Source of the DNA: Candidatus Pacearchaeota archaeon
GTDB taxonomy: Archaea > Nanobdellota > Nanobdellia > Pacearchaeales > GW2011-AR1
DNA length: 64,000 nucleotides
NCBI GenBank assembly: GCA_041659445.1
Contig: JBAZYG010000001.1
Location: forward strand, 381,624 to 445,623
Direction of reading: 5' to 3'
Below the pieces are notes generated by a model. That model was not told the DNA's origin, searched no databases, and saw nothing but the letters and a program-made list of their open reading frames with translations. Below are positions 1 through 64,000 of the stretch, one piece after another (positions within the stretch are counted from its first letter, which is position 1; every line of letters begins with the position of its first letter). The position numbers were made by a program, and so were the translations under genes.

Positions 1-148
1 AATTTGGAGAAAATTAAATCTCTTTTTGGTTTTTAATAATTTCATTTTGTTTAGTTTTATTGAATTTTTTGATTTTTAGTGAATTGATGTGATTATTTAA
101 TCATAGTAACAAATAAAAAGATTTAGCATAGGTAATAAAAGGTTTGAA

Positions 149-1135
149 ATGCCAGAAAAGACTTTTGACATAAAATTTCTTAGAAAAGATTCTATTAATT
201 CTACAAATAAAAAAGAGATTATTGAAACTTCAAAGTATATAAAAGACTTCTCACAAATAAAAAATATAGTCGCCTCAGAAGATGATAAAAAGATAGACGA
301 TTTTTTTCAAAACAAGAAATGGGCTTCTGAATTTTTTAATACAATAAATTTGACACTCTGTTTTAATCCACTATCTGATAAAAATAACAAAGAAACATTT
401 GATTCATTCTTAGAATATTTGTATAGCCATTCAAATAGTATAGTAACAATTCCAAGTATAACTAACAAAATTATTTCCATAGATGATTACATAAAATTTA
501 TAGACTATTGTTATGATTTCCTTAAACAAAGAAATTCCAAATCACTATTTGTTCCAATATCAATGAGAATGTCTATGGATAGTATAAATAAATTAATAGA
601 ACATTATAGAAAAAAAGAATATTATTATATTTGGTTTGATTTTGAGGGAAAAGCAATAAATAAAAATACTTCTGCAAGAATAAATAGAATAAGAAGACTT
701 CTTGAACCAAAAGATTTTTTTAAAGAGTCAATATTTTATTTTACAAACATAAAAAGAGAAATCTTATCTAATATTAAAAGTCAAAATACATCTTCTTCAG
801 ATATACTCTCAAGTATTGGCGGTGCAAACATCATTGGAATTAATCGTGAGCCACAAAAATTCAATCCAAATGCAAAAACAGAACATATGGACCAACAAGA
901 AATATGGAAACACAAGGCAAGATTCTTTGATTCTGATTCTTATTATTATAAGAAATTTGACGAAGGAAAATTAGAACCAAAAAATATTAACATAACTAAT
1001 AATTCTAATAGGATTATGGATGAATTGAAAAAACAAACGGAAGTGTTTTTAGAAAAATTAAAAATAAAAGATTATATTATAAAAAAACCTATGATTTCAG
1101 AAAATCCATTTATATCAAAACTTCTCCTAAATTAA
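149..1135 (+). CDS. hypothetical protein (328 aa)
   Basis: Complete ORF in track; K/N-rich composition typical of this genome; no catalytic motif recognised; lies upstream of the AbrB-like/DUF262-HNH pair. Confidence 0.45.
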   Translation: MPEKTFDIKFLRKDSINSTNKKEIIETSKYIKDFSQIKNIVASEDDKKIDDFFQNKKWASEFFNTINLTLCFNPLSDKNNKETFDSFLEYLYSHSNSIVTIPSITNKIISIDDYIKFIDYCYDFLKQRNSKSLFVPISMRMSMDSINKLIEHYRKKEYYYIWFDFEGKAINKNTSARINRIRRLLEPKDFFKESIFYFTNIKREILSNIKSQNTSSSDILSSIGGANIIGINREPQKFNPNAKTEHMDQQEIWKHKARFFDSDSYYYKKFDEGKLEPKNINITNNSNRIMDELKKQTEVFLEKLKIKDYIIKKPMISENPFISKLLLN

Positions 1136-1136
1136 T

Positions 1137-1301
1137 TTAATTTTTCTCTTTAACTAAACAAATTTTATTTTTTTCTGCTTCAGCCTTAATTTGTTTTCCT
1201 TCTAACCTTGATTTTTCAACAGCTTCTTTAGGAAGTGTAACAATATACTTATAATAATCTTTTTCTTTCACCTTTTTTGAAAGAACTTTTATAATCTTCA
1301 T
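1137..1301 (-). CDS. small AbrB/MazE-like (SpoVT_AbrB swapped-hairpin) DNA-binding protein, 54 aa; below ORF-track size cutoff
   Basis: Hand translation of the minus strand gives MKIIKVLSKKVKEKDYYKYIVTLPKEAVEKSRLEGKQIKAEAEKNKICLVKEKN*; the pattern K.IKV...VTLPKE..E...L.eG..i........I.L.K matches the AbrB/MazE consensus; a palindrome lies 10-43 nt upstream of its start. Confidence 0.35.
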   Translation of the reverse strand: MKIIKVLSKKVKEKDYYKYIVTLPKEAVEKSRLEGKQIKAEAEKNKICLVKEKN

Positions 1302-1310
1302 AAATTAATG

Positions 1311-1344
1311 AGGTACCGATTATTTATAAATGTATGTGGTACCT
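1311..1344. promoter_or_regulatory. inverted repeat AGGTACC-N20-GGTACCT in the divergent intergenic region; candidate operator or hairpin
   Basis: Read directly: aggtaccgattatttataaatgtatgtggtacct; it sits between the minus-strand AbrB-like gene start (1301) and the plus-strand DUF262-HNH start (1382). Confidence 0.35.
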
Positions 1345-1381
1345 GAAGAAGATATAAATAATGTTCTGATTATGATTTAAT

Positions 1382-2578
1382 ATGGAAATACATCCTCATC
1401 CAAAGATATTATTAAAATTACATAGAAGAAGAGCTGATATAGAATTAAGTCCAGAAGAATATCAAAGAGGAAAGGTTTGGTCAAAAGATAAACAACAACT
1501 TCTTATGGATACAATTCTTAAAAAAATGCACATTCCTCCAATTTATTTTCGAGTTTTAGAAAATGGATATTATGAATGTGTTGATGGGCAACAAAGATGC
1601 ACGGCAGTATTTGATTTTTTTGATGATAAGTTTCCCCTCTCAAAAAAATATTCTCCTGAATTTGCGGGGAAATTTTTTAAAGAATTACCAACAGAAATAC
1701 AAGATAGATTTTATGATTACGAAATAATGGTTTTTGAAATAGTTAATGCTTCAGATGACGAAACAAAAGAGATGTTTAAAAGATTACAAAAAGGAATGCC
1801 CTTAACTGCTGGAGAAAAACTTAAAGCAGAAACAGGAAATATTAGAAGTTTTATTTTAGAACTAACAAAAACAAAGTTTTTCTCTGATGCAATTAATGTA
1901 AGAGACTATAGAGGTGCTTATTATCAAATGTGTTCTCAAATTTTGGCTCTTGAGATGTTAGGAATGAAAGATGTTAAATTCAAGATTTTAGAAGATATGC
2001 ACACAGAAAATAAAAATTTAGATTTAAATGGAAAAGCACCGACACAAGTAAAAAAAGTAATAAACTTTTTATCTCGTGCTTTTGAAACTAAAACTCCCGA
2101 ATTACATACGAGGGCGGGAATAGTTTCATTGTATCTTTTAATTTCTACTTTGATGAAAGAATATTCATTAAAAGATAAGGAAGATTTAATTAAAAATTTT
2201 GTTATTTATTTTCAGGACAAATTAAGAGAAACAGAAGAAAAAGAAAATAATCCAGAATTATTAAAATTTTTGAATGCAATAAGTCATTCATCTGATGGTG
2301 CAAATTCAATAAAAACCAGACACGAAATTTTAATGAATTATTTTTTATTATTTGCTAAAGATTTAGAACCATTAGATACAAATAGAGGTTTTACAGAAAT
2401 TGAGAGGATAGCAATTTATAGAAAAAACGAGGGTATTTGTCAGGAATGCAAACAAAAAGTAGAATATAATAATTTTCACGCAGACCACATAATTCCTCAT
2501 TCAAGAGGTGGAAAAACAACTCTTGAAAATGGGCAAGTTTTATGTAATAAATGTAATTTATCTAAAGGTGCTAATTAA
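1382..2578 (+). CDS. DUF262 (ParB/Srx-like, DGQQR motif) N-terminal domain fused to a C-terminal HNH endonuclease; GmrSD/BrxU-like candidate type IV restriction-type nuclease
   Basis: N-terminal YECVDGQQRCTAVFDFF (DGQQR signature of DUF262); C-terminal HADHIIPHSRGGKTTLENGQVLCNKCNLSKG (HNH His-Me finger with paired Cys/His). Confidence 0.7.
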   Translation: MEIHPHPKILLKLHRRRADIELSPEEYQRGKVWSKDKQQLLMDTILKKMHIPPIYFRVLENGYYECVDGQQRCTAVFDFFDDKFPLSKKYSPEFAGKFFKELPTEIQDRFYDYEIMVFEIVNASDDETKEMFKRLQKGMPLTAGEKLKAETGNIRSFILELTKTKFFSDAINVRDYRGAYYQMCSQILALEMLGMKDVKFKILEDMHTENKNLDLNGKAPTQVKKVINFLSRAFETKTPELHTRAGIVSLYLLISTLMKEYSLKDKEDLIKNFVIYFQDKLRETEEKENNPELLKFLNAISHSSDGANSIKTRHEILMNYFLLFAKDLEPLDTNRGFTEIERIAIYRKNEGICQECKQKVEYNNFHADHIIPHSRGGKTTLENGQVLCNKCNLSKGAN

Positions 2579-2843
2579 CTTTTTTAACATACATTACTTA
2601 TTTAACAAAGCCAAAATAGGGAAAACCTTTAAAAAGCTGTTTTCATTATATTTGATATTAGAAAGATATCACTATCACATTATAACATCATCATCACGCT
2701 CATTTTTTTAGCGAGTGATTACTTGTAAGAAATATAGGTATTTTTCTAAAGGGACTCTCAGTCCTTAACAAATTAAACACGGAGAAACAAAACATGGCTA
2801 AACTGAAATTAAAAATTTCGTTTAATCCATTTAGAAAATCAAA

Positions 2844-3998
2844 ATGGCAAAAGTAAGTCCAGTTTCAATAAAATATATGATACATGCGACTTTAGTTGCA
2901 GAAGGTGCTTTAGAAAAACCTGATGTAATCGGAGCTTTATTTGGACAAACAGAAGGATTGCTTGGAGCTGATTTAGAAATGAGAGACCTTCAAAAAGAAG
3001 GAAAAATCGGCAGAATTGAAGTAGAGTTAGAGAGAAAAGAAAAGCAAACTATTGGAAAAATAAAAATCCCAACTGCATTAGACCAATCTGAAACAACATT
3101 GATAGCTGCTGCTATTGAAACTATTGAAAGAGTTGGACCAAGCGATGCTCAAATTGAAATTGATCGAATTGAAGATGTAAGAGGTAGTAAAAGAGACTAC
3201 ATTATTGATAGAGCAAAAAAATTAATGTCTCAAATTGAAGGCTCTGCAAATTCAAGGGAAATTTCAAATGAAATCAAAGATTCTGCTAAAATTGCAGACA
3301 TCAAAGAATATGGGCTAAGCAAACTTGCTTCAGGTGATCTTTCAGGTGAAGACATAATTGTAGTTGAAGGAAGAGCAGACGTTGTAAATCTCTTAAAAGC
3401 AGGGATAAAAAACGTTGTTGGTATGAACGGAACAAAACTTCCTGAAGAAGTAAGAGAACTAAGCAAGGAAAAAGAAATAACTCTTTTTGTCGACGGAGAT
3501 AGAGGAGGCAAATTGATTATTCAAAATGCAATGGAAAACGCAAGAATTTCATATATTGTAATCGCACCAGATGGAAAAGAAGTTGAAGAACTAACTGGTA
3601 AAGAAATTTTAATGGCTTTAAGAAAAAAAATTCCTGCAAATGAATTTTTCTCAGATAACAAAAGAAACTTCAGAGATAATAAAAGAGAAAATTCTAGGCA
3701 GGAATTTAATTTTATTTTAGATTCTGATTCAAAACAAAAATTAAAAGAAATTTCAAAAGACAATGAAGGCTCTAAAAAAGTAATAATGCTAAATTCTGAA
3801 TTAAAAGAAATCAAATCAACAGGTTTGAAAATGCTTGAAAACACCTTGAGAAGAATGCATGAAAAACCAGCAATAATAATTCTTGATGGAAGTGCTACAA
3901 AAAATATAATTTATTCTTGTGAAGAAGAAGGAATTCAATTGATTGTTGCCAAAAACTTTTCAACAACAGATACGAAAATAAAATTGTTAAGTTTTTAA
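2844..3998 (+). CDS. dnaG: archaeal-type DNA primase DnaG (Toprim)
   Basis: N-terminus KYMIHATLVAEGALEKPDVIGALFGQTEGLLGADLEMRDLQKEGKIGRI is the conserved archaeal DnaG start; Toprim-like IVVEGRADVVNL and FVDGDRGG (DxD) motifs. Confidence 0.85.
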   Translation: MAKVSPVSIKYMIHATLVAEGALEKPDVIGALFGQTEGLLGADLEMRDLQKEGKIGRIEVELERKEKQTIGKIKIPTALDQSETTLIAAAIETIERVGPSDAQIEIDRIEDVRGSKRDYIIDRAKKLMSQIEGSANSREISNEIKDSAKIADIKEYGLSKLASGDLSGEDIIVVEGRADVVNLLKAGIKNVVGMNGTKLPEEVRELSKEKEITLFVDGDRGGKLIIQNAMENARISYIVIAPDGKEVEELTGKEILMALRKKIPANEFFSDNKRNFRDNKRENSRQEFNFILDSDSKQKLKEISKDNEGSKKVIMLNSELKEIKSTGLKMLENTLRRMHEKPAIIILDGSATKNIIYSCEEEGIQLIVAKNFSTTDTKIKLLSF

Positions 3999-4040
3999 AA
4001 CTTACATTAAATTTAAATAACAATTTTTCTTGTTTTTATT

Positions 4041-4964
4041 ATGATTGAGTATTTTAAGAAAATAAAAGACGAAGAAAGAATTAAAAAAATTGAAAGTTTT
4101 GAAGAAGGATGCTGGGTTAATGTTACAAACCCTTCTGACGAAGAAATTGAATTTTTAGTTAAAGAATTTAGTTTAAGTAAATCAAATTTAATTGATGGAT
4201 TAGATATTCATGAAAACCCTAGATTTGAAATAGATAACAAAAAAACATATATTTATTTGACAACTCCTACTGAAAATATATCTCAAGAATATGATTCTTC
4301 ATTTTTAATTATTTATGGAAAAAATCATTTCATTACTTTTTCAAAAACTTCTTTAGAAATATTTGAAAGAATTTTAAACGAAAAATCAAGATTCATGAGC
4401 TTCTTGATTTCAAAAAACCTTGTTAAGGTTTTGAATTTAGTTTCAAAACTATTTGAAGAATCTATACAAAAAATAAGAAAAGAAATAAGAAAAAATAGAA
4501 ACAAATTAAGTCAACTTAAAACAAAAGACATTGAAGACTTGATAAATTATGAAGATAAATTAAATGAATATATTTCTGTTTTTGAAGCAAACATAAGCAC
4601 ATATAAAAGAATTTTACGAGATAAGTCATTGCATTTCTTGAAAAAAGATGAACAAAATCTAGAAGATGCAATTATTGATTTAAATCAAACCCTTAATTTA
4701 TGTAAACAAACTCTTAAATCTATTTCAAACGCAAGAACATATTATTCTACAAAATTATCAAATGATTTGAACAAAACTGTTACTGCTTTGACAATTGTGA
4801 CTATTTTTATTTCAATACCGACGCTGATTGCAAGTATTTATGGTATGAATATATCTCTACCTTTTCAAGATGGAAAATATACTTTTGTTGGACTAATGTT
4901 ATTAATTCTTGCAATTGTTGGAACTTTGTTTTTGGTTTTGAAAAAAGCTAGATTAATAAAATAA
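4041..4964 (+). CDS. corA: CorA-family Mg2+/Co2+ transporter
   Basis: C-terminal two-TM region with the YGMN signature (IASIYGMNISLPF) and the basic tail after TM2 typical of CorA. Confidence 0.8.
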   Translation: MIEYFKKIKDEERIKKIESFEEGCWVNVTNPSDEEIEFLVKEFSLSKSNLIDGLDIHENPRFEIDNKKTYIYLTTPTENISQEYDSSFLIIYGKNHFITFSKTSLEIFERILNEKSRFMSFLISKNLVKVLNLVSKLFEESIQKIRKEIRKNRNKLSQLKTKDIEDLINYEDKLNEYISVFEANISTYKRILRDKSLHFLKKDEQNLEDAIIDLNQTLNLCKQTLKSISNARTYYSTKLSNDLNKTVTALTIVTIFISIPTLIASIYGMNISLPFQDGKYTFVGLMLLILAIVGTLFLVLKKARLIK

Positions 4965-5053
4965 AAATTAGGGTTTGCTTATTAACTATAAAGTAGTAAA
5001 CTAACGAAAAGTTTATAAAAGAATATGCTATTCTGATATCCAAGATAAATAAA

Positions 5054-5638
5054 ATGGCAAACAAAAAAACTTTAGAAAAGAAAATTTGGAGAGTGATTCC
5101 TGTAGAAGCACATAAACTTCCTTATATAAATAGGATGAGGATTCTTGCAAATAATGTTAGTTTTAAAGATGGAAATTCAAGATACAGAATGCCTCTTCCT
5201 GAGACTGACTTTGAAAAAGAAATATATGAACAATTTCAAGAACTCGTAGGTTCTCATGATATTGCAAGAATAGAATATGTTGTTCCTTTAATTAAAGAGT
5301 TTGTTATAGATAATAAACAAAATGAAGCAGCCATATTATTTAGATATCAAATGGACTTTGCTATCGGAAAAGGTTTTCAAATGAAAGAAATGGTTTTCTA
5401 TGGAAAGAAAGGAGAAAAACTAAAAGAAATTTATGAAGATCATGCTTGGACTGAACCAAGTTCTCTTGATTATCCTCTCTCACAAATGGCAAAAATCCAT
5501 ATGGATCCAATGTTGTATTTGTTAAGAGGAAATATATTAAGACCCATGTTTCCTGACTATCATGGACTAGAAATGGATGACAAAACAATTTCAATCACAC
5601 CAGAATATGGCGATAAAATAACTCTTGACAAAAGATAA
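5054..5638 (+). CDS. hypothetical protein (194 aa)
   Basis: Complete ORF; no motif recognised. Confidence 0.4.
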   Translation: MANKKTLEKKIWRVIPVEAHKLPYINRMRILANNVSFKDGNSRYRMPLPETDFEKEIYEQFQELVGSHDIARIEYVVPLIKEFVIDNKQNEAAILFRYQMDFAIGKGFQMKEMVFYGKKGEKLKEIYEDHAWTEPSSLDYPLSQMAKIHMDPMLYLLRGNILRPMFPDYHGLEMDDKTISITPEYGDKITLDKR

Positions 5639-5718
5639 ATTGAGTCTGAAAGTAAAAGTGTAAACCTAAATTCTTTCAACCCAAAACTTCTATAAAACTT
5701 TTTTTCCTTATCTTAATC

Positions 5719-6510
5719 ATGACAATCTACAAAATAAAATTTGGGCCAGCAGGATTGGGTTCTGTAAAAGATGCAGAAAAAACTTTGTTATTTTTAAAAG
5801 AAAATGGGCTTGAAGCATGTGAAATTGCATTTACTTATGGTGTTTATATAAATAAAGAAGAGGCTGAAAAAATTAGCAAGATTGCAAAAGATTTAGGAAT
5901 TTCATTATCAATTCATGCGCCTTATTGGATTAATTTAAATTCAGAAGAACCTGAAAAAATTGAAAAAAGCAAACAAAGAATTGTTAAATGTTTGGAAATT
6001 GGAACTTATTTGAATGCAAAATGTGTTGTTTTTCACGCAGGTTTTTATGGAAAAAAATCCAAAAAAGAAACTTATGAAAATATAAAAAATGAAATTTTGA
6101 AATTGCAAGAAATTAAAAAGAAAAATAAATACACGCCTGAACTTGCTCCTGAAACAATGGGAAAAATAAATGTTTTTGGAAGCATTGAAGAAATAGCATT
6201 GCTTGTTAAGGACACAAAATGCTTTGCATGTATTGATTTTGCACATATTCTGGCACGTTCCAATGGAGATTATAAATTTAAAGAAACATTAAGATTATTT
6301 GAAAATTTAAAAGAATTACATATTCATTTTTCTGGAATAGATTACGGAATTAAAGGAGAAAAAAATCATAAAAAAACTTCAGATGAAGAATTACATAAAT
6401 TAATTTCAAATCTTCCAAAAAACAAAAATACCGTCGTGATAAATGAATCTCCAGACATGATTAATGATTCTATAAATGCTTTAAAAATTTTTAAAAAATT
6501 AAATCAATGA
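5719..6510 (+). CDS. nfo: endonuclease IV-like AP endonuclease (xylose-isomerase-like TIM barrel, AP_endonuc_2 family)
   Basis: SIHAPYWINLNS resembles the Nfo HAPYLINL signature; VVFHAG and ETMGK metal-ligand-like segments; length 263 aa fits the family. Confidence 0.6.
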   Translation: MTIYKIKFGPAGLGSVKDAEKTLLFLKENGLEACEIAFTYGVYINKEEAEKISKIAKDLGISLSIHAPYWINLNSEEPEKIEKSKQRIVKCLEIGTYLNAKCVVFHAGFYGKKSKKETYENIKNEILKLQEIKKKNKYTPELAPETMGKINVFGSIEEIALLVKDTKCFACIDFAHILARSNGDYKFKETLRLFENLKELHIHFSGIDYGIKGEKNHKKTSDEELHKLISNLPKNKNTVVINESPDMINDSINALKIFKKLNQ

Positions 6511-6626
6511 AAATGTCCCTCTTTGTAAGGACACTTAGTTAAACTATGTTCACTTTAAAATGACAAACTTTATAAAGCATTCTTCCAATACTAAGATTAC
6601 AGAAAACAAAGTTTTCTGACAAATAA

Positions 6627-7853
6627 ATGAAAAACAAAAAGCAAATGAAAACTAGAAATGTAATGTTTTCTTTAGCTACTCTTGCTATTGCCTTATTTTT
6701 AGTAGCAACTGTTAGTGCTGGTGAAATCACAAACGATTACACTGTTGAAATTGAAAACATCAATGCTTATAACAACGTAGTTAGTGTTGTTGCTGGTGAA
6801 ACAATAAAAATTGAAGTTTACTTCAATTCACTAGTTGATGATTCTGACGTAACTGTTGAAGCAGAAATCGAAGGCGAAAAAGTTAAAGTTGATACAATGA
6901 CAAGTTCTTTCGATGTTGAAGCAGGTTTTGCATACAGAAAAGTTTTGACTTTAAAAGTTCCTTATGAACTTAAAGACCAACTTTCTGATATGGTTTACCT
7001 TAACATTGAAATAGATGGTAAAGACCACAAAACAGAACTTGAACAAGTTAAACTTTTAGTTCAAAGACCTTCATACAACGCAGTAGTGAAATCTCTTTCA
7101 GTTCCTAGTTCAATTGAAGCTGGTGACAAACTTTCAGTTGAATTCGTTCTTAAGAACATGGGATACAATGATTTAGATGATGTTTATGTGAAAGCTAGCA
7201 TTACAGAATTAGGATTAAGTCAAGGACCTGTTTGGGTTGGAGACTTAGTTACTATGGAAGAATGTAACGACGATGATTGTGATAAAGACACTGTTGCTGG
7301 AAAATTATATTTAGATGTTCCATTCAGTGCCAAAGAAGGTGTTTATGACCTTGAATTCACAGTTTACAACGACGACACAGAAACTACTGAAGTTAAGCAA
7401 ATAGTAATCAAGAATGACTTTTCAAACGAAGTTATTGCTACAAACACTGAAAAAACTGTTGCTGTAGGAGAAAAAGCTGATTTTACTTTATTATTAGTTA
7501 ACCCTAGTGATAATGTTAAGGTCTACACAATTTTAATTGAATCTGACGGAATAACAACTGAACTTGAAGAAAGTGTAGTTGCTGTCGGTGCTGGTTCAAG
7601 TAAGACTGTACAATTTTCTGCTTTAGCAAAAAGTGAAGGCTCAAATGACTTCACAGTAAGTGTTCTTTCAAACGGAAAGGTTGTTCAAGTTGTTGACTAC
7701 AATTTAACTGCAGAAGGTAAGAAAGTTAACTCTACAGTTATTTTATCAATAATCTTGGCAATAATCTTTGTAGTATTATTAGTTGTTCTTATTGTTCTAT
7801 TAGCTAAGAAACCAGAAAAAAACACAGAAGACTTTGGTGAAAGTTATTACTAA
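6627..7853 (+). CDS. secreted acidic cell-surface protein with a C-terminal TM anchor (S-layer/CARDB-like)
   Basis: N-terminal signal peptide MKTRNVMFSLATLAIALFLVATVSA; D/E/T/V-rich beta-type repeats; C-terminal hydrophobic helix VILSIILAIIFVVLLVVLIVLLAKK followed by a basic stretch (archaeal surface-protein anchor). Confidence 0.55.
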   Translation: MKNKKQMKTRNVMFSLATLAIALFLVATVSAGEITNDYTVEIENINAYNNVVSVVAGETIKIEVYFNSLVDDSDVTVEAEIEGEKVKVDTMTSSFDVEAGFAYRKVLTLKVPYELKDQLSDMVYLNIEIDGKDHKTELEQVKLLVQRPSYNAVVKSLSVPSSIEAGDKLSVEFVLKNMGYNDLDDVYVKASITELGLSQGPVWVGDLVTMEECNDDDCDKDTVAGKLYLDVPFSAKEGVYDLEFTVYNDDTETTEVKQIVIKNDFSNEVIATNTEKTVAVGEKADFTLLLVNPSDNVKVYTILIESDGITTELEESVVAVGAGSSKTVQFSALAKSEGSNDFTVSVLSNGKVVQVVDYNLTAEGKKVNSTVILSIILAIIFVVLLVVLIVLLAKKPEKNTEDFGESYY

Positions 7854-7900
7854 TTTTTCTTTTTTATTTTTTTATTTTTTTTATACTTTCACCCTTTCTT
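7854..7900 (+). terminator. T-tract (archaeal oligo-T terminator-like) after the surface-protein gene
   Basis: taatttttcttttttatttttttattttttttatac directly after the stop at 7853. Confidence 0.3.
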
Positions 7901-7974
7901 TTTTAAGATTTAATTCAACAAAATATATCATCAAGGATAATTATATTTAAAAACAAAAACAAACAAGAAATAAA

Positions 7975-8307
7975 ATGGAAATAATTAAGCAAGTGGAAAT
8001 TTGTGATTGGAAGGGATTAAACTATGAAATTGCACTTAGAGCTCAAGGCGGTGGAAGAAGTTTTGTTTTTGCAAACATACTTGATGGTTTCTTTTTATTA
8101 AATAAAAGATTTCATATGGGCCAAGTAGAAGCATTTGGAATAGCAAAAGACATTGAAGAAGCAGATAAAAGATTATATAACAAAGCAAAAGAAATTGCAC
8201 AAATCCATAGGAAAGAATATGAAACTGCAAAAAATGAAGAAAATTATATTATTGAAATTGTTGATTTAACAAAAAGAGGAAAATTAGAAAAAGAATTAGA
8301 AGAATAA
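7975..8307 (+). CDS. hypothetical small protein (110 aa), paralog of the next gene
   Basis: Complete ORF; C-terminal segment ...DKRLYNKAKEIAQIH...IVDLTKRGKLEKELEE parallels ...DKKAYENAKGEMFEKL...LIDLTERGKQSKLE in 8315..8677. Confidence 0.4.
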   Translation: MEIIKQVEICDWKGLNYEIALRAQGGGRSFVFANILDGFFLLNKRFHMGQVEAFGIAKDIEEADKRLYNKAKEIAQIHRKEYETAKNEENYIIEIVDLTKRGKLEKELEE

Positions 8308-8314
8308 AAATAAA

Positions 8315-8677
8315 ATGCCAAAAACAAAACCTTTAATTTACAAATGCAAATTATTCAAAGACCCTGAAAAAGAACTTCCTGTTTACATTTTGAATATTGA
8401 TTTTACAGAATTTTCTGATTATAATAAAGTTTCTATATTTTATGATACAAGACCTATTATAAGAAATTCGAATGAAACTTTTGTAGATGTTGGAGATAAT
8501 TTAGATGACATAGATAAAAAAGCATATGAAAATGCAAAAGGAGAAATGTTTGAAAAATTAAAAGAAAAATTTATGAAATCTAAGTATAATAAACCAAAAG
8601 GAAAAGTAAAACTTGTTTTAATTGATCTCACTGAAAGAGGAAAACAAAGTAAATTAGAAATTGGAGTTAAAGATTAA
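8315..8677 (+). CDS. hypothetical small protein (120 aa), paralog of the previous gene
   Basis: See previous; tandem duplicate. Confidence 0.4.
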   Translation: MPKTKPLIYKCKLFKDPEKELPVYILNIDFTEFSDYNKVSIFYDTRPIIRNSNETFVDVGDNLDDIDKKAYENAKGEMFEKLKEKFMKSKYNKPKGKVKLVLIDLTERGKQSKLEIGVKD

Positions 8678-9155
8678 AATGAAAAAATTATCAGATAGAA
8701 CAAAAAAAATAATAGGAAATGTTTCATTGGCTGTGCCTTTTGGATATTTAGGATATGCTTCTATATATAACGACCATTTATCAAAAAAAGAAAACAAAGA
8801 TTCTGGAAAAGTTTATTCATCAAAAATAATAGGAAATTTGATATATACTACGATTTTAAGTGTCTGGGTTCTTTGGGGAGTTATGACTAATGATTGGACA
8901 CCAAAACAAATTATAAATGGACATAAACAAAGAATTGAGAAAGAAAAAGAAAATTCAAGACAAAAGTTAATAAAAGAAATTAAAAAGAAATCCTTAATAG
9001 AAGAAATAGACAAAGATAAAAACGGATTAAGTTATGACGAACAATTTCAAATTTATAAATTAATGGGAATATCCGATAGTTCAAAAATTTATCAACCTAC
9101 ATTAGATGACTGGGAAAGAGCTTATGACAAATATATTTCAAATCAAATCGAATAA
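8661..9155 (+). CDS. hypothetical membrane protein (164 aa)
   Basis: Two predicted TM helices (VSLAVPFGYLGYASI; LIYTTILSVWVLWGVM) followed by a coiled-coil-like K/E-rich region. Confidence 0.4.
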   Translation: MELKIKMKKLSDRTKKIIGNVSLAVPFGYLGYASIYNDHLSKKENKDSGKVYSSKIIGNLIYTTILSVWVLWGVMTNDWTPKQIINGHKQRIEKEKENSRQKLIKEIKKKSLIEEIDKDKNGLSYDEQFQIYKLMGISDSSKIYQPTLDDWERAYDKYISNQIE

Positions 9156-9160
9156 TTAAA

Positions 9161-9418
9161 ATGCCTAAAAATTTAGAAGCAATAAAAGATTTTGGAAAAA
9201 TAGGATTAAAAACATTAAGAAATGGATTGGTTGTTTTTGGAGCAACTTATTTTATTAAAGAAGGATTTGACTATAACTCAAATTTGGATTCTTTAAAAGA
9301 AAGCATTAATTATGCACAAGACACAGGGATAGTAACTTCTATTTTAACAGTAAGTTATTATTTTGTAAAAGGCACTATAAAAGCAATTGATAATTTTTCA
9401 TCAATATCAGAACATTAA
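9161..9418 (+). CDS. hypothetical small protein (85 aa)
   Basis: Complete ORF, co-directional and tightly spaced with the previous gene. Confidence 0.35.
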   Translation: MPKNLEAIKDFGKIGLKTLRNGLVVFGATYFIKEGFDYNSNLDSLKESINYAQDTGIVTSILTVSYYFVKGTIKAIDNFSSISEH

Positions 9419-12276
9419 TCCAATTTCAAACTGATAATTTTACTGACTCCGTCGTGCATTGAAACTCCGAAGATGTTTGTTGCATTTGAAATAATTTCAT
9501 CGTTGTGACTTATAACAATGTATTGTCCTTTTTGCATGTATTTCTTAAGTAAATTTCCAAGTCTTTCTGAATTTCTTTTATCAAGAGCAGCATCAATTTC
9601 ATCCAAAATGTAAAAACAATATGGTTTTAATTCTTGAATTGCAAAAATTAAAGACAGAGCAACTAAAGTTTGTTCTCCTCCTGAAAGAGATTTGACATCG
9701 AAATATTTTCCGTGTCCTGTCTTGACTGTGATATTTACACCTCCTTCAAAAGGATCTTTTTTGTTTTCCAAATCCAACCAAACTTCACCTTTTGTACTTA
9801 ATTCTGCAAAATTCCTAGAGAAAATTGAATTTAATTCTTCTAAAGTTTTAAGAAATGTTTTTTTCTTCTTGACATCAATTTCATGAATTATCTTAAGAAT
9901 TTTTTCTTTTTCATTAACAATAATTTCTGATTTTTCATTTATTTTATCATATTCTTCTTTTACAGAATCATAAACTTCCAAAGACCTTAAATTTACAGAA
10001 CCAATTCTCATCAAAGTATCTTGAATATTTTTTAATTTTGATGAAAGATTCTCTTTATTTCCATGAACAATTTCAACTTCTTTAAATTCAGAAAGTTCTT
10101 CTTGGATGTTCTCTAATTCTGCTGTGACTTTTGCTCTTTCAATTTTGAAATTATTGCAATCCTGTTCTAATCCATAAATTTCATTTTTTTTATTAGAAAT
10201 TTCTGACTCAATTTCTCGAATCTTATTTTGAGATTCATCTCTTTGAGAAATTAATTTTTGGAATTTTTTTGTTAATTCTTCTTCTGAATCTCTTTTTTGC
10301 TTAAGAGTTTTTTCTTTTTCTGAAATTGATTTTTGAATTGATGATAATTCTTCATTTACTTCTTTTTCATCACGAACAACTTGTTTCAAAGAAACTTCAA
10401 TTCTCTCAATTTCCCTTTGCTTAAAAGATATCTCTGAATCTACATTTTCTTTATTTCTCAAGGATATTTCTTCTATTTCAATTCTTAAATTTTCATATTT
10501 TTGATCAACATTTGAATTTTGATCAAAATCATTTTCTAAATTCTTTCTTTTTTTAATCAAATTCTCAACTTCTTGCTTTAATGGATTTATTTTTTCCTCT
10601 AAGATTTTTATTTGATTTTTTTTATCCTCTATTGAAATTAATTTAGTCAAATCAGATTTTCTTTTACTTAATTCAGAATTAATTAATTCAATATCTTTTT
10701 TTAGTAAATCTATTTTCTTATAAATTTCAGAAATTTCTTTTTCTGAATTTTTTATTTCAGATTCTAGTTGAGATATTTTTGGATTTATGTCTGATTTTAT
10801 TGAAGAAACATGTTCATGTGTAATTTTACTTCTGCAAAGAGGACAAACTTCTAATTTAGAAACTTTTTCCAAAACTTTTTTTTGCTTGTCAATTTCATAT
10901 TCGTTTGTATGAATTATTAATTCTAATTCCTGTTCTCTTATTTTTAATGATTCAATTGCCTGACTTTTTTCTTGAAATGAAACTTGAAGAGATTCTAAAT
11001 TTTCTGGTTTTGATTTTTTATCAAATAATTCTAAAGAAAGTCCATTTATTTGTTTGAGCAAAAAGTTAGATTCATTTTCATAATTTAAAAGCATATTTTT
11101 TTTATCTTCAATACGTTCAGAAACTGATTTTAATTCAGATTTTAACATATAGAATTTTTTTCTTTTTTCTTCTAATTCTTCAAGCTCTTTCTTTTTTTGT
11201 TTTAATTCTTTTTCTTTTTTATCTAATGCAGGAGATTCTATTTTTAACTCTCCCACAAGTTCTTCTAATTCTGTCAAGGAATGTTCAAATTCTCTTTTTT
11301 GGTTTGATAGATTACTTATTTTTCTTTCAGAATTCTCTAATTTAACCCTTAAACCTGTTAGTTCTGCTCTTAAATTTGCTATTTCATTGTTTAATTTTTC
11401 TTGTTCTATTCCAGTAGATTCTTTTATTGTAATATTTATTTCATTGATTTTAGAATTTAAACTATCTACATTTGTCTTTAATGTCAAATTTAATTTTTTT
11501 ATTTTTTCAATTTCTTTGTTTTTCTTTTCTATTTCTGAATTTATTCTTTCTTTTTCTTTATTTTTTTCAATAAGATTTTCATTAAGAATGCTTGCTTTCA
11601 AGACTTCGACTTCTTTCTCGAGTTTTTTGAATTTGAGTGCTTCTTGCCTTTCTTTTTCCAGATTATTTAAATAAGCAGTTCTTTCTCTTAATATTGCAGA
11701 AATTTCTTTTAATTTCTCTTCTGTTTTTTCCAATTCTTTTATTGATTTTTCTTTTCGAGATTCATAAATAGAAATTCCAGCGACTTCTTCAATTATCTTT
11801 CTCCTTTCTTCTGATTGCATTCTCACAAAATTTTGAATTTCGCCCTGTAAAATAATATTAAATCCATATGGATCAATTCCTGCTTGAGCAAGCAAAGACA
11901 AAACTTCTTGTCGGGTTTTTGTTTTGTCATTTATTTTATAAATACTTTGTCCGTTTCTTCTTACAATTCTTTTTATTAAAATTTCCTGTTCTTCCATTCC
12001 AAAAGAATTATCTGAATTATCTATTATTACTTCGACTGAAGCTTCTTTAGATGGAGATGCAATTTTTGTTCCTAAAAAAATTAAATTTTTTGCTTTTGCT
12101 GCTCTCATGGATTTTATACTTAATCTTCCGAGGACAAAACATAAAGCATCAGAAATATTTGATTTTCCAGAACCATTTGGTCCGAGGATAACATTTATCC
12201 CTGGAGTAAAAGGGAGTTCTGTTTTTTTTGGGAAACTTTTAAACCCATACATCACCAATTTTTTTATGTAAGGCAT
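9415..12276 (-). CDS. SMC-superfamily chromosome-associated ATPase (SMC-type head domains, long coiled coil, CxxC hook-like motif at the midpoint instead of an obvious hinge)
   Basis: N-terminal FKSF...ILGPNGSGKSNISDALCFVLG (Walker A); QGEI...RRKIIEEVAGI; C-terminal LSGGEQTLVALSLIFAIQELKPYCFYILDEIDAALD (SMC signature plus Walker B) and ISHN (H-loop); about 650 aa of heptad-rich K/E/L sequence; CPLC at about residue 477 of 953. Confidence 0.8.
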   Translation of the reverse strand: MPYIKKLVMYGFKSFPKKTELPFTPGINVILGPNGSGKSNISDALCFVLGRLSIKSMRAAKAKNLIFLGTKIASPSKEASVEVIIDNSDNSFGMEEQEILIKRIVRRNGQSIYKINDKTKTRQEVLSLLAQAGIDPYGFNIILQGEIQNFVRMQSEERRKIIEEVAGISIYESRKEKSIKELEKTEEKLKEISAILRERTAYLNNLEKERQEALKFKKLEKEVEVLKASILNENLIEKNKEKERINSEIEKKNKEIEKIKKLNLTLKTNVDSLNSKINEINITIKESTGIEQEKLNNEIANLRAELTGLRVKLENSERKISNLSNQKREFEHSLTELEELVGELKIESPALDKKEKELKQKKKELEELEEKRKKFYMLKSELKSVSERIEDKKNMLLNYENESNFLLKQINGLSLELFDKKSKPENLESLQVSFQEKSQAIESLKIREQELELIIHTNEYEIDKQKKVLEKVSKLEVCPLCRSKITHEHVSSIKSDINPKISQLESEIKNSEKEISEIYKKIDLLKKDIELINSELSKRKSDLTKLISIEDKKNQIKILEEKINPLKQEVENLIKKRKNLENDFDQNSNVDQKYENLRIEIEEISLRNKENVDSEISFKQREIERIEVSLKQVVRDEKEVNEELSSIQKSISEKEKTLKQKRDSEEELTKKFQKLISQRDESQNKIREIESEISNKKNEIYGLEQDCNNFKIERAKVTAELENIQEELSEFKEVEIVHGNKENLSSKLKNIQDTLMRIGSVNLRSLEVYDSVKEEYDKINEKSEIIVNEKEKILKIIHEIDVKKKKTFLKTLEELNSIFSRNFAELSTKGEVWLDLENKKDPFEGGVNITVKTGHGKYFDVKSLSGGEQTLVALSLIFAIQELKPYCFYILDEIDAALDKRNSERLGNLLKKYMQKGQYIVISHNDEIISNATNIFGVSMHDGVSKIISLKLD

Positions 12277-12326
12277 ACATACAAAAGAATAGAAGGATTT
12301 TTAAAGATTGCCAGAATAAAAAAACT

Positions 12327-12740
12327 ATGAAAAAAAACACTAGAGCGATAAGATATAATTTAAAGAATAGTGCAAACTCTGATGATTTAAAAACAGAGTG
12401 GACATTTTTCATTGTCAACGACGCAGATTACATTCCTGAAATAATAAAAAACATTAAATATTATTTTGAAGAATCTGGAATCAATAAAATAGATGGAATG
12501 AATGACTTAATTAGAAACAAATTTAACGGAAATGGATTAGAATATTTATTATTAAAATTCAAAAGCGATAGAAATGCTCTTTTATCTAAACAAGAAAGAG
12601 ATAAAATATGGCTTAGTCCAGGAAGATTCAAAAAAGATTGTGAAATGAACATAGAAGGAATTTATGATTTAAAATCTTGGGCAGATGAATATTTAAACAA
12701 AATTTTTGCTGAATCTGATGACGAAGAAACTGTTAAATAA
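12327..12740 (+). CDS. hypothetical protein (137 aa)
   Basis: Complete ORF; no motif recognised. Confidence 0.4.
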   Translation: MKKNTRAIRYNLKNSANSDDLKTEWTFFIVNDADYIPEIIKNIKYYFEESGINKIDGMNDLIRNKFNGNGLEYLLLKFKSDRNALLSKQERDKIWLSPGRFKKDCEMNIEGIYDLKSWADEYLNKIFAESDDEETVK

Positions 12741-12747
12741 GGGTAAT

Positions 12748-13416
12748 TTAAAATAACTTTTCTTGGTTTGCGTTGTTTTCTGCATTTTTCCAAGTTTCCC
12801 AAGTCTTTCTAAATATTCCTTTATCTTTTAATTTTTTAACATTTTTTTCAAGAAACCTGCATGTAAGAGGATCTGCAGGATAACCTGTTCCTATTTCTTC
12901 TCCATAAATTTTTCTTAATTTTTCCATTTCTCTTTCTCTCTCGCACTTTGCCAAAATCGAAGCTGCTGAAACAACTGGATAATTTTTATCTGCTTTATGC
13001 TCACAAACAACTTCTAAGTTTGAAAGGTCTGAGATTTTGGTTTTCAAAAAATCTTTCCATTTTGAAATCGTTGTTGATGGACAATCGACGATTAATTTTA
13101 TTTTAGATGAACTATTTACATTTAATTTGTTTACAACTTTTGCCATATGAACTGCTTCTAATTCATTTAATTTTAATCCTCGAGCATTAGATTCATCAAT
13201 TTCTGACGGAGAGATTATAGAAATTTCAAAAGATATTACTTTTTCTTTTATTTTTTCTTCTAAAAATTCTCTTCGCTTTTGCGTTAATTCTTTACTATCT
13301 CGAACTCCCAATTCTTTTAGAAATTTTTCATCTTTATCGTCAATTAAACATCCTGCAATAATCATTGGACCAATTACAGGACCTCTTCCTGCGTCATCAA
13401 TACCTATTTTTAACAT
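12748..13416 (-). CDS. rnhB: ribonuclease HII
   Basis: N-terminal MLKIGIDDAGRGPVIGPMIIAGCLIDD matches the RNase HII catalytic core (DEAGRGP-type motif); length 222 aa. Confidence 0.85.
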   Translation of the reverse strand: MLKIGIDDAGRGPVIGPMIIAGCLIDDKDEKFLKELGVRDSKELTQKRREFLEEKIKEKVISFEISIISPSEIDESNARGLKLNELEAVHMAKVVNKLNVNSSSKIKLIVDCPSTTISKWKDFLKTKISDLSNLEVVCEHKADKNYPVVSAASILAKCEREREMEKLRKIYGEEIGTGYPADPLTCRFLEKNVKKLKDKGIFRKTWETWKNAENNANQEKLF

Positions 13417-13417
13417 C

Positions 13418-14227
13418 TTATAAAAAAAAGAACTTTGTTTTTAAGATTTTGTGAGAAAGAAAATTATGTTTATCTTTTGGGAAATTAAGATTGCATCTTT
13501 TTTGTTTAGTTGACAAAATATAAAGAAAGAAAGAAGAAAAAAAAAGGATAATACTAATTATCGAATTATTACCTATTTGTGAATTTCCTATAATATTACC
13601 TGTTAAAGTTGAAGATAAAAAAAAGATTCCTCCAAAAAAAGCAATTATCGATGATATCTTTAAAATTTTTTCCAATGTTTTAGGATTATTTTCTATTTCC
13701 AAATTGTTTGTATTATTACCATTTTTAATTGTCTTTTGGATAGAATTATAAAAAAAACTTTTTTCCTCTTTGCTTAAATCATCAGGATAACAAGGTTTCC
13801 CATATTTTTCCATAAACTCTTTTAATACTCCTTTATACTCTCTTCCTGTTGGAGTTCTTTCACTATTTTCTTCATCAACTTCTGCAACAATATACCTATA
13901 TCTTAAAGCCTTACCTGATGCTCTTTCCCTCTTAGGTATTTTTACAAGAATATCTTTTATTTTTTTTAATCTCAAATTTTTTCCTATCCAAATTCCTTCT
14001 TGTCCTAATTCTGTACTATCATTTCTATAATCTCTAAAAAAATTAGGATTAGAATAGTGTATTTCAAATAAAGTATTAATTTCTTCTCCTGACCTATTAG
14101 GAGCATGTATTCCTAAATATGCACCATTAGATTTTGGTGCAACATACAATGCGTCTTTTATAATAAAATAATCTTTTTCTAAGTCTTTTTTCTTCCAAAC
14201 CCCACCATGAAATACAATTTTACCCAT
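13418..14227 (-). CDS. hypothetical protein with a C-terminal membrane anchor (269 aa)
   Basis: Soluble N-terminal domain; two C-terminal hydrophobic helices (ISSIIAFFGGIFFLSSTLTG; SIISIILFFSSFFLYILS). Confidence 0.4.
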   Translation of the reverse strand: MGKIVFHGGVWKKKDLEKDYFIIKDALYVAPKSNGAYLGIHAPNRSGEEINTLFEIHYSNPNFFRDYRNDSTELGQEGIWIGKNLRLKKIKDILVKIPKRERASGKALRYRYIVAEVDEENSERTPTGREYKGVLKEFMEKYGKPCYPDDLSKEEKSFFYNSIQKTIKNGNNTNNLEIENNPKTLEKILKISSIIAFFGGIFFLSSTLTGNIIGNSQIGNNSIISIILFFSSFFLYILSTKQKRCNLNFPKDKHNFLSHKILKTKFFFL

Positions 14228-14265
14228 ACTTCAAACAAGAAAATACATATTTTTAAGATTTTGTA

Positions 14266-15261
14266 TTAAAATGGAACATCTTCTTTTGGTATTGGCTGAA
14301 ATTCTTCTTCTAAATCTTCAACAGGTTCGGTTCTTAAAATTAATTTATTATTTGAATTTAAAAAAGAATTTAAATGTATATTAAACTCTCTAGGAAAAAT
14401 ATATTCATTCTTAATTAATTCATTAAACTTTTCACTCCATTTTTCAGAATTAACATTTTTTATTATTAATATTGGAAATGGGGAAATTTCAAAATTATTT
14501 AATTTCATACCTTCTGGCAATTTAGATTTTATTATTTTTAATCCTTCTAATTCCACATTGAAATAATTTAATGTTTCTTCTGGATACGCTAAAAGAGCAT
14601 TAATTGGAGATGAATCAATTCGTGTATAAGAATCATGCTTTTCATTTCCCTTTTGCCTAGAACATTTTCCAGAAATATAAATGTCAAAAATAACTCTAAA
14701 GGGTAAAGAAATCATAAATTTTGTAGAATCTGCAAGTTTTTTAAAAAGAATTTCAATATCTTTTTCTATATAATCTGATTGAAGTTTTTTTATACCATGT
14801 CTAAATATCTCAAATTTAATCTCTTTTTTTAAATCTATTTTATATCTTTCTAATAAAAAATTTTTTGCCATTTGTTCATCTTTTAGTTGTAAACAACGTC
14901 CTGGACTAATAGATTTAGTTTCCCTAAAAAAATCCTTACAAGAAACATCTGGTTCTACTAATAAATAATTTTCAAGGGGACTTAATTTTATTCCATATTG
15001 TTCTTTTAATTCTCCCCCATAAATCCCTTTAGTAAGAATTTCATAAAAACGACTCAATTTTACTCTTAATCCATATTCTGATTGAAACAAATCTAATTGC
15101 TGATTTAAAGAATAAATAATATCTTTATTATAAATCTTAATTGAATCTGATTCAAAATAATCTTTTAATCCTTGAAAGGATTTTCCTCGAATAAACTTCA
15201 TTCTTTTTTGATAATTTTGAATTTTAAGTTCATTTTTTATAAAATAAGTTTGATGATTCAT
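14266..15261 (-). CDS. hypothetical protein; start trimmed to M44 of the track ORF
   Basis: Track ORF 14266..15390 runs 29 nt into tRNA-Ser(GGA); its first 43 codons are the reverse complement of the tRNA and the leader, so I place the start at MNHQTYFIK (15261); no motif recognised. Confidence 0.4.
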   Translation of the reverse strand: MNHQTYFIKNELKIQNYQKRMKFIRGKSFQGLKDYFESDSIKIYNKDIIYSLNQQLDLFQSEYGLRVKLSRFYEILTKGIYGGELKEQYGIKLSPLENYLLVEPDVSCKDFFRETKSISPGRCLQLKDEQMAKNFLLERYKIDLKKEIKFEIFRHGIKKLQSDYIEKDIEILFKKLADSTKFMISLPFRVIFDIYISGKCSRQKGNEKHDSYTRIDSSPINALLAYPEETLNYFNVELEGLKIIKSKLPEGMKLNNFEISPFPILIIKNVNSEKWSEKFNELIKNEYIFPREFNIHLNSFLNSNNKLILRTEPVEDLEEEFQPIPKEDVPF

Positions 15262-15361
15262 TTTTAAATTTTTGTTTGAAAGATCATTCAACAAATTTTT
15301 TTCTCCATTAATTATCTTTGAAAAAACCTTTAAAAAGATTATGTGTTCTGTAGAATATATT

Positions 15362-15442
15362 GCCCAGATGGCGGAGTGGTTAACGCACACGATTGGAAAT
15401 CGTGGTCCTCTGGACTCCTAGGTTCGAATCCTAGTCTGGGCG
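15362..15442 (+). tRNA. tRNA-Ser (anticodon GGA), type II with a long variable arm
   Basis: Manual fold: acceptor GCCCAGA/TCTGGGC, anticodon stem CACGA/TCGTG, loop TTGGAAA (U33, GGA, A37), variable arm GTCCTCTGGACTC, T-arm CTAGG-TTCGAAT-CCTAG, discriminator G. Confidence 0.8.
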
Positions 15443-15500
15443 TTTTAAATTTGAGAAAGATTAAAACAAAATTTATATACCTTATTTTCTAAGTAAAGTT

Positions 15501-15677
15501 ATGAATAAAAAAATAAAAAAGATTAAAGATGAAGAAATTGAATTAGCAGAACAACATATTGAACTTGCAGAACAATTAGTTTCTGAAAAAGATAAAAAAG
15601 CAAAAGAACAAAATAACAAACTTCTCAAAGATGCAGCATTTTGCCTTGAAGCAGATTTAGAAGAATATTCTGAATAA
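15501..15677 (+). CDS. small hypothetical coiled-coil protein (58 aa), below ORF-track cutoff
   Basis: Hand translation MNKKIKKIKDEEIELAEQHIELAEQLVSEKDKKAKEQNNKLLKDAAFCLEADLEEYSE*; it sits between two tRNA genes; weak support. Confidence 0.2.
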   Translation: MNKKIKKIKDEEIELAEQHIELAEQLVSEKDKKAKEQNNKLLKDAAFCLEADLEEYSE

Positions 15678-15740
15678 TTCTTTCAAAAACAAAAACTTCA
15701 ATAAAGAAACCTTTAAAAGTTAGATAATACATTCAATTTC

Positions 15741-15816
15741 AGCGAGGTGGAGCAGCCTGGAGTGCTCGTCGGGCCCATAACCCGGAGGTCGTGTGGTTCA
15801 AATCCCACCCTCGCTA
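15741..15816 (+). tRNA. tRNA-Met (anticodon CAT), initiator-like (A1:U72, three G:C pairs at the base of the anticodon stem); T-arm irregular
   Basis: Acceptor AGCGAGG/CCTCGCT, D-arm GAGC-AGCCTGGAGT-GCTC, anticodon stem TCGGG/CCCGG with loop CCCATAA; the T-arm folds only as a 4-bp GTGG/CCAC stem with an 8-nt loop TTCAAATC. Confidence 0.6.
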
Positions 15817-15906
15817 TAATTTTTTAAAAAATTTCAAAAACAAAAACAACGAATTCAAAAGGATTATAATCTAAAGGAGATTAATTAAATTTACAAAACA
15901 TTAATA

Positions 15907-17412
15907 ATGAAAGATAAAAGAGGCCTTTCAGACGTTATAACAACTATTTTGTTAATTTTATTAGTTGTTATAGCTTTGGGAATTGTTTCTGTTATTCTTT
16001 TTTCCTTTGCAAAAAATAATTCAGAAAAAGCAGAATTAAAAGTTTCTTTGCTAAGTGAAAATTTTAAAATAAAAAAAGTATTAATTGATTCACAGGACCC
16101 TTCAAAAATTAATATTACTTTTTGTTGTGCTACAGGTTCATATCAAATTAAAAAACAAACAGAAGAAAATAATACAGAATTAGATATTGGACTAGTCATA
16201 GATCGTTCTGGAAGTATGAGACAAAGTGGATGGACAATTAATTTAGACTCAAGTCTTATTTCTTCGTATAATTTTTATAATTTAAATGTCCCAAGAAATT
16301 CTTATAGTTCTTCACAAACTTTTAATGTAAATTCTAGCAACACACGAATTGCAATTTTGTTGATGTGGGATAAAAAACAAGGATATAATGGTTCTGAAGG
16401 TTCAGAATTTTCACTTAATTTAAGAAGACCTTCAGGAGAATGGATTTTTGGTTCAGGTCAACCAAACACTGGGGGAAAAGTTGATCCCCCAGATTCTCTG
16501 GGAAACAGCAACGAATATTTTAATGGAATTTCTTCAAAACCCCAAATAATTTATATTGAAAACCCACAAGTAGGAAATTGGGAAGTTAAAGTATGGGGTT
16601 GGAATTTAAGACCGTCGACAAATCCTCCAAATTCCCAAAATGTAAATATTTCAGTTTTCAAGGGAAATGCTCAACAAATTTCTAAAAACCCAACAATTAT
16701 TTCAATCGACGCTGCTAAAAATTCTTCAAAAAGTTTTGTTAATTCTAAAAAAGATGATGAACAAATAAATTATGTTGTTTTTGGAAATTATGGAGAATTA
16801 AAACAAACTTTAACATCAAATCTTACAAAATTAATAAATGCTATTGACAACACTGGAATGGAAGGAGGCACAGCAATACAAACAGGAATTGAAACTGCTG
16901 AAGAAGATTTACTAAATAATGGTAGAGAAAATTCTGAAAAAATAATGGTAATCTTAACAGATGGACAAAATGACGCAGGCTCTGAAATTGTTATTCAAAC
17001 AGCACAAGAAGTCAAAGACAATGGAATTATTATTTTTACAATTGGTTTAACAGGATTTGTAGACGAGAACATGCTTAAACAAGTTGCAACTAAACCAGAA
17101 TATTACAATTATGCACCTGATGCTTCGAATTTAAATTTTATATTTGAAGAAGTAAGAAGAGATATCACAAATTTATTTGAAAAAAATGAAAAATTATCAG
17201 ATTATTTTCTTTTAATTTTTTATAACAATACAAACAGCTATGAATACAAACTTGACGACCCTTCTTTAAAACCACTTCAAACAAAAGAATATTTTTTTGA
17301 TTTAACTGGAAAATTGACAAATGTCACAAGAATAGAAATTTATCCTGTTATTTTAGCAAAAAATGGAAAAGAAGTAATTGGACAACTTCTTCAAACATTT
17401 GAGATTGCATAA
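15907..17412 (+). CDS. pilin-like protein with an archaeal class III signal peptide and a von Willebrand factor A (vWA) domain
   Basis: MKDKRGLSDVITTILLILLVVIALGIVSVILF (KRG plus hydrophobic segment); MIDAS-like DIGLVIDRSGSM (DxSxS), later TDG and GIIIFTIGL segments typical of a vWA fold. Confidence 0.6.
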   Translation: MKDKRGLSDVITTILLILLVVIALGIVSVILFSFAKNNSEKAELKVSLLSENFKIKKVLIDSQDPSKINITFCCATGSYQIKKQTEENNTELDIGLVIDRSGSMRQSGWTINLDSSLISSYNFYNLNVPRNSYSSSQTFNVNSSNTRIAILLMWDKKQGYNGSEGSEFSLNLRRPSGEWIFGSGQPNTGGKVDPPDSLGNSNEYFNGISSKPQIIYIENPQVGNWEVKVWGWNLRPSTNPPNSQNVNISVFKGNAQQISKNPTIISIDAAKNSSKSFVNSKKDDEQINYVVFGNYGELKQTLTSNLTKLINAIDNTGMEGGTAIQTGIETAEEDLLNNGRENSEKIMVILTDGQNDAGSEIVIQTAQEVKDNGIIIFTIGLTGFVDENMLKQVATKPEYYNYAPDASNLNFIFEEVRRDITNLFEKNEKLSDYFLLIFYNNTNSYEYKLDDPSLKPLQTKEYFFDLTGKLTNVTRIEIYPVILAKNGKEVIGQLLQTFEIA

Positions 17413-17486
17413 TTTTAAAAACAAAATCTTTAAAATAGGTCAGATTATTCTATTTTAAGAAGAATTAAACAAAATTGCTTAATACT

Positions 17487-17567
17487 GCCCTCGTCGCATA
17501 GTGGTTATTGCACCGGTTTGCTAAACCGGGCCCTTTGGGCGCGCAGGTTCAATTCCTGCCGAGGGCG
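17487..17567 (+). tRNA. tRNA-Ser (anticodon GCT), type II
   Basis: Acceptor GCCCTCG/CGAGGGC, anticodon stem CCGGT/ACCGG with loop TTGCTAA, long variable arm GCCCTTTGGGCGC, T-arm GCAGG-TTCAATT-CCTGC. Confidence 0.8.
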
Positions 17568-17948
17568 TTTTCTTGTTTAGTTTACATTATAATAATACTT
17601 ATAAATAAAAAATTTGTTTTAAAATCATGGAACACAAAGTAAAATTAAACTTTTATAAAGGTATAGGAGATGTTAATCTTGTTCAACTAGAAAAAGATAT
17701 CCTAAAAAATCTCAGTGGAAATCATTTAAGAGGATTCCTGTTTTTGCGATACTCCAAATGAGAGTATATTTAGAAAGATCATAAACTATTTTGAGGATTA
17801 TTCTTCATTTAGAATATCTTTTTCACCTATGAAGGAAAAGAGAAATCAAATATTTTATAGGATTGAATTCTCGATAAATTTTTTCTGGTAAACTTAAATT
17901 AGAGTATTTTCGCTCCAATTATTCAAGACAAAGAAGTCTCGAGAGATT

Positions 17949-18749
17949 CTAAATCCCGCTTCCACTGCCAAAAATACTCCACATTAATAAAACAACACCT
18001 AAAACCAAAAATAAAATTCCTGCAGCTGATTTTAATTGTTTTTCAGATAATAAATTTGCAAAAACAGAAGAATATCTAGAACCGATAATTCCTCCAATGC
18101 ATCCTACTCCCAACAAAATTAATGAAAAAGGTTTATAATAAAAATGTGAGAGCCCGCCGAAAAATGCAATAAATATCATCATCAAAAGTGAAGTTCCAAT
18201 TGCTTTATGAATTGTATAATCTAAAATAAAAACTAAAACAACAAACATCATCAATCCTCCCCCTGCTCCAAATGCTCCAGAAATAAATCCAATAAAAATT
18301 CCAAGAAAAATTAAAAAAGAAATTTTCCTTTTTTTGGTTTTGTTGAACCATGCAATGATTTTTGGAGGTGTTCTTTTTTTCTTGTCTTTTCTAAGTAAAA
18401 TTGAAATTCCTACAATAATAATTCCAATTCCAAGTAACAAAGAAAAATTATAAGATGGGATATAAAAAGAAATATAACTACCAATTGCCACTCCAAAAAA
18501 AGAAGCAAGCAAAATTGGAAGAGCAGACATTAAAGCAATATTTTTATTTTTGTAATAAACTTTAACAGCGACTAAAGAAATTGCAACATCTACTAATAAA
18601 GTTAAACCAACGACAATATAAGGATCCATTTTTAAAAAAATCATTAAAATAGGAACCATAACCATAACTGCACTTGCTCCAGCTAAACCTGCGACCACCC
18701 CTGCAATTATTGAGGACGTAAGCACGATAATGATTGAAAACCAATCCAT
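17949..18749 (-). CDS. TauE/SafE (DUF81) family membrane transporter
   Basis: About 8 TM helices in two repeats with glycine-rich AGGGLMMF and FFGGLSHF motifs typical of sulfite-exporter TauE/SafE proteins. Confidence 0.55.
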   Translation of the reverse strand: MDWFSIIIVLTSSIIAGVVAGLAGASAVMVMVPILMIFLKMDPYIVVGLTLLVDVAISLVAVKVYYKNKNIALMSALPILLASFFGVAIGSYISFYIPSYNFSLLLGIGIIIVGISILLRKDKKKRTPPKIIAWFNKTKKRKISFLIFLGIFIGFISGAFGAGGGLMMFVVLVFILDYTIHKAIGTSLLMMIFIAFFGGLSHFYYKPFSLILLGVGCIGGIIGSRYSSVFANLLSEKQLKSAAGILFLVLGVVLLMWSIFGSGSGI

Positions 18750-18800
18750 TAACTTTTTAAAACAAAAAGACTTTAAGAATTTATCTAAAAGAGGATAAAA

Positions 18801-19202
18801 ATGAATAAAATTCCTAAAGAATTAAAAACAATTTATCAAGTTGGATATGTTTTTTCAATTATTGGTGTGATTATTTTTGTTATAAATTTTATAATTTCTT
18901 CTTTTTTGTATTTACTGTCTTATAGAGAAGCAAATAAATTCACCATTATAATTTATCTTTTAGTTTTATTATTAATTCCAATATTAATGTTTTTAATTTC
19001 ACTAGGATTGCATAAAGGAAAAAAATGGGGAAGAAAAATGGGAATTTTCTCTGGGGTTTTAAGTATTATCTCTATTATTCTTGTTTTAATATTTGATTGG
19101 AAAACAATAATTTTTTTAATAATTCCTTTTTCATTCTTTATTATAATTGGAATATTCTTGCAATATAACAAAAATATTAAAAAATACTTTTCAAAAAAAT
19201 AA
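18801..19202 (+). CDS. hypothetical polytopic membrane protein (133 aa)
   Basis: Four hydrophobic helices; no motif recognised. Confidence 0.4.
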   Translation: MNKIPKELKTIYQVGYVFSIIGVIIFVINFIISSFLYLLSYREANKFTIIIYLLVLLLIPILMFLISLGLHKGKKWGRKMGIFSGVLSIISIILVLIFDWKTIIFLIIPFSFFIIIGIFLQYNKNIKKYFSKK

Positions 19203-19260
19203 TCTTAAAACATAAATTTATAAATTTAAATTATTAAATAGATAATGAAAGGAGGTAAAA

Positions 19261-19719
19261 ATGACTGGAGAATTTTTAACAAATTTGAATAATACCGCAA
19301 GTACTGCTCCTATTTGGGGTTTTATAAGCGGATTAGTTTTGGGACTTTTAATCGTGATGATATTAGTATTCATTGGAATATATATTTATCATGCAATAGC
19401 TTGGTCAAGAATAGGTAGAAATCAAAAATACAAACGTCATTGGCTTGCATGGATTCCATTTGCAAATCTTTCAATGATTTTAGAAATGGGAGGATTTCAT
19501 TGGGCATGGGTATTCTTGGTTTTAATCCCAATTGCAGGTTGGATTGCAATTCTTGTTTTATTGACAATATCTATGTGGAGGGTTTTTGAAAAAGCTAAAT
19601 ATCCTGGATGGTTGTCTTTAAGTTATGTCTTGGTTTTAATCCCAATAATTTCTATACTTTTCTGGATTGCATACTTAATAATAATAGGATTTGTAGCCTG
19701 GAAAAAAAAGAAGAGATAA
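19261..19719 (+). CDS. hypothetical polytopic membrane protein (152 aa)
   Basis: Multiple TM helices; W-rich. Confidence 0.4.
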   Translation: MTGEFLTNLNNTASTAPIWGFISGLVLGLLIVMILVFIGIYIYHAIAWSRIGRNQKYKRHWLAWIPFANLSMILEMGGFHWAWVFLVLIPIAGWIAILVLLTISMWRVFEKAKYPGWLSLSYVLVLIPIISILFWIAYLIIIGFVAWKKKKR

Positions 19720-19760
19720 ATTTATTTTTTATTTTTTTATTTAATGTTTTTTATATACTT
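19720..19760 (+). terminator. T-tract terminator-like sequence between convergent genes
   Basis: taaatttattttttatttttttatttaatgttttttat after the stop at 19719. Confidence 0.25.
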
Positions 19761-19771
19761 TATTATTTAAT

Positions 19772-20098
19772 TTATCTAACATCTTTTAATTCTTTTTTAT
19801 CCCACCAAGAATAATCTGGATAATAATAATGGCATAAAACTTGAAACCCAATGAAATCAAAAGTAGGATTATCAAATTTTTCATTATAATAATCTTCCCA
19901 AATATTATTAATAACCCTATCTAAAAGATTATTGAAAATTAATTTATCTGATAAAGTTGGTTTAAAAGGAGTTGGTTTAAAAGATGTAACTTTTTTAATT
20001 TCTTGAATACCCTTCATACTCCTAAAATTCTCAGCACTTCTACACATTCCATCAAAAACTTTTTTTCGAAATTCTTGCTTTGTTAATTCTTTACTCAT
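19772..20098 (-). CDS. hypothetical protein (108 aa)
   Basis: Complete ORF; W/Y-rich; no motif recognised. Confidence 0.35.
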   Translation of the reverse strand: MSKELTKQEFRKKVFDGMCRSAENFRSMKGIQEIKKVTSFKPTPFKPTLSDKLIFNNLLDRVINNIWEDYYNEKFDNPTFDFIGFQVLCHYYYPDYSWWDKKELKDVR

Positions 20099-20138
20099 AA
20101 AAAAGTCATAAATAAAATGTTTTTAAAGATTTATATTA

Positions 20139-21806
20139 TTAATTTTCGTCACAATTTGTTTCATACATTATTCCATCTGAAAAAGCCATCCAACAATTTC
20201 CAACTGAATAATTTCCTGTCAAACCAATATTATTTTGAGAAATTAAATTTCCTGAGAAAGAAATATCTCCGTTAACATCTAATTCACTTTGAGGAGTTGT
20301 TGTTCCAATTCCAACTTTTCCACCCATAATTGCCATTGTGTTTGCTTGACTTACAATAGTTCCTGATTGATCATTTAACCCTATTCCTACTGAATTACTT
20401 CCTGAAACTTCTATTCCTTTACCCATTGCGACAGAGTAAGGTCCTGATGCAATTGTATTTCTTCCAAAAGATGTTGAAGCTTCTCCAGATGAAACAGTCA
20501 CCAAACCCATTGCTGTTGAACCATAACCTGAAGAAATAGTTCCAGAGCCCATTGCTGTTGAAGCAGTTTCAGATGCAGTTGTAGAATATCCCATTGCTGT
20601 TGAATAATCTCCTAAAGCTTTTGTGTAACCCCCAGTTGACATTGAACTATAACCTGAAGATTCAGTGTATTCTCCCATTGCTGTTGAATAATATTGCGAA
20701 GATTCTGAACCATAACCTGTTGCTGTTGAATAATATCCTGATGAAATTGTTGCACCACCCATTGCAATTGCACCAATTTCAGAGGCTAATGTGCTTGGTC
20801 CTATTGCTGTTGAATATAAATTTGAAGCATTTGCATAATAACCCATAGACATTGAATGCTTATTTGGATTAATTAAAAGAGTATTTTCACCAACATAAAA
20901 ATTTCCTGTAAATTTCCCATCACCGATGACAGTCAATGCATTTTGGGGATTGTTTGTTTTTATTCCAACATTTCCATTATTATTTACAACAAATGCCTTT
21001 GAAGAATTTGCTCCTGGACTAAAATACAAACTTTCATCTCCTGCAGATGTAAAATCTATTTTAAAGATTTCTTTATTTCCAGAACGAATATTAAAACTAT
21101 CTGCTAAAATAAATGCAAGATATCCACCATTGTAATCACCCAAAATAAAATCATTTGTAGAATGAATACTTCCATTAACATCTAAATTATATTGTGGGTT
21201 GCTTGTTCCAATACCAACATTTCCCCCCATAATTGCCATTGTATTTGCTTGAGAAACATTCAAATTATTTTGATCATTCAATGCGATAGCAAAACTATAA
21301 TCTCCTCCTGCAATAATTTCTCTACCCATTGCTGTTGACAAAAACCCAGAAGCTGTTGTTGCAAAACCAGTCGCTGTTGAAGAAGCTCCTGAAGATTTTG
21401 TTAAATCACCTAATGCTATTGAAGAATCTCCTGAAGCATTTGCATAATGTCCTAATGCTATTGAAGAATCTCCTGAAGAGAATGCATGATTCCCAACAGC
21501 TACTGAAGAAGGCCCTAAAGCTGTTGATGAATATCCTAAAGCAACAGAATATAATCCCGAAGCTGTTGAGGTTCCTGATGAAATTGAATAGGTATTTGTA
21601 TTAACAAAAAAATCAGTTCCTCCAACACTGAAATTGTAATCTCCTAAAACAACATTATGATTTGAGCCAACGTAAGGAACATAACTTGAATTATAATTTG
21701 ATGAAATTAATTTATTATTTGTCTTTGCTAAAGAAAAAGAAGATAAACATAAAATCAAGATTAAAACAAAAACCATTCCAAAAAAATATTTATTTTTACA
21801 TTTCAT
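20139..21806 (-). CDS. secreted adhesin-like protein with Hep_Hag/YadA-head-type repeats and tail-fibre-like NVGIGT motifs
   Basis: Signal peptide MKCKNKYFFGMVFVLILILCLSSFSLA; repeated SSIALGHYANASGDSSIALG / SVALGYSSTALGPSSVAVG units (N/S-S-[IV]-A-[LV]-G periodicity); twice-repeated MAIMGG[NK]VGIGT..PQ..LDVNG motif. Confidence 0.6.
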   Translation of the reverse strand: MKCKNKYFFGMVFVLILILCLSSFSLAKTNNKLISSNYNSSYVPYVGSNHNVVLGDYNFSVGGTDFFVNTNTYSISSGTSTASGLYSVALGYSSTALGPSSVAVGNHAFSSGDSSIALGHYANASGDSSIALGDLTKSSGASSTATGFATTASGFLSTAMGREIIAGGDYSFAIALNDQNNLNVSQANTMAIMGGNVGIGTSNPQYNLDVNGSIHSTNDFILGDYNGGYLAFILADSFNIRSGNKEIFKIDFTSAGDESLYFSPGANSSKAFVVNNNGNVGIKTNNPQNALTVIGDGKFTGNFYVGENTLLINPNKHSMSMGYYANASNLYSTAIGPSTLASEIGAIAMGGATISSGYYSTATGYGSESSQYYSTAMGEYTESSGYSSMSTGGYTKALGDYSTAMGYSTTASETASTAMGSGTISSGYGSTAMGLVTVSSGEASTSFGRNTIASGPYSVAMGKGIEVSGSNSVGIGLNDQSGTIVSQANTMAIMGGKVGIGTTTPQSELDVNGDISFSGNLISQNNIGLTGNYSVGNCWMAFSDGIMYETNCDEN

Positions 21807-21861
21807 CTTGTTTAACTTTATGAAAGCCCTTATTTAAACATTTTTATACTGTAATATATTT

Positions 21862-22674
21862 TCAGTTTATCTCGCTTGCTCTTTTCCACTGAATATAATT
21901 TTTATTCAAAATTTCAACTACTTTGTCTCTTTGTTCAGAATTACCCAAACCTTTCCAATCTAAAATCACAAAATCAATTTCTTCTAAAGTTTTTTCAATT
22001 GCTTCTTCTATAAATTCCTCGGTGATTGGAGAAACATACCCTGGAATTATGTGAGAAATCGCGACATTTGAATTTGATTGAATTTTATTAAATGAGGGAC
22101 AATAATGCGGACCTCCAATTGCAACAGCAATTTCTCGATATTTATTTTCTTCAAAAGTATCAATTGCTTTTTTTAAGGCATTTGCAATCACAAAACCTGC
22201 TCGTTTATCTTTCCAATCTATTTCAGTGCTTCCAATTTCCAAAAATAAACAAGGCTTATTTATTAACGGGCCGTGATGAGTTACTTCAAGAGTTAGTTTA
22301 TATCCTCGTAAATCTAAATCTTGAATTTGTTGTTCTAAATTTTCAAATAAATGCTTATTAAATAAAGCAGAAGAAATTCCAAGTTTACCTTGTTTCCCTC
22401 CACCCCAAACTTCTCGGAAATTTCCAGGAGCATGAATTGAAATTGTTTTTTGCTTTTCAGTCGAAGATGTGGAATGCTTTGAAGCAAAAACTACAAAATC
22501 AAAATTATTTATTTTTTCTAAATCAAGATTTCCTTCATCTAAAATTGAACCATCGACAGTTTCAAATTTTACATTCTTATTCTGAAATTCATCAATATAC
22601 TGAAAAAACTGCGTTAAGATATTCATCCCAGCTAAATCTTGTTTACTCGCAATAATTAAATATTTTTTAAACAT
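21862..22674 (-). CDS. dtdA: D-aminoacyl-tRNA deacylase, archaeal type
   Basis: Shares multiple blocks with archaeal DtdA as I recall it: ASKQDLAGMNI, FASKHSTSS, THHGP, FLEIGSTEIDW, KRAGFVIA, AIGGPHYCP, ISHIIPGY, LDWKG. Confidence 0.8.
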   Translation of the reverse strand: MFKKYLIIASKQDLAGMNILTQFFQYIDEFQNKNVKFETVDGSILDEGNLDLEKINNFDFVVFASKHSTSSTEKQKTISIHAPGNFREVWGGGKQGKLGISSALFNKHLFENLEQQIQDLDLRGYKLTLEVTHHGPLINKPCLFLEIGSTEIDWKDKRAGFVIANALKKAIDTFEENKYREIAVAIGGPHYCPSFNKIQSNSNVAISHIIPGYVSPITEEFIEEAIEKTLEEIDFVILDWKGLGNSEQRDKVVEILNKNYIQWKRASEIN

Positions 22675-22756
22675 ATTTTTTTGAAGATACTTACAGTTTT
22701 AAAATTTGTTGTGGTGAAAAACCAAGTTATAAAAACCCCATTTGTATTAATTTGTT

Positions 22757-23071
22757 ATGGAAGAATGGCTTGAATTAGTGATTGGAATTGTTGTATTAAT
22801 ATTAGGAATTCCAATTGGACATTTTTTGGCAAAAGCTACAAAAGAAGAATTGAACTCAAGAAAAAATCTTTTCAAAATAATTATAATTTTTAGTTTAATT
22901 TTATCAATTATTTGTTTGATATTTCAACAAGATTTTTTGCTTTTTGGTTTTCTCTTTGTTGCAATTGTTACAAGTCAAAATTTGAACTATGCTTTGAAAA
23001 AAGAAAATATTAAAAATACAAAAACTTTTATAAAAAAGAAGAAAAATGAAAAACTTAAAAGAAAAAATTAA
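22757..23071 (+). CDS. hypothetical small membrane protein (104 aa)
   Basis: Two TM helices then a lysine-rich tail; overlaps the mscL start by 26 nt. Confidence 0.3.
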   Translation: MEEWLELVIGIVVLILGIPIGHFLAKATKEELNSRKNLFKIIIIFSLILSIICLIFQQDFLLFGFLFVAIVTSQNLNYALKKENIKNTKTFIKKKKNEKLKRKN

Positions 23072-23387
23072 AGTTCCAAAAGTAAAATTAGCTCACGAAT
23101 TTAAAGAATTCTTAAAAGAATATAAAGTAATGAGTTTGGCTATTGCATTTATAATGGCTTTAGCAGCAAACACTCTTGTTAAGGCACTTGTTGACGATAT
23201 TGTAATGCCTATAATTACTCCTTTTATTCCGAGTGGGGGATGGGAAACAGCCACATTCACTGTTTGGAAATTTATTATTGCTTGGGGTCCTTTCTTATCT
23301 GCATTAATTTATTTTATAATAATTGCATTAGTAATTTTCTTTGTTGCTAAATTTTTAATGCGAGAAGAAAAGGTAACTAAAAAATAA
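23046..23387 (+). CDS. mscL: large-conductance mechanosensitive channel MscL
   Basis: HEFKEFLKEYKVMSLAIAFIMALAANTLVKALVDDIVMPII parallels E. coli MscL [39 protein letters not shown]; second TM and charged C-terminus. Confidence 0.7.
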   Translation: MKNLKEKIKVPKVKLAHEFKEFLKEYKVMSLAIAFIMALAANTLVKALVDDIVMPIITPFIPSGGWETATFTVWKFIIAWGPFLSALIYFIIIALVIFFVAKFLMREEKVTKK

Positions 23388-23450
23388 GAAGTTAAAAAGT
23401 TACATTAAAGGAATATCAACATTTTTAAATCAGTTATATCTTTTACTTTT

Positions 23451-24170
23451 ATGTTATATCTAATGGGTCTGGGACTAAATGAAAGAAGTTTGACAAGAGA
23501 GTCATTTGAAATTTTATCTAGATGTAAAAGAATTTATCTTGAAAATTACACTGTTGATTTTCCTTATACTACTTATCAACTTGAAGAAATTGTTGGGAAA
23601 AAAATAATTGAAGCTAATCGAGAAAAGGTTGAAAGTTTGGAAATTGTCGACGAAGCAAAAAAAATGGATGTTGCTTTATTGATTTACGGAAGTCCATTAA
23701 TGGCTACAACGCATATTTCTTTAATACAAGAAGCAAAATACCTTGGAATAAAATGTAAAGTTCTTTACAATGCTTCGATTTTTGATGCAATCGGAGAAAC
23801 AGGATTGCAATTATATAAATTTGGAAAAGTTACTTCAATGCCTGCTTGGAAAAAAAGTTTTCGTCCGACTAGTTTTATGGAAATAATTAAAGAAAACTTT
23901 TCAATTAATGCACACAGTTTAATTTTAGCAGACATTGGATTGGAATTTTCAGATGCATTAAAACAATTAAAAGAAGCTTCTGAAGAACACAATTTCAAAA
24001 TTAAAAAATTAATTGTCTGTCAAACACTTGGAACAAAAAATTCAAAAATATTTTATAGAAGCATAAAAGAATTTGAGGAATTTACTGGAGTTAGAAAACC
24101 TTATTGCATAATAATCCCTTCTGAAAAACTTCACGAAGTTGAAAGGGAATTCTTGAAATTGTTTGAATGA
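23451..24170 (+). CDS. dph5: diphthine synthase (Dph5), tetrapyrrole-methylase fold
   Basis: MLYLMGLGLNERSLTRESFEILSRCKRIYLENYT is the conserved Dph5 N-terminus; LLIYGSPLMATTH; length 239 aa. Confidence 0.8.
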   Translation: MLYLMGLGLNERSLTRESFEILSRCKRIYLENYTVDFPYTTYQLEEIVGKKIIEANREKVESLEIVDEAKKMDVALLIYGSPLMATTHISLIQEAKYLGIKCKVLYNASIFDAIGETGLQLYKFGKVTSMPAWKKSFRPTSFMEIIKENFSINAHSLILADIGLEFSDALKQLKEASEEHNFKIKKLIVCQTLGTKNSKIFYRSIKEFEEFTGVRKPYCIIIPSEKLHEVEREFLKLFE

Positions 24171-24234
24171 AAATTTCAGATAATTTTATAAATCTACTGA
24201 ATTAATTAAAACGTAAAAAAATAATTTAAATAAA

Positions 24235-24900
24235 ATGCTCGAAAAAAAGTTTTTGAATTTTGCAAAAAAGATTTTCTTATTTGGAATTATAAATTATTTT
24301 AATTTGAGTTGTCAAACACAAATTTTCCATGAAGAAAATAATTCAAAAGAAAATGAAAAAGAAACCTTTCAAATAAATAGTCCTTGGTACTCAAATGAAA
24401 GAATCTTTGAAAGAGTTTACTTTTTTGATGATTTTTTTGATAAAAAAGAAAAAGATTATGGGATTCCAAAAGGATTGTTAAAAGGACTTGCAATGCAAGA
24501 AAGTCTTGGAAATCCTTTAAGTGTAAGCTATGATGGAGGGGTTGGAGAATTTATGCTCCAGCCAGGAACTGCAAGAAAATACGGATTAAAAGTTTACGGA
24601 AATTCAAATAAAACTGGGGCAGATACAACTCATGCAAAAGAAATGAAAAAATTATTAAAAAAATACAATTATGATTATTCAAAATTAATAAAAATCGACG
24701 AGAGATTTGATATTAAAAAAAGTTCAGATGTTGCTGCAAGATGTTTAATTGATTTGCATAAAGGCAAAGGTCATAATTCTTGGAATAAAGCTTTATCTGC
24801 ATATAATCAAGGAACACCTGCATTTTATGCTTCAAGAACAAAACATGTAAAAAAAATAAGAGAATATCAAGAGTATTATAATGAAAGAGATGGAGATTAA
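24235..24900 (+). CDS. secreted protein with an SLT (soluble lytic transglycosylase, lysozyme-like) domain
   Basis: Hydrophobic N-terminus; LAMQESLGNPLSVSYDGGVGEFMLQPGTARKYG matches the SLT catalytic region (E-S catalytic Glu, then A/G-x-G-L-M-Q-x-x-P-x-T-A). Confidence 0.55.
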   Translation: MLEKKFLNFAKKIFLFGIINYFNLSCQTQIFHEENNSKENEKETFQINSPWYSNERIFERVYFFDDFFDKKEKDYGIPKGLLKGLAMQESLGNPLSVSYDGGVGEFMLQPGTARKYGLKVYGNSNKTGADTTHAKEMKKLLKKYNYDYSKLIKIDERFDIKKSSDVAARCLIDLHKGKGHNSWNKALSAYNQGTPAFYASRTKHVKKIREYQEYYNERDGD

Positions 24901-24981
24901 TATTTCATTAGTCCAAGATGTATTAACTTTATAAAAGTAACAAGTAGTAAAGTTTATAAATAGTTAATATTTAAAAAAACA

Positions 24982-25467
24982 ATGGAATACAAACCTCAAG
25001 AAGAACCAATTGATTCATTGCCTTCAAAATATATTCGAGAATCTTTTATTCCTAAAACTATATATTTTGATTTCAAAAAAAAAGGCTTAAGTGAAACATT
25101 TTCTTTTGATAGCCCAATATGTTTGCAAGAGAGTATTATGTTTGATGTTACTAATAATTTAGGATATACTAAAATAAAGAAATCTGGAAGACCAATAACA
25201 ACAATTGACGGACTTCAAAAGCATCTTGAAAAAATGAATAAAAAAGTTTTTGAAAATATAGATGGTCTAAAAAGACAAAAAGAATATCTCTTATTAGATT
25301 CATTAAATGAGGCATACAAGGGGTTAGTGGAAGTAATGAAACATCTGGAAAAACAAAATAGGCATTTTGATAGATTAATTAATGAAATAGAGATACATTC
25401 ACAAGGCACTCCAAAAAAAGAACAAAAGAGTTTAGTTAATAGAATAATTGATTGGTTAATAGAATAA
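24982..25467 (+). CDS. hypothetical protein (161 aa)
   Basis: Complete ORF; no motif recognised. Confidence 0.4.
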   Translation: MEYKPQEEPIDSLPSKYIRESFIPKTIYFDFKKKGLSETFSFDSPICLQESIMFDVTNNLGYTKIKKSGRPITTIDGLQKHLEKMNKKVFENIDGLKRQKEYLLLDSLNEAYKGLVEVMKHLEKQNRHFDRLINEIEIHSQGTPKKEQKSLVNRIIDWLIE

Positions 25468-25543
25468 TTGATGGGTTAACATTTGATTAATTCTATCTTT
25501 GATTATATAAATCTTTAAAAATGAATTAAAAGATTATTAGAAT

Positions 25544-25918
25544 ATGAAAAAAATTACTTTAGGATTATTTGGGTTACTTGCAATAGTTTTTTCTTTAGAG
25601 ATAAAGGATGAAATAAAATTTGGTAAAAAACAAAATAAAGCAGATTTAATAATTGAATATTCTGAAAACAATGGAAAAAAATGTACTGTAGCAGGATTTT
25701 ATAGTCGTGATAGCTTGGATAGTGTTATGGTTAAAGAACATACAAAATATCTTGACCCTTATTTCGAAATTAACAAAAATAAAATTTTGTATCCTGAAAA
25801 TAAATCATTTGATTTTTACAAAGAAAAATTATCTAAAAATTTAGCTGGAACAATGAGCTCAGAAGAAATAAAAAAAACTAAGAATAATTTAGAATTAACA
25901 CCTTTTCAAGAAAATTAA
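25544..25918 (+). CDS. hypothetical secreted protein (124 aa)
   Basis: N-terminal signal-like MKKITLGLFGLLAIVFS. Confidence 0.4.
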   Translation: MKKITLGLFGLLAIVFSLEIKDEIKFGKKQNKADLIIEYSENNGKKCTVAGFYSRDSLDSVMVKEHTKYLDPYFEINKNKILYPENKSFDFYKEKLSKNLAGTMSSEEIKKTKNNLELTPFQEN

Positions 25919-25919
25919 A

Positions 25920-26225
25920 ATGCATGAAGAAAAGTTATCTGATTTAGAAATTAAATTAATTAATACGACTCTAAAATTTTTAAAAAACACAAATCATTCT
26001 ATGGAGTTTTATAAGGACAATAAAACTAATTCTTCTTCTATTACATTAAGAGCAGACGATGGACAAAGTATGGATTATGCTTGTATTACTTATTCAGGAA
26101 ATGCTGAAAAAGACGAAATAAAATTTGAGGGACCCAAACATTATTCTAAAGAAATAAAAAAGAAATACAAAATCTTCTTAATTAAAGAAATTCCAGAAAT
26201 AAAAAATAGAATTAAAGAAGTTTAG
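25920..26225 (+). CDS. hypothetical protein (101 aa)
   Basis: Complete ORF immediately after the previous gene. Confidence 0.35.
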   Translation: MHEEKLSDLEIKLINTTLKFLKNTNHSMEFYKDNKTNSSSITLRADDGQSMDYACITYSGNAEKDEIKFEGPKHYSKEIKKKYKIFLIKEIPEIKNRIKEV

Positions 26226-26269
26226 TTTCTTTTCAAAAATCTTAAAAACACACATTATCTAATTCTATC

Positions 26270-29095
26270 ATGTATGATTTTAAAGAAATTCAAAATAAAG
26301 CAAGAGAAATCTGGAAAATTCACGATAAAGAAATAAAAAAAGCTCTTCAAGATGATTCAAAAAAACCTTTGTTTAGTTTTTTAGAAGGCCCTCCGACAGC
26401 AAATGCTGCTCCAGGATTGCATCATTTAGAAGTCAGAACTTTTAAAGATGTTATTTGCAAATTCAAATTTATGAACGGTTTTTCTGTTCCAAGAAAAGGA
26501 GGGTGGGATTGCCATGGATTACCTGTTGAAGTTCAAGTTGAAAAAAAATTAGGATTAAATTCAAAAAAAGATATTTTAAATTATGGTGAAACTAAATTTA
26601 TACAAAATTGCAAAACAGATGTTTTCTCAAATATTAAAGAATGGAATAAATCAACAGAAGAATTAGGATATTGGATTGATTTAGAAAATCCGTACAAAAC
26701 TTTAGATAATAATTATATTGAAAGTGTTTGGTGGGCTTTGAGTGAATTGTATAAAAAAAATTTATTGTATGAAGGTTTTAAAGTCGTGCACTTTTGCCCG
26801 AGATGCCAAACTCCTTTGTCAAGTCATGAAGTTGCTCAAGGATATAAAGATGTTAAAGAAGAATCTGTTTATATTGCGTTCAAATTAAAAAATGAAAAAA
26901 ATTCCTATATTCTTGCATGGACAACAACACCTTGGACACTTCCAGGAAATGTTGCTTTAGCAATAGGTAATAAAATAGATTATGTAAAAGTTAAACTTTC
27001 AGACGGAGATGAACTGATTTTAGGAAAAGAGAAAGTAGATTTAATTAAAGGAAATTATAAAATTATTAAAGAATTCAAAAGAAAAGATTTAATTGGATTA
27101 GAATATGAACCTTTGTTTGATATTCCAGAATTGAAAAATAATAATTCTTATAAAATTATCAGTGCAGATTTTGTAACAACAGAAGATGGAACAGGAGTTG
27201 TTCATACTGCAGGAATGTATGGTGAAGATGATTACAATGTTTGCAAAGAAAATGATTTGCCTTTAATTCACACAGTTAATGAAGACGGGACGTTTAATGA
27301 ACTTGTTCCAAAATGGAAAGGTAAATTTGTAAAATCTGTTGAAAAAGAAATTATTGAAGATTTGAAAAAAAGACATTTACTTTTCAAAACTGAAAAATTC
27401 GAACACTCTTATCCTTTTTGCTGGAGATGTGACTCGCCTTTGTTATATTATGCTATTAAATCTTGGTTTATTGCAGTAACAAATGTTAAAGATAAATTAG
27501 TTCAATTAAATTCAAAAATAAATTGGTATCCAAACCATATTCAAGACGGGAGATTTGGAGTTTGGCTTGAAAATATTAAAGATTGGAACTTATCTAGATT
27601 TAAATTTTGGGGAACTCCCTTACCTGTTTGGCGATGCACTAATGAAGAATGTAATGAAGAAAAAATAATTGGAAGTGTTGAAGAACTAAAAAAATATTCA
27701 ACAAAACATTTTAATGAATATGATTTACATAGGCCTTGGATTGATGAAATAAAAATAAAATGCAAATGCGGAAAAGAAATGATTAGAGTTCCGGATGTTA
27801 TTGATTGCTGGTTTGATTCTGGAAGTGCTACTTTTGCACAATTCCATTACCCTTTCGAGAATAAAAAAGAATTTGAAAAAAGATTTCCATATGATTTTAT
27901 TTCAGAGGCTATTGATCAAACAAGAGGGTGGTTTTATACAATGCATGCAATTTCAACAATGTTATTTCAAGACATTTCTTATAAAAATGTAATTTGTGCT
28001 GGGCACATTGTCGATGAAAACGGAGAAAAAATGTCAAAATCAAAAGGAAATATTATAAAACCTGAAGAAATTTTTAATCAGGCAGGAATCGATGCTGTTA
28101 GGTTGCAATTTTGCACTACAGACCCAGGTAATTTCAAAAGATTTTCTTTGAACATGGTTAAAGAAAGTGTTCTTCCGTTTTTAACAATTTTAACAAATTC
28201 TCAAAAGTATTACTTGCAATTAGAAGATAAAAAGAACAACCTAAAAATTGAGGATAAATGGATTTTGAGCAAACTTAATTCTTTAATAAAAAGTACAACA
28301 GAAAATTTAGAAAATTATTCTTTAGACAAAGCTCTTCTTGAAATTATAGATTTTGTAACAAATGATTTATCTAGAGGATATATTCGATTAACTAGAGAAA
28401 GAAATGATACTAAGGAAATTATTAAAGAAATACTAGAAAAAGTTTCACTTCTTTTAGCACCTTATGCTCCTTATGTCAGCGAATATATTTATTCTGAATT
28501 TGAAAACAAACAATCTGTTCACTTATCAAACTGGCCAAAAATTGAAATAAAAGAAATTGACAAAGAACTTGAAAAAGAATTTGAAAATATTTTAAAAATA
28601 ATTGAAATGGGATTATCTGAAAGAGATAAATCCGGAATTGGATTGAAATGGCCATTAAATTTAGTTACAATTTATTGCAATAAAAAAGTTCCAGAAAAAT
28701 ATAATGAAATAATTCAAAATCAATTAAACGTAAAAAATATTGAATATGTTTTTAATAAAGAAGAAAACATCCAAGTAAAATTAGACACTCAAATAACTCC
28801 TGAACTTGAAGAAGAAGGTTATTGTCGTGAAATGTCTAGAAAAGTTCAAGCATTCAGAAAAGAAATTGGACTTGAAAAAACAGAGAAAATTGATTTAATT
28901 ATTTATTGCAGTAAAAAATTGAAGAAAATATTTGAAAAACAAAAGAATTTTATTTTGGATAGAACAAATTCAAAAAAAATTGAAATTACCGAAGGGGAAT
29001 CAAAAGAAAAAACAAATTTAATAACAGAATTTAAAATAAAACAAGAAATTGGAAACATCCAAATTGTTAGAGTAACTAGGAGTAACAAAGAATAG
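26270..29095 (+). CDS. ileS: isoleucyl-tRNA synthetase (class I)
   Basis: PPTANAAPGLHHLEVRT (HIGH-type motif), GGWDCHGLPVEVQVEKKLG (IleRS-type WDCHGLP block), KMSKSKGN (KMSKS), CP1 editing-region WTTTPWTLPGN, zinc-knuckle CPRC/CWRC pairs. Confidence 0.75.
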   Translation: MYDFKEIQNKAREIWKIHDKEIKKALQDDSKKPLFSFLEGPPTANAAPGLHHLEVRTFKDVICKFKFMNGFSVPRKGGWDCHGLPVEVQVEKKLGLNSKKDILNYGETKFIQNCKTDVFSNIKEWNKSTEELGYWIDLENPYKTLDNNYIESVWWALSELYKKNLLYEGFKVVHFCPRCQTPLSSHEVAQGYKDVKEESVYIAFKLKNEKNSYILAWTTTPWTLPGNVALAIGNKIDYVKVKLSDGDELILGKEKVDLIKGNYKIIKEFKRKDLIGLEYEPLFDIPELKNNNSYKIISADFVTTEDGTGVVHTAGMYGEDDYNVCKENDLPLIHTVNEDGTFNELVPKWKGKFVKSVEKEIIEDLKKRHLLFKTEKFEHSYPFCWRCDSPLLYYAIKSWFIAVTNVKDKLVQLNSKINWYPNHIQDGRFGVWLENIKDWNLSRFKFWGTPLPVWRCTNEECNEEKIIGSVEELKKYSTKHFNEYDLHRPWIDEIKIKCKCGKEMIRVPDVIDCWFDSGSATFAQFHYPFENKKEFEKRFPYDFISEAIDQTRGWFYTMHAISTMLFQDISYKNVICAGHIVDENGEKMSKSKGNIIKPEEIFNQAGIDAVRLQFCTTDPGNFKRFSLNMVKESVLPFLTILTNSQKYYLQLEDKKNNLKIEDKWILSKLNSLIKSTTENLENYSLDKALLEIIDFVTNDLSRGYIRLTRERNDTKEIIKEILEKVSLLLAPYAPYVSEYIYSEFENKQSVHLSNWPKIEIKEIDKELEKEFENILKIIEMGLSERDKSGIGLKWPLNLVTIYCNKKVPEKYNEIIQNQLNVKNIEYVFNKEENIQVKLDTQITPELEEEGYCREMSRKVQAFRKEIGLEKTEKIDLIIYCSKKLKKIFEKQKNFILDRTNSKKIEITEGESKEKTNLITEFKIKQEIGNIQIVRVTRSNKE

Positions 29096-29147
29096 TTACT
29101 TTTAGACAATAGCAATCTTTAAAAAGGAAAAAGAACATTATAATAAC

Positions 29148-29954
29148 ATGATTGTGAAAGAAGAATTTTTAAGCAGACTGAGAAAAATCTTTGATTTAAA
29201 TTTATACGAAGTAAAAGTTTGGGCAGCTTTGCTTTCAAGAGGAACTTCTACAGCTGGAGAACTAAGTAATATTTCTGATGTTCCAAGATCAAGAACTTAT
29301 GATATTTTAGAGAGTTTAGAAAAAAAAGGATTTATTGTAATGAAAGTTGGAAAACCAATTAAGTTTGTTGCATTAAAACCAGCAGAAGTTGTTGAAAGAG
29401 TTAAAAAAAATTTATTGGTTCAAGCTAAAGAAAGAACTCAAAGACTTGAAAAATTGAAGAACGATGAAGTTTTAGAAGAATTAAATTCTTTATTCACAAA
29501 AGGAGTTAAATTTGTTGAGCCTTCTGATTTATCTGGAAGTTTGAAAGGAAGACAAAATTTATACAATCATATGGATATGATGGTAAGAGATGCTGAAAAA
29601 ACAATTACACTTATTACAACTGCAGAAGGTTTGAATAGAAAACTTGAAGCTTTAATGCCAAGTTTAGATAAAGCTAAAAAAAGAGGAGTTAGAATAAGAA
29701 TTGCTGCTCCTATTGATAATAATAATTTAAAAGTTGCAAAAGAATTAAAAAAAGTTGCAGAAGTTAGAAATATGCAAAATATCAAAGCAAGATTTATGAT
29801 TATTGATAGTAATCAAGTTATGTTTATGCTTCTTGATGATGAAAAATTCCATCCAAATTATGATGTTGGAGTTTGGATTAATACTGATTTCTTTGCTCAA
29901 GCTTTAGAAAAAATGTTTGAACTTGCTTGGAAAGACATGAAACAAGTTAAGTAA
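29148..29954 (+). CDS. TrmB-family transcriptional regulator
   Basis: N-terminal winged HTH LYEVKVWAALLSRGTSTAGELSNISDVPRSRTYDILESLEKKGFI typical of archaeal TrmB; C-terminal effector-like domain. Confidence 0.7.
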   Translation: MIVKEEFLSRLRKIFDLNLYEVKVWAALLSRGTSTAGELSNISDVPRSRTYDILESLEKKGFIVMKVGKPIKFVALKPAEVVERVKKNLLVQAKERTQRLEKLKNDEVLEELNSLFTKGVKFVEPSDLSGSLKGRQNLYNHMDMMVRDAEKTITLITTAEGLNRKLEALMPSLDKAKKRGVRIRIAAPIDNNNLKVAKELKKVAEVRNMQNIKARFMIIDSNQVMFMLLDDEKFHPNYDVGVWINTDFFAQALEKMFELAWKDMKQVK

Positions 29955-29981
29955 TTTTAAATATTAATAAAAGGAGGTAAG

Positions 29982-30383
29982 ATGAAAAATAAATATATTC
30001 CAGTAGGTGTTAAAGTAATTTCTATTTTGTACTATATTGGAGTTGTGGGATTGGTTGCATTAGCAATTCTCTCATTTATTGGAACTAAAGCAATAGGATT
30101 AATTATGCCAGTACCAGAGCTTTTAACTTCAAGCATATTAATTGTAATGGGCATCATTTTCCTTGCATTTGCTGTTTTGAGTTTTTTTATAGGATATGGG
30201 TTATGGAAATCTCAAAAATGGGCTAGAATAGTTGCAATAATTTTTGCAATAATCGGAGTGATAATGTATATTATCTCACTTGTTGGACAATTTACTGTAT
30301 CACCTTTAATCATGCTAATAATTGATTCTGCAATTGCAGGATACCTTTTATTTGCTAAAGAAGTAAAAAAAGCATTTGCTTAA
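29982..30383 (+). CDS. hypothetical membrane protein (133 aa)
   Basis: Four TM helices. Confidence 0.4.
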   Translation: MKNKYIPVGVKVISILYYIGVVGLVALAILSFIGTKAIGLIMPVPELLTSSILIVMGIIFLAFAVLSFFIGYGLWKSQKWARIVAIIFAIIGVIMYIISLVGQFTVSPLIMLIIDSAIAGYLLFAKEVKKAFA

Positions 30384-30453
30384 ACTTCTTTTTAATTTTT
30401 TCTTATTTTTTCATTATAATAATTTTTATAAACTAACTAAATTATGAAAAGTT

Positions 30454-30777
30454 ATGAAAGACAAAAATTTTAAAGAAAATAATTTAATAGAAAAACTACC
30501 TATAAGAAATTTTATACTTCTTTTAGCTTCAATATCTTTTTATGGGTTGGCAATATTTTCTCAAAAAAAAGAATGCAAAGAAAATGAATTACAACAAATT
30601 AGTTCTAATCTTAATCATGTAAATTATGAAATGGATAGTTTAAAAAATTTAAAATTAAATTATCAAACAAATATAAACTCAGCAAATGTTTTTGGTGAAG
30701 AAATTGAAGCATGGAATTTAGAATTAAAAAAACTTCAAAATAAAAAAGATTCTTTAGAAAATTTAACTAGAAATTAA
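30454..30777 (+). CDS. hypothetical protein with an N-terminal TM and coiled coil (107 aa)
   Basis: Complete ORF; no motif recognised. Confidence 0.35.
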   Translation: MKDKNFKENNLIEKLPIRNFILLLASISFYGLAIFSQKKECKENELQQISSNLNHVNYEMDSLKNLKLNYQTNINSANVFGEEIEAWNLELKKLQNKKDSLENLTRN

Positions 30778-30825
30778 TTCTCTTAAATATAAATTCTTAT
30801 AAACTATAATTACTAAAATTATTTA

Positions 30826-31107
30826 ATGAAGGAAATAAGTCTTAAAGAAGCTCAAGAAAAAGAATTTAAATTATTGTGCACAGATTCTTTTAACGCGGAT
30901 TATTTGGAAGAAAATGGGGAAGAAAAAGCTTTAACTTTAGAACATCCGAATGCAACACATTACACTTTTTCAGGACAGGAGATTTTTGAAGATAAAAAAA
31001 TCATAGGAAGAAGAATGGAAAAAATAGGTAGAACTACTGTATTTGTTCCAAAATGGGAATACGAATTAAAAGAAAGAAATTATTATTTAATTTGGTCTGA
31101 ACATTAA
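30826..31107 (+). CDS. hypothetical protein (93 aa)
   Basis: Complete ORF; no motif recognised. Confidence 0.35.
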   Translation: MKEISLKEAQEKEFKLLCTDSFNADYLEENGEEKALTLEHPNATHYTFSGQEIFEDKKIIGRRMEKIGRTTVFVPKWEYELKERNYYLIWSEH

Positions 31108-31168
31108 TTCTTTTATCTAGTTGATTTATGTGATTAAAATATAGGTAATTAATCATCTTGAAAAATAA

Positions 31169-31753
31169 CTAAAGAATTTGCCCATTAAAATTAGAATTAA
31201 AATCTTTAACAATTTGATTATCTTCATCAAAAAAATCAACTATAATAATTGCTTTTTCATAAGCACGATAATACCTTTTATCAGTAACTTTCACATAATT
31301 TACTTTGGATGCAACAAACCTCACTTGCCGATCATTATCGTCTTCAAAAAGTCCGCCTTCTTTTAGGGAATCAATTATGTTCTTTGTATAGTTATCTACA
31401 TCCCTATCTTTGTGGGTATTAACTAAAAGATATTTTATTAAAATTTGTATTGGTTTGTTTTTTATTTCTTCGCAGATTGATTTTGTATTTTTTGATTTTT
31501 TTAATTTATCAACAATTATTTTTCTCATTCTCTTTCCTGCTTTTGTTTGAAAACTTGCAGGATATGCATCTGGCATTAACCACCAAAGGTGTTTCCCCTT
31601 TGGACAAGAATCAAAAGAATCTTTATGTATTATTGAAATTCCTCTTGAAGAAACTCCTTTTTTGAGGATATTCATCTTAACTTTTTCACTTCTTCTTTTT
31701 GGAATTTTTACATTGGGAAAATTACTCATAACTAATTCTCTCATAGTTACCAT
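31169..31753 (-). CDS. RusA-like Holliday-junction resolvase (phage-type endodeoxyribonuclease)
   Basis: THKDRDVDNYTKNIIDSLKEGGLFEDDNDRQV parallels the RusA core [31 protein letters not shown] (D-x-D-N...K...D...DD.QV); start is 1 nt after the upstream HNH gene stop. Confidence 0.55.
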   Translation of the reverse strand: MVTMRELVMSNFPNVKIPKRRSEKVKMNILKKGVSSRGISIIHKDSFDSCPKGKHLWWLMPDAYPASFQTKAGKRMRKIIVDKLKKSKNTKSICEEIKNKPIQILIKYLLVNTHKDRDVDNYTKNIIDSLKEGGLFEDDNDRQVRFVASKVNYVKVTDKRYYRAYEKAIIIVDFFDEDNQIVKDFNSNFNGQIL

Positions 31754-31754
31754 T

Positions 31755-32441
31755 TTATCTAATTTTCATGTGTGTTTTTTTGTGACAAACCCCACAGAGA
31801 ACGACTAAATTATTCACTTGATTATTTGAAGAATCTTCATCTTTATGATGAATGTGAAGACCTTCTGTTTTCCCACAAACAGCACATTCATTATTAAATT
31901 TGCCAAAGACCATTTCCTTTTCATCATTTGTTAAAAATTTTCTTTTAGCCTTAACTTTCCCATAAATCTTTTTCTCAGCTTCTTCTCTTATTTTTCTTTT
32001 TTCTTGTCTTTCCAAAATTTTATTTGATTCTATTTTTATAAGTTCATCACTTACAAGTTCATTTATTGCTTTTTCAATATTATAATCTTTATTTATTACC
32101 TTCTTTATCACATTTTCTTTATTAAAATAGGAAATTCTTTGCTTAGATCTTTTTAGCTTCAAATATTCTTTTGCCTTAACAACTAATTGTTCTGGAGCAA
32201 ATTTATCTTCTTGATGCCAATCTAAATGAGGCTCTTTTGATTCATTAGAAAGTTTGATGTAATTAATTATCTCTTTAATTGCTTTCATTTCTTTTTTACT
32301 TCTTTGGTTTCTTTCTTTTATTTCTATTTCTTTTAAATAACAAGATTTGCATTTACCAGAAAACATATAACTATACTCTTCAAACTTTGTATAACATACT
32401 GAACAATTATAAAACCCCATTAAATAAAAAAGAAAGAACAA
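31755..32441 (-). CDS. zinc-ribbon plus HNH endonuclease protein
   Basis: N-terminal CSVCYTKF...CKSCY (Cys4 ribbon); C-terminal CAVCGKTEGLHIHHKDEDSSNNQVNNLVVLCGVCHKKTH (HNH with a Cys4 zinc site); K/E-rich middle. Confidence 0.6.
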   Translation of the reverse strand: MFFLFYLMGFYNCSVCYTKFEEYSYMFSGKCKSCYLKEIEIKERNQRSKKEMKAIKEIINYIKLSNESKEPHLDWHQEDKFAPEQLVVKAKEYLKLKRSKQRISYFNKENVIKKVINKDYNIEKAINELVSDELIKIESNKILERQEKRKIREEAEKKIYGKVKAKRKFLTNDEKEMVFGKFNNECAVCGKTEGLHIHHKDEDSSNNQVNNLVVLCGVCHKKTHMKIR

Positions 32442-32483
32442 TATTTAATATTTTCTAATTTGTAAAAAATCCAATAATTAGAA

Positions 32484-34196
32484 TCACATTTCTTCTAAAA
32501 CATCAATTCCAATTAAATAAAGTCCAGATTTTATTACATCCCTAAAAGTTTTAACAATATTCAATCTGAAAAACTCTTTATCTGAACCAATAACAGGACA
32601 AGCATGATAAAATTCATTAAACAATTGAGATAATTCATAAACATAATTTGAGATTAAACTTGGATTTAAATCATTTGCAGATTTTGAGATTATCAACGGA
32701 AATTCAGACATTTTTTTTATGACAAGAAATTCATTTGGTTCAATTTTATCAATTTCTTTTTTTGCATTTTGTTCGATTTTTGCTTTTTTCAAAATTGAAC
32801 TTGCACGAGCATAAGAATACTGAATGTATGGTCCTGTATCTCCTTCAAAATTTATTGAATTTTTTGGGTCAAAAACCATATTTTTTCGAATATCTGTTTT
32901 AAGCAGAATATATTTTATTGCTGCTAAAGAAATTATTAAACTTCTTTTTTCAAGTTGAACATTTGAAAGTTTTGCCCTTTCAATTAATTCTTTTTTAACA
33001 AGATTCTGAACTTTTTCAATTAAATCATCTGCGTCAACAACTGTTCCTTCACGAGATTTCATTTTTCCTTCTGGCAAAAAAACCATTCCATAAGAAAGGT
33101 GATTTAATTTATCTTTTGATGTAATTCCTAATTTTTCAAGTAATTCAAAAAGAACATTAAAATGATAATCTTGTTCGTTTCCAACAACATAAATTAATTC
33201 GTCTAGTTTATATTTTTCAAAACGAGATTTTGCTAAATACAAATCCTGAGTAATATAAATTGAAGTTCCGTCTGCTCTTAACAAAACTTTTTCTCCTAAA
33301 TTCTTTTTTCGCAAATCATAAATAATTGCTCCTGATTTGTCTTTTTTAAATATTCCTTTGTTCAACCCATCAAAAACAATTTCTTTACCTTTTTTGTAAA
33401 TTTTACTTTCATAATCTTCAACTTGATGTTTAATTCCAAATTTAGAATAAGTTTTTTCAAAACCTTTTAATGCCCAGTTATTCATTTTTTTCCAAAGAGC
33501 CAATGTTTTTTTATCTCCTTCTTCATATTTTTGTAAAAGTCGATGAGATAAAATTTCTAAATCATTATCTGTTTTTGATTTTTCATTGAACTTAACATAA
33601 AACTCTCCAACAAAATGATCTCCTTTTATTTTTCCTGGGACCTTATTTTTTCCAAACTTAGAATATGCAGCCATTGATTTACAAATGTGAATTCCTCTAT
33701 CATTGTTTAAATTTGCCCTTATTACTTTATATCCTGAAAATTCTAAAATTCTTGAAACACTTTCTCCAATTGCCATATTTCTTAAATGTCCCAAATGTAA
33801 CGGCTTGTTTGTATTTGGAGAAGGAAATTCAACCATTATTGTTTTTTTGTCTTTTTCAGTATTCAAAATCTTTCCAAATTTTTCTTTTTTTTGTAAAATT
33901 CCTTGAAGAAAATTGAAAGAAAAATTTAATTTATTCACGAAAAAATTAATATATGGTCCAACTGCTTGGATATCTTCAAAAATATTTTTATCAAATTCAA
34001 TTTTTTGTCTTACATTAACTGCAATTTCATGAGGAGCAGTTTTCAGAATTTTTGCAAGAAAAAAACAAGGAAATGCATAATCACCTAATTCATAATTTTT
34101 TGGAATTTCAATAATTTCTTCAATTTCAGAATCTTTTAATTTTAAATCTAATTCCTTAAATGCATTTTGAAGAATTTTTACAACCTCTGATTTCAT
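32484..34196 (-). CDS. argS: arginyl-tRNA synthetase
   Basis: EFPSPNTNKPLHLGHLRNMAIGESVSRILEFSGYKV (ArgRS HIGH region), N-terminal Add-1-type domain, C-terminal anticodon-binding DALR-like region; 570 aa. Confidence 0.85.
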   Translation of the reverse strand: MKSEVVKILQNAFKELDLKLKDSEIEEIIEIPKNYELGDYAFPCFFLAKILKTAPHEIAVNVRQKIEFDKNIFEDIQAVGPYINFFVNKLNFSFNFLQGILQKKEKFGKILNTEKDKKTIMVEFPSPNTNKPLHLGHLRNMAIGESVSRILEFSGYKVIRANLNNDRGIHICKSMAAYSKFGKNKVPGKIKGDHFVGEFYVKFNEKSKTDNDLEILSHRLLQKYEEGDKKTLALWKKMNNWALKGFEKTYSKFGIKHQVEDYESKIYKKGKEIVFDGLNKGIFKKDKSGAIIYDLRKKNLGEKVLLRADGTSIYITQDLYLAKSRFEKYKLDELIYVVGNEQDYHFNVLFELLEKLGITSKDKLNHLSYGMVFLPEGKMKSREGTVVDADDLIEKVQNLVKKELIERAKLSNVQLEKRSLIISLAAIKYILLKTDIRKNMVFDPKNSINFEGDTGPYIQYSYARASSILKKAKIEQNAKKEIDKIEPNEFLVIKKMSEFPLIISKSANDLNPSLISNYVYELSQLFNEFYHACPVIGSDKEFFRLNIVKTFRDVIKSGLYLIGIDVLEEM

Positions 34197-34292
34197 GTCT
34201 TTATTAAGAAAATTGCATTAATAAAATTTGGGGTTTGAATATATCCTTTGAAGTGCACTTAATTTTAAAAAGAATTAAATTTTAAAAAAAAG

Positions 34293-34589
34293 ATGACATA
34301 TAGCTATAAAACATTAGCAGAAAGATTATTGCAAGGAAAAATAATAACATTAAGCTACGAGAAATACAATGATGGAACAAAAGAAAATCCAGATATTTTA
34401 ATTAACAGACTTTGTGCAAGTATAGAAGAAACCAAAGATAAAAAAAATAAAGATTTGGTTGTTTTTTTAAATAAAGAAGATGAAGAAGAGATAAATGAAA
34501 CTTATGAAATTTACCGAATGCCTTTCATAAAAGACTTAGAAAAATTAGTTTATATTTTAAAAGAAACCAGAAAACAATCACATCTTTAA
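34293..34589 (+). CDS. hypothetical protein (98 aa)
   Basis: Complete ORF; no motif recognised. Confidence 0.35.
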   Translation: MTYSYKTLAERLLQGKIITLSYEKYNDGTKENPDILINRLCASIEETKDKKNKDLVVFLNKEDEEEINETYEIYRMPFIKDLEKLVYILKETRKQSHL

Positions 34590-34600
34590 TAATTAATTAA

Positions 34601-35338
34601 TTAATTTTTTGCTTTTACATATGAAATTCTATGTTGAGAGTTGTTAGCGGGATTTTTATGATAAATTCCTTTAACTAAAAAATGAATTCCTGTTTCACTT
34701 AATTCAACATTTAATGAATCTCTTGACAATGGAAAGTAACTAAATAATTGTTCTTTAACTTCATCAACAGTCAAAGAGGCTCTCAAAGAATTATAAAGAT
34801 CTTCTTTTAAATTATAACTTGCATTTCCAACAAGTTCATGAATAATTTTTTTTGCTTTTTCTTCTGTTTCTGGCCTTATCCAATCCATATGATAAAGAAC
34901 TGTTCCATCTTTTGCAGAGTTTTGAATGAATCTCCAAAGTTTAGTTGGATCTTTTAAATCATGAATAAACTCTTTTGAAATTACTGCATCGAATTTTTCT
35001 CCATCAAAAGGAAAATCTTGCATTTTAGACTCATAAAAAGAAAGTTTTTTTGAAAGATCTATTCCTTCTCCTCTATAAAAATCAATCATCTTTCGTTTTG
35101 CAAGATTTATCATTTCTGGTGAGCTATCTAAAGCCTGAATAACAAAATTAGGATTTTTAGAGATTAAATTAATATCAGTTTCTCCTGAACCACAACCGAT
35201 GTCTAATAAATTTTTAACTTTTGAAAATTCTTTGACAAACCCAGATTCAAAAATATTATTAAAAGATAATTTATAAGAATTGTATTCTTCAATTATCTCT
35301 GGTTTTTTTATTAATTCTTTTCCAAATATTCTTTGCAT
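34601..35338 (-). CDS. SAM-dependent methyltransferase (class I Rossmann fold)
   Basis: Motif I LLDIGCGSGETD, acidic motif II ALDSS, motif IV-like FDAVISKEFIHD. Confidence 0.65.
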   Translation of the reverse strand: MQRIFGKELIKKPEIIEEYNSYKLSFNNIFESGFVKEFSKVKNLLDIGCGSGETDINLISKNPNFVIQALDSSPEMINLAKRKMIDFYRGEGIDLSKKLSFYESKMQDFPFDGEKFDAVISKEFIHDLKDPTKLWRFIQNSAKDGTVLYHMDWIRPETEEKAKKIIHELVGNASYNLKEDLYNSLRASLTVDEVKEQLFSYFPLSRDSLNVELSETGIHFLVKGIYHKNPANNSQHRISYVKAKN

Positions 35339-35454
35339 TTTTTAACAAGAAATAAAGGGTTTATAAAAATTATTGTGATGAAATTACTGCAATAAAACTT
35401 CTTTATTTTTCAATTCTAAAGAACATTTATAAAAAACAAGTTCCTCTATAAAAT

Positions 35455-36369
35455 ATGACAAAAAAATACGATGTAATAATTGTTGGAGCAGGACCTGGAG
35501 GAATTACTGCTGCAGTTTATTGTTTTAGATATAATCTCAAAACACTTGTTATCGGAGAATTACCTGGAGGATATGTTGGATTAACTCACAAAATTTGCAA
35601 TGTTCCAGGAGACCAAGGAGTTTCAGGGCCAGAATTAGCTAAGAAAATGATAAATCATCTTCAAAATATCGACGTTGATTTCAAACAAGAAACTGTTCAA
35701 AGCATTTCTGGAAAAAATGGAAATTTCAAAGTAAAAACAAACAAAACAGAATATCTTGGAAAAAAAATAATTATTGCAACAGGAACAGAACATAGAAAAC
35801 TGGGTTTAAAAGAAGAAGAAAAATTCTTTGGAAAAGGAATAAGTTATTGTGCAACTTGCGACGCTGGATTTTATAAAGACAAAATTGCAGGTGTTGTTGG
35901 TGGAGGAAATTCTGCTTTAACTGCAGCAATATTGTTAAGTAAATATGCTAAAGAAATATTTTTGATTTATCGAGGAAATTCATTTTCAAAAGGAGAACCA
36001 AGATGGGTTAAAGAAGTTGAAGAAAATCCCAAAATAAAAATATTATTCAATAGCGAAGTAAAAGAAATAAAAGGAAAAGAAAAATTTGAAGGAGTTGAAA
36101 TAATCACTAAAGGAAAGAAAAAAGAATTAAAATTAGACGGAGTATTCATTGAAATTGGTTCTGTACCAAATATAAAACTTGCTGAAGAATTAAATTTAAA
36201 ATTAGAAAATTTGAGCATAAAAGTTGACAAAGAAAAAAGAACAAATGTCAAGGGAGTTTATGCTATTGGAGATGTAACTGACACTCCATTCAAACAAATT
36301 TTAACTGCTCAAGCTGATGGTGCTATTGCTGCAAATTCTGCATACATAGATTTAGGGATGGAAAAATAA
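35455..36369 (+). CDS. trxB: thioredoxin reductase (FAD/NAD(P)-binding)
   Basis: YDVIIVGAGPGGITAA (FAD GxGxxG), redox-active CATCDA, second Rossmann VVGGGNSALTAA, C-terminal GDVTD flavin motif. Confidence 0.8.
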   Translation: MTKKYDVIIVGAGPGGITAAVYCFRYNLKTLVIGELPGGYVGLTHKICNVPGDQGVSGPELAKKMINHLQNIDVDFKQETVQSISGKNGNFKVKTNKTEYLGKKIIIATGTEHRKLGLKEEEKFFGKGISYCATCDAGFYKDKIAGVVGGGNSALTAAILLSKYAKEIFLIYRGNSFSKGEPRWVKEVEENPKIKILFNSEVKEIKGKEKFEGVEIITKGKKKELKLDGVFIEIGSVPNIKLAEELNLKLENLSIKVDKEKRTNVKGVYAIGDVTDTPFKQILTAQADGAIAANSAYIDLGMEK

Positions 36370-36422
36370 ATTATATTTTCAAGAATATATATCTTTAAAA
36401 ATTCATTAAATTCTTTAAATGG

Positions 36423-36731
36423 ATGAACAACATTGATGAATTTTTGGAAGATGGTTTTAAAATAAGAGAATATGAAAACAATTTATCAAAAATTATATCT
36501 GAAATAAAAAGAGAATGTGAAGTTCAAAAAGAAGAAGATTTTGATTACAAAGAGCATATAGAAATATCTGTTAACGTCTTAAAAACATTTCTAGAAGGAT
36601 ATAAAAAATTAATAGAAAAATATCCTGATTCAAAATTTATTAAAAATAGAAAAAAATATTTATATTTTTTTGCAAAGAAAAACTTACCTAAAGAAGTATA
36701 TAAAGAGGTTTATGAAAATGAACAACATTGA
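36423..36731 (+). CDS. small protein, copy 1 of a tandemly triplicated family (starts MNNIDE, ends YENEQH)
   Basis: 102 aa; paralogous to the next two genes along its length. Confidence 0.5.
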   Translation: MNNIDEFLEDGFKIREYENNLSKIISEIKRECEVQKEEDFDYKEHIEISVNVLKTFLEGYKKLIEKYPDSKFIKNRKKYLYFFAKKNLPKEVYKEVYENEQH

Positions 36732-37014
36732 TGAAATCTTAGAGGATGGTAGAAAAATTTATTTATTGATGGAAAATTCATTATATTTTGCTGAATTAAT
36801 AATGAATGAAAGGAAATATATTGAAATTCTTCCTAAGGAAAAAGAAGGTTATAGAATGACCTTAAAAAATAACTGGAAAAGATTTCAGGAATTTTCAGAA
36901 AAATACCCTAATTCTGAATTTGTTAAGGAAACAGTTGAAAGAATTCTTAATTCAGCGAAAGAAGATTTACCAGAAGAAGTATACAAGGAGATTTATGAAA
37001 ATGAACAACATTGA
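36718..37014 (+). CDS. small protein, copy 2 of the triplicated family; start trimmed to MNNIDE
   Basis: Track ORF 36670..37014 begins in the upstream copy; the nucleotide string tatgaaaatgaacaacattgatgaa encodes both YENEQH* of copy 1 and (MK)MNNIDE of copy 2 in shifted frames. Confidence 0.5.
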   Translation: MNNIDEILEDGRKIYLLMENSLYFAELIMNERKYIEILPKEKEGYRMTLKNNWKRFQEFSEKYPNSEFVKETVERILNSAKEDLPEEVYKEIYENEQH

Positions 37015-37291
37015 TGAAATCTTGAAAGATGGAATTAGTGCTCATTATATTGGAAGGGATTCTTTAGAAGATATTTCAAAAATAAGAGAATACTCAAAAT
37101 TTCCAGATAAATTATGGAAAATCGGAGATTACAAAAAAAGATTAGTTAGTTATTGGAAAGGTTTGCAAGATTTAGCTAAAAAATACCCAGATTCTGAAGT
37201 TATTAAAGAACAAACTGAAATAATTCTTAACTCGGCAAAAGAATATCTACCCGAAAATATATATAAAGAAATTTATGAATCAGAAAAATAA
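37001..37291 (+). CDS. small protein, copy 3 of the triplicated family; start trimmed to MNNIDE
   Basis: Same overlap architecture with copy 2; C-terminus diverged (YESEK). Confidence 0.5.
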   Translation: MNNIDEILKDGISAHYIGRDSLEDISKIREYSKFPDKLWKIGDYKKRLVSYWKGLQDLAKKYPDSEVIKEQTEIILNSAKEYLPENIYKEIYESEK

Positions 37292-37330
37292 ATTCAAAAC
37301 ATTTATTAATAGACATTTTCTAAAAACATC

Positions 37331-37555
37331 ATGGCAAAAATAAACGACGATAAGTTAGAGAATGCGTTGAATAAAGAAAAAACAGAACAACCAAGAATGT
37401 CAAAAGAAATGGAAATTGGCTTTCATCAAGGAGCTGTAACAACTCTTGTAAATGAAAGAAATGAATTTATAAAAATAGTTGGAAATGTAGACGCTATTAT
37501 TTCAGCACATTTGAAAAGACTTGAAGAACTTGGTGTTAAAATTAACAAGCAATAA
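37331..37555 (+). CDS. hypothetical small protein (74 aa)
   Basis: Complete ORF; no motif recognised. Confidence 0.35.
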   Translation: MAKINDDKLENALNKEKTEQPRMSKEMEIGFHQGAVTTLVNERNEFIKIVGNVDAIISAHLKRLEELGVKINKQ

Positions 37556-37599
37556 TTCACCACAATAATTTTTATAAATAGAATTTTTCTTATTTTTAA

Positions 37600-37920
37600 A
37601 TGAGTTTAGAAAACATTCAAAAAGATGTAGACGAATGGTGTTCTCAATTTGACCCGCCTTATTTCAATGCCTTGAAACAATTAGACAAACTAAGAGAAGA
37701 AACAGAAGAAGTTGGTGAAATTTTAGAAAAAGTATGTGGAACAAATAAAGAAGAATATGAAAATTATAAAAAAGATTTAGGTGGAGAACTAGCAGATGTC
37801 CTTTTTGTTGTAGCTTGTATTGCGAACAGAGAAAAGATAAATCTTCAAAAAGAATGGAAGATAATGATGAAAGAAAGAAGATATGGAAGAGATAATAATC
37901 GGTTTAAAAGAAAACAATAA
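37600..37920 (+). CDS. MazG-like nucleoside triphosphate pyrophosphohydrolase (all-alpha NTP-PPase)
   Basis: LREETEEVGEILEK ... LGGELADVLFVVACIA matches the MazG/HisE-type EExxE...ELxDxL pattern; 106 aa. Confidence 0.55.
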   Translation: MSLENIQKDVDEWCSQFDPPYFNALKQLDKLREETEEVGEILEKVCGTNKEEYENYKKDLGGELADVLFVVACIANREKINLQKEWKIMMKERRYGRDNNRFKRKQ

Positions 37921-37960
37921 TTCTTATAATTTTTATTTTAGATAAGTTTTTAAGTTCATA

Positions 37961-37980
37961 TTTATTTGAAAATTTATAAT
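37961..37980 (+). promoter_or_regulatory. putative archaeal TATA/BRE-like element upstream of tRNA-Leu
   Basis: tttatttgaaaatttataat lies about 12-30 nt upstream of the tRNA 5' end; weak because AT-rich sequence is everywhere. Confidence 0.25.
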
Positions 37981-37991
37981 TTGCAATTTAT

Positions 37992-38075
37992 GCGGGGGTG
38001 CCGGAGTGGTCAAACGGGCTGGACTTAAGATCCAGTAGCTTAGTGCTTGCGCAGGTCCGAATCCTGTCCCTCGCA
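37992..38075 (+). tRNA. tRNA-Leu (anticodon TAA), type II
   Basis: Acceptor GCGGGGG/CCCTCGC, anticodon stem CTGGA/TCCAG with loop CTTAAGA, long variable arm TAGCTTAGTGCTTGC, T-arm GCAGG-TCCGAAT-CCTGT, discriminator A. Confidence 0.8.
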
Positions 38076-38123
38076 TTTTGATAGGATGAGAACCAAGCCT
38101 AAAAAAATATTTAGATTTTTGCC

Positions 38124-38150
38124 CGCAGGTCCGAATCCTGTCCCTCGCAT
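38124..38150 (+). repeat. 27-nt perfect direct repeat of the tRNA-Leu 3' end (T-arm plus acceptor 3' strand)
   Basis: cgcaggtccgaatcctgtccctcgcat occurs at 38050..38076 (inside the tRNA) and again at 38124..38150, 47 bp downstream. Confidence 0.75.
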
Positions 38151-38151
38151 A

Positions 38152-38223
38152 GCCATTACGCATAGGCTTCGCGAGACACTGAATGAAAAAGCCATTACCC
38201 ATAGGCTTCGCGAGACACTGAAT
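38152..38223 (+). repeat. tandem repeat, 2 x 33 nt separated by gaaaaa (one mismatch)
   Basis: gccattacGcataggcttcgcgagacactgaat / gccattacCcataggcttcgcgagacactgaat; contains the palindromic core tcgcga; followed by two copies of aattgcctctg at about 38237 and 38295. Confidence 0.7.
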
Positions 38224-38362
38224 AACGATTTCTTTAAATTGCCTCTGATTGAAATCGCAAATAATACTTAAACTCTTAAACAAAGTTGTTCAATTGCCTC
38301 TGGCAACAACAAAAAAAATTAATCACATAAATATTTTTAAATCCAAATGCAACTAAATTTTT

Positions 38363-38680
38363 ATGGAAAATATAAATGATTTAATTTTTTATAAAATAAA
38401 AAGTAAAATAATTCCAAACAGAAATCCAAAAAAACATTTTTTTATTTTAGAAAATCCCGAAGCTAAAACAGAATTAGAAGATTTTGTGCTTTCTGGACAA
38501 TTCTGCTCTCAATTTGATTTTGAAACAGATAGCTCAAACAATTTATACGGAGTTTATCTTCCAAAAGGCTCAGAATCAGGATTAATTTATTTAAAAGAAT
38601 TTAAATCAGAAATAGGTGATTTTGTTTTTATTCAGACTCCTTTAAATTATTTAGATAACTCTCTTGATTTGAAAAATTAA
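38363..38680 (+). CDS. hypothetical protein (105 aa)
   Basis: Complete ORF; no motif recognised. Confidence 0.35.
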   Translation: MENINDLIFYKIKSKIIPNRNPKKHFFILENPEAKTELEDFVLSGQFCSQFDFETDSSNNLYGVYLPKGSESGLIYLKEFKSEIGDFVFIQTPLNYLDNSLDLKN

Positions 38681-38725
38681 ATCCAAAATATTTTTATTTA
38701 CTAGATTCTTGAATAATTAATAAAA

Positions 38726-39484
38726 ATGAAAAAAATTTATTTATACGGGATTTTAATTCTTGTTTTAGTTGTAATTGCTTTGAATTATGGAAAGTTAGAT
38801 AATTTTGTAATTAAACAACTTTCTGAAAATGAAAATTATGAAACAGGAGTTGTTGAAAGAATTGTTGATGGAGACACAATAAAAATAAACAATGAAAGTG
38901 TTCGATTACTTGGAATAAATTGTCCTGAAAAAGGTGAGAAATATTATTCAGAGGCAAAAGAGTTTTTAGGAAAAGAAATCTTAAACGAATCCGTTGAAAT
39001 TCATTTTGGAGAAGATAAATATGATTTATACGGCAGAAAATTAGGTTATATATTTTACAAAAACCAAAACATAAATTCTTTAGTTGTCAAAAACGGGTTT
39101 GCAAATCCTTATTTTCCTTCAGGAAAAAATTCTTATTATCCTGAATTTTTTTCTTCTTGGAATGAATGTTTAGAGAATGAATTGAACTTGTGTGAAAAAT
39201 CACAAGACAAATGTTCAGAATGTATTATTTTAAAAGAATGGGGTACAAAAAACCAATTGGTGATTTTAAAAAATACTTGTGATTTTTCGTGTGACTTAAC
39301 AGGTTGGACAATAAAAGATGAAGGAAGGAAGAAATTCGTTTTTGAAAAAACAATTTTGGAAAAAAACTCAATTATTGAAATTTCTGCACAAGATTTTAAT
39401 GAAACTTATGTTTGGACTAGTTCTGGTGATACTATTTATATAAGAGACAACCAAGGCAAGCTTGTTTTATGGGAAAACTACTAA
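38726..39484 (+). CDS. secreted staphylococcal-nuclease (SNase/thermonuclease)-like protein with a C-terminal lamin-tail (LTD) domain
   Basis: N-terminal TM/signal; GVVERIVDGDTIKINNESVRLLGINCPEKGE...DKYDLYGRKLGYIF...NSLVVKNGFA follows the SNase pattern (DGDT, R-L-x-G-I-D-x-P-E, Y-G-R); C-terminal DLTGWTIKDEGRKKFVFEKTILEKNSIIEIS is LTD-like. Confidence 0.65.
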   Translation: MKKIYLYGILILVLVVIALNYGKLDNFVIKQLSENENYETGVVERIVDGDTIKINNESVRLLGINCPEKGEKYYSEAKEFLGKEILNESVEIHFGEDKYDLYGRKLGYIFYKNQNINSLVVKNGFANPYFPSGKNSYYPEFFSSWNECLENELNLCEKSQDKCSECIILKEWGTKNQLVILKNTCDFSCDLTGWTIKDEGRKKFVFEKTILEKNSIIEISAQDFNETYVWTSSGDTIYIRDNQGKLVLWENY

Positions 39485-39546
39485 AATGTTTTTATTCTTG
39501 CAGAGACAAAGATTTATAAAGAAAATCTCCTATAAAAAAGTATAAA

Positions 39547-41310
39547 ATGGAAGCAAAAAAATACCTTTTTCCAGTAATGATTTTATTAAGTTTATTTTTG
39601 ATTTGCTTTGTTAGTTCTGCCACAGAATTAACAATGTTTCATGTAAATTCTGTAGAAGATAATTCTAGTTTTATAGATGACTCTTATGCAATGGATATGC
39701 AAAATGATTTCTTATATATTGGGGGCAATGTTCAAGGCTTTCAAATTGTTGATGTTTCTGATTCTGCAAATCCAGTTGTAACAGGATACTTGAATACTTT
39801 AAACGGAATAATTGATTTAAAAGTCCAAGGAAATTATGTTTATGCTGTTTCTCTTACTAGTCCTAGTGACTTGAATATAATTGACATTTCTGATTCTGCA
39901 AATCCTGTAATTACAAACACAGTTACTTTAAACGGACAAGCTTCTGGAATAGATGTTGATTCTTTAGAAAGTTATGCTTATGTAGTTTATTCTGATAATT
40001 CAAATTTGGAAATAGTAAATCTTAGTGATAATTCAATAATAACTCCTTCATATGATTTAACAACAACTGCAAATGATATTTTAGTTGATGGAAATTATGC
40101 TTATGTTGTTTCAAGTGCTTCTGAATTAAAAATTTTAGATATTACTGATTTATCAAGCATTACTCAAGTTTCAATTTTAACAGATGACGGCACAACAGCA
40201 TTGAATGGGGCTTGGTCAATTTTCAAAGAAGGAAATTACTTATATATTTTATCTTCAGAGGGTTTTGAAATAATTAACGTCTCTGACCCTTTAACTCCAA
40301 CTTTAATGAAAGCAGTTTACAAAACAGATGCAATTTTAAACAACCACGATGTTAACGGAATTTTTGTAAAAAATAATATGGTCTATCTTTCATTAACCTC
40401 TCCAACACAAGGAATTGTAGAAGAAATTTCTCTTTTAGGAATCCTTACTGTTGTTCCCCCATCACAAATTTTTTTAATAATTGATTCAAGCACATCAAAT
40501 AACATTTTATTAGATACTCCTCGTGAAATAATTGTAAATGGAAATTACGCTTTTGTAACATCCTCAGATTTAATATTAACAAAAACTGGATTGGAAGTTA
40601 TAGGTATTGATGATTATACTCCTGTAATTGAAATTATTGCTCCAACTAATGCTACAACAATTTACCATAATGTTACAGCAGGTGCATTGAGTTTTGAATT
40701 TAAAGCAAAAATAACAGATGATTTTTCTGGAATAAAAAATGTAATATTTTCATTAAAAACACCAAATGGAGTGATTACAAATTATCCTTTAACTTCTCTT
40801 GGAAATGATGAATATTCTGCAATTGTTTCATTGACTGCTTATGGAACTTATGAAGCAAGTTTTGAAGCAAATGATTTTGCAACAAGAGGAAAAACAGAAT
40901 ATACTACATTTACTATATCTGAACCTGTTGTATCTTCAGGTGGTGGTGGCGGTGGTGGAGGTTCTTGTTCATATAATATAAATTATGATTGGAAATGTTC
41001 TAGTTGGGGTGAATGTGTTGATGGAACTCAAACAAGAACTTGTAATAATTTAAATAATTGTGGAAGCACTTATGGAAGACCAGACACAGAACAAACATGT
41101 ATTATTGAAATAATTCCTGAAACTGTGAACAACGCAACTGAAACAAATACTGCCGAGGGTGGAAGAGGATTAACAGGTGCAGTTATTGGTGGAACTTCAA
41201 GAGTATTTAGTTCTCCTTGGTTATACATACCGTTATTAGTTTTTGCAATTCTAATCGCTGGGTGGTTGTTGTTAGGATTATTCAGAAAGAAAGACAAAAA
41301 GAAAAAATAA
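39547..41310 (+). CDS. secreted cell-surface protein with LVIVD-like beta-propeller repeats, a Gly8 linker and a C-terminal TM anchor
   Basis: Signal peptide; recurring GNY[AVL]Y[VI][VL]S and I[IV]D[IV]SD..NP repeat units; GGGGGGGGS linker; C-terminal PWLYIPLLVFAILIAGWLLLGLF plus RKKDKKKK. Confidence 0.5.
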   Translation: MEAKKYLFPVMILLSLFLICFVSSATELTMFHVNSVEDNSSFIDDSYAMDMQNDFLYIGGNVQGFQIVDVSDSANPVVTGYLNTLNGIIDLKVQGNYVYAVSLTSPSDLNIIDISDSANPVITNTVTLNGQASGIDVDSLESYAYVVYSDNSNLEIVNLSDNSIITPSYDLTTTANDILVDGNYAYVVSSASELKILDITDLSSITQVSILTDDGTTALNGAWSIFKEGNYLYILSSEGFEIINVSDPLTPTLMKAVYKTDAILNNHDVNGIFVKNNMVYLSLTSPTQGIVEEISLLGILTVVPPSQIFLIIDSSTSNNILLDTPREIIVNGNYAFVTSSDLILTKTGLEVIGIDDYTPVIEIIAPTNATTIYHNVTAGALSFEFKAKITDDFSGIKNVIFSLKTPNGVITNYPLTSLGNDEYSAIVSLTAYGTYEASFEANDFATRGKTEYTTFTISEPVVSSGGGGGGGGSCSYNINYDWKCSSWGECVDGTQTRTCNNLNNCGSTYGRPDTEQTCIIEIIPETVNNATETNTAEGGRGLTGAVIGGTSRVFSSPWLYIPLLVFAILIAGWLLLGLFRKKDKKKK

Positions 41311-41369
41311 AAATAAATTTTCTTGATGATTATTATACTAGAACATATATATTGGAGTATATAGATTAA

Positions 41370-42131
41370 TTATTTATTTTTCAGAATTTCTTGAATCTTG
41401 TTTTTAAAATCTTCAATATTCATTTTTTTAATGTCGCTCTCCCATAACCTAATAACTTTAAATCCTTTTTCTTGTAATTCATTTGTCCTCACATTATCTA
41501 TTTCTCTACCTAAAGGATATTTGTGCCAATAATTTCCATCAACTTCTATTATTAAATTTAAATTTGAAATTAAAATATCACATTGATAACCATGCTCAAT
41601 TTCTTTTATATATTTATGAGTAATAAATTCTATATTTAATTGCTTTAAAAAATTTTGAATTTTAATTTCTGGTTTAGAATCTTTTAAAGGAAAAATTTGT
41701 TTAATCCTTTGATTTTTAATTTTTAAGATTGTCTCTTTTGAATGATGTTTTCCAAACATAGGATGTTTTTCTCCAGAAATTTCAGGAATTTTCTTTCCTT
41801 TATTCCATACATTTTCTCCTTCAAATCTTTTCTTTTGAGAAATACTCATTTTTTTTCTTACTTCTGAACTTAATAAAGTTTTCATTAAAGATATTTTTTG
41901 TTTTTCTATTGTTTCCTTAGAAGGATGCTTTCCAGTCATCCAAGAAGGTTTACCTGTTTTTTTACCTTTATTGCTGGGAACACTACCTTTCTTAAAAATA
42001 CCTTTAAATCCACTCGGAAAATATTTTTTATATTCTTCCCCTTTTAATCCTTTATTCCAAGGTATACTGCCTTTTTTGAATTCTGTTTTTGAAGAAGAAC
42101 GTTCTCCTTTCTTGAATTTAGTATCTATCAT
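41370..42131 (-). CDS. homing-endonuclease-like protein with N-terminal NUMOD3-type DNA-binding repeats and a C-terminal Vsr/DUF559-like PD-(D/E)xK nuclease domain
   Basis: Repeats FKKGSIPWNKGLKG, FKKGSVPSNKGKK, GKHPSKETIEKQKIS, GKHHSKETILKIKNQ (the G-K-H-x-S-x-E-T-x-x-K-I motif of NUMOD3); C-terminal YQCDILISNLNLIIEVDGNYWHKYP...VIRLWESDI resembles the DUF559/Vsr endonuclease core. Confidence 0.6.
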   Translation of the reverse strand: MIDTKFKKGERSSSKTEFKKGSIPWNKGLKGEEYKKYFPSGFKGIFKKGSVPSNKGKKTGKPSWMTGKHPSKETIEKQKISLMKTLLSSEVRKKMSISQKKRFEGENVWNKGKKIPEISGEKHPMFGKHHSKETILKIKNQRIKQIFPLKDSKPEIKIQNFLKQLNIEFITHKYIKEIEHGYQCDILISNLNLIIEVDGNYWHKYPLGREIDNVRTNELQEKGFKVIRLWESDIKKMNIEDFKNKIQEILKNK

Positions 42132-42241
42132 AAAGAATCAAAGAACCTTGAATTTATAATTTTTCTTAAATTTAAAATAAAACTAAACTACATCCCAACA
42201 ATCTTAATAAATAAGAAAATCTAATTTTAAATAGAATAAAA

Positions 42242-42655
42242 ATGGAACCTCAAAAAACTGAAATTTCAGGAGATAGATTGGGAGATATTGAAACTTTTGT
42301 AAGAATAAAAAGTATTCTTATTGATTTTCTGAGAGGGTATCCTGCATGGAAATATTATGGAATTTTTGAATCTTATTTTAACCCCGAAATAGCAAAGGAA
42401 ATTATTGAACAATTAAAGCAGGATGAAATCATAAAACTTTGGGAATTAGATGTAAAGGGCAAAAAAGTTATTGGTTATTCACTTACTGGTAAAGGTGCTC
42501 AACTTGCTTCTTCTTTGAGAACACATTTTGGGATAGTTAAATTAAATAAGGTCATAATTAGATTAACAAAAATATTGGGTATCCTTGCAGGAATGACAAT
42601 CCTCGTTGGTTTAGCTCAATATATTTTATTTTATACACAATTTCCTTTGTTTTAA
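42242..42655 (+). CDS. hypothetical protein with a C-terminal TM helix (137 aa)
   Basis: Complete ORF; C-terminal ILGILAGMTILVGLAQYILF. Confidence 0.4.
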   Translation: MEPQKTEISGDRLGDIETFVRIKSILIDFLRGYPAWKYYGIFESYFNPEIAKEIIEQLKQDEIIKLWELDVKGKKVIGYSLTGKGAQLASSLRTHFGIVKLNKVIIRLTKILGILAGMTILVGLAQYILFYTQFPLF

Positions 42656-42710
42656 CTTCCCCTTCTCCCAACATCGCAAAACTTAAATACTCAAAACATA
42701 TTGGTTTTTT

Positions 42711-42974
42711 GTAGACTAGATCGGCAGGTTAGCCCCCTGCTCATGTGCAAACGGGCTTTATGGCAGACTACGAGTGGAGTGTGATTGAGAAGTCAGGAAG
42801 TCTTTAATCTAACGTTGACGTTTTGTCCGCTTTGATCTTGTAGATGCAAAACGGGTCAGGCCTTGATCGGAGCAGCCCTAAACATGTATTAAGGTGCTTA
42901 GCGGGTCACAAAATCGAGAAGGATTAAGGGTAAGCTTTTTGGTTTTTCTTGAGCTGTCCACTTTGTCTACACTT
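42711..42974 (+). ncRNA. candidate signal recognition particle (7S/SRP) RNA
   Basis: About 260-nt island visibly GC-enriched relative to the AT-rich flanks and free of ORFs; contains GGGU-CAGG-CC-(uugauc)-GG-AGCA-GCCC, which reproduces the SRP helix-8 architecture (symmetric CAGG/AGCA loop, the SRP54 M-domain site, flanked by paired GGGU/GCCC and CC/GG); 5' GUAGAC and 3' GUCUAC ends are complementary. Confidence 0.55.
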
Positions 42975-42990
42975 ATTTTTTATAAGAAAA

Positions 42991-43206
42991 TTAATAGTTA
43001 TAAAAATTATTACATTGATATGGTGGAGAATAAACTCTTTTTTCTATTGGTTTAATGGGATATTGTTTGATTAATTTCATTGATTCCTCTAATTTTTTAA
43101 GTTCTTTTTCTGCTTTTTTCCATCTTTCACAATTTCCTAATTGTTTATCAAGATTTGTCATTTTATTTTCCAAAATAATCTCTTGCACAAACAAGACCAT
43201 AAACAA
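42991..43206 (-). CDS. hypothetical small ORF; possibly the 3' part of a frameshifted gene
   Basis: Overlaps the upstream ORF 43163..43372 by 44 nt in another frame. Confidence 0.2.
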   Translation of the reverse strand: MFMVLFVQEIILENKMTNLDKQLGNCERWKKAEKELKKLEESMKLIKQYPIKPIEKRVYSPPYQCNNFYNY

Positions 43207-43372
43207 TTTTGTTTTTCCAGGTTTCTGGTTTTAAATTGAACTCTAATTTTTCTCTAAAAGTCATATTTGAAGTATCTAAAGCAACTTCCAAAGAAGTTTT
43301 GTCCAAAGCTGAATTAATTGTTTTTTCGTCTTTTAATCTTCCAAGATAAAGGTATTGGTTTTTGTCTGTCAT
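43163..43372 (-). CDS. hypothetical small ORF; possibly the 5' part of a frameshifted gene
   Basis: See previous. Confidence 0.2.
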   Translation of the reverse strand: MTDKNQYLYLGRLKDEKTINSALDKTSLEVALDTSNMTFREKLEFNLKPETWKNKIVYGLVCARDYFGK

Positions 43373-43373
43373 T

Positions 43374-43838
43374 TTAACTTATTTTAATTTTTTCCAAAAA
43401 AATATTATAAAAAGAAACCAATGCATTTGATTCTTCTGTGAAAGGAAAAATTACACAAGTTCCTGCATCACACCGTCTATTTTCCCAAGTTCCTTCATAA
43501 AATTTAGTATCTTCCACTCCAAACTTCCAAATTAGATTGTAATTTAAGATAACTTCAGAGCCACCATTTTTTATTGCTTGCTTATTATATTTTTTTCTAA
43601 AATTAAAGCTTTTTTTATCATTTAATGCTCCAAAAAATTCTGCTTCTCCAAATTTATCGATTAATGTTCCTTTTAATTTTTTTCCATTTTGCTCTATAAT
43701 TTTCCCAAAGAAAATGCTACTATCTCTTCCAAGTTCATAATTCCAAAATCCATAAAAGTCGGGTTTTTCATTATTCATATTTTGAAAAACAAAATACAAT
43801 TTAAAAATATAATTATACTTCAAAATATACTTCTTCAC
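43374..43838 (-). CDS. hypothetical protein (154 aa)
   Basis: Complete ORF; no motif recognised. Confidence 0.35.
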   Translation of the reverse strand: MKKYILKYNYIFKLYFVFQNMNNEKPDFYGFWNYELGRDSSIFFGKIIEQNGKKLKGTLIDKFGEAEFFGALNDKKSFNFRKKYNKQAIKNGGSEVILNYNLIWKFGVEDTKFYEGTWENRRCDAGTCVIFPFTEESNALVSFYNIFLEKIKIS

Positions 43839-43871
43839 AATATTAATAAACTTATTTTTTGTATTTATTAT

Positions 43872-44408
43872 ATGAAAAAAAGAGGAAAGGGCGGTCAGTT
43901 TTATCTTGTTGCTGCAATGATTGTTATTGCAGTTATTATTGGAATTTCTTCAATTTCAAATTACTCAAACAAATCAAAAGCAGACAAAGAAATGAAAAAT
44001 TTTGAACAAGAATTAAACACTGAAGTTGAAAAAAATTTAGAATACATAAGTTTGAATTCTTTATCAGACAGTTCAACAAAAAATCTTTGGATAAATCTTA
44101 CAGATAACTATATTACAAAATTAGGAAAAAACAAAGAATCAATTTTTATTTTTGGAACAAAATCACAAATAACTGTCAAAGGATACAAACTGAATAATTC
44201 AAATGATTTGCAAATTAACGTCGGAAGTGGTGTTGAAAGTTTAGCAAGTTCAGAAGGAGAATTTGAAAGGGATTTTAATCCGAGTGTTGAAAACGTGACA
44301 ATTATAAAAGAAAATATTGAATATGTTTTTGATTTAAAGCAAGGACAAAATTTTTATTATCTGATTTCCAAAGAATATAATTCAGAGAGAATAATTATAA
44401 GAAACTAA
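43872..44408 (+). CDS. pilin-like protein with an archaeal class III signal peptide (start trimmed to MKKRGKGGQ)
   Basis: The track ORF starts upstream, but MKKRGKGGQFYLVAAMIVIAVIIGISS is a textbook prepilin-type N-terminus (basic residues, G, then a hydrophobic helix). Confidence 0.55.
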   Translation: MKKRGKGGQFYLVAAMIVIAVIIGISSISNYSNKSKADKEMKNFEQELNTEVEKNLEYISLNSLSDSSTKNLWINLTDNYITKLGKNKESIFIFGTKSQITVKGYKLNNSNDLQINVGSGVESLASSEGEFERDFNPSVENVTIIKENIEYVFDLKQGQNFYYLISKEYNSERIIIRN

Positions 44409-44409
44409 C

Positions 44410-44928
44410 ATGAAAAATAAAAAAGGTGTGAGCGTGATGATTGGTTATGTTTTGCTAGTTGCATTAGTAGTAGTCATGGCTGGAATAGTTTATGTTTATT
44501 TGAGAACTTATATTCCAAAAGACTTGCCTGCATGCCCTGAAGAAACTTCATTATTCATAAAAGAAAAATCTTGCTCAAACGGAATTTTAAATATAACTAT
44601 AAAAAATAATGGCAAATTCAGCGTCGGAGGTTATTATATTTATGCTTCAAATGTTTCAAGTGCAGAAATTGCAACAATAGATTTGTCAAAGCAATTAAAT
44701 TCTGGAATTGATAATCAATATACTTATTTCAATTCTGTAATTTTTAATATAAGCACTAACAATACTCTTGATCCTGGAAATGAAATTATAAATAGTTTTG
44801 ATTTAAATCAATCAATAAATTTCATTGAAATAATTCCTGCGAGGTTTGAATCACAAGGAAAAAATGTCAAATTAGTTAGTTGTGGAAATTCAAGAATAAA
44901 AGAAATTGTAACTTGCTTGATTGTATAA
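44410..44928 (+). CDS. pilin-like protein (class III signal peptide)
   Basis: MKNKKGVSVMIGYVLLVALVVVMAGIVYVYL. Confidence 0.55.
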   Translation: MKNKKGVSVMIGYVLLVALVVVMAGIVYVYLRTYIPKDLPACPEETSLFIKEKSCSNGILNITIKNNGKFSVGGYYIYASNVSSAEIATIDLSKQLNSGIDNQYTYFNSVIFNISTNNTLDPGNEIINSFDLNQSINFIEIIPARFESQGKNVKLVSCGNSRIKEIVTCLIV

Positions 44929-44959
44929 TATTTAAAAATATAGAAGATTTAGAATAAAA

Positions 44960-45418
44960 ATGAACAAAAGAGGTTTGTCATCAGTTATTGCAACAATGCT
45001 TTTAATTACAATAACAATTGTCATTGCATTAATTGTATTTTTATGGTTTAGAGGAATTCAAGAAGAAGCAATTACAAAATTCGACGGAGTTAATGTAAAA
45101 GTAATCTGCGATGAAGTTCAATTTGATGCAGATTATTCTAATGGAGCAATGTATATTGTTAATACAGGAGATGTTCCAATTTATAAAATGGAAATAAAAG
45201 AAGTTGGTGAAGGATATTATGAAACACAAACTCTTGAAAATAATTGGCCAGAATTAGGATTGACACAAGGTGGAGCTTTTCAAGGAAATTATGCTCCTTT
45301 AGGTGAATCTTATTCTATAGAAAGAATTGTTTTAATTCCTGTTTTAATTGGCCACACTGAACAAGGAGATACAATCTATACATGCGATGAAAAAAATGGT
45401 TATGAAATAATTTTATAA
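44960..45418 (+). CDS. pilin-like protein (class III signal peptide)
   Basis: MNKRGLSSVIATMLLITITIVIALIVFLWF. Confidence 0.6.
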   Translation: MNKRGLSSVIATMLLITITIVIALIVFLWFRGIQEEAITKFDGVNVKVICDEVQFDADYSNGAMYIVNTGDVPIYKMEIKEVGEGYYETQTLENNWPELGLTQGGAFQGNYAPLGESYSIERIVLIPVLIGHTEQGDTIYTCDEKNGYEIIL

Positions 45419-45419
45419 A

Positions 45420-45914
45420 ATGAAAAATAAAAAGGCATTATCTCAAGTTGTTTCAATAATGATCATTCTTCTTTTAGTTTTTGCTGTTGGTGGAATTGTT
45501 TTTGTTTTTGTAAAAAATTTTGCAAATAAAAACCTCAATAAAACAAGTTCTTGTTACAACATTTACGAAAAAATTACATTAAATAATGATTTTACTTGTT
45601 ATAATTCAACTGGGCAATATGTTCAATTTTCAATTTCTAGAAAAGAAATAGAATTAGACTCTTTAATAATTTCAATCACATTCGAGGAAAATTCAAAAAC
45701 TTATTCTTTGACAAATCTTTCACAAAATGTTAGTGGATTAAGTTCTTCTCTAAATGGTGAATTTGCTGTCAATCTTCCTGGAGAAAATAGTGGAAAACCA
45801 TATTATGCAACAAACATTACTGAGCAACCTTTAACAATTGAAATTGCTCCAATAATTAACAATCATAATTGCAACAAGATTGACGAAATTTTAGATATTC
45901 CTATTTGTTTTTGA
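45420..45914 (+). CDS. pilin-like protein (class III signal peptide)
   Basis: MKNKKALSQVVSIMIILLLVFAVGGIVFVFV. Confidence 0.55.
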   Translation: MKNKKALSQVVSIMIILLLVFAVGGIVFVFVKNFANKNLNKTSSCYNIYEKITLNNDFTCYNSTGQYVQFSISRKEIELDSLIISITFEENSKTYSLTNLSQNVSGLSSSLNGEFAVNLPGENSGKPYYATNITEQPLTIEIAPIINNHNCNKIDEILDIPICF

Positions 45915-45961
45915 ATATTAAACATTAACTATTTAAATAAAAAATAATTCTTTATTAGGAG

Positions 45962-46486
45962 ATGGTGATAACAAAAAAAGCACAAGTTTGGATTGAAACA
46001 GTAACTTATATTTTAATTGCATTTGCATTAATTGGTTTAATTTTAGCATTTGCAAGACCAAAAATTCAGGAATACCAAGACAAATCAATTCTAGAGCAGT
46101 CATCAAAAATGATGAAAGTCTTAGACGAAACAATAAGAGAAGTTGGTAATGAAGCTGTTGGAAATAAAAGAAATATTGATTTAAGAGTTCGAAAAGGAAC
46201 TTTGGAAATTAATCCGCAAAATAATACTCTGACTTTTATTATGGATAGTAAATATATTTATAGCGAATTGGGAAAAACAATATCTGAAGAAAATTTATTT
46301 GTTACAACAACTGCTAAAGGAAAGTTTAATGAAGTTAAAATGTATTTAAATTACACTGGAGAATATGACTTACTTCAAAATAATTTAACAGAAACAAAAA
46401 TACTTACAACATCGTCAACAGATTATGATTTATATATTTCAAACAAAGGAGGTTCACCAATACAAATAGATATTGAAATAGATTAA
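45962..46486 (+). CDS. pilus/archaellum accessory protein with an N-terminal TM anchor (FlaF/FlaG-like position)
   Basis: VWIETVTYILIAFALIGLILAFA then a soluble beta-rich domain; sits immediately upstream of the ATPase. Confidence 0.4.
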   Translation: MVITKKAQVWIETVTYILIAFALIGLILAFARPKIQEYQDKSILEQSSKMMKVLDETIREVGNEAVGNKRNIDLRVRKGTLEINPQNNTLTFIMDSKYIYSELGKTISEENLFVTTTAKGKFNEVKMYLNYTGEYDLLQNNLTETKILTTSSTDYDLYISNKGGSPIQIDIEID

Positions 46487-46487
46487 A

Positions 46488-48047
46488 ATGCCAACAAAAA
46501 GAATAGGAATTCAAGATTATCCTCAAGTTGCTATTGATTTTTCACCAAGAATTCCAAAATTAAAAAAACAACGAGACAAATCTAAAATAAATGTAAGATA
46601 TTGTTTAATTTCTCCTTTCACATATGTCCATATTTATTGGAATCCAGAAGATTATGAAGTTGCATATGATATAGAAGAACCAATTTTAGATAAAAATGAA
46701 ACAAGATACCTTGAGCAAATTATTTCTGCAATGAAAGATATGATTGATTTTAATGAAATTATTCGAAAAAGCAAAGATTCATTGTTTGAATATATTGATA
46801 AAAGATTTAAAATATTGGCAATTGAATTAGGTTTAGATATTTCTTATGAAAGTTATAAAAAATTATTTTATTATTTATGCAGAGATTTTGTTGGATTTAA
46901 TGAAGTAGAACCTTTATTGAGAGATTATTTTGTCGAGGATATAGAATGTAATGGAGCAAACACTCCTATTTATATTGTTCACAGAGTTTTTAGAAATTTA
47001 AGAACAAACATTAAATTTGAAAGTAATTCAAGATTGGAAAGTTTTGTAGAAAAACTTGCACAAAGATGTGGAAAGTATATTTCATATGCAAAACCAATTT
47101 TAGATGCAAGTTTGCCAGATGGTTCAAGAGTTAATGCAACTTATACAAAAGATATTACAAGTAAAGGACCAACTTTTACAATTAGAAAATTCACTAAAAA
47201 ACCATGGACACCTCCTCAATTAGTTGCATTTAATACTTTAAGTCCTGAAATGCTTGCTTATTTATGGTTACTTGTCGAATATAAAATGAACGTTCTTATT
47301 ATTGGGGGAACGGCCTCAGGTAAAACCACTTTGTTAAATGCTATTGCGTTTTTTATTCCACCAGAAGCAAGAGTTGTAAGTATTGAAGATACTCGTGAAT
47401 TAAATTTACCTAGGGAAAACTGGTTGCCAAGTGTTTCGCGTTCTGCTATTGGAATTGGAAACATGGGTGAAATTGATTTGTATGATTTACTTAAAAGTTC
47501 ATTCAGACAAAATCCAGATTATGTAATTGTTGGTGAAGTTAGAGGTAAAGAAGCAAGTGTTTTATTTCAGGGAATGGCTTCAGGACACTCATCTATTAGT
47601 ACAATCCACGCTGATTCTGTTGAAACAGTTATAAAAAGATTAGAAACTCCTCCTATTGAACTTTCTCCAACTCTGTTAAATGTTCTAGACAGTGTTTGTA
47701 TTATGACTCATGCAATTGTAAATAAACAAGAAACAAGAAAATTAAGGGAAATTGTTGAAATTGTAAATGTAACTCCAGACGGAATAGCGTTAACAAATAC
47801 CCCGTTTAAATGGAATTCAAGAGAAGATGTATTTTATTTTAAAAAAGAAAGTAAATTATTTGAAAAAATTTCCAAAAGGTATGGTATAACAACAGAAGAA
47901 TTAGTTAAAGAATTTCAATTAAGAACAATTTTATTATATAAAATGTATGAAAATAAAATATTTGATTTTGACGATGTTCAAACAATCATAAATGAATATT
48001 ATAAAAGACCTGACGAAGTTTTAAAAAAATTTCAAGTAATTAAATAA
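46488..48047 (+). CDS. type IV pilus/archaellum-family secretion ATPase (FlaI/PilB/TadA/VirB11 superfamily)
   Basis: Walker A VLIIGGTASGKTTLLNAIAFFIP, SIEDTRELNL (Asp box), Walker B DYVIVGEVRGKEA, His box SSISTIHADS. Confidence 0.8.
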   Translation: MPTKRIGIQDYPQVAIDFSPRIPKLKKQRDKSKINVRYCLISPFTYVHIYWNPEDYEVAYDIEEPILDKNETRYLEQIISAMKDMIDFNEIIRKSKDSLFEYIDKRFKILAIELGLDISYESYKKLFYYLCRDFVGFNEVEPLLRDYFVEDIECNGANTPIYIVHRVFRNLRTNIKFESNSRLESFVEKLAQRCGKYISYAKPILDASLPDGSRVNATYTKDITSKGPTFTIRKFTKKPWTPPQLVAFNTLSPEMLAYLWLLVEYKMNVLIIGGTASGKTTLLNAIAFFIPPEARVVSIEDTRELNLPRENWLPSVSRSAIGIGNMGEIDLYDLLKSSFRQNPDYVIVGEVRGKEASVLFQGMASGHSSISTIHADSVETVIKRLETPPIELSPTLLNVLDSVCIMTHAIVNKQETRKLREIVEIVNVTPDGIALTNTPFKWNSREDVFYFKKESKLFEKISKRYGITTEELVKEFQLRTILLYKMYENKIFDFDDVQTIINEYYKRPDEVLKKFQVIK

Positions 48048-48103
48048 AATGAAAAAACTAAAAATAAATTTGGGTAAACTTCATTTTTCAAAAAACCAAT
48101 AAA

Positions 48104-48268
48104 ATGAGAAAAGAGGAAATACTTTACTTAGGACAATTATTTGAAATTCTTGAGGATAAAATAAAAAGATTAAAAGAATCATACGAAAATAAAGAAGTTC
48201 TAAAATTTAATTCTTTAAAAAAGGAAATAATTCAAATCCATGAAAAAATATCTGAAACAATAAAATGA
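48104..48268 (+). CDS. small coiled-coil protein (54 aa), below ORF-track cutoff
   Basis: Hand translation MRKEEILYLGQLFEILEDKIKRLKESYENKEVLKFNSLKKEIIQIHEKISETIK*; its stop overlaps the ATG of the next gene (atgA). Confidence 0.25.
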   Translation: MRKEEILYLGQLFEILEDKIKRLKESYENKEVLKFNSLKKEIIQIHEKISETIK

Positions 48269-49623
48269 TTAAAAAAAAAGAATATCCCTTTGAAAAAATA
48301 CAGAATTTGATTGAAAAACAAAATAAATTATTAGAAGAACTAAAAAAATTTTCTTTTGAAATGTATCGAAACAAATATGGTGAATCTGAAAAAACAATGA
48401 TTTCTCAAAGGATGGACAAAATAAAAGATACAATAAAACTTCAGAACAATCAATTAATAGAAGAAATAAAAGGAATAAACCTTGCAAAAGAACTTGGCCT
48501 ACCTGAAGAAGTAATAAAAACCACTCCTAAGAACTTTTTAAACTCAAAGCCTAAAGAAAGTGCATACGAGGATAGAGAAGATGAATCTTTGAAATTTAAA
48601 GGAGGAAAAATTTACAATACTAAAGAATTGTCTGTGAAAGGCCTTGAAAAAGAAACAATAGTAAGATTGAGAGAAGCAAAGAAAAAAGTTGAAAAAATTA
48701 AACACGAAAAAATAAAAACAAAATCAAAATATTCAGAACTCTCAAGTAAATTATTCTCAAAGGTTTCAAAAAAACTTTTAGGAAATGAATCTTTTAAAAA
48801 ATTACAGGAAAATTTGATTAAAGCAAATTTAGATTATTCTCCTACAGGATATATTTCTTTTATTTTATTTACTACTTTGATTTCAGTTTTTGTATCTATT
48901 TTTGTTATGCTTTTTTTCTTGTTTTTTAATATCGAGGCAATTTCACCATTTATAACAAGAACTAGCGAAGAAGTTTTAATTCGTCTTGGAAAAGTAATTT
49001 GGATTGTTATAGTTGCTCCAGTCGGAACTTTTTTCACATTATATTTTTATCCTAGTCTTGAAAAAAAATCAGCAGAATATAAGATAGACACAGAATTACC
49101 TTTTGCAACAATTCATATGGCTGCTATCGCAGGTTCGATGATAAACCCTGTAAAAATATTTGAAATTTTAATAACAACCAAAGAATATAAAGCTCTTGAA
49201 AAAGAATTTACAAAATTATTAAATGAAATAAATATTTATGGTTCAGATTTGGTTAATGCTTTAAAAAATACTGCAAAAAATACTTCTAGTAAAAGACTTT
49301 CAGAATTATTAAACGGATTATCTACAAATATAAGTTCTGGTGGAGACTTGCCGAGTTTTTTTGAAAAGAGATCTGAAACTTTATTATTTGAATACAGAAT
49401 TCAGAGGGAAAAAGCAACAAGAGGTGCAGAAAGTTTTATGAATATTTATATAAGCATGGCAATCGCATCTCCAATGATTTTAATGCTCTTATTAATGATG
49501 TTGAAGTTAAGTGGTCTTGGATTAAGTACTCCTGCATCAACACTAACTTTAATTATGGTACTTGGAGTTGTTGTGCTTAATGCTGTTTTAATAACTTTTT
49601 TGCACTTAAAAAAACAAAAATAA
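48265..49623 (+). CDS. pilus assembly platform membrane protein, FlaJ/TadC/PilC-like (first half)
   Basis: Cytoplasmic coiled-coil N-terminal domain, then a TM block with a T2SS-F-like organisation; adjacent to the ATPase as in archaeal pilus/archaellum operons. Confidence 0.5.
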   Translation: MIKKKEYPFEKIQNLIEKQNKLLEELKKFSFEMYRNKYGESEKTMISQRMDKIKDTIKLQNNQLIEEIKGINLAKELGLPEEVIKTTPKNFLNSKPKESAYEDREDESLKFKGGKIYNTKELSVKGLEKETIVRLREAKKKVEKIKHEKIKTKSKYSELSSKLFSKVSKKLLGNESFKKLQENLIKANLDYSPTGYISFILFTTLISVFVSIFVMLFFLFFNIEAISPFITRTSEEVLIRLGKVIWIVIVAPVGTFFTLYFYPSLEKKSAEYKIDTELPFATIHMAAIAGSMINPVKIFEILITTKEYKALEKEFTKLLNEINIYGSDLVNALKNTAKNTSSKRLSELLNGLSTNISSGGDLPSFFEKRSETLLFEYRIQREKATRGAESFMNIYISMAIASPMILMLLLMMLKLSGLGLSTPASTLTLIMVLGVVVLNAVLITFLHLKKQK

Positions 49624-49624
49624 A

Positions 49625-50482
49625 ATGGAACTAAAAAAAATACATTTAATCTCTGCATTAGTAGCGTTTGCATTAATTGCAATTGGATATTTTTTAGCAA
49701 GTAAAAAACTTTTTCCTTTAATTGCTGGAATTGGTGCATTAATTGGATTTGCTCCGTTTTTAATTACATTAATGAAAGAAATTAAAACTGCTTCTGAAAA
49801 AGAAGAAATGTTTTTGGAATTTGCTAGAAATCTCGTCGAGAGTGTTAAAACAGGAACTCCAATAAGTAAAAGTATTGTAAACATGAGCAATAAAAATTAT
49901 GGTGCCTTAACAGAGCATATTCAAAAACTAGCAAATCAAATTTCGTTAGGTATTCCCTTAAATAAAGCCTTGGATGTTTTTTCAAAAGATGTAAAAAATA
50001 AATCTATTTCACGTTCATTAACTTTAATTGGACAAGCAGAAAGAGCTGGAGGAGAAATTGGAGAAATACTTGAATCTGTTGCAGGAGCTGTTAGCATTTC
50101 AGATAAATTAAAAAAAGAAAGAAAAGCTTCAATCTCTACATTAGTTTCTCAAGGATATATTATTTTCTTGGTTTTTATTGTAATAATTTTAGTTATGCAA
50201 TATCAAATAATTCCAATGGTTTCTGGAATAGCAAATGTCCAAGATTTGGGGTTAGCGGGTTTTGGAGTTTCAAAAGTTAGTAATTATCAACAAGTTGAGC
50301 AAAGACAAATTTCAAATTCATTTTTGTATTTAATTTTAACACAAGGCTTTTGCGCAGGACTTGTTATTGGTAAAATTTCAGAAGGAAGCATTAAAGCAGG
50401 AATTAAACATTCTTTTTCCTTAATGTTTTTGTCTTTCTTAATATCTGCAATAGCAAATGCTTTGTTATCTAAAGGAGGATAA
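49625..50482 (+). CDS. pilus assembly platform membrane protein, FlaJ/TadC-like (second half)
   Basis: N-terminal TM pair, cytoplasmic helical domain (LANQISLGIPLNKALD... resembles the T2SS-F domain), C-terminal TM block; 1 nt after the previous stop. Confidence 0.5.
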   Translation: MELKKIHLISALVAFALIAIGYFLASKKLFPLIAGIGALIGFAPFLITLMKEIKTASEKEEMFLEFARNLVESVKTGTPISKSIVNMSNKNYGALTEHIQKLANQISLGIPLNKALDVFSKDVKNKSISRSLTLIGQAERAGGEIGEILESVAGAVSISDKLKKERKASISTLVSQGYIIFLVFIVIILVMQYQIIPMVSGIANVQDLGLAGFGVSKVSNYQQVEQRQISNSFLYLILTQGFCAGLVIGKISEGSIKAGIKHSFSLMFLSFLISAIANALLSKGG

Positions 50483-50506
50483 TTTATTTTTAAATAAAAA
50501 AATAAA

Positions 50507-51205
50507 ATGAAAAATAAAAGGGCCAGTCATGTAGATGTTACGATTTCATTTATTATTTTTGTTTTGTTTTTGACATTTTTATTTATATTTACAAAATTCC
50601 CAGAAAAATCAGAATCTGATCAAGATTTATCTCTAGGATTAGTAAAAAATAGTATGGTGAATTATTTATCTTCAGATGTTACAATTTATTATATTAAAAA
50701 TTCTTCTATAAAAACTTCTGAAAATTGCATAATGATTAATGAATTAAGTCTAGATCCAAATTTAAAAAATATTGTTAAAGATATAAATGAAAACAATATA
50801 TACTCAAAAAGAGAATCTGGAAATTTATATATTAGTTGGATTTCTGGACAAAGTTTATTTAAAAGCTATTATTCTGAAGAAAACTTTAGCAATTTCAATT
50901 TAACTGGTTCTTTGAATTGTCAAACCGGAGAAATAAATTCTATTCAAGAACAAAACAAAATCATGGAAACAAAAATATTAAAAATGATTCAAGAATATTC
51001 TTCAAATTATTCTTATCTAAAATCAAACATTGGAATACCTCAAAACGAAGATTTTAACGTGCAATTCGAATATGCTAATAAAACAATAATCGGGCAAAAC
51101 ATGACTGAAATTAAGGCTAGTGTTTTTGTAAAGAATTTTCAAATAGATTATTTAGACGTTAATGGTAATGAAAAAATAGGAAATTTAATAATATATTTAT
51201 GGTAA
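50507..51205 (+). CDS. pilin-like/pilus-associated protein with an N-terminal class III-like signal
   Basis: MKNKRASHVDVTISFIIFVLFLTFLFIF. Confidence 0.45.
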   Translation: MKNKRASHVDVTISFIIFVLFLTFLFIFTKFPEKSESDQDLSLGLVKNSMVNYLSSDVTIYYIKNSSIKTSENCIMINELSLDPNLKNIVKDINENNIYSKRESGNLYISWISGQSLFKSYYSEENFSNFNLTGSLNCQTGEINSIQEQNKIMETKILKMIQEYSSNYSYLKSNIGIPQNEDFNVQFEYANKTIIGQNMTEIKASVFVKNFQIDYLDVNGNEKIGNLIIYLW

Positions 51206-51657
51206 AAGAAAAAAAAATTATAAATAAGAAGAAAAAAGCTTGGATAAAAATATTTGAAGCTTTTATTTCGTTAGTGTTTATAGTTAGTATTATGTTTACT
51301 GTATCTTATACTGAAAAAGTAAATAAATATGATTTACCAAACAGAGTTCAAGAAAAACAAATAGAAATATTACATTTAATTCAAGTAAATGATTCATTAA
51401 GAAAAGAAATCTTGAATGTTACACAAATCCCTATAGAATCTAACGAAACAGGATTTCCAGAAGATTTAATTAATTTAGCAAACGATTCCATTCCTGAAAG
51501 TTTAGAATGTATTTTAAAAATTTGCCATCCTGAAAGCAATTGCGAATTAAATTATTATCCTGAAGAAAGAGAAATATATACACAAAATGTTATAATTAGT
51601 TCATCAATAAATCAATTCAATCCAAGAAAATTATCTATTTTTTGCTGGGAAAAATGA
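51199..51657 (+). CDS. pilus-associated protein with an N-terminal TM anchor
   Basis: KKKAWIKIFEAFISLVFIVSIMFTV then a soluble domain with CxxxC...C. Confidence 0.4.
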   Translation: MVKEKKIINKKKKAWIKIFEAFISLVFIVSIMFTVSYTEKVNKYDLPNRVQEKQIEILHLIQVNDSLRKEILNVTQIPIESNETGFPEDLINLANDSIPESLECILKICHPESNCELNYYPEEREIYTQNVIISSSINQFNPRKLSIFCWEK

Positions 51658-51705
51658 TTTTCTCTAAACTTAAAAATATAAAAAGTCATTTAGACAAATT
51701 AAATT

Positions 51706-52119
51706 ATGAAAACATTTGAATTTCTTGAGCATACTGCAGACATAAAAATAAAAGCTTATGGTAAAGATATAAATGAGGTTTTTAAAAATTCAGCATATGC
51801 TTTTTTAAATTTCTTAACAAATAAAAAAATTTCTGAAAAAAAATTAAAAAAAATAAAAGTTCAAGGAAAAGATTTTGAAAGTCTGCTTTACAATTTTATA
51901 GAAGAATTGATTTTTCTCCTTGATTCAGAGAACTTATTAATATCCAAAATTAAAAAATTAAAAATTGATAAAAATAAATTTAAATTGGAATCAGAAATTT
52001 ATTTTGACAAGTGTGAAAAATATTTAATAAGAAAATCAATAAAAGCAATAACTTACAATGAAATGTATATTAAAAAACAAAAAGACAAATGGATTGCACA
52101 ATTTGTTTTAGATATTTAA
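51706..52119 (+). CDS. archease (RtcB activator)
   Basis: MKTFEFLEHTADIKIKAYGKDINEVFKNSAYAF is the conserved archease N-terminus (F-x-x-L-x-H-T-A-D). Confidence 0.8.
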   Translation: MKTFEFLEHTADIKIKAYGKDINEVFKNSAYAFLNFLTNKKISEKKLKKIKVQGKDFESLLYNFIEELIFLLDSENLLISKIKKLKIDKNKFKLESEIYFDKCEKYLIRKSIKAITYNEMYIKKQKDKWIAQFVLDI

Positions 52120-52120
52120 A

Positions 52121-52954
52121 ATGAAAAAGAAATACACTAGAAGAGAAGCAATAAAATATGGTGCTAAGATTAGTGCAGGAGCATTAATATATGGGGCAAT
52201 TGGAAATGTTCTTGGAAGAGGATATAGATTTTTTAGAGATATTTATAGAGATGCCGATGAAAAAGTTGAAAACTTAAAAGAAGATGTTGCAAGAAAAAAA
52301 AGAGACATGGACGAATTTTATGAAGAAAATGTAAAACCTGAAAAAGATAATTTAAAAGAGAAATTTAAAAAAACTAAAATTGGTAAAAAATTGTATAACA
52401 CTAAAGAAGAACTTGAAGAAACTCCATTTGGAGAAAAAATTCATTCGAAAAAAGACAAACTTAAAGAAAACTATAAAAATTGGGATGAAAAAATTTTAGA
52501 CGAAAATGAAGAACCGGATAAAATATCAAGAAGAACATTTTTAGGAAGACTATTTCATGCATATAATGAACATCCTGTAGGAGTTGCAACAAGTGCAGGT
52601 ATTGTTTATGGTGGCTCAAAACATGCAATAAAAAACTTAAATAAATATAGAAGAAATAGAAGAGAAGCAATTCAAAGGGAAAAAATAAAAAATCTTGAAG
52701 AAGAATTAGAAAATTTTAAAGAAGATTATAAAAACAGTTCAAAAGATCTTGAAAACAGCGTCGATTCAGAATATTCAAATATTCTAATAATAGTTGGATT
52801 GGCTGGTTTTTTAATTTCTTTAATAATTGGTTCTTTGAAACTCACAGGAAATGTAATTTCAAATTCAAGCTTTCATTTTGATTCTTATCTTTCAATATTT
52901 CTATTAGTACTTTCATTAATTCTCATAATGATTGGATTAAAGAAAAAAAGGTAG
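52121..52954 (+). CDS. hypothetical protein with two RR-motif plus hydrophobic segments, a coiled-coil middle and C-terminal TM helices
   Basis: TRREAIKYGAKISAGALIYGA at the N-terminus and an internal ISRRTFLGRLF...VGVATSAGIVYGG (Tat-signal-like RRxFLG); sandwiched between archease and rtcB. Confidence 0.4.
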   Translation: MKKKYTRREAIKYGAKISAGALIYGAIGNVLGRGYRFFRDIYRDADEKVENLKEDVARKKRDMDEFYEENVKPEKDNLKEKFKKTKIGKKLYNTKEELEETPFGEKIHSKKDKLKENYKNWDEKILDENEEPDKISRRTFLGRLFHAYNEHPVGVATSAGIVYGGSKHAIKNLNKYRRNRREAIQREKIKNLEEELENFKEDYKNSSKDLENSVDSEYSNILIIVGLAGFLISLIIGSLKLTGNVISNSSFHFDSYLSIFLLVLSLILIMIGLKKKR

Positions 52955-52984
52955 TTTTTTATATTTTCAAAATAGCATAATTGC

Positions 52985-54361
52985 ATGCAAATAAAAAAAA
53001 TTTCAAAAAACAAATATGAAATTCCTAAATCTGAAGATATGAATGTTCCAGGATTAATTTATGCCTCGGAAAAATTGATTAAAGATATTGAAAAAGATAA
53101 AACACTGAATCAAGTAAAAAATGTTGCGCAATTGCCTGGAATTGTAAAATATTCTCTTGCTCTACCAGACGCACATCAAGGTTATGGTTTTTGCATTGGT
53201 GGCGTAGCTGCTTTTGATTTAGAAAAAGGAATAATTTCTCCAGGCGGTGTTGGATATGATATTAATTGTGGGGTAAGATTGCTCAAAACAAATTTAACAA
53301 AAAAAGATATTTCAGGAAAAGAAAAAATTCTTGCTGAATTTTTGTTCAAAAAAATTCCCTCTGGGGTTGGAAGAGGAAGTAAATTTCAATTAACTTACAA
53401 ACAATTAGATGAAGTTTTGGAAAAAGGTGTAGAATATTTAATTGAAAAAAATTATGCTTCAAAAGATGATTTAAAAAATATCGAAGAAAATGGAAGAATA
53501 AAAAATGCAGATTCATCTAAAGTTTCTGAAAGAGCAAAAAAAAGAGGAATTGGTCAACTTGGGACACTTGGTGCTGGAAATCACTTTTTGGAAATCCAAA
53601 TTGTAGATAATATCTTTGATGATAAAATTGCAAAGAAATTTGGATTGTTCAAGAATCAAATTGTTATAATGTTGCATTGTGGTTCTCGAGGATTAGGACA
53701 TCAAGTTGCCTCAGATTATATTAAATTAATGGAAGAAAAATATGATTTTGAAAATTTACCAGATAGAGAATTGATAAATGCTCCAATAAAAAGTAAACTT
53801 GGACAAGATTATCTTCAAGCAATGAATTGCGCTGCGAATTTTGCTTTTGCAAATAGACAAATAATTTCTCATTGGACAAAAGAAGTTTTTTCAGAAATTT
53901 TTCCAAATTCAAAAGTTGAAACTCTTTATGATGTTTGCCATAATATTGCAAAAATTGAAGAGTATAATTTAAACGGAAAAAAACAAAAGTTATGTGTTCA
54001 TAGAAAAGGAGCTACTCGAAGTTTTGAAAATCAGCCTGTTTTAATTCCAGGAACAATGGGAACTTCAAGTTATGTTCTGATTGGAAATAAAAAATCCCAA
54101 GATTTAACTTTTTCAAGTGTTGCACATGGTGCAGGAAGATTAAAAAGTAGAATTAGTGCAATGAAAATGGTAAAAGGAAAATTATTAAAAGAAAAATTAC
54201 AAAATAAAAAAATAATTATTCAAACAGATAACATTTCATCTCTTGCAGAAGAAGCTCCTGAAGCTTACAAAAATGTCGACGATGTTGTAGAAATAATTTC
54301 TGAAGAAGGCCTAGCAAAAAAAGTTGCACAATTAAGACCTTTAATCGTAATTAAAGGCTAG
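52985..54361 (+). CDS. rtcB: RNA-splicing ligase RtcB (3'-phosphate/5'-hydroxyl tRNA ligase)
   Basis: LPDAHQGYGFCIGGVAAFD, GGVGYDINCGVRLL, GAGNHFLEIQ, HCGSRGLGHQVA, PGTMGT, HGAGR: the conserved metal-binding and GTP-site blocks of RtcB. Confidence 0.85.
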   Translation: MQIKKISKNKYEIPKSEDMNVPGLIYASEKLIKDIEKDKTLNQVKNVAQLPGIVKYSLALPDAHQGYGFCIGGVAAFDLEKGIISPGGVGYDINCGVRLLKTNLTKKDISGKEKILAEFLFKKIPSGVGRGSKFQLTYKQLDEVLEKGVEYLIEKNYASKDDLKNIEENGRIKNADSSKVSERAKKRGIGQLGTLGAGNHFLEIQIVDNIFDDKIAKKFGLFKNQIVIMLHCGSRGLGHQVASDYIKLMEEKYDFENLPDRELINAPIKSKLGQDYLQAMNCAANFAFANRQIISHWTKEVFSEIFPNSKVETLYDVCHNIAKIEEYNLNGKKQKLCVHRKGATRSFENQPVLIPGTMGTSSYVLIGNKKSQDLTFSSVAHGAGRLKSRISAMKMVKGKLLKEKLQNKKIIIQTDNISSLAEEAPEAYKNVDDVVEIISEEGLAKKVAQLRPLIVIKG

Positions 54362-54659
54362 ATTTACATCTTAAATAATTTATAAAATCTGTAACTACAA
54401 TTAATTTACGAAAAAATTTATTTGGAATAAACTCTTTTAGACTTGAATAATTATCTAGAATAGAATTTGTATCTTTTTGAGAAAGTTCTTGATTAATCAA
54501 TTCAAATGAAATTGCATTTAAAAAATTAAATTCTTGATTTTTTAAAATTGCTTTTACTGCTTCGGAATCAATGTAATAATCTTCTGAATTTTTCTTAATC
54601 ATATCTATTAAAGAATAATGAATTTCATATTTTTTAAAAATACTTTGACTTTTAGTCAT
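54351..54659 (-). CDS. hypothetical protein (102 aa)
   Basis: Complete ORF convergent with rtcB (11-nt overlap). Confidence 0.35.
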   Translation of the reverse strand: MTKSQSIFKKYEIHYSLIDMIKKNSEDYYIDSEAVKAILKNQEFNFLNAISFELINQELSQKDTNSILDNYSSLKEFIPNKFFRKLIVVTDFINYLRCKSSL

Positions 54660-54712
54660 AACAAAATAAAAAGATTCTAATTTAAAAGAATTATTGTGAT
54701 AAAATAATCAAT

Positions 54713-57244
54713 TTAATTGTTAATTGAATTCACTTTAGATATTTTTTGCTCAAATAATTTTTTCTCAGAAGATGAAACTTCTAATATATACATTCCATTT
54801 GCTAAATTAGACAAATCAAATTCAACATCTTTATTTCCAGGATAAATTTCTTCTTTAAAATAATCTACTAATCTCCCAGACATTTCATAAACTTCTGCAT
54901 AAATTTTTTCTGGTTTTGAAACTTCATAATTAAATTTTATTTTTCCTGAAGCAGATGGATTTGGATAAACTTTAAATTTGTCCTCGAGAGTTTTTGGTTT
55001 TTCAGGAACTCCAATTGAAATATCTTCAGTAATATATTGAGAAGTATCTGGTGCAGGAGTTCCACAAATATCATATGAAGACCAATGTCTTTCCCATAAC
55101 CTATAAACATTTGGAATTTCTTCAATTAATTCATCTGTATAATTAACTTCTGGAACAACATTTGAGATAGTATCGTCTGCAACTGCCCAACCTAAATCCT
55201 CTGGAGCCATACTTTCTCCTGTTTTTATTGTTGTGTCTGCTGGAACAAATGCCCAATAAGGAGGTTCTGTTTCAACGACGCTGACATGTTGATTTTGCTG
55301 AATTGAATTATAACAAATTGTATCATTTGCATTATGAGCCCAATCAAATTCATAATTATAATGTTGACAATCAGTTGAATCTGGATTTTGGGTTGAATTT
55401 ATTTTAGATGGATCTTCTTCGACAATTACTTCAATTCCAGTTGGATTAAATGCAGTAGGTAATCCACCTGTTTGTGAAGTAGTTATATTCGGAGAATAAT
55501 TTATTTGTGCATTTGCTGGAAAAGATGCCCATTGATGAATATCTAAATAAACGTCTCTAGAATAAGTTGTATCTGTAAAATTACCAGTTGGGTCTTGAGC
55601 ATGATCTGTAAATTGTTGAGTGAAATTATAATAATTGCATGAGTCAGGACTTAAACCTTGCGTTGAAGTTTCAGAAATTCTTGTTACAATTTCGTGTCCT
55701 GAATTATCGTCGGCATCTGCTAAAGGAACAGGTATTGCTTGGGTAAATGGAACTGGACCTGAAACATAAATATTAGTTATTTCTGGATTTTCTGTATCTC
55801 TTACTGAAATTAATTGTGCAGGCTTATTTGGGAAATGCACATTATCTATTGTTCCATAAGTTGTATCAATTAAAACATTTTCAAGAGATTTTCCAAACCA
55901 GTCTCGATAAATGTCAAAATTGTAATAAGTTGAATCCCAAACTGTTCCTGATTGATTTGAACTATCTGAATAAATTGTATATGACCAAGGAGCATTTCCT
56001 GTAACTTCTCCTGTATTTTCTGGAGCTGTTAAATTTGAATTTTGAGAATATTCAATGTCGATGTTTGAAGGCATTTGCCCTCCGACATGAACGTGATTGC
56101 ATTCTTCTGGTTTATTAACAATTAAATCAGGATGTTGCCAAATTAATGTTGCATTTCCATTTTGCAAATCAAATTTAGCAATTGTATTTAAAGTATACAC
56201 GTATTGGCCCAAATTTGAATTATAATAATAAGCATATTTTTTTATATGGGCATAACTATCAGGATGCATGCTTGGACTTCCTAGTGTAACTATTTGATCA
56301 TTTTGAGGTTCAACAAAAACCCAATCATTAAAATTTGTCGAACTATTTCCTTTTAAAAATGCATTAATTGAATGTAAAATATTTGGAGAAGTATACATTG
56401 TGCTAACAATATAAAATGGTTCATTAAATCTTGCATTTTGAGTTGTATCATAAATTGAAAAATCTATACCAGAATTTTCAATATTTTCAATTCCAGATTT
56501 ATTTATTTGAGTTTGCATAGAATATTGATTACAATCCCAATTTGGTCCTGGAGCATGAAGATTTGTTAAATCAATTGCTTGAGTTTTTTGGTCCCAAAAT
56601 TCTTTTTCAGAAGATGTTAAAAAATTCCAATGACTAGGCAAATAAGGAATTTCATCTGTTAAGTAATTGTAAATTAATTGAGAATCTAATGTATTTGTAA
56701 CTTGATCTCCATTTATATCTGTTCTATCGTTGGAAGTTCCAGAGATTATTAAATTATAATCTTGCCAATTTAAAACATTATCGTCATTTGCATCACCAGA
56801 ACCATAATAACTTAAATCAAAATTTCCAGCATTTAATAAATTTGGTTGAATAAATGGATTCAAATATTGATCCCCATAAAAAGAATTTACATTGTCTGTT
56901 GAATTTGAATTTTCATATTCTTTGTTGATGATTTCAGAAGCTCTTTCAGAATAATAAACTCCTTCACTAGGAGAATAAGCTAAATTTTTATCAATTGCTT
57001 CAGATAGAGTTATATAATCAATAATTTTTTTTTCAAGATTTAAATTTACCTCTTTTAAATTATCAAAATTAATTTCAGGAACATTAACTGAATTAATTAC
57101 TGGAACTTTAAATTCTTCTGAAACTAAGGATTTTTCTTTATAAGGAATATTTTCATTTTGAGAATATGTAAAACTAGGAAGTACAGAAATTCCTGTTGCA
57201 ACTAATCCAATACCAATATTTTTTAATTTATTTGCTTTTTTCAT
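54713..57244 (-). CDS. large secreted protein with dockerin-like calcium-binding repeats and a C-terminal T9SS-type (Por_Secre_tail-like) sorting domain
   Basis: Signal peptide MKKANKLKNIGIGLVATGISVLPSFTYSQ; GDANDDNVLNWQDYNLII and DINGDQVTNTLDSQLIYNYL (dockerin-type D-x-N-x-D pairs); C-terminal about 85 aa KVYPNPSASGKIKFNYEVSKPEKIYAEVYEMSGRLVDYFKEEIYPGNKDVEFDLSNLANGMYILEVSSSEKKLFEQKISKV matches the T9SS CTD pattern. Confidence 0.55.
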   Translation of the reverse strand: MKKANKLKNIGIGLVATGISVLPSFTYSQNENIPYKEKSLVSEEFKVPVINSVNVPEINFDNLKEVNLNLEKKIIDYITLSEAIDKNLAYSPSEGVYYSERASEIINKEYENSNSTDNVNSFYGDQYLNPFIQPNLLNAGNFDLSYYGSGDANDDNVLNWQDYNLIISGTSNDRTDINGDQVTNTLDSQLIYNYLTDEIPYLPSHWNFLTSSEKEFWDQKTQAIDLTNLHAPGPNWDCNQYSMQTQINKSGIENIENSGIDFSIYDTTQNARFNEPFYIVSTMYTSPNILHSINAFLKGNSSTNFNDWVFVEPQNDQIVTLGSPSMHPDSYAHIKKYAYYYNSNLGQYVYTLNTIAKFDLQNGNATLIWQHPDLIVNKPEECNHVHVGGQMPSNIDIEYSQNSNLTAPENTGEVTGNAPWSYTIYSDSSNQSGTVWDSTYYNFDIYRDWFGKSLENVLIDTTYGTIDNVHFPNKPAQLISVRDTENPEITNIYVSGPVPFTQAIPVPLADADDNSGHEIVTRISETSTQGLSPDSCNYYNFTQQFTDHAQDPTGNFTDTTYSRDVYLDIHQWASFPANAQINYSPNITTSQTGGLPTAFNPTGIEVIVEEDPSKINSTQNPDSTDCQHYNYEFDWAHNANDTICYNSIQQNQHVSVVETEPPYWAFVPADTTIKTGESMAPEDLGWAVADDTISNVVPEVNYTDELIEEIPNVYRLWERHWSSYDICGTPAPDTSQYITEDISIGVPEKPKTLEDKFKVYPNPSASGKIKFNYEVSKPEKIYAEVYEMSGRLVDYFKEEIYPGNKDVEFDLSNLANGMYILEVSSSEKKLFEQKISKVNSINN

Positions 57245-57390
57245 TAATTATTCTTAGATTCCTTGATTTATAAACTTTATTATTTGTCACCATTTAGGGA
57301 TGACTAAATTAAGAAATTTCTAAAAAATATAAGAAAATTAACTCTTTAAAAACAAAAGTTTATAAAAACGATTTAATTAATTATTTTGAC

Positions 57391-59808
57391 ATGATGAAAA
57401 CAAAAAGAGGATGGATATTTGGAATAGGTTTAAGTTTAATTATTATCTCAGCAATAATTATTTCTGCATTTTATCTTGATAATGCAACAGGTTATTGGGC
57501 AAGAGGACAAACAAATATTACTGGAACAACTTTAGTATTAGACGAAACAGAATTAGGAGGATTTCCAGGAATTTTATGGAATGTCAGTAATTGTGGTGAA
57601 GATTATTGCTCTAACGGAGAACCAATAGCAGGAGGAATTCCAGATAGTTATATTAATATGATTGTTAACGGAATTTCAGGACACTCTACTGGAGATAAAA
57701 TTTATTTTGAAGTTTATGAAAAAGATACTCAAGAAGGAGGAGTGGATGATTCAATTCGAGTTGGTGCTTATAAAATAGAAGGAACATATAATGCAAATGC
57801 TCAAGGAATAGGAACATTTGTAATTTCATTAGGAGATATTTTATCTGCTAGTCAAGATGGAGCAGAAACAGATGGAATTTATGAATTTTATTTTAAAGTA
57901 ATCGTCACTGAAAGTAGGGGTGGAGAATCTAAAACTTTTTCAAATGTAATATTATATGTTCAAATAAGTGGTTGGGATGGAAATTTGAATAATGTTGTTG
58001 GTTCTTGGGTTGATAAAAATAAAATATTAGAAATAAATCAAATAACAGTAAATGCTTTGGATCTTTTAGGATCAAATCAAAATTCAGAAGGACTTGGTGG
58101 AAATTCTAATGCATTAGTTCATGCAAAAGTTTCAGGAATTGGTGCGAATACAGGAACACCAACTGTTTTTGAAATTATTGATCAGCACACAAATGTTCCA
58201 ATAAGAACAGGTGCATCTTCTATTTATTCAAATGTTACTTCAAATGTTTCTTATGGTCCGTGGTATATTAATTTAAATGATATTTCTTTGTCAAGACCAA
58301 ATCAAAATGGCGAATATGAATATTATTTTAGAATGCACATTGGACAAACAGGTGTTAGTTTTGCAAATATTTTAAAAGTTATAATTAATTGGACAGATTT
58401 AAATTCTTCAATAATTCCAACTTGGTTAGATTATACAACATTGGAAACAATTGATAATAAAATAATTAATTCTGCAGATTTGGGAAAAACTCCTCAATCA
58501 AGTGTTTATATTAAAGCAGAAGGATTTCCAGAAGAAGCAATAGGTAAAAAAATTTATTTTGAAATTTATGAAAAAGATGACAACGGAATTGATGATCCAA
58601 TAAGAGTAGGAAAAGAAAATTTATCTGGAACTATTGGTGCAGATAGCCTTCCAATTATAAAAATTCCTTGGACAATAACACAAGCAGACATCTTAAAAAG
58701 TGAAGAAGAAGCAAGTTATGATTATTATTTAGTAATGGGTGTTGAAGAATTATCATTTACAAAATCATTCAGAGATTCATCAATATTAAGAGTTACTATT
58801 AACGGAGACATTCAACCAAATCTTAATTTTGCAAATGCGCAAGCAAGTTGGAGAAATGGGGATTTAATTGAACCAATCACAGAATATTTTTGGTCAGAGG
58901 GAATACCAAATATTGTTTCATCATATATTGAAAATATAACTGGAACTGCTGGAACACCAATTTGGATTGAAATTTGGGAACATGATGTTTCAGGAGATAA
59001 TGATAAAATCAGAAGTGTTGAAAATGGAACTGCATTATTAGGTTATTTAACTGCTGATGGAAAAGTTTATGCTCTTTGGACAATTACAGAAGAAGATTTA
59101 ATAGTAGCAGGATATCCTAATGAAACATCTATTACTTTTTATCCAAAAATAATTTCAGGAACATTAGAAAAAGATTTTAGTGAAAATTTATTAACAATAC
59201 TTTTTGAATCCTACTCTTGCATAAACATAAATTATTGTTCAGATTATTTAAATGAAAATTATTGTGTTCAAGATTATTGTCAAAAAGCAGAAAACGACGG
59301 AATTGCACACGAAGTAAATTGTAATTTAGAAGGAACAAACTGCGGATGTTCTTGGGATAATTTATCAGAAACTTGTGAATTTATTTACAGCAATGTTGGA
59401 CCAAATGGTGAAGTTGGAAGTTGTAATTACGACGATAATGCACAAGGAGACACATGCGACGATGGATTTTTAAGTTATATTTGGAATGCAACTTGGAATT
59501 GGGCAAATGGAAATTCTTACAATACTGAAGAAGAATGTGAAGCAGTTTATGGTAATAATACTTGTATTTATAGCACAACTGATTTTTTCTGGCATTATGA
59601 TCCTGAATCAGCTTATTCAAATTGTATTCAAGGTGAAAACACAATTATTTGTCCTTCAAAAGTTCAATTATCTTTTTTAGATTGGAGAAATATTATTTCG
59701 ATTATTGCAGGATTGATTTTAATTTACTTAATAATTTATTTAATAAGAAAAAGAAATTTATCTAAAAAGAAAAATAAAATTTCAAAAAAAACTTCTAAGA
59801 AAAAATAA
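57391..59808 (+). CDS. large secreted cell-surface protein with a C-terminal TM anchor and basic tail (805 aa)
   Basis: N-terminal TM/signal GWIFGIGLSLIIISAIIISAFY; internal repeats built around KIYFE[VI]YEKD...DD.IRVG; Cys-rich segment near the C-terminus; IISIIAGLILIYLIIYLI plus RKRNLSKKKNK. Confidence 0.5.
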   Translation: MMKTKRGWIFGIGLSLIIISAIIISAFYLDNATGYWARGQTNITGTTLVLDETELGGFPGILWNVSNCGEDYCSNGEPIAGGIPDSYINMIVNGISGHSTGDKIYFEVYEKDTQEGGVDDSIRVGAYKIEGTYNANAQGIGTFVISLGDILSASQDGAETDGIYEFYFKVIVTESRGGESKTFSNVILYVQISGWDGNLNNVVGSWVDKNKILEINQITVNALDLLGSNQNSEGLGGNSNALVHAKVSGIGANTGTPTVFEIIDQHTNVPIRTGASSIYSNVTSNVSYGPWYINLNDISLSRPNQNGEYEYYFRMHIGQTGVSFANILKVIINWTDLNSSIIPTWLDYTTLETIDNKIINSADLGKTPQSSVYIKAEGFPEEAIGKKIYFEIYEKDDNGIDDPIRVGKENLSGTIGADSLPIIKIPWTITQADILKSEEEASYDYYLVMGVEELSFTKSFRDSSILRVTINGDIQPNLNFANAQASWRNGDLIEPITEYFWSEGIPNIVSSYIENITGTAGTPIWIEIWEHDVSGDNDKIRSVENGTALLGYLTADGKVYALWTITEEDLIVAGYPNETSITFYPKIISGTLEKDFSENLLTILFESYSCININYCSDYLNENYCVQDYCQKAENDGIAHEVNCNLEGTNCGCSWDNLSETCEFIYSNVGPNGEVGSCNYDDNAQGDTCDDGFLSYIWNATWNWANGNSYNTEEECEAVYGNNTCIYSTTDFFWHYDPESAYSNCIQGENTIICPSKVQLSFLDWRNIISIIAGLILIYLIIYLIRKRNLSKKKNKISKKTSKKK

Positions 59809-59887
59809 AGCTATAAATTTATTTTTTATTTAATATAGTTATTCTTAATAATATTTATAAATGAGGTTTTCTTAATAAATTAATAAA

Positions 59888-62800
59888 ATGAGGAAGAAAT
59901 TTTTAATTGGATTTGTATTTGGATTACTTTTAATTGGATTAGTTTCTGCTAGTTTTAATTTAGGAGATGAAGATTATTATGTTCAAAAAGAATATCCTGC
60001 TGGTTCTTATTTAATTTCTTGGTTAAATATTAGTTTTAATAATCATCCATTAAATTCAAATTTTACAGATTCTGTTTCTCCGATGAATAAAATTCCTTTA
60101 ATTGAAGTTTTTGAAATGTATGGAAATTCAAATTATAATTATTCATGCACTACAGGAAATTGTGGAAATAATTATGGAATTACAAGTCCTTCAGAAATTA
60201 AAACATCTACTCTAAAAAAAAGCCAATACAAACTTTATGCTTTTAATATAACTGATTCAAATATCCAAGAAATTAATTCATTATCTTTAGAGGTAAATAG
60301 CAACGCAGATTCATCTTGCACAAGTCAATTTAAAATTGATATTGGAAATGATGGAAGTTATGAAATTGCAAATACTCTTGTTGACGACGATGTTTGCTCT
60401 GGAATTTATCGACCAACTTGTTATTATAATTTTGGAAATTGGAATTCTGCTACAACAACTTTAACAAATACAACTAAAGGAACTCCAGGAAATGTATTTA
60501 GTTTTGTATTAGGATTGTTTAAGCACACTGGAAAATCAATTACAGGGGATGCAATTTATGGAGGATTACAAAATGTTAGTCAAATTCAAATAACAACAAC
60601 ACCTTTATGTTCTGAAGTAAATCTTCCAGAAGCTCCAGGTTATAAAATTGGTGCATGGATTAATCACACTAATACTGCAAGTTCTACAATAAAAATGGGA
60701 ATTTATTCTCTAGAAGGAAATAAAGAAAGCGAATGCACATTAAATTTAAGTTCAATTCAAAATGCTGGAAATGGAGAAATTTATTGTAATGCTCCTGGAT
60801 TTTCTTTAATTGAAAATTCAAAATATTATATTTGCATTTGGCAAACTTCTGATCAAACTGCAGGAAAATATAACGTGAAAGGAAAAGAATCTTTGACAAA
60901 TGGTTGTGGATTTAAAGGAGAACCTGAAACATTACCAACAAGAGACGCTGTTTATGATTTATCTGTTAAAAAATTAAAATATGGAAAATTAAGTGGACAA
61001 ACTCTTCCAATTTCAAATGATTTACCTAATTCTGAAAAAAATTTAAGTGATGTAATTGAAAAATATATTCTAGATAATTATGGAGAATTAAGTGATTGCT
61101 CTTCGGGTTGTATTGTTCCATTTAAATTAATTTCTTATGTTGACAAAGGAGTTTCTGTAAGTTCAAGTGGAGGAACAAGCGGAAGTACAACTACTGGAAC
61201 TGGAACTGGAAATGTTATTGCTGGGATGGTTACAATGGAAGTAACTGTTTGTTATGAAGATGATGGTGGAGATAAACCTTATGAACCCGGAACTGTAACT
61301 TGTGTAATAGGTACTGAACCTTATCAATTTACAGAATATCATGATGATGTTTGTAATAATAATGTTTTAACAGAATATTACTTAACAGGTACAGACACAT
61401 ATTATTATAAGACATATACTTGCGCAGGAGGATGTTCCGAATATCCTGGAAAATGTAAATCTTATTGTACAGATAGTGACGGATTAAATAATAAATTCGA
61501 AAAAGGAACTGTAACTGTTGTTAATGGAAGTGGAACAACTAGTAAAACAGACTATTGCATGACTACTCCTGGTTGGGTTTGGGAATATCAATGCTTAGGA
61601 AATAATTCAATAACTGGAAATTATTTAACTTGCCCAACAGGATATAATTGTTCTGATGGTGCTTGTGTAAGTGAAAGTAATGAAAACAGTTGTTCTGATA
61701 GTGATGAAGGACAAAACTTTTATGTGAAGGGAAATGTAATAGGATTCTATAATGGAGTATCTTATAACTATTCAGATTATTGTTCATCTGGAAAAATTGA
61801 AGAATATTATTGTAGAACAATAGCAGGACAAGAAACATATGATTGGAATTTGACAAATTGCCCAACAGGATACACTTGTTCAAGTGGTAGATGCATTTCT
61901 ACAGGAACAACTTATGGAGTCCCAGAAATAACTAGTGCAAATGCTGTAAACGTTCAATCAACAAGTGCAATTTTAAATGCACAAACAAATATTGTTGCTA
62001 CATGTAAGTATTCTAAAGTTTATCCAATATTACCTTATTCAAATATGGAAGGAACATTTTCAACTACTAATTCCAAATCACATACAACAACTCTTTTAGG
62101 ATTAACTTCAAATACAGATTACAAATATTATATAAAATGTATAAATGATTCAACTTCAAGTAATGCAAAAGAAGTTACATTCAAAACAACATCCTCGGGA
62201 GGTTCATCTTCATCTTGCTATGATGCTGACGCAAATTTAGGAGTGCAATCTGTTTATACTGCAAGTTATGCAATTTATAATACAAAACAATACGATGATG
62301 TTTGCCAAGGTGGAAAATTAATTGAACAATATTGTACAAATGATATTCTTAAAAATGCTAGTTTATCTTGTCCATATGGATGTTCAAATGGTGCTTGTAT
62401 TAAAAAAACAGCGAATACAACAATCCCAGACCACACAATAACATTAAAAAATGTTCAATTAAAATATAATGTTTTAAGTGGTGAAAATGTTGTATTAAAA
62501 ACAGAAAAAAGAATTTATAATTTTGAATATTTAAATTACTTGATTAATTCAAATTATCAAAAATTGACTTTAGATGGATTGTTTAAATTACCAAATACTC
62601 CGCAAGTATTTAATTATAATTTGAAATTAAATGGAACAACAGTTTATACAGAACAATTAAAAATTTCAAATATATCAATGACTGTTACACCTTCAATTGT
62701 TGAAAAAGGAACTTCAACAACATTTATAACAACTATTTCTCCTGAACAAGAAGTTAAATATTTAATTTGGAATTTTGGAGATGGAAGCAACATAACAAAT

Positions 62801-64000
62801 CAAACAATAGACGATTCAATAGGAACATCTTCTTTAGATAAAACTTACTCTCAAAATGGAAATTATGTTTTAACTTTAACAGCAAGAATTGGTTCAAAAG
62901 ATTATACTGGTGCATATCCTATTAGCGTTGTTGATGAAATTCCTTTTGGAGAAGGAGATGCAACTTGCTCTGAACTTACTGATTCACTTAATGCAGGATT
63001 AAATGATTTAAGAGATAAAATTTCTGAATTTAACCAAGAGTTTGATAGAGAAAGTTTAACTAATGTATTAAAAATAGACGGAATTGAAAATATCATCGAC
63101 GAGTTTTCAATAGAATGCTTAGAATTAGAACAAAATGGGGCAACATCTGACGAAATTTTTGAATTATTAATTACTTATTGGGATGAAAATGAAGATTTAT
63201 TCCATAACTTGGAAATCAATGAAATAATTCAAACAATAAGCGAACCAGAAACATTTAATGTAAAAAGAACACATATTGATTTGGATAAATTATCTGCAAT
63301 TACTGGAGAAGAATTTGACGAAGAATTTGTTTCTTTATATGAAGATGCAATTATCTCTTGGAACCAAGAAGATTTAATTTCAAATGTAATTACAAGAACT
63401 TATGAATTTGAGTTTGACGACGGAACAACAGAATACGGGCTAAATACATTTGAATTTGATTTTGATAAAAAAACTTCAGTTAAGAATTATTATATAAGTA
63501 ACCAAATTACAGATTTAGCTTTCAAAGAAATAAGCTTTTTTGATGATAATTTAAATTACACATATTCAGAAATATCTTCAAATCAGAATAGTTTAACATT
63601 ATCTACAACAGATGATATTGAAAGTTATAACTTACCTGCATTTATTTCTCCATCAATAAACAAACTTTATGTCTTAAGCGGAGGAGACGACGTTAATAAT
63701 GATGAAGAAAATAATATAATTCCAAGTATTAAAGACAATAAACAATTATTTATAATACTTCTAATTGTAGGAATATTAGTTGTTCTAGGAATAATTGCTT
63801 TAGTAATCTTTTTAAAAAAGAAAAAAGGAAAAGAAATAAGGTTGTTTAAGAATAAAACAAATTTGTATAATATCATGCAATATATTAACAATTCAAAAAG
63901 AAAAGGCATGACAAACGAGCAAATTTCAGAAAGTTTAACAAGAGCTGGCTGGAGTAGTGAACAAACAAAATATGCTCTTAAAAAATTTTCACAAAAAAGT
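59888..64000 (+). CDS. very large secreted cell-surface protein, 3' end beyond the window (>1371 aa)
   Basis: Starts MRKKFLIGFVFGLLLIGLVSASFNL (signal peptide); frame checked by hand at both ends; many Cys pairs and N-glycosylation-like N-x-S/T sites; TM helix LFIILLIVGILVVLGIIALVIFL plus KKKKGK near the window end; absent from the ORF track because it runs off the end. Confidence 0.5.
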   Translation, partial: MRKKFLIGFVFGLLLIGLVSASFNLGDEDYYVQKEYPAGSYLISWLNISFNNHPLNSNFTDSVSPMNKIPLIEVFEMYGNSNYNYSCTTGNCGNNYGITSPSEIKTSTLKKSQYKLYAFNITDSNIQEINSLSLEVNSNADSSCTSQFKIDIGNDGSYEIANTLVDDDVCSGIYRPTCYYNFGNWNSATTTLTNTTKGTPGNVFSFVLGLFKHTGKSITGDAIYGGLQNVSQIQITTTPLCSEVNLPEAPGYKIGAWINHTNTASSTIKMGIYSLEGNKESECTLNLSSIQNAGNGEIYCNAPGFSLIENSKYYICIWQTSDQTAGKYNVKGKESLTNGCGFKGEPETLPTRDAVYDLSVKKLKYGKLSGQTLPISNDLPNSEKNLSDVIEKYILDNYGELSDCSSGCIVPFKLISYVDKGVSVSSSGGTSGSTTTGTGTGNVIAGMVTMEVTVCYEDDGGDKPYEPGTVTCVIGTEPYQFTEYHDDVCNNNVLTEYYLTGTDTYYYKTYTCAGGCSEYPGKCKSYCTDSDGLNNKFEKGTVTVVNGSGTTSKTDYCMTTPGWVWEYQCLGNNSITGNYLTCPTGYNCSDGACVSESNENSCSDSDEGQNFYVKGNVIGFYNGVSYNYSDYCSSGKIEEYYCRTIAGQETYDWNLTNCPTGYTCSSGRCISTGTTYGVPEITSANAVNVQSTSAILNAQTNIVATCKYSKVYPILPYSNMEGTFSTTNSKSHTTTLLGLTSNTDYKYYIKCINDSTSSNAKEVTFKTTSSGGSSSSCYDADANLGVQSVYTASYAIYNTKQYDDVCQGGKLIEQYCTNDILKNASLSCPYGCSNGACIKKTANTTIPDHTITLKNVQLKYNVLSGENVVLKTEKRIYNFEYLNYLINSNYQKLTLDGLFKLPNTPQVFNYNLKLNGTTVYTEQLKISNISMTVTPSIVEKGTSTTFITTISPEQEVKYLIWNFGDGSNITNQTIDDSIGTSSLDKTYSQNGNYVLTLTARIGSKDYTGAYPISVVDEIPFGEGDATCSELTDSLNAGLNDLRDKISEFNQEFDRESLTNVLKIDGIENIIDEFSIECLELEQNGATSDEIFELLITYWDENEDLFHNLEINEIIQTISEPETFNVKRTHIDLDKLSAITGEEFDEEFVSLYEDAIISWNQEDLISNVITRTYEFEFDDGTTEYGLNTFEFDFDKKTSVKNYYISNQITDLAFKEISFFDDNLNYTYSEISSNQNSLTLSTTDDIESYNLPAFISPSINKLYVLSGGDDVNNDEENNIIPSIKDNKQLFIILLIVGILVVLGIIALVIFLKKKKGKEIRLFKNKTNLYNIMQYINNSKRKGMTNEQISESLTRAGWSSEQTKYALKKFSQKS

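Follow-up and report, generated by a model that had tools for sequence, protein, structure and literature searches.

The 64-kb stretch of DNA analysed here (64,000 nt from a Candidatus Pacearchaeota archaeon, hereafter the window) carries a tRNA-Leu(TAA) gene followed by several short repeats and an orphan gene, which together reach almost to the start of a gene for a secreted nuclease (Table 1). The T-loop of the tRNA reads TCCGAAT, with C at position 55, and its acceptor stem has a G4-U69 wobble pair.

Table 1 Features of the tRNA-Leu(TAA) locus, in window coordinates
Feature	Position	Strand	Evidence or description
tRNA-Leu(TAA), intact	37992-38075	+	Rfam tRNA, 54.5 bits; ARAGORN
Direct repeat, copy 1	38050-38076	+	T-arm, 3' acceptor strand, discriminator and 1 nt; belongs to the functional tRNA
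V47, AT-rich 47-nt insert between the repeats	38077-38123	+	Homologous to the 58-nt spacer of the L205 module (alignment)
Direct repeat, copy 2	38124-38150	+	Reproduces the tRNA 3' segment exactly (27 nt), rare C55 T-loop included
Two 34-nt units	38151-38184, 38190-38223	+	Period 39, 5 nt apart, one mismatch
TT[A/C]AATTGCCTCTG, two copies 55 nt apart	38234-38247, 38289-38302	+	14-mer with one mismatch
105-aa ORF inside the inserted stretch	38363-38680	+	No homologue, no Pfam match
Second inserted stretch, ~560 nt (34-mers, 14-mers, ORFan)	38151 to ~38712	+	Comparison with L205; right boundary approximate
SNase+LTD secreted nuclease gene	38726-39484	+	Pfam; synteny; conserved downstream neighbour of the tRNA in relatives

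The repeated 27-mer, CGCAGGTCCGAATCCTGTCCCTCGCAT, consists of the last 26 nt of the tRNA-Leu gene and one flanking T, and its two copies are identical at 27 of 27 positions, with 47 nt between them. A duplication of the tRNA 3' end 47 bp downstream, as a preliminary description of this DNA had proposed, is thus exact, and it lies far beyond what shuffled sequence yields, as none of 100 shuffles contained even one match at up to three mismatches. The tRNA gene stays intact because the proximal copy is still joined to the tRNA body, and no third copy of the 27-mer was found in the window. The C55 T-loop allele is rare among relatives (4 of 241 in a T-loop comparison) and is present in both window copies, which fits a duplicated resident target better than an imported foreign tRNA end. 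Base composition sets the region apart, with approximately 27% GC in the window and approximately 50% in the segment 38124-38225, a value like that of the tRNAs themselves.

The array of 34-nt units begins directly 3' of the second repeat copy, with the unit sequence AGCCATTAC[G/C]CATAGGCTTCGCGAGACACTGAAT and a 28-nt core that reads GCCATTACsCATAGGCTTCGCGAGACAC in the window. The tandem pair recorded previously is therefore real, with a unit of 34 nt, not 33. Searched on both strands with a profile, the window yielded no further or inverted copies beyond the two known ones, and V47 has no inverted repeats at its ends. TRF was silent on this 1.9-copy, 39-nt array; a general repeat search does report it. 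A CRISPR array or mini-array was rejected because the units are only 5 nt apart and number only two, and inspection by eye led us to drop the idea that the 39-nt period is coding, the defining motifs or spacing being absent.

Beyond the 34-mers, the two 11-nt copies described earlier are also present as AATTGCCTCTG at 38237 and 38292, and extend to a 14-mer with one mismatch; the pair alone is borderline against chance. On the minus strand the 14-mer copies read ..PEAI.. and ..SEAI*, and we suggest with low confidence that they may be C-terminal remnants of a convergent PRPP-synthase gene, which is found at this position in some relatives. A search of 5.8 billion proteins with the 105-aa ORF returned only the ORF itself, which is presumed to be cargo of the inserted stretch.

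The structure recurs in other assemblies. An ENA contig (L001) from an independent assembly matches the window at 99.9% identity over 4.5 kb and shows no difference in the repeat region, and a Logan contig from another run (L003) contains both 34-mers. A duplication of the 27-mer created during assembly, for which the preliminary description had allowed, is contradicted by the same structure in the independent assembly.

Insertion state of the locus in relatives

Our comparison drew on 120 tRNA-Leu(TAA) loci from a pattern scan of species-representative genomes and on 119 more that the T-arm/acceptor 25-mer retrieved from JGI metagenomes. Several relatives keep the neighbourhood ArgRS, TrxR, 74-aa gene, tRNA-Leu and SNase, and in L052, L205, L207, L209 and L211 an SNase-like gene begins 10-70 nt after the tRNA or its second copy. 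The closest relative found (L184; ArgRS 66% and TrxR 57% identical) has an AT-rich flank after the tRNA and no repeat. Together, the SNase spacing in relatives and the repeat-free L184 locus indicate that 38077 to ~38712 is lineage-specific inserted DNA. A synteny comparison through MazG homologues gave a best match of 58% identity, with a different gene order.

Empty and occupied sites were also seen elsewhere: L097 is empty where L013 and L022 carry an insert of 130-190 nt that ends by repeating 17-18 nt of the tRNA end. Moreover, five contigs of relatives terminate 1-3 nt past the tRNA, as would be expected if the junction were polymorphic in populations. The earlier suggestion that the site is an insertion hotspot is borne out by these empty and occupied sites and by the contigs that repeatedly end just after the tRNA. 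A region conserved identically in all relatives, which had been named as one finding that would speak against a scar, was not observed, as L184 has no repeat and most relatives have no module.

Homologous inserts beside other tRNA genes

Judged by sequence similarity, both sequence types of the window, V47 and the 34-mer block, belong to families whose members take up the equivalent position next to tRNA genes in other DPANN archaea. The counterpart of V47 lies on a distant metagenome contig (L205) with the order tRNA-Leu, 58-nt spacer, second copy of a 25-mer, 10 nt and SNase gene, the second copy being followed by TTTAATTAAG and the ATG of the SNase homologue. From this comparison, native flank in the window appears to resume just before the SNase start codon. 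The L205 spacer aligns with V47 through the common blocks GArCCAAGCCT and ATTTTTG, and the 11-mer GArCCAAGCCT occurs only in V47 and the L205 spacer in 1.54 Mb of fetched DNA. Since the L205 proteins are only 42-47% identical to those of the window, a neutral spacer would not be expected to remain alignable.

The counterpart of the 34-mer block lies in L163, a contig of 41% GC with three copies that are 27/28 identical to the 34-mer core, here written GCCATTACGCATAGGCyTCGCGAGACAC. One copy sits in an insert of 53 nt that is bounded by 18-nt direct repeats of a tRNA-Leu 3' end, and two copies with a period of 44 sit in an insert of ~91 nt between 17-nt direct repeats of the 3' end of tRNA-Arg(CCT). 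The L163 block is inverted relative to that of the window, and the GCCATTACG end adjoins the tRNA 3'-segment copy in both genomes. As the 28-nt core belongs to a sequence family common to another genome, the 34-mers are not mere adjacent junk. A further pair of loci, L154 (tRNA-Gly) and L189 (tRNA-Ser), share the same insert of ~50 nt, which at each locus is flanked by repeats of the 3' end of the local tRNA. An insert that appears at different tRNAs, flanked each time by the 3' end of its own target, points to miniature elements, not to decayed attL/attR sites of a provirus or plasmid.

Exact-word scans with the 26-mer and with a 24-mer of the 34-nt unit gave no match in viral contigs, species-representative genomes or JGI metagenomes. 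The viral set, 2.9 million contigs, lacks the cores of both the 26-mer and the 34-mer, and neither the 34-mer, nor V47, nor a degenerate block pattern was found in viral contigs. Possible homology of the 34-mer with the 39-mer of L120 (p ~0.01) or with a trailer hairpin of L095/L107 (p ~0.03) was set aside as too weak to use.

Recurrence of tRNA 3'-end self-copies

Partial copies of this kind recur beside tRNA genes. Among 108 distinct metagenome tRNA-Leu loci, 16 (~15%) have the last 14 nt of the gene repeated on the same strand, and none has an opposite-strand copy. The copy lies 71-237 nt downstream in 15 of the 16; in the remaining case it lies at 1176 nt, with a nucleotidyltransferase-like gene (NTase motif, by eye) between. 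Inserts measure only about 50-130 nt in 15 of 16 comparable loci (47-128 nt when measured exactly), a figure possibly biased towards small inserts because metagenome assembly may under-represent large polymorphic elements. When all loci were surveyed with ARAGORN, 18 of 267 distinct tRNAs showed a self-copy (14 Leu, 2 Met, 1 Gly and 1 Ser); opposite-strand copies numbered zero and upstream copies three.

Repeat lengths vary from 13 to 27 nt among loci; counted from the last base of the tRNA, the repeats extend 13-26 nt leftwards and 0-13 nt beyond. Distal copies are interrupted within the T-loop in some relatives (L163, L176, L179 and L013). Tandem expansions beside tRNAs include 2 x 107 nt upstream in L052, arrays in L179 and L217, and 3 x 39 nt in L120. 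In the species-representative genomes, partial self-copies occur in Pacearchaeota, Woesearchaeota and unclassified-archaeon MAGs, and methanogen-type loci offer nothing comparable except a full tandem tRNA pair (L024) and variable-arm matches (L020, L070). A phmmer search for tyrosine recombinases among 292 ORFs downstream of tRNA-Leu gave matches in non-DPANN loci only, with none adjoining a DPANN locus.

Gene content and RNA potential of the window

Pfam matches among 65 window ORFs, a set that takes in essentially every ORF of at least 90 aa, identified the flanking genes as SNase+LTD, LVIVD and NUMOD3+DUF559, in agreement with the secreted nuclease, surface proteins and homing-endonuclease-like gene previously named as neighbours. 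Other matches were HNH, GmrSD, a type-IV-pilus-like locus, RtcB, archease and housekeeping genes, and a weak RusA match scored 22.3 bits, just below the 22.8 cut-off. No integrase, transposase, Cas1 or other recombinase was detected among the 65 ORFs, and family-B polymerase (PolB) had no Pfam match among those scanned. The essential SRP RNA lies at 42709-42972, indicating that no large element reaches far to the right.

Rfam searches of 37900-38450, at gathering thresholds and at permissive E-values, returned the tRNA alone, the best non-tRNA score being 23.6 bits against a cut-off of 80. Folding of both strands of 38077-38340, of the repeat units and of several sub-regions gave weak or no excess structure compared with shuffles: the region folds slightly better (z = -2.3), and the 34-mer and L120 39-mer units fold no better (z = +0.2 to +1.9). 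The repeats as a small RNA, offered earlier as an alternative, thus find no support in Rfam, region folding or repeat-unit folding. With regard to a split or permuted tRNA gene, for which a separate 5' piece would be expected, no 5' tRNA-Leu fragment was found elsewhere in the window, and folding of 37992-38150 revealed no bulge-helix-bulge motif. C/D-box and H/ACA sRNAs, origin-recognition boxes and a retroviral-type primer-binding site were dropped by eye, as the defining motifs or spacing are absent.

Interpretation and alternatives

We lean, with modest confidence, towards the view that 38077 to ~38712 holds two stacked footprints of miniature, recombinase-less elements that duplicated the 3' segment of their target tRNA. 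Invariably direct orientation, repeats that always run to the tRNA's last base and always derive from the locus's own tRNA, insert families at unrelated loci and the small non-coding character of the inserts together suggest miniature non-autonomous mobile elements. Probably first, a 47-nt miniature element would have been added and the last 27 nt of the tRNA duplicated, as in L205. In a second event, approximately 560 nt with the orphan gene would have entered precisely where the distal copy ends on its 3' side, the two 34-nt subterminal repeats marking the presumed tRNA-side end.

Because the elements encode no recombinase, they would have to be moved in trans. The recognition point is likely the conserved, nearly palindromic T-loop GGTTCRAATCC, and the repeat runs from the T-arm to the last base of the tRNA. 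The enzyme might act by a casposase-like staggered cut or by site-specific recombination at the T-loop. By analogy with casposons, a staggered-cut mechanism is attractive, although no Cas1 or terminal inverted repeats were found in the window and the repeat length differs among loci; T-loop site-specific recombination with an element-borne tRNA end is possible and fits poorly with inserts found at several tRNAs. Several observations weigh against the two-footprint reading: the second event would be one-ended or truncated, given that the window holds no terminal inverted repeat and no right-end copy of the 34-mer; it has no flanking repeat; and a repeat length varying from 13 to 27 nt does not suit a single enzyme with a fixed stagger. 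Within the 64 kb covered, this genome showed no excised form, no empty-site read and no second copy of the element at another site. The absence of the 34-mer and V47 from viral contigs and the negative exact-word scans of species-representative genomes and JGI metagenomes also count against this reading.

As for the integration-site scar first proposed for this locus, the part that stands is the footprint of DNA inserted at the T-arm/3' end of the tRNA; a classical integrase-borne element is unsupported, given that no integrase was detected among the 65 window ORFs scanned and that the insert is only 47 bp. Such an element is nevertheless the core of an alternative that we regard as unlikely, namely a classical attL/attR scar. 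Here, a virus or plasmid with a tyrosine integrase and its own copy of the tRNA 3' end would have entered the T-arm by Campbell recombination and later been deleted to 47 bp, leaving the 34-mers as arm-type sites of the same or a second element. The repeat does span the T-arm to the tRNA end (+1 nt), a typical identity block of tRNA integrases, for which Williams reportedly distinguished sublocation classes in 2002. Tyrosine recombinases adjoin tRNA-Leu in Hadarchaeota (L123) and Methanolapillus (L037), the GC-rich direct repeats next to the core resemble arm sites, assembly bias would act against large polymorphic elements, and archaeal tRNA fragments left by integrated elements are documented (PMC9897764, PMC3293823). 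However, neither an integrase nor a fragment of one was detected among the window ORFs scanned, and the small size of 15 of the 16 inserts would be an unlikely outcome of random deletions that spare both cores. The sharing of one insert by Leu and Arg, or by Gly and Ser, would moreover demand an element variant for each tRNA acceptor strand, and the rare C55 allele in both window copies also argues against this explanation.

An improbable alternative is that the stretch forms a functional RNA or processing module (an RNase Z or P punctuation signal, a 3' piece shared between tRNAs or a guide RNA), with selection keeping the copy identical to the tRNA. Such a function could account for the GC-rich stretch in a genome of 27% GC and for the slight folding excess of the region, and it would be in keeping with a copy that co-varies with its own tRNA (L013 versus L022), a V47 module retained across genomes despite their protein divergence, an L205 copy placed immediately ahead of the SNase start codon, and the presence of RtcB and archease in the window. 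It is difficult to reconcile with the lack of any Rfam match except the tRNA, with 34-mer and 39-mer units that fold no better than shuffles, with a copy that has no upstream partner for its acceptor strand, and with the lack of a 5' tRNA-Leu piece elsewhere in the window. In addition, the module is missing from the closest relative and most others, and insert sequences differ among loci.

We find it similarly hard to credit an enzyme-independent rearrangement, in which template switching or unequal recombination near a highly transcribed tRNA gene would have introduced filler DNA with no mobile element involved. Variable repeat lengths, the tandem expansions beside relatives' tRNAs (L052, L179, L217 and L120) and the frequent T-arm-like microhomology GGTTCGA in inserts are compatible with such a process, which nevertheless leaves unexplained both the near-identical filler at separate loci (34-mer block in the window and L163; V47 and L205; L154 and L189) and the repeats that reach the last base of the tRNA. 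Finally, an assembly artefact or chance repeat can in practice be dismissed: Logan contigs do break within the repeat region, but an independent MEGAHIT assembly recovered the identical structure and a third sample part of it, the assemblers used k-mers longer than the 27-nt repeat, and zero matches are expected by chance.

Extending the reading as miniature insertions beyond this locus, we raise tentatively, and with considerable doubt, the idea that the modules constitute an undescribed class of miniature mobile elements that would be moved in trans, recognise the universal T-loop, duplicate the segment from there to the last base and never inactivate their essential target. If so, the distal copies split within the T-loop would be snapshots of the origin of non-canonical tRNA introns and fragments. 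That archaeal tRNA introns, split tRNAs and tRNA fragments arose through mobile-element insertion is a long-standing proposal for which direct evidence is scarce, and hardly any mobile elements are known from DPANN archaea. Should mobility be confirmed, these inserts would offer a tractable comparative system for the origin of tRNA introns and fragments in DPANN. They also alert annotators to the fact that these genomes commonly contain partial tRNA copies.

Comparison with known systems

Insertion targeted to tRNA genes with duplication of the 3' end is already known; what is new here is the recurrence of miniature modules without a recombinase in DPANN archaea. tRNA genes are classical landing sites of integrating viruses and plasmids, and the tRNA att sites of tyrosine integrases (archaeal SSV-, pNOB8- and pTN3-type, bacterial islands, T-loop class) share with this locus the T-arm-to-3'-end repeat, the intact tRNA and the hotspot character. 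In contrast to such sites, no integrase was detected in the window, inserts span tens to ~130 nt instead of kilobases, and the same insert occurs at different tRNAs with target-specific repeats. Between the window copies there are only 47 nt and no element-sized DNA, and the viral contigs gave no matching attP.

To our knowledge, the casposon literature (Krupovic et al. 2014, 2016) records none from DPANN archaea. In Methanosarcina, casposons (Cas1-solo transposons) insert at the tRNA-Leu 3' end and give target-site duplications that begin with the tRNA's CGCA, measure 14 nt in some cases and 35 nt in others, and leave solo ends behind (PMC4779613). The likeness lies in a tRNA-Leu 3' end target that ends in ..CGCA and in long target-derived duplications, the second insertion in the window adjoining ..CTCGCA-T. 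In contrast to casposons, no Cas1, PolB or terminal inverted repeats were found in the window, the repeat length is variable, the elements are miniature and the hosts are DPANN archaea.

MITEs resemble the inserts in being small, non-coding, presumably mobilised in trans and grouped in sequence families across loci and genomes; as regards the multiple copies expected of MITEs, homologous inserts occur at independent tRNA sites in other genomes and at one site in the 64-kb window. Unlike MITEs, the inserts have no terminal inverted repeats, their duplications measure 13-27 nt against 2-10 nt, and they show a strict preference for tRNA 3' ends in a single orientation.

Archaeal tRNA fragments offer a further parallel. 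A mobile-element origin has been proposed for tRNA fragments and non-canonical introns, and both the Caldiarchaeum tRNA-Thr fragment model (PMC3293823) and the Thermococcaceae tRNA fragments (PMC9897764) are attributed to mobile-element insertion. As in those cases, partial copies stand beside an intact gene, and the distal copies split within the T-loop in relatives resemble proto-introns. The published fragments flank kilobase-sized, recombinase-bearing elements, whereas those described here accompany miniature, recurrent modules.

Inserts and repeats next to tRNA genes in other genomes

Among the fetched loci of relatives and other archaea (L numbers), a tRNA-Gly locus (L154) and a tRNA-Ser locus (L189) have in common an insert of ~50 nt (GGTTTCGTTCGAAACTGAAATTTCGGACGACGGAGAAyGCAGTGACCCA), which in each case sits between direct repeats of the respective tRNA's own 3' end. 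Directly 3' of tRNA-Leu, four loci (L107, L095, L078 and L026) carry a conserved, GC-rich element of 50-80 nt (GAGCCGGTTTCGCTCGGGCTCGCGCGCAGTAGTTTTCGC...), preceding a gene read by eye as rpl18e and containing a hairpin whose stem co-varies between genomes. In L107 this element is bordered by a degenerate tRNA-end copy; it is absent from the sister loci L127, L073, L060, L103 and L096. In Pacearchaeota LejiaA_33_38 (L120, 1205-1322), a GC-rich unit of 39 nt is present in three perfect tandem copies, beginning 1 nt past the 3' end of tRNA-Leu(TAA) and followed first by a DNA-3-methyladenine glycosylase gene (Tag, assigned by eye) and then by an SNase gene. Compared with the 34-nt units of the window, this array has an equal period and weak sequence similarity (13/16 in the core).

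A mirror-image phenomenon was observed on the 5' side of tRNA-Leu at three loci. Upstream of the gene, L052 carries two tandem 107-nt units, each opening with tRNA nucleotides 1-21; in L091 a 45-nt repeat takes in tRNA nucleotides 1-13, and L013 has upstream partial copies of tRNA positions 1-11 and 18-60. In addition, five contigs (L032, L062, L066, L181 and L193) terminate 1-3 nt past the tRNA-Leu 3' end, a frequency far above chance, suggesting population heterogeneity exactly at the junction.

Features of tRNA-Leu and its inserted stretch

The T-loop of the window tRNA-Leu reads TCCGAAT, with C at position 55, where U is near-universal elsewhere. This C55 loop was found in 4 of 241 related tRNA-Leu sequences, namely L095, L096 and two metagenome loci; one of the latter two, L144, was checked. 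The T-arm of L095 is identical to that of the window at 21/21 positions, though its tRNA-Leu belongs to a different family. The acceptor stem of the window tRNA contains a G4-U69 wobble; relatives have GCGAGGG or CCCCCGC.

Within the inserted stretch, minus-strand translation of the two copies of the 11-mer AATTGCCTCTG gives ..LLPEAIEQL.. and ..SEAI*. In L091 the same 11-mer falls among the codons for the C-terminus (..FAEAI..) of a protein encoded convergently, by eye a PRPP synthase; the 11-mer was matched in L174 too. The copies in the window may be gene remnants and not binding sites.

Genes and other features of the window

The amplified small-gene array claimed upstream in the preliminary description corresponds to three overlapping paralogous genes of ~100 aa each, which have a C-terminal motif in common (..PEEVYKEIYENEQH) and are without a Pfam match. 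Elsewhere in this archaeal genome, a 555-aa protein carries YadA-head repeats, a bacterial trimeric-adhesin domain, and a 65-nt segment of 51% GC with the inverted repeat GGGGGAAAAGTTGATCCCCC lies inside a VWA/pilin-like ORF. An archaeal SRP RNA was detected at 81 bits (E = 1.4e-18), below the Rfam gathering score of 96.5, and was missed by a default Rfam scan of the window. Archease and RtcB are encoded close together, and the organism therefore probably splices tRNA introns. Free-standing nuclease genes are scattered across the window, among them a weak RusA match whose 22.3 bits fall slightly short of the cut-off. Each is a possible candidate for trans-acting cleavage.

Coordinates of features in the window
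Feature	Position	Strand
GmrSD+HNH nuclease gene	1382-2578	+
VWA/pilin-like ORF	15907-17412	
65-nt segment	16449-16513	
YadA-head protein	20139-21806	-
RusA, weak match	31169-31753	-
HNH nuclease gene	31755-32420	-
Three paralogous genes	36423-37291	+
T-arm of tRNA-Leu	38045-38065	
11-mer pair	38234-38302	
NUMOD3+DUF559 nuclease gene	41370-42131	-
SRP RNA	42709-42972	+
Archease and RtcB tRNA-splicing ligase genes	51706-52119 and 52985-54361

Follow-up and report, generated by a model that had tools for sequence, protein, structure and literature searches.

A probable horizontally acquired, free-standing EDxHD homing endonuclease gene with a NUMOD3 array, near the SRP RNA gene of a Pacearchaeota chromosome

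The stretch of Candidatus Pacearchaeota DNA analysed here (64,000 nucleotides, hereafter the window) carries a nuclease gene close to the gene for SRP RNA. It was suggested in an earlier note on this DNA that the gene is a selfish, mobile element that homes to, or travels near, conserved RNA genes. The question is therefore what kind of nuclease this is, and how it came to lie at this site. Its domains, its predicted fold, its absence from the same locus in relatives and the filled and empty sites of related viral genes make it probable that it is a horizontally acquired, free-standing homing endonuclease gene of the EDxHD family. It is a further member of this known EDxHD/Vsr-like family, here armed with NUMOD3 units and located in a DPANN chromosome. 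Of the earlier proposal, the homing-endonuclease type, the free-standing state and the non-conserved synteny hold up; the supposed rarity and the link to RNA targets do not.

The nuclease gene occupies positions 41370 to 42131 of the minus strand, exactly as first read, and encodes 253 amino acids between an ATG start and a TAA stop. A paralogue search found a single copy within the 64-kb window. On its left, a plus-strand gene for an LVIVD-repeat, Cys-rich surface protein (39547 to 41310; Pfam LVIVD 78.9 bits, Cys-rich domain at aa 478-520) converges on it across a spacer of 59 bp. On its other side, orf137 (42242 to 42655, plus strand; 137 aa, no family assignment) diverges from it across a 110-bp spacer and is followed by the SRP RNA gene (42709 to 42972, plus strand). 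The nuclease gene had been described as immediately upstream of the SRP RNA. This description has to be corrected, as its start codon is 577 bp from the RNA gene, orf137 lies between the two, and transcription of the nuclease gene leads away from the RNA.

A TATA-like box read from the sequence, TTATAAAT (42152 to 42159, minus strand), lies 21-28 nt upstream of the ATG. It could be an archaeal promoter giving a leaderless or short-leader mRNA, a weak reading because the genome is AT-rich (27% GC). The GC content of the gene is 24.9% compared to 27.1% for the whole window and, with no anomaly of GC or skew found at the gene, the idea of a foreign composition was rejected. The gene is not preceded by a 5' hairpin (fold z-score +1.26), and the site contains neither a group I intron nor another Rfam family. 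Direct or inverted repeats flanking the gene did not rise above the AT-rich background. A target site or flanking duplication marking its insertion was not found around the gene.

The protein has two parts. Its N-terminal 145 residues (aa 1-145; 41697 to 42131, minus strand) form a basic, putative DNA-binding region of FKKG and WNKG turns and NUMOD3 helices, as delimited by Pfam, motifs and an AlphaFold model. Residues 148-250 (41382 to 41690, minus strand) form a Vsr-like (DUF559) nuclease domain, delimited by Pfam, alignment to I-Bth0305I and Foldseek. The NUMOD3 and DUF559 assignments first made by eye were borne out by profile searches, with NUMOD3 (PF07460) reaching 34.7 bits over three stretches (gathering cut-off 20.4) and DUF559 (PF04480) 36.6 bits over aa 180-250 (cut-off 20.6). 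The Vsr assignment was not, with 13.8 against a cut-off of 27 for PF03852 and 26.3 against 97.85 for TIGR00632; the Pfam matches to MTES_1575 and PvuRts1I-like also stayed below their cut-offs. Two further collections point to a homing endonuclease: PHROG 3339 ('homing endonuclease') matched with an E value of 8e-14, and the PADLOC model 'HEase' (homing endonuclease) with 2.9e-7. The latter was the sole meaningful PADLOC match, next to a partial one of 15 bits, and no meaningful match to a defence-system component was obtained with PADLOC.

All the N-terminal repeats quoted in the earlier note were found again. FKKG occurs at aa 6, 18 and 46, WNKG or WMTG at aa 25, 64 and 109, and GKHxSKET (in full, GKHxSKETIxKxK) at aa 67 and 127; a third NUMOD3 helix spans aa 89-107. 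The AlphaFold model (mean pLDDT 71) predicts N-terminal helices at 72-84, 89-107 and 132-144, the remaining N-terminal region being of low confidence, and the nuclease domain is mostly at 80-96.

The predicted C-terminal core was likewise recovered. Its candidate active-site residues are E155, D185, E196, D198, H203 and D212, all invariant, together with Y201/W202, in an alignment of 33 homologues. When aligned with I-Bth0305I, D185 corresponds to D196, D198 to N208, H203 to H213 and D212 to D222, and E155 and E196 fall on conserved Glu residues. The conserved active site of the EDxHD family (D196, H213, D222 and Glu in I-Bth0305I; D51, H69 and D97 in Vsr) is thus present. The metal-binding and general-base roles of the I-Bth0305I residues have been described (PMC3239194), and Y201/W202 is the equivalent of the intercalating Phe67/Trp68 of Vsr (PMC2677866). 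The zinc site of Vsr is absent: C184 is the sole Cys in the domain, and no CxHxC-type cluster follows H203. The Vsr-like fold expected of the family is predicted by AlphaFold, Foldseek and the sequence match together. [quoted passage not shown]

I-Bth0305I, encoded in the recA group I intron of Bacillus thuringiensis phage 0305phi8-36, is the prototype of the EDxHD family (PMC3239194). In this family N-terminal NUMODs precede a C-terminal Vsr-like nuclease, and the genes are found in introns, in split inteins or free-standing (PMC3239194, PMC2677866). The window protein has the same domain order, a NUMOD-type region followed by the nuclease, and it keeps the equivalents of D196, H213 and D222; the Vsr zinc site is missing in both proteins (PMC3239194). 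The two are nonetheless distant, with ~24% identity in the nuclease domain and D198 where I-Bth0305I has N208. The N-terminal module is also of a different subtype, a NUMOD3 array instead of two NUMOD2/HTH motifs. Finally, I-Bth0305I is a phage enzyme encoded in an intron, whereas the window gene is free-standing in an archaeal chromosome.

In its free-standing state the gene resembles the Vsr-like endonucleases of fractured genes and phage Hef, which belong to the same nuclease family (PMC2677866, PMC3239194) and are inserted between or within conserved genes, mainly of phages (PMC2677866). They share with close viral relatives of the window nuclease the presence or absence of the gene at a fixed site. 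The fractured-gene enzymes, in contrast, split DNA-metabolism genes at split inteins, usually with a 5' hairpin, whereas the window gene is intergenic, has no hairpin and resides in a cellular DPANN genome. Other proteins resemble it only in part. Generic DUF559 proteins, such as NGO0050 (PDB 3HRL) and those of the E. coli YcjD type, share the Pfam family and gave a weak PDB match; they are single-domain proteins of ~100-120 aa, to which the window protein adds a DNA-binding array, and its clade, unlike them, has demonstrable insertion polymorphism.

NUMOD3-bearing homing endonucleases of the GIY-YIG and HNH types lead a free-standing, selfish life in phage genomes. I-TevI, I-HmuI and the Seg/Mob enzymes likewise use NUMOD3 as extended DNA-binding units, but with another catalytic domain and in the reverse order, as the NUMODs are C-terminal there (PMC3239194).

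It had been stated that this combination of domains is not a common one, which proved false. The nuclease domain of I-Bth0305I itself matches the same Pfam models in the same order (DUF559 31.8 bits, above the cut-off), and NUMOD plus a DUF559/Vsr-like nuclease is therefore the published EDxHD architecture (PMC3239194, PMC2677866). An exhaustive scan of 1.84 billion cluster representatives yielded 5,463 at E<=1e-3, 1,781 at E<=1e-10 and 546 at E<=1e-30. A word-indexed search returned 946 relatives, most of them with the same precomputed Pfam pair. Across copies the nuclease domain is 52-73% identical to that of the window protein, while the number and arrangement of the N-terminal repeats differ widely; the best non-self homologue is ~45-56% identical overall.

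Within GTDB, the closest copies are in MAGs of Woesearchaeota, Pacearchaeota and Nanoarchaeota. They lie beside unrelated housekeeping genes (intein-bearing GyrA, RuBisCO, DNA ligase, FtsZ, ArgRS and ribosomal L1), and no viral hallmarks were seen around these closest chromosomal copies. IMG/VR contains 287 stretches that code for a relative, with two or three copies on several of the contigs. Viral hallmark genes surround the viral copies; near the closest ones are genes for portal and major head protein, tail tube, tape measure and baseplate hub, and for Laminin_G_3 fibre-like proteins. A ranking by identity to the window protein mixes viral with archaeal copies, and both sets are of 25-37% GC. 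A database of isolated phages gave a single weak, unannotated match, and thus holds no close relative among cultured phages.

Evidence for mobility of the family is clearest at 17 related viral loci, in which a gene for a 230-aa protein is followed by one for a 322-aa protein (the latter 73-100% identical among them). At 14 of the 17 the site between these genes is empty, with a spacer of ~20-30 bp. Two others, L084 and L085, carry an insert of ~640 bp exactly between the two genes, and this insert contains a family nuclease gene whose nuclease domain shares 66% identity with that of the window protein. The remaining locus, L298, holds a different ORF of 183 aa at the same site. Close relatives of the window gene thus show insertion polymorphism at one precise intergenic site in tailed viruses, flanked by two genes for structural proteins. 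In a second group of viruses (L092-94) a family copy immediately precedes a gene that is distantly homologous to the 322-aa one (22% identity, E 2e-6). The 183-aa ORF of L298 appeared HNH-like by eye and was considered as an HNH insert; it has no Pfam or PDB match, and the assignment was dropped.

Is the window gene itself an insertion? Three assemblies carry the identical protein; as they match the window at 99.98% identity, they represent one population. A near-identical, strain-level genome without the nuclease gene was not found. A 21-nt helix-8 sequence of the SRP RNA, used as an anchor, retrieved 119 metagenomic loci, of which 117 contain a homologous SRP RNA (median identity 74%, up to 89%). 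Downstream, gene order is conserved, the SRP RNA being followed by five pilin-like or small genes and a T2SSE ATPase (67-81% amino acid identity). Upstream, relatives often have either an SNase-LTD gene or a surface protein that shares the Cys-rich domain of the window LVIVD protein. The upstream flank extends at least 1.4 kb in 60 loci, at least 2 kb in 44 and at least 3 kb in 33. A profile HMM of the nuclease domain, which scored 190 bits on the window as positive control, found no match in the 119 SRP loci even at E<=10. The 60 loci whose upstream flank reaches 1.4 kb or more thus all lack the gene, and universal presence with conserved synteny, which would have spoken against a mobile gene, is not what relatives show.

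In blastn comparisons with L284, L196, L178, L171 and L281, similarity resumes at 42668-42706, after the orf137 stop and just before the SRP RNA. On the upstream side, it is confined to the interior of the surface-protein or SNase genes. The ~1.36 kb between these flanking similarities (41311 to 42667) comprises the nuclease gene and orf137. As the nearest relatives have no corresponding DNA, this segment is lineage-specific. It fills a slot that is delimited by the SRP RNA and by the surface-protein or SNase gene; in relatives this slot measures anything from ~40 bp to over 2 kb, and its 145 ORFs form 102 clusters. Among these are a ParE toxin in L284, the closest informative relative, and Fic/DOC proteins in L280 and L249.

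Absence from relatives shows acquisition, not homing as such. As these relatives are not close and the content of the slot turns over among them, the absence could come from general gene flux instead of homing. One may then ask whether the gene arrived as a homing endonuclease gene and has since become an immobilised relic, neutral or not yet degraded, and perhaps no longer cleaving a specific site. We consider this unlikely. It would agree with the single copy, the host-like composition and the missing flanking repeats, with the fact that no sampled genome offers a recognisable empty target, and with the low identity to the best non-self homologue, which means that no recent donor is among the sampled sequences. 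Decay, on the other hand, would be expected to change the catalytic and structural invariants of the family, yet all of these are kept, in an ORF of full length.

The neighbour of the nuclease gene within the lineage-specific segment, orf137, has no Pfam or PADLOC match and no homologue in the 119 SRP loci. Only five non-self homologues were found (53-66% identity), all at unrelated loci; in L161-L164 the homologue directly follows an IS66/IS240-type DDE transposase gene. We considered orf137 as an anchor for finding empty sites. The five homologue contigs have no other neighbour in common and no SRP RNA nearby, and are therefore uninformative for synteny.

The nearby SRP RNA had suggested that conserved RNA genes are the homing targets. 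The RNA gene itself, put forward as a candidate, is real. It matches Rfam RF01857 (Archaea_SRP) over the full model with an E value of 3.5e-18 and 81 bits; the loss of the helix-6 hairpin keeps this score under the Rfam gathering threshold of 96.5. Given this E value, the full-length match and the 117 syntenic homologous loci, it can in practice be taken as an SRP RNA. The targeting idea, in turn, found no support in the family. Of 158 family loci, just one contains a tRNA at a distance of up to 1 kb from the nuclease gene, compared to ~6 expected from the tRNA density of these loci, and none has an SRP RNA detectable by single-sequence nhmmer and blastn, a search of limited sensitivity. Conversely, none of the 119 SRP loci has a family member. 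The proximity to SRP RNA is therefore specific to the window copy and does not count as evidence for the RNA gene as a target, though a target in this flank is conceivable.

Related ideas about RNA genes fared no better. The tRNA-Leu repeat described as a scar is a 27-nt duplication only 74 bp away from its source. The nuclease gene is not enclosed by this repeat, and an integrated element bounded by it was discarded. Changes in the SRP RNA that could signal self-immunity were sought as well, but the window differs from the >=90% consensus at 2 positions only. A recurrent duplication of the SRP RNA 5' end, which might have been an integration scar, occurs in 1 of 98 loci (L171 only).

A domesticated nuclease, kept for the benefit of the host in defence, in a restriction-like function or in another cellular role, is a very improbable alternative. 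DUF559/Vsr-like domains do occur in restriction and defence proteins, and weak matches to PvuRts1I-like, ProA and PDC-S37 were obtained. ParE and Fic accessory genes occupy the same slot in relatives, and the nuclease domain, at 55-73% identity across copies, is unusually well conserved. The one meaningful PADLOC match, however, is to the homing endonuclease model and not to a defence component. Moreover, the gene has no conserved partner and is missing from 60 of 60 relatives, and in viruses its close homologues have the character of insertions into structural modules.

A true Vsr-type T:G mismatch repair nickase serving cytosine methylation, finally, is in effect excluded: the window protein and E. 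coli Vsr (PDB 1VSR; Foldseek E 6.5e-4) do have the core fold and the catalytic Asp/His/Asp triad in common, and JGI names some homologues accordingly, but the protein falls below both Vsr HMM cut-offs and lacks the zinc site, it carries a NUMOD3 array that Vsr does not have, and its gene, not conserved in relatives, has no mismatch-repair context, with no DNA cytosine methyltransferase among ten annotated neighbours (one of the ten, 6 kb away, is a generic class I methyltransferase).

If the window protein works as I-Bth0305I does, it would dimerise through its nuclease domains, with Mg2+ bound by D185 and D212 and H203 acting as general base. Both strands of a pseudo-palindromic core of ~14 bp would be cut to leave 2-nt 5' overhangs. 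The NUMOD3 array would extend along the flanking DNA, giving a long footprint of mostly non-specific contacts. A break made in a genome without the gene would then be repaired from a genome that bears it, and the gene would be copied across. The present lineage most likely received its copy in this way or through illegitimate recombination, with a virus as a plausible donor.

A wider picture can be drawn, which we regard as speculative and rather doubtful. The NUMOD3-EDxHD clade could be a shared pool of homing endonucleases moving between DPANN chromosomes and uncultured, AT-rich head-tail viruses. The window copy might home next to the SRP RNA gene, its target being determined by the variable NUMOD3 array while the highly conserved nuclease core stays constant. 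If this were true, the copies would be virus-host links for the viruses of Pacearchaeota and Woesearchaeota.

The gene does not change the current understanding of homing endonucleases. Its value is that of an archaeal (DPANN) chromosomal example in a family known mainly from phages and bacteria. A clade common to viruses and DPANN hosts may help to link uncultured viruses to their hosts. With its large size, very conserved nuclease core and variable NUMOD3 array, it could also interest those who engineer DNA-targeting nucleases. A more immediate use is in annotation. The identical protein appears in NCBI, on a 486-kb contig, as 'DUF559 domain-containing protein [Candidatus Pacearchaeota archaeon]', and JGI labels it, like some of its homologues, 'very-short-patch-repair endonuclease'; both labels could be replaced by 'EDxHD-family homing endonuclease'.

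The slot directly 5' of the SRP RNA gene is a gene-turnover hot spot. In L284, L280, L249 and about 55 other loci, 145 ORFs occupy it, and these fell into 102 clusters. Depending on the relative, the slot encodes a ParE toxin, Fic/DOC proteins, secreted proteins, ArgRS or a DEAD helicase. On the other side of the SRP RNA, gene order is strongly conserved in this archaeal lineage (window 42709-50482; L196, L226, L202 and L191 are examples). Five small genes, pilin-like or unknown, follow the SRP RNA and precede a T2SSE ATPase and two T2SSF membrane proteins. The ATPase shows 67-81% identity over dozens of contigs, and this SRP RNA-adjacent T2SSE/T2SSF gene set is a type IV pilus-like locus.

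The window SRP RNA (42709-42972) is about 264 nt long. Its score of 81 bits, compared to a gathering score of 96.5 for the Rfam archaeal model, is explained by the absence of the helix-6 hairpin of that model. About 100 related metagenomic SRP RNAs (loci L167-L285) have the same length, and such genes would escape standard annotation. At one of 98 loci, L171, the SRP RNA 5' end (nt 3-30) is duplicated exactly, as a 28-nt copy located 66-93 bp upstream of the gene. This duplicate is a possible integration scar where the RNA gene begins or borders its flank.

Between the nuclease gene and the SRP RNA gene lies orf137 (window 42242-42655, + strand), whose product had no family match and, by eye, looks like a winged-helix domain followed by a C-terminal membrane helix. 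In L161-L164, a 130-aa homologue of orf137 is found directly 3' of an IS66/IS240-type DDE transposase gene, with a 20-nt overlap, and orf137 may itself be carried along by mobile elements.

Genes adjoining family copies contain inteins that bear LAGLIDADG endonuclease domains (L004 2168-5989, where the neighbor is GyrA, and L096 2320-5121), and NUMOD3 was found in two further neighbors at archaeal loci. Selfish nucleases of several types are thus clustered in these regions. In L298, a different ORF of 183 aa (1381-1950) takes the place that the EDxHD gene has at the same viral intergenic site in L084 and L085. Its product, for which Pfam and PDB gave no match, has basic NUMOD3-like repeats; its C-terminus is rich in Cys and His and, judged by eye, resembles an HNH domain. 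L010 and L091 are one and the same contig of about 24 kb, which belongs to a 'Candidatus Pacearchaeota' MAG (JBEKXS010000003.1) and is also listed among the viral contigs of IMG/VR (3300017938_000004). Either viral DNA ended up in the bin of its host, or a piece of a cellular genome was taken for a virus. Homologues limited to the nuclease domain occur in many Bacillaceae chromosomes (L020, L027, L030-L045 and others), covering query residues ~130-250 at 30-35% identity, and may represent a conserved host-side branch of the family.

A further repeat region in the window (37991-38223) involves tRNA-Leu(TAA). The 3' end of this tRNA gene (38050-38076) has an exact 27-nt second copy at 38124-38150, directly followed by two near-identical 34-nt copies (38151-38184 and 38190-38223). 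The arrangement resembles an att-type scar left behind by integration or excision; the nuclease gene of the window is not enclosed by these repeats. Finally, at 36377-37312 a unit occurs four times in tandem, once every ~280-295 bp, and the copies share 60-83% identity over 78 nt; they correspond to small paralogous ORFs arranged in a row (36423-37291).

What the first reader, a model, noticed from the sequence alone, without database searches (positions are those of the whole stretch)
42711..42974. GC-rich ORF-free island with an SRP helix-8 signature: probable 7S/SRP RNA
Seen: an about 260-nt segment clearly richer in G+C than its surroundings, with no ORF. It contains GGGU CAGG CC uugauc GG AGCA GCCC, i.e. 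paired GGGU/GCCC and CC/GG arms around the symmetric CAGG/AGCA internal loop, and complementary termini GUAGAC...GUCUAC. Established: the CAGG/AGCA symmetric loop in helix 8 is the universally conserved SRP54 M-domain binding site (E. coli 4.5S GGUCAGGUCC-GGAA-GGAAGCAGCC), and archaeal SRP RNAs are about 300 nt with paired 5'/3' ends. Caveat: the apical loop is 6 nt rather than a GNRA tetraloop, and I could not map the Alu-domain helices by eye.
Basis: partly seen in the sequence, partly recalled or inferred. Interest (0 to 1): 0.5.

Follow-up and report, generated by a model that had tools for sequence, protein, structure and literature searches.

The report
Archaeal SRP RNA lacking helix 6
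This is the signal-recognition-particle RNA gene of a tiny DPANN (Pacearchaeota) archaeon: an ordinary housekeeping RNA, except that it and its relatives have lost the side helix that normally docks protein SRP19, so it looks like a Bacillus-type SRP RNA and falls below the standard database threshold.

Summary
Rfam Archaea_SRP matches it end to end (81 bits, E 1.9e-18 locally, 1.7e-16 over the whole window). That is below the curated threshold (96.5), so a standard scan reports nothing. An alignment with 17 related Pacearchaeota/Woesearchaeota loci supports the SRP fold: 95.5% of cells paired versus 38-49% in slid controls, and 47 of 78 pairs with compensatory changes, including the Alu-domain loop-loop contact. 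A TATA-like box sits 22-28 nt upstream in all relatives with upstream sequence.

This holds in all 27 DPANN loci from species-representative genomes, and in 53 metagenome RNAs chosen only by an Alu-domain motif (250-271 nt). A Poseidoniales control keeps helix 6 (304 nt). The 6-nt apex (U-UGAU-C) is a URRU-type loop, known in bacteria.

Whether SRP19 was lost too could not be tested. Verdict: a real, functional SRP RNA, and a new variant of a known kind.

The parts
42676..42689 (+). Putative archaeal promoter: an A-rich BRE-like stretch (GCAAAAC, 42676-42682) followed by a TATA-like box (TTAAATA, 42683-42689), 22-28 nt upstream of the G of GUAGAC.
   Evidence: A TATA-like box (CTTAAATA, TTTATAAA or CTTAAAAA) sits at the same offset in the window and in all 20 relatives with upstream sequence. 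Promoter function is inferred from position and consensus; it has not been shown.
42709..42972 (+). SRP (7S) RNA gene. These are the limits of the Rfam match; from the helix-1 5' strand to its 3' strand is 42711-42970 (260 nt).
   Evidence: RF01857 Archaea_SRP, 81 bits, E 1.9e-18, model positions 1-317 of 317; E 1.7e-16 over the whole window. Relatives measure 255-260 nt and 250-271 nt.
42711..42716 (+). Helix 1, 5' strand (GUAGAC). It pairs with 42965-42970 (GUCUAC).
   Evidence: 6 pairs, 100% paired in 18 sequences, 3 pairs with compensatory changes (helix 1).
42719..42769 (+). Alu (small) domain. Helix 2 is 42719-42722/42766-42769. Helix 3 is 42723-42728/42736-42741. Helix 4 is 42746-42748/42763-42765. 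The tertiary loop-loop pairing is AGCCC 42731-42735 with GGGCU 42753-42757.
   Evidence: Helices 2-4 are 91-100% paired with compensatory changes. The loop-loop pseudoknot is 100% paired, with CG->UA double changes at two positions.
42772..42846 (+). Helix 5, 5' strand. It includes the conserved internal loop around UGA (42810-42819) and the invariant UGUC (42824-42827). It runs without a branch into the proximal stem of helix 8.
   Evidence: Helices 6-11 are 88-99% paired, and 34 of their 48 pairs have double changes. UGA to GUCAGG is 39-40 nt in 25 of 27 DPANN loci, against 79-82 nt in most Poseidoniales loci. Helix-6 model positions are deleted in Rfam's alignment.
42847..42882 (+). Distal helix 8, the predicted SRP54 M-domain site. 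Asymmetric loop: CAAAAC 42847-42852 / UAAA 42879-42882. Stem: GGGU/GCCC. Symmetric loop: CAGG 42857-42860 / AGCA 42871-42874. Stem: CC/GG. Apex: UUGAUC 42863-42868 (URRU-type).
   Evidence: GGUCAGGCC and GGAGCAGCC are invariant in 18 sequences and aligned to the model's CAGG/AGCA. Apex classes are listed. SRP54 binding is inferred from the established role of this motif.
42883..42963 (+). Helix 5, 3' strand. It includes GGG(U) at 42904-42907 and the invariant GAG (42916-42918) opposite the UGA loop. The base of helix 5 is GAGUGGA 42772-42778 pairing with UCCACUU 42957-42963.
42965..42970 (+). Helix 1, 3' strand (GUCUAC).
   Evidence: helix 1.
42976..42981 (+). Run of six T, 4 nt after the end of the match; a likely archaeal oligo-T termination signal.
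   Evidence: Read directly from the sequence. Most relatives have a T-run within about 15 nt of the 3' strand of helix 1. Function is inferred.

Best explanation
Window 42709-42972 (+) encodes the signal recognition particle RNA of a Pacearchaeota (DPANN) archaeon, in a reduced form.

Architecture. It has the archaeal terminal helix 1, a complete Alu domain (helices 2-4 with their loop-loop contact), a long helix 5, and a helix 8 with the universal CAGG/AGCA symmetric loop and an asymmetric loop. It has no helix 6. Helix 5 therefore stacks directly onto helix 8 as one unbranched rod, the layout of Bacillus-type 'large bacterial' SRP RNA.

Inferred mechanism, from the established roles of these motifs:
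- The SRP54 M domain binds the helix-8 loops without help from an SRP19/helix-6 clamp.
- The apical loop, here U-UGAU-C rather than GNRA, serves as the initial docking point for the SRP54-FtsY NG complex.
- The conserved internal loops of helix 5 (UGA/GAG, UGUC/GGGU) serve as the distal site.
- The Alu domain reaches the ribosome.

Transcription probably starts about 25 nt downstream of a conserved TATA-like box and probably ends at the T-run after helix 1.

Shown here: the identity of the RNA, its fold, the absence of helix 6, and that the absence is shared by all relatives sampled. Inferred: protein binding, promoter and terminator function, and co-loss of SRP19.
For: 1. Full-length match to RF01857 at E 1.9e-18 / 1.7e-16. 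It is the best family of the SRP clan and the only SRP hit in the window.

2. On a structure-blind MAFFT alignment with 17 relatives, the canonical SRP fold gives 95.5% paired cells, against 38-49% when partners are slid. 47 of 78 pairs have compensatory changes, and 0 of 500 shuffles reach any measure. The Alu loop-loop pseudoknot covaries.

3. Helix 6 is absent. Rfam's alignment deletes the helix-6 positions in the window, and it deletes 38 positions in a 146.7-bit relative. A Poseidoniales control keeps helix 6 (304 nt). UGA-to-GUCAGG spacing is 39-40 nt against 79-82 nt. Every nucleotide of that stretch is paired across the rod with covariation (helices 10-11).

4. The loss is shared by all relatives sampled and does not depend on how loci were chosen: 27 of 27 DPANN loci selected by the apex pattern, and 53 of 53 measurable RNAs selected only by an Alu-domain motif (250-271 nt).

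5. Archaeal context: archaeal type IV pilins, pilus ATPase, RtcB. The adjacent protein is annotated from a Candidatus Pacearchaeota MAG. A TATA-like box is conserved at a fixed offset.

6. Two relatives pass the Bacteria_large_SRP threshold, which independently shows the bacterial-like architecture.
Against: - The score is below Rfam's curated threshold (81 against 96.5 bits).
- The helix-8 apex is not the GRRA tetraloop reported for all archaeal groups in PMC2905702, and the UGUNR motif is absent.
- No expression data and no protein-binding data are available.
- The genome beyond 64 kb could not be read. A second, canonical SRP RNA elsewhere and the status of SRP19 therefore remain open.
- Single-sequence MFE folding gave the clean rod in only 7 of 18 Pace-type RNAs. 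The unbranched fold rests on comparative evidence, not on thermodynamics.
Confidence: 0.93

Rival explanations
1. It is a canonical archaeal SRP RNA of about 300 nt with helix 6 (the form the first reader had in mind), and the missing helix is an alignment artefact.
For: The family match is to Archaea_SRP. The 2010 review found helix 6 in every archaeal group then known (PMC2905702).
Against: The RNA is 260-264 nt. Only 39-40 nt separate the helix-5 UGA from helix 8, and all of them pair with the 3' strand and covary. Rfam deletes the helix-6 positions here and in a 146.7-bit relative. The Poseidoniales control shows the method does detect helix 6 when it is present.
Confidence: 0.02
2. It is a bacterial 'large' SRP RNA (Bacillus type), present through horizontal transfer or because the contig is bacterial or chimeric.
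For: The architecture is the same: Alu domain + helix 5 + helix 8, no helix 6. Two relatives pass the Bacteria_large_SRP gathering score and one passes Bacteria_small_SRP. The same UUGAUC apex occurs in Acholeplasma and Phycisphaerae.
Against: - For the window, Archaea_SRP is the best family of the clan, and no bacterial SRP family reaches its threshold.
- Helix 1, the archaeal 5'/3' terminal helix, is present and covaries.
- An archaeal TATA-like box is conserved upstream.
- The flanking genes are archaeal.
- Related DPANN RNAs with a GGAA apex score 107-147 bits on Archaea_SRP and also lack helix 6. This links the Pace-type form to the archaeal family by descent.
Confidence: 0.03
3. It is a decaying SRP RNA pseudogene, and the functional SRP RNA lies elsewhere in the genome.
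For: The score is sub-threshold, one helix is lost, the apex is non-canonical, and only 64 kb of a contig of at least 486 kb could be examined.
Against: 47 of 78 pairs show compensatory changes across 18 species-level genomes. The SRP54-site nucleotides are invariant. The promoter is conserved. Length is uniform, 250-271 nt in 53 metagenome copies. All of this indicates purifying selection on a working RNA. There is no second SRP hit in the window.
Confidence: 0.02
4. It is another structured RNA (RNase P RNA or an unknown ncRNA) that happens to contain a CAGG/AGCA-like motif.
Against: A permissive scan of all 4227 Rfam families gives only Archaea_SRP here. The other matches in the local scan are at E 0.14 or worse and lie outside or at the edge of the RNA. 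The match covers the whole SRP model, not just helix 8.
Confidence: 0.005

Closest known systems
Archaeal SRP (7S) RNA, Rfam RF01857 Archaea_SRP
   Same: Terminal helix 1, Alu domain with helices 2-4 and a loop-loop contact, long helix 5 with conserved internal loops, and helix 8 with the CAGG/AGCA symmetric loop and an asymmetric loop. Archaeal host and promoter. Full-length model match at E 1.9e-18.
   Different: No helix 6 (the SRP19 site); 260-264 nt instead of about 300-317. The helix-8 apex is U-UGAU-C, not GRRA. No UGUNR motif. The score of 81 bits is below the gathering score of 96.5.
Bacterial large SRP RNA (Bacillus subtilis scRNA type), Rfam RF01854
   Same: Overall architecture: Alu domain + helix 5 + helix 8 as one rod, without helix 6 and, in bacteria, without SRP19. 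Two close relatives pass this family's threshold.
   Different: This RNA has helix 1, scores best on the archaeal model, sits in an archaeal genome behind an archaeal-type promoter, and is connected by intermediates to archaeal SRP RNAs. The similarity is best read as convergent reduction.
Bacterial SRP RNAs with URRC/URRU apical loops (described in PMC4091067)
   Same: The helix-8 apex is N-URRY-N instead of GNRA. The identical hexamer UUGAUC is found in Acholeplasma and Phycisphaerae loci, and UUAACC/GUAACU in Planctomycetes.
   Different: Those are bacterial 4.5S-type or large RNAs. For archaea, the 2010 review (PMC2905702) lists only GRRA loops.
Permuted, circularised SRP RNA of Thermoproteus (PMC4731332)
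   Same: Another non-canonical archaeal SRP RNA that standard gene finders missed.
   Different: That RNA keeps all helices, and the genome keeps SRP19; the gene order is rearranged. Here the gene is colinear and one helix is gone.

Membership tests
Archaea_SRP (RF01857) | Score at or above Rfam's curated gathering score (96.5 bits) | tested here: not met
   81 bits, so nothing is reported at the gathering threshold. The E-value is nevertheless 1.9e-18 / 1.7e-16.
Archaea_SRP (RF01857) | Helix 8 with the conserved symmetric loop CAGG/AGCA (SRP54 M-domain site) and an asymmetric loop | tested here: met
   CAGG 42857-42860 / AGCA 42871-42874. The flanking GGGU/GCCC and CC/GG stems are invariant in 18 sequences. 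CAAAAC/UAAA occupies the asymmetric-loop position.
Archaea_SRP (RF01857) | GRRA (mostly GGAA) tetraloop closing helix 8 | tested here: not met
   The apex is UUGAUC (U-UGAU-C) at 42863-42868. 20 of 27 related loci share it, 1 has UUGACC, and 6 have GGAA with an A-U or G-C closing pair.
Archaea_SRP (RF01857) | Helix 6 with a GNAR tetraloop (SRP19 binding site; adenosine clamp with the helix 8 loop) | tested here: not met
   The model's helix-6 positions are deleted. Spacing is 39-40 nt against 79-82 nt in Poseidoniales. The helix 5-to-8 pairing is continuous and covaries. The control with helix 6 was detected.
Archaea_SRP (RF01857) | Helix 1: pairing of the 5' and 3' ends | tested here: met
   GUAGAC/GUCUAC, 6 bp, 100% paired, 3 pairs with compensatory changes.
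Archaea_SRP (RF01857) | Alu domain: helices 2, 3 and 4 with tertiary pairing between the loops of helices 3 and 4 | tested here: met
   Helices 2-4 are 91-100% paired with compensatory changes. AGCCC/GGGCU is 100% paired, with CG->UA double changes at 2 of 5 positions.
Archaea_SRP (RF01857) | UGUNR motif between helices 3 and 4 | tested here: not met
   The window has CUCAUG at that position, and the clade consensus is UAUUU. The GGAA-apex relative L034 keeps UGUAA. PMC2905702 lists several archaeal orders that lack this motif, so it is not strictly defining.
Archaea_SRP (RF01857) | 5e motif / conserved internal loops of distal helix 5 | tested here: inconclusive
   UGA (42816-42818), GAG (42916-42918), UGUC and GG are invariant and align to the model's uGA / CGuCC / GGgu positions. 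I did not verify the 11-nt definition of the 5e motif base by base.
Archaea_SRP (RF01857) | Partner proteins SRP54 and SRP19 encoded in the genome | not testable with these tools
   Only 64 kb of the genome is available. An SRP19 profile finds nothing in 254 kb of window plus DPANN loci, which has no statistical power. The word-indexed database search reached only Methanococci, Archaeoglobi and vertebrates.
Bacteria_large_SRP (RF01854) | Alu domain + helix 5 + helix 8, no helix 6 | tested here: met
   Relatives L015 (71.4 bits) and L040 (60.2 bits) pass this family's threshold of 60.
Bacteria_large_SRP (RF01854) | Score at or above the family's gathering score, and the best family of the clan | tested here: not met
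   No SRP family is reported for the window at gathering thresholds. Archaea_SRP is the best-scoring family of the clan.
Bacteria_large_SRP (RF01854) | Bacterial host; no terminal helix 1 | tested here: not met
   Archaeal gene context and a Pacearchaeota source. A TATA-like box is conserved upstream. Helix 1 is present and covaries.

The most novel reading that the evidence does not exclude
The Pacearchaeota/Woesearchaeota radiation has discarded the SRP19-helix 6 module altogether. It would then run a two-component SRP (SRP54 plus a helix-6-less RNA with an intact Alu domain). That would be the first archaeal lineage without SRP19, a natural counterpart of the Haloferax SRP19 deletion, and a convergence on the Bacillus-type particle. 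Part of the clade has also replaced the GNRA receptor-docking loop with a URRU loop.
Probability: 0.45. Interest if true: 0.55.

Novelty: new variant of a known kind. Interest (0 to 1): 0.4.

Why it matters
**Annotation.** At curated Rfam thresholds the window and 12 of 15 close relatives show no SRP RNA at all, and 3 are labelled as bacterial SRP RNAs. A universal RNA is therefore being missed or mislabelled in a large archaeal radiation. A dedicated covariance model would fix this.

**Evolution.** Helix 6 and SRP19 have been described as present in every archaeal group examined (PMC2905702). Loss of helix 6 in every sampled member of a lineage with small genomes shows that this module is dispensable in nature. 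That agrees with the Haloferax SRP19 deletion result cited in that review. It also shows reductive evolution arriving at the Bacillus-type architecture independently.

**Mechanism.** The adenosine clamp between the helix 6 and helix 8 tetraloops cannot exist here. The clade contains both GGAA and URRU apices on otherwise similar RNAs. This makes it a natural series for asking what the helix-8 loop is needed for once the clamp is gone, for example FtsY docking.

**Limits.** The gene itself is an expected housekeeping gene, and the link to SRP19 is untested.

Tried and rejected
- **Synteny route.** Looking up the adjacent 137-aa protein returned only contigs of the same strain, with one A/G difference in the shared part of the SRP RNA region (in L002). 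This was useless for covariation. More distant homologues (P0002-P0006) were not followed once the DNA pattern scan had given relatives directly.
- **Single-sequence MFE hairpin counting as a helix-6 test.** Too noisy for these AU-rich rods: only 7 of 18 Pace-type RNAs give the clean rod. I used only the control result, namely two capped hairpins at fixed positions in Poseidoniales and no recurrent second capped hairpin in DPANN RNAs.
- **SRP19.** A verified SRP19 alignment searched against the protein database reached only Methanococci, Archaeoglobi and vertebrates, because of the word index and the 120-row listing. A local SRP19 HMM found nothing in 254 kb, which has no power. I therefore make no claim either way.
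- **Literature searches.** Six searches for a helix-6-less archaeal SRP RNA or for SRP19 loss in DPANN found nothing relevant. One long paper that contains both terms is held only in part.
- **First regex on the metagenome loci.** It required CAGG...AGCA and missed genuine variants such as CAGACC and longer apical stems. I replaced it with a length measure that does not depend on the apex.
- **Covariance model.** I did not build a full-length model. A model of about 260 positions would probably exceed the calibration limit, and the MAFFT-based counts were already decisive.
- **Sigma-70 promoter and intrinsic-terminator scan.** Not used, because it does not apply to archaea.

Full report
**1. 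Observation**

Window 42709-42972 has G+C 0.458, against 0.264 in the flanking 2 kb and 0.271 for the window. No ORF of 30 aa or more lies in 42675-42893. The motif GGGU-CAGG-CC-UUGAUC-GG-AGCA-GCCC is at 42853-42878. The complementary ends GUAGAC and GUCUAC are at 42711-42716 and 42965-42970.

**2. Identity**

- A default Rfam scan of the window at gathering thresholds reports only four tRNAs.
- A permissive scan finds Archaea_SRP (RF01857) at 42709-42972 on the + strand, covering model positions 1-317. It scores 81 bits with E 1.9e-18, against a gathering score of 96.5.
- Over the whole window and all 4227 families the E-value is 1.7e-16. It is the best RNA hit in the window, and there is no second SRP copy.
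- The genes around it are archaeal: archaeal type IV pilins, a pilus ATPase and membrane protein, RtcB, and aminoacyl-tRNA synthetases.
- NCBI annotates the adjacent 137-aa protein from a Candidatus Pacearchaeota MAG, on a contig of 486,529 bp.

**3. Relatives and covariation**

I scanned species-representative genomes with a helix-8 pattern that excludes the canonical CCC-GGAA-GGG apex. It returned 119 loci. Of these, 27 are DPANN-type. Most are labelled Pacearchaeota, Woesearchaeota, Nanoarchaeota or Nanoarchaeia; four carry other labels.

I aligned the window and 17 full-length relatives with plain MAFFT (A2).

- RNAalifold predicts 72 pairs, 42 of them with compensatory changes.
- I then wrote the canonical SRP fold by hand on the same alignment: helices 1, 2, 3, 4 and 5/8, plus the pseudoknot between the helix-3 and helix-4 loops.
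- That fold gives 95.5% paired cells, against 38-49% when partners are slid by 1-3 columns.
- 47 of 78 pairs have changes on both sides, 174 cells in all.
- 0 of 500 shuffles reach any of the five measures.
- The loop-loop contact AGCCC/GGGCU is 100% paired, with CG->UA double changes at two positions.

This is strong comparative support for a functional SRP RNA with an intact Alu domain.

**4. Gene ends**

In the window and all 20 relatives with upstream sequence, a TATA-like box preceded by an A-rich stretch sits 22-28 nt upstream of the G of GUAGAC. In the window the box is TTAAATA at 42683-42689. From the 5' strand of helix 1 to its 3' strand is 255-260 nt in the window and the 15 relatives where both strands were found by exact match. 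A run of six T follows at 42976-42981. Promoter and terminator function are inferred, not shown.

**5. Helix 6 is absent**

- Rfam's alignment of the window deletes the helix-6 positions.
- In the best-scoring relative (L034, Woesearchaeota, 146.7 bits), 38 model positions are replaced by one nucleotide.
- A Poseidoniales control (L009, 304 nt, 123.9 bits) aligns with helix 6 populated and capped by GGAA.
- The distance from the conserved helix-5 UGA to GUCAGG is 39-40 nt in 25 of the 27 DPANN loci. L041 has CGA in place of UGA, and L036 is cut too short. In Poseidoniales the UGA that Rfam aligns to this motif in L009 lies 79 nt upstream, and most of the other loci list one at 79-82 nt.
- In the window, every nucleotide of that stretch (42827-42846) pairs with the 3' strand (42883-42904), and those pairs covary (helix 11).

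The apex-based scan could have biased the sample. To check, I used the one metagenome scan with a motif from the helix-4 loop of the Alu domain, which is independent of the S domain. Of 73 SRP-like loci, 53 had measurable ends, and all are 250-271 nt (mode 259-260). Where the sequence runs through the S domain with a normal helix 8, the tight UGA...UGUCC...GGGUCAG arrangement is the same whatever the apex. The exceptions are L211 and L220, described in section 10. Helix-6 loss is therefore a property of every relative sampled.

**6. The apex**

CC-UUGAUC-GG fills the same 10 nt as the canonical CCC-GGAA-GGG. Among the 27 genome loci, 20 have UUGAUC, 1 has UUGACC, 5 have AGGAAU and 1 has GGGAAC. 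The metagenome set adds UUGAAC, CUGAUC, UUGAUU and longer stems capped by GGAA.

The same N-URRY-N hexamers occur in bacterial SRP RNAs: UUGAUC in Acholeplasma and Phycisphaerae, and UUAACC or GUAACU in Planctomycetes. URRC and URRU loops are described as alternatives to GNRA in bacteria (PMC4091067). The 2010 archaeal review lists only GRRA (PMC2905702).

Both apex types occur on helix-6-less RNAs. The Pace-type locus L050 carries AGGAAU. The apex change is therefore a separate event from the loss of helix 6, and probably a later one (inference).

**7. Consequences for annotation**

At gathering thresholds none of 15 Pace-type relatives is called Archaea_SRP. Two are called Bacteria_large_SRP (71.4 and 60.2 bits), one is called Bacteria_small_SRP, and 12 get no SRP call. 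The five GGAA-apex relatives pass Archaea_SRP at 107-147 bits although they lack helix 6.

**8. Mechanism**

The following is inferred from established knowledge of SRP. SRP54 binds the symmetric and asymmetric loops of helix 8. In canonical archaeal and eukaryotic SRP, SRP19 binds the tips of helices 6 and 8, and an adenosine clamp joins the two tetraloops (PMC2905702). Here the clamp cannot form, and helix 8 stacks on helix 5 as in Bacillus-type RNA. Archaeal SRP54 binds SRP RNA without SRP19, and SRP19 is dispensable in Haloferax (PMC2905702, PMC6098224). A two-component particle is therefore plausible.

**9. What could not be tested**

Whether SRP19 is lost as well could not be tested. The SRP19 profile search reached only close relatives of the queries. 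A local scan of 254 kb found nothing, which has no power. I found no paper that describes an archaeal SRP RNA without helix 6, or loss of SRP19 in DPANN archaea. That search covers open-access literature only.

**10. Side observations**

- One metagenome relative (L211) carries an insertion of about 640 nt inside helix 8. It encodes a LAGLIDADG endonuclease (PF14528, 41.2 bits) and is flanked by a bulge-helix-bulge-like structure. Cutting 2 nt into each bulge would restore a normal CAGG-CUG-GGAA-CAG-AGCA helix 8. This looks like an archaeal intron in an SRP RNA gene.
- Another relative (L220) lacks the tip of helix 8.
- Four records labelled 'bacterium' (two of them), Omnitrophota and Methanosarcinales carry DPANN-type SRP RNAs.

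**11. Verdict**

The gene is an ordinary, expected housekeeping gene. Its form is not described in the literature I could search: no helix 6, a URRU apex, about 260 nt, shared by all sampled relatives, and below the curated detection threshold. I rate it a new variant of a known kind, of moderate interest.

Noticed in passing
L211 (metagenome contig), - strand of the locus; insertion about 970-1620 in locus coordinates: An SRP RNA gene of the same clade is interrupted inside helix 8 (…GGUCAGGCUGGGAACAGAG | … | CAGCCAUUAGC…) by about 640 nt encoding a 211-aa LAGLIDADG endonuclease (PF14528, 41.2 bits; PF00961, 23.9 bits). The insertion ends are complementary. A 4-bp GAAC/GUUC helix between two bulges resembles an archaeal bulge-helix-bulge splice site, and cutting 2 nt into each bulge restores CAGG-CUG-GGAA-CAG-AGCA. 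This is a possible homing-endonuclease intron in an SRP RNA gene.
   Followed up: partly
L220 (metagenome contig): An SRP-RNA-like gene with a normal Alu domain and proximal helix 5, but the whole helix-8 tip is missing (…UUGAUGCUUUGUCUGCUUAGCUUUUUAAUUAUCUUUGAUUCUAC). It could be a deletion, a pseudogene or an assembly artefact.
   Followed up: no
Many metagenome loci, e.g. L137, L159, L167, L170, L194, L226: A common variant has CAGACC…GGAGCA: G->A at the fourth position of the 5' side of the 'universal' CAGG symmetric loop. The rest of helix 8 is unchanged.
   Followed up: no
L014, L039, L067, L070 (Acholeplasma/Mollicutes); L027, L076, L102, L116 (labelled Phycisphaerales, Phycisphaeraceae or Planctomycetota): Bacterial SRP RNAs carry the identical or nearly identical helix-8 apex hexamer (UUGAUC, UUGAUU, UUGAGU) seen in the Pacearchaeota RNA. 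Other Planctomycetes have UUAACC, UUAACU or GUAACU. This looks like convergent use of an N-URRY-N apex.
   Followed up: partly
L021, L049, L113, L107: Records labelled 'bacterium' (L021, L049), 'Candidatus Omnitrophota bacterium' (L113) and 'uncultured Methanosarcinales archaeon' (L107) carry DPANN-type helix-6-less SRP RNAs. This suggests mislabelled or misbinned contigs.
   Followed up: no
L100 (Bremerella sp. JC770), 6975-6997 and 7108-7130: Two helix-8 motifs lie 133 nt apart on the same strand. They may be tandem SRP RNA copies or a duplicated S domain in a planctomycete.
   Followed up: no
window 41370-42131 (-): A 253-aa protein with a NUMOD3 motif and a DUF559 / REase_MTES_1575 endonuclease-like C-terminal domain, about 580 nt upstream of the SRP RNA gene. 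It looks like a free-standing homing-endonuclease-type gene.
   Followed up: no
window 54713-57244 (-) and 20139-21806 (-): Large proteins in this archaeal window carry domains better known from bacteria: an 843-aa protein with a Por_Secre_tail (type IX secretion C-terminal sorting) domain, and a 555-aa protein with YadA head repeats.
   Followed up: no
window 43689-50482 (+): A cluster encoding several small proteins with archaeal type IV pilin N-termini, followed by a T2SSE-family ATPase (46488-48047) and a T2SSF-family membrane protein (48265-49623). This is an archaeal type IV pilus locus immediately downstream of the SRP RNA.
   Followed up: no
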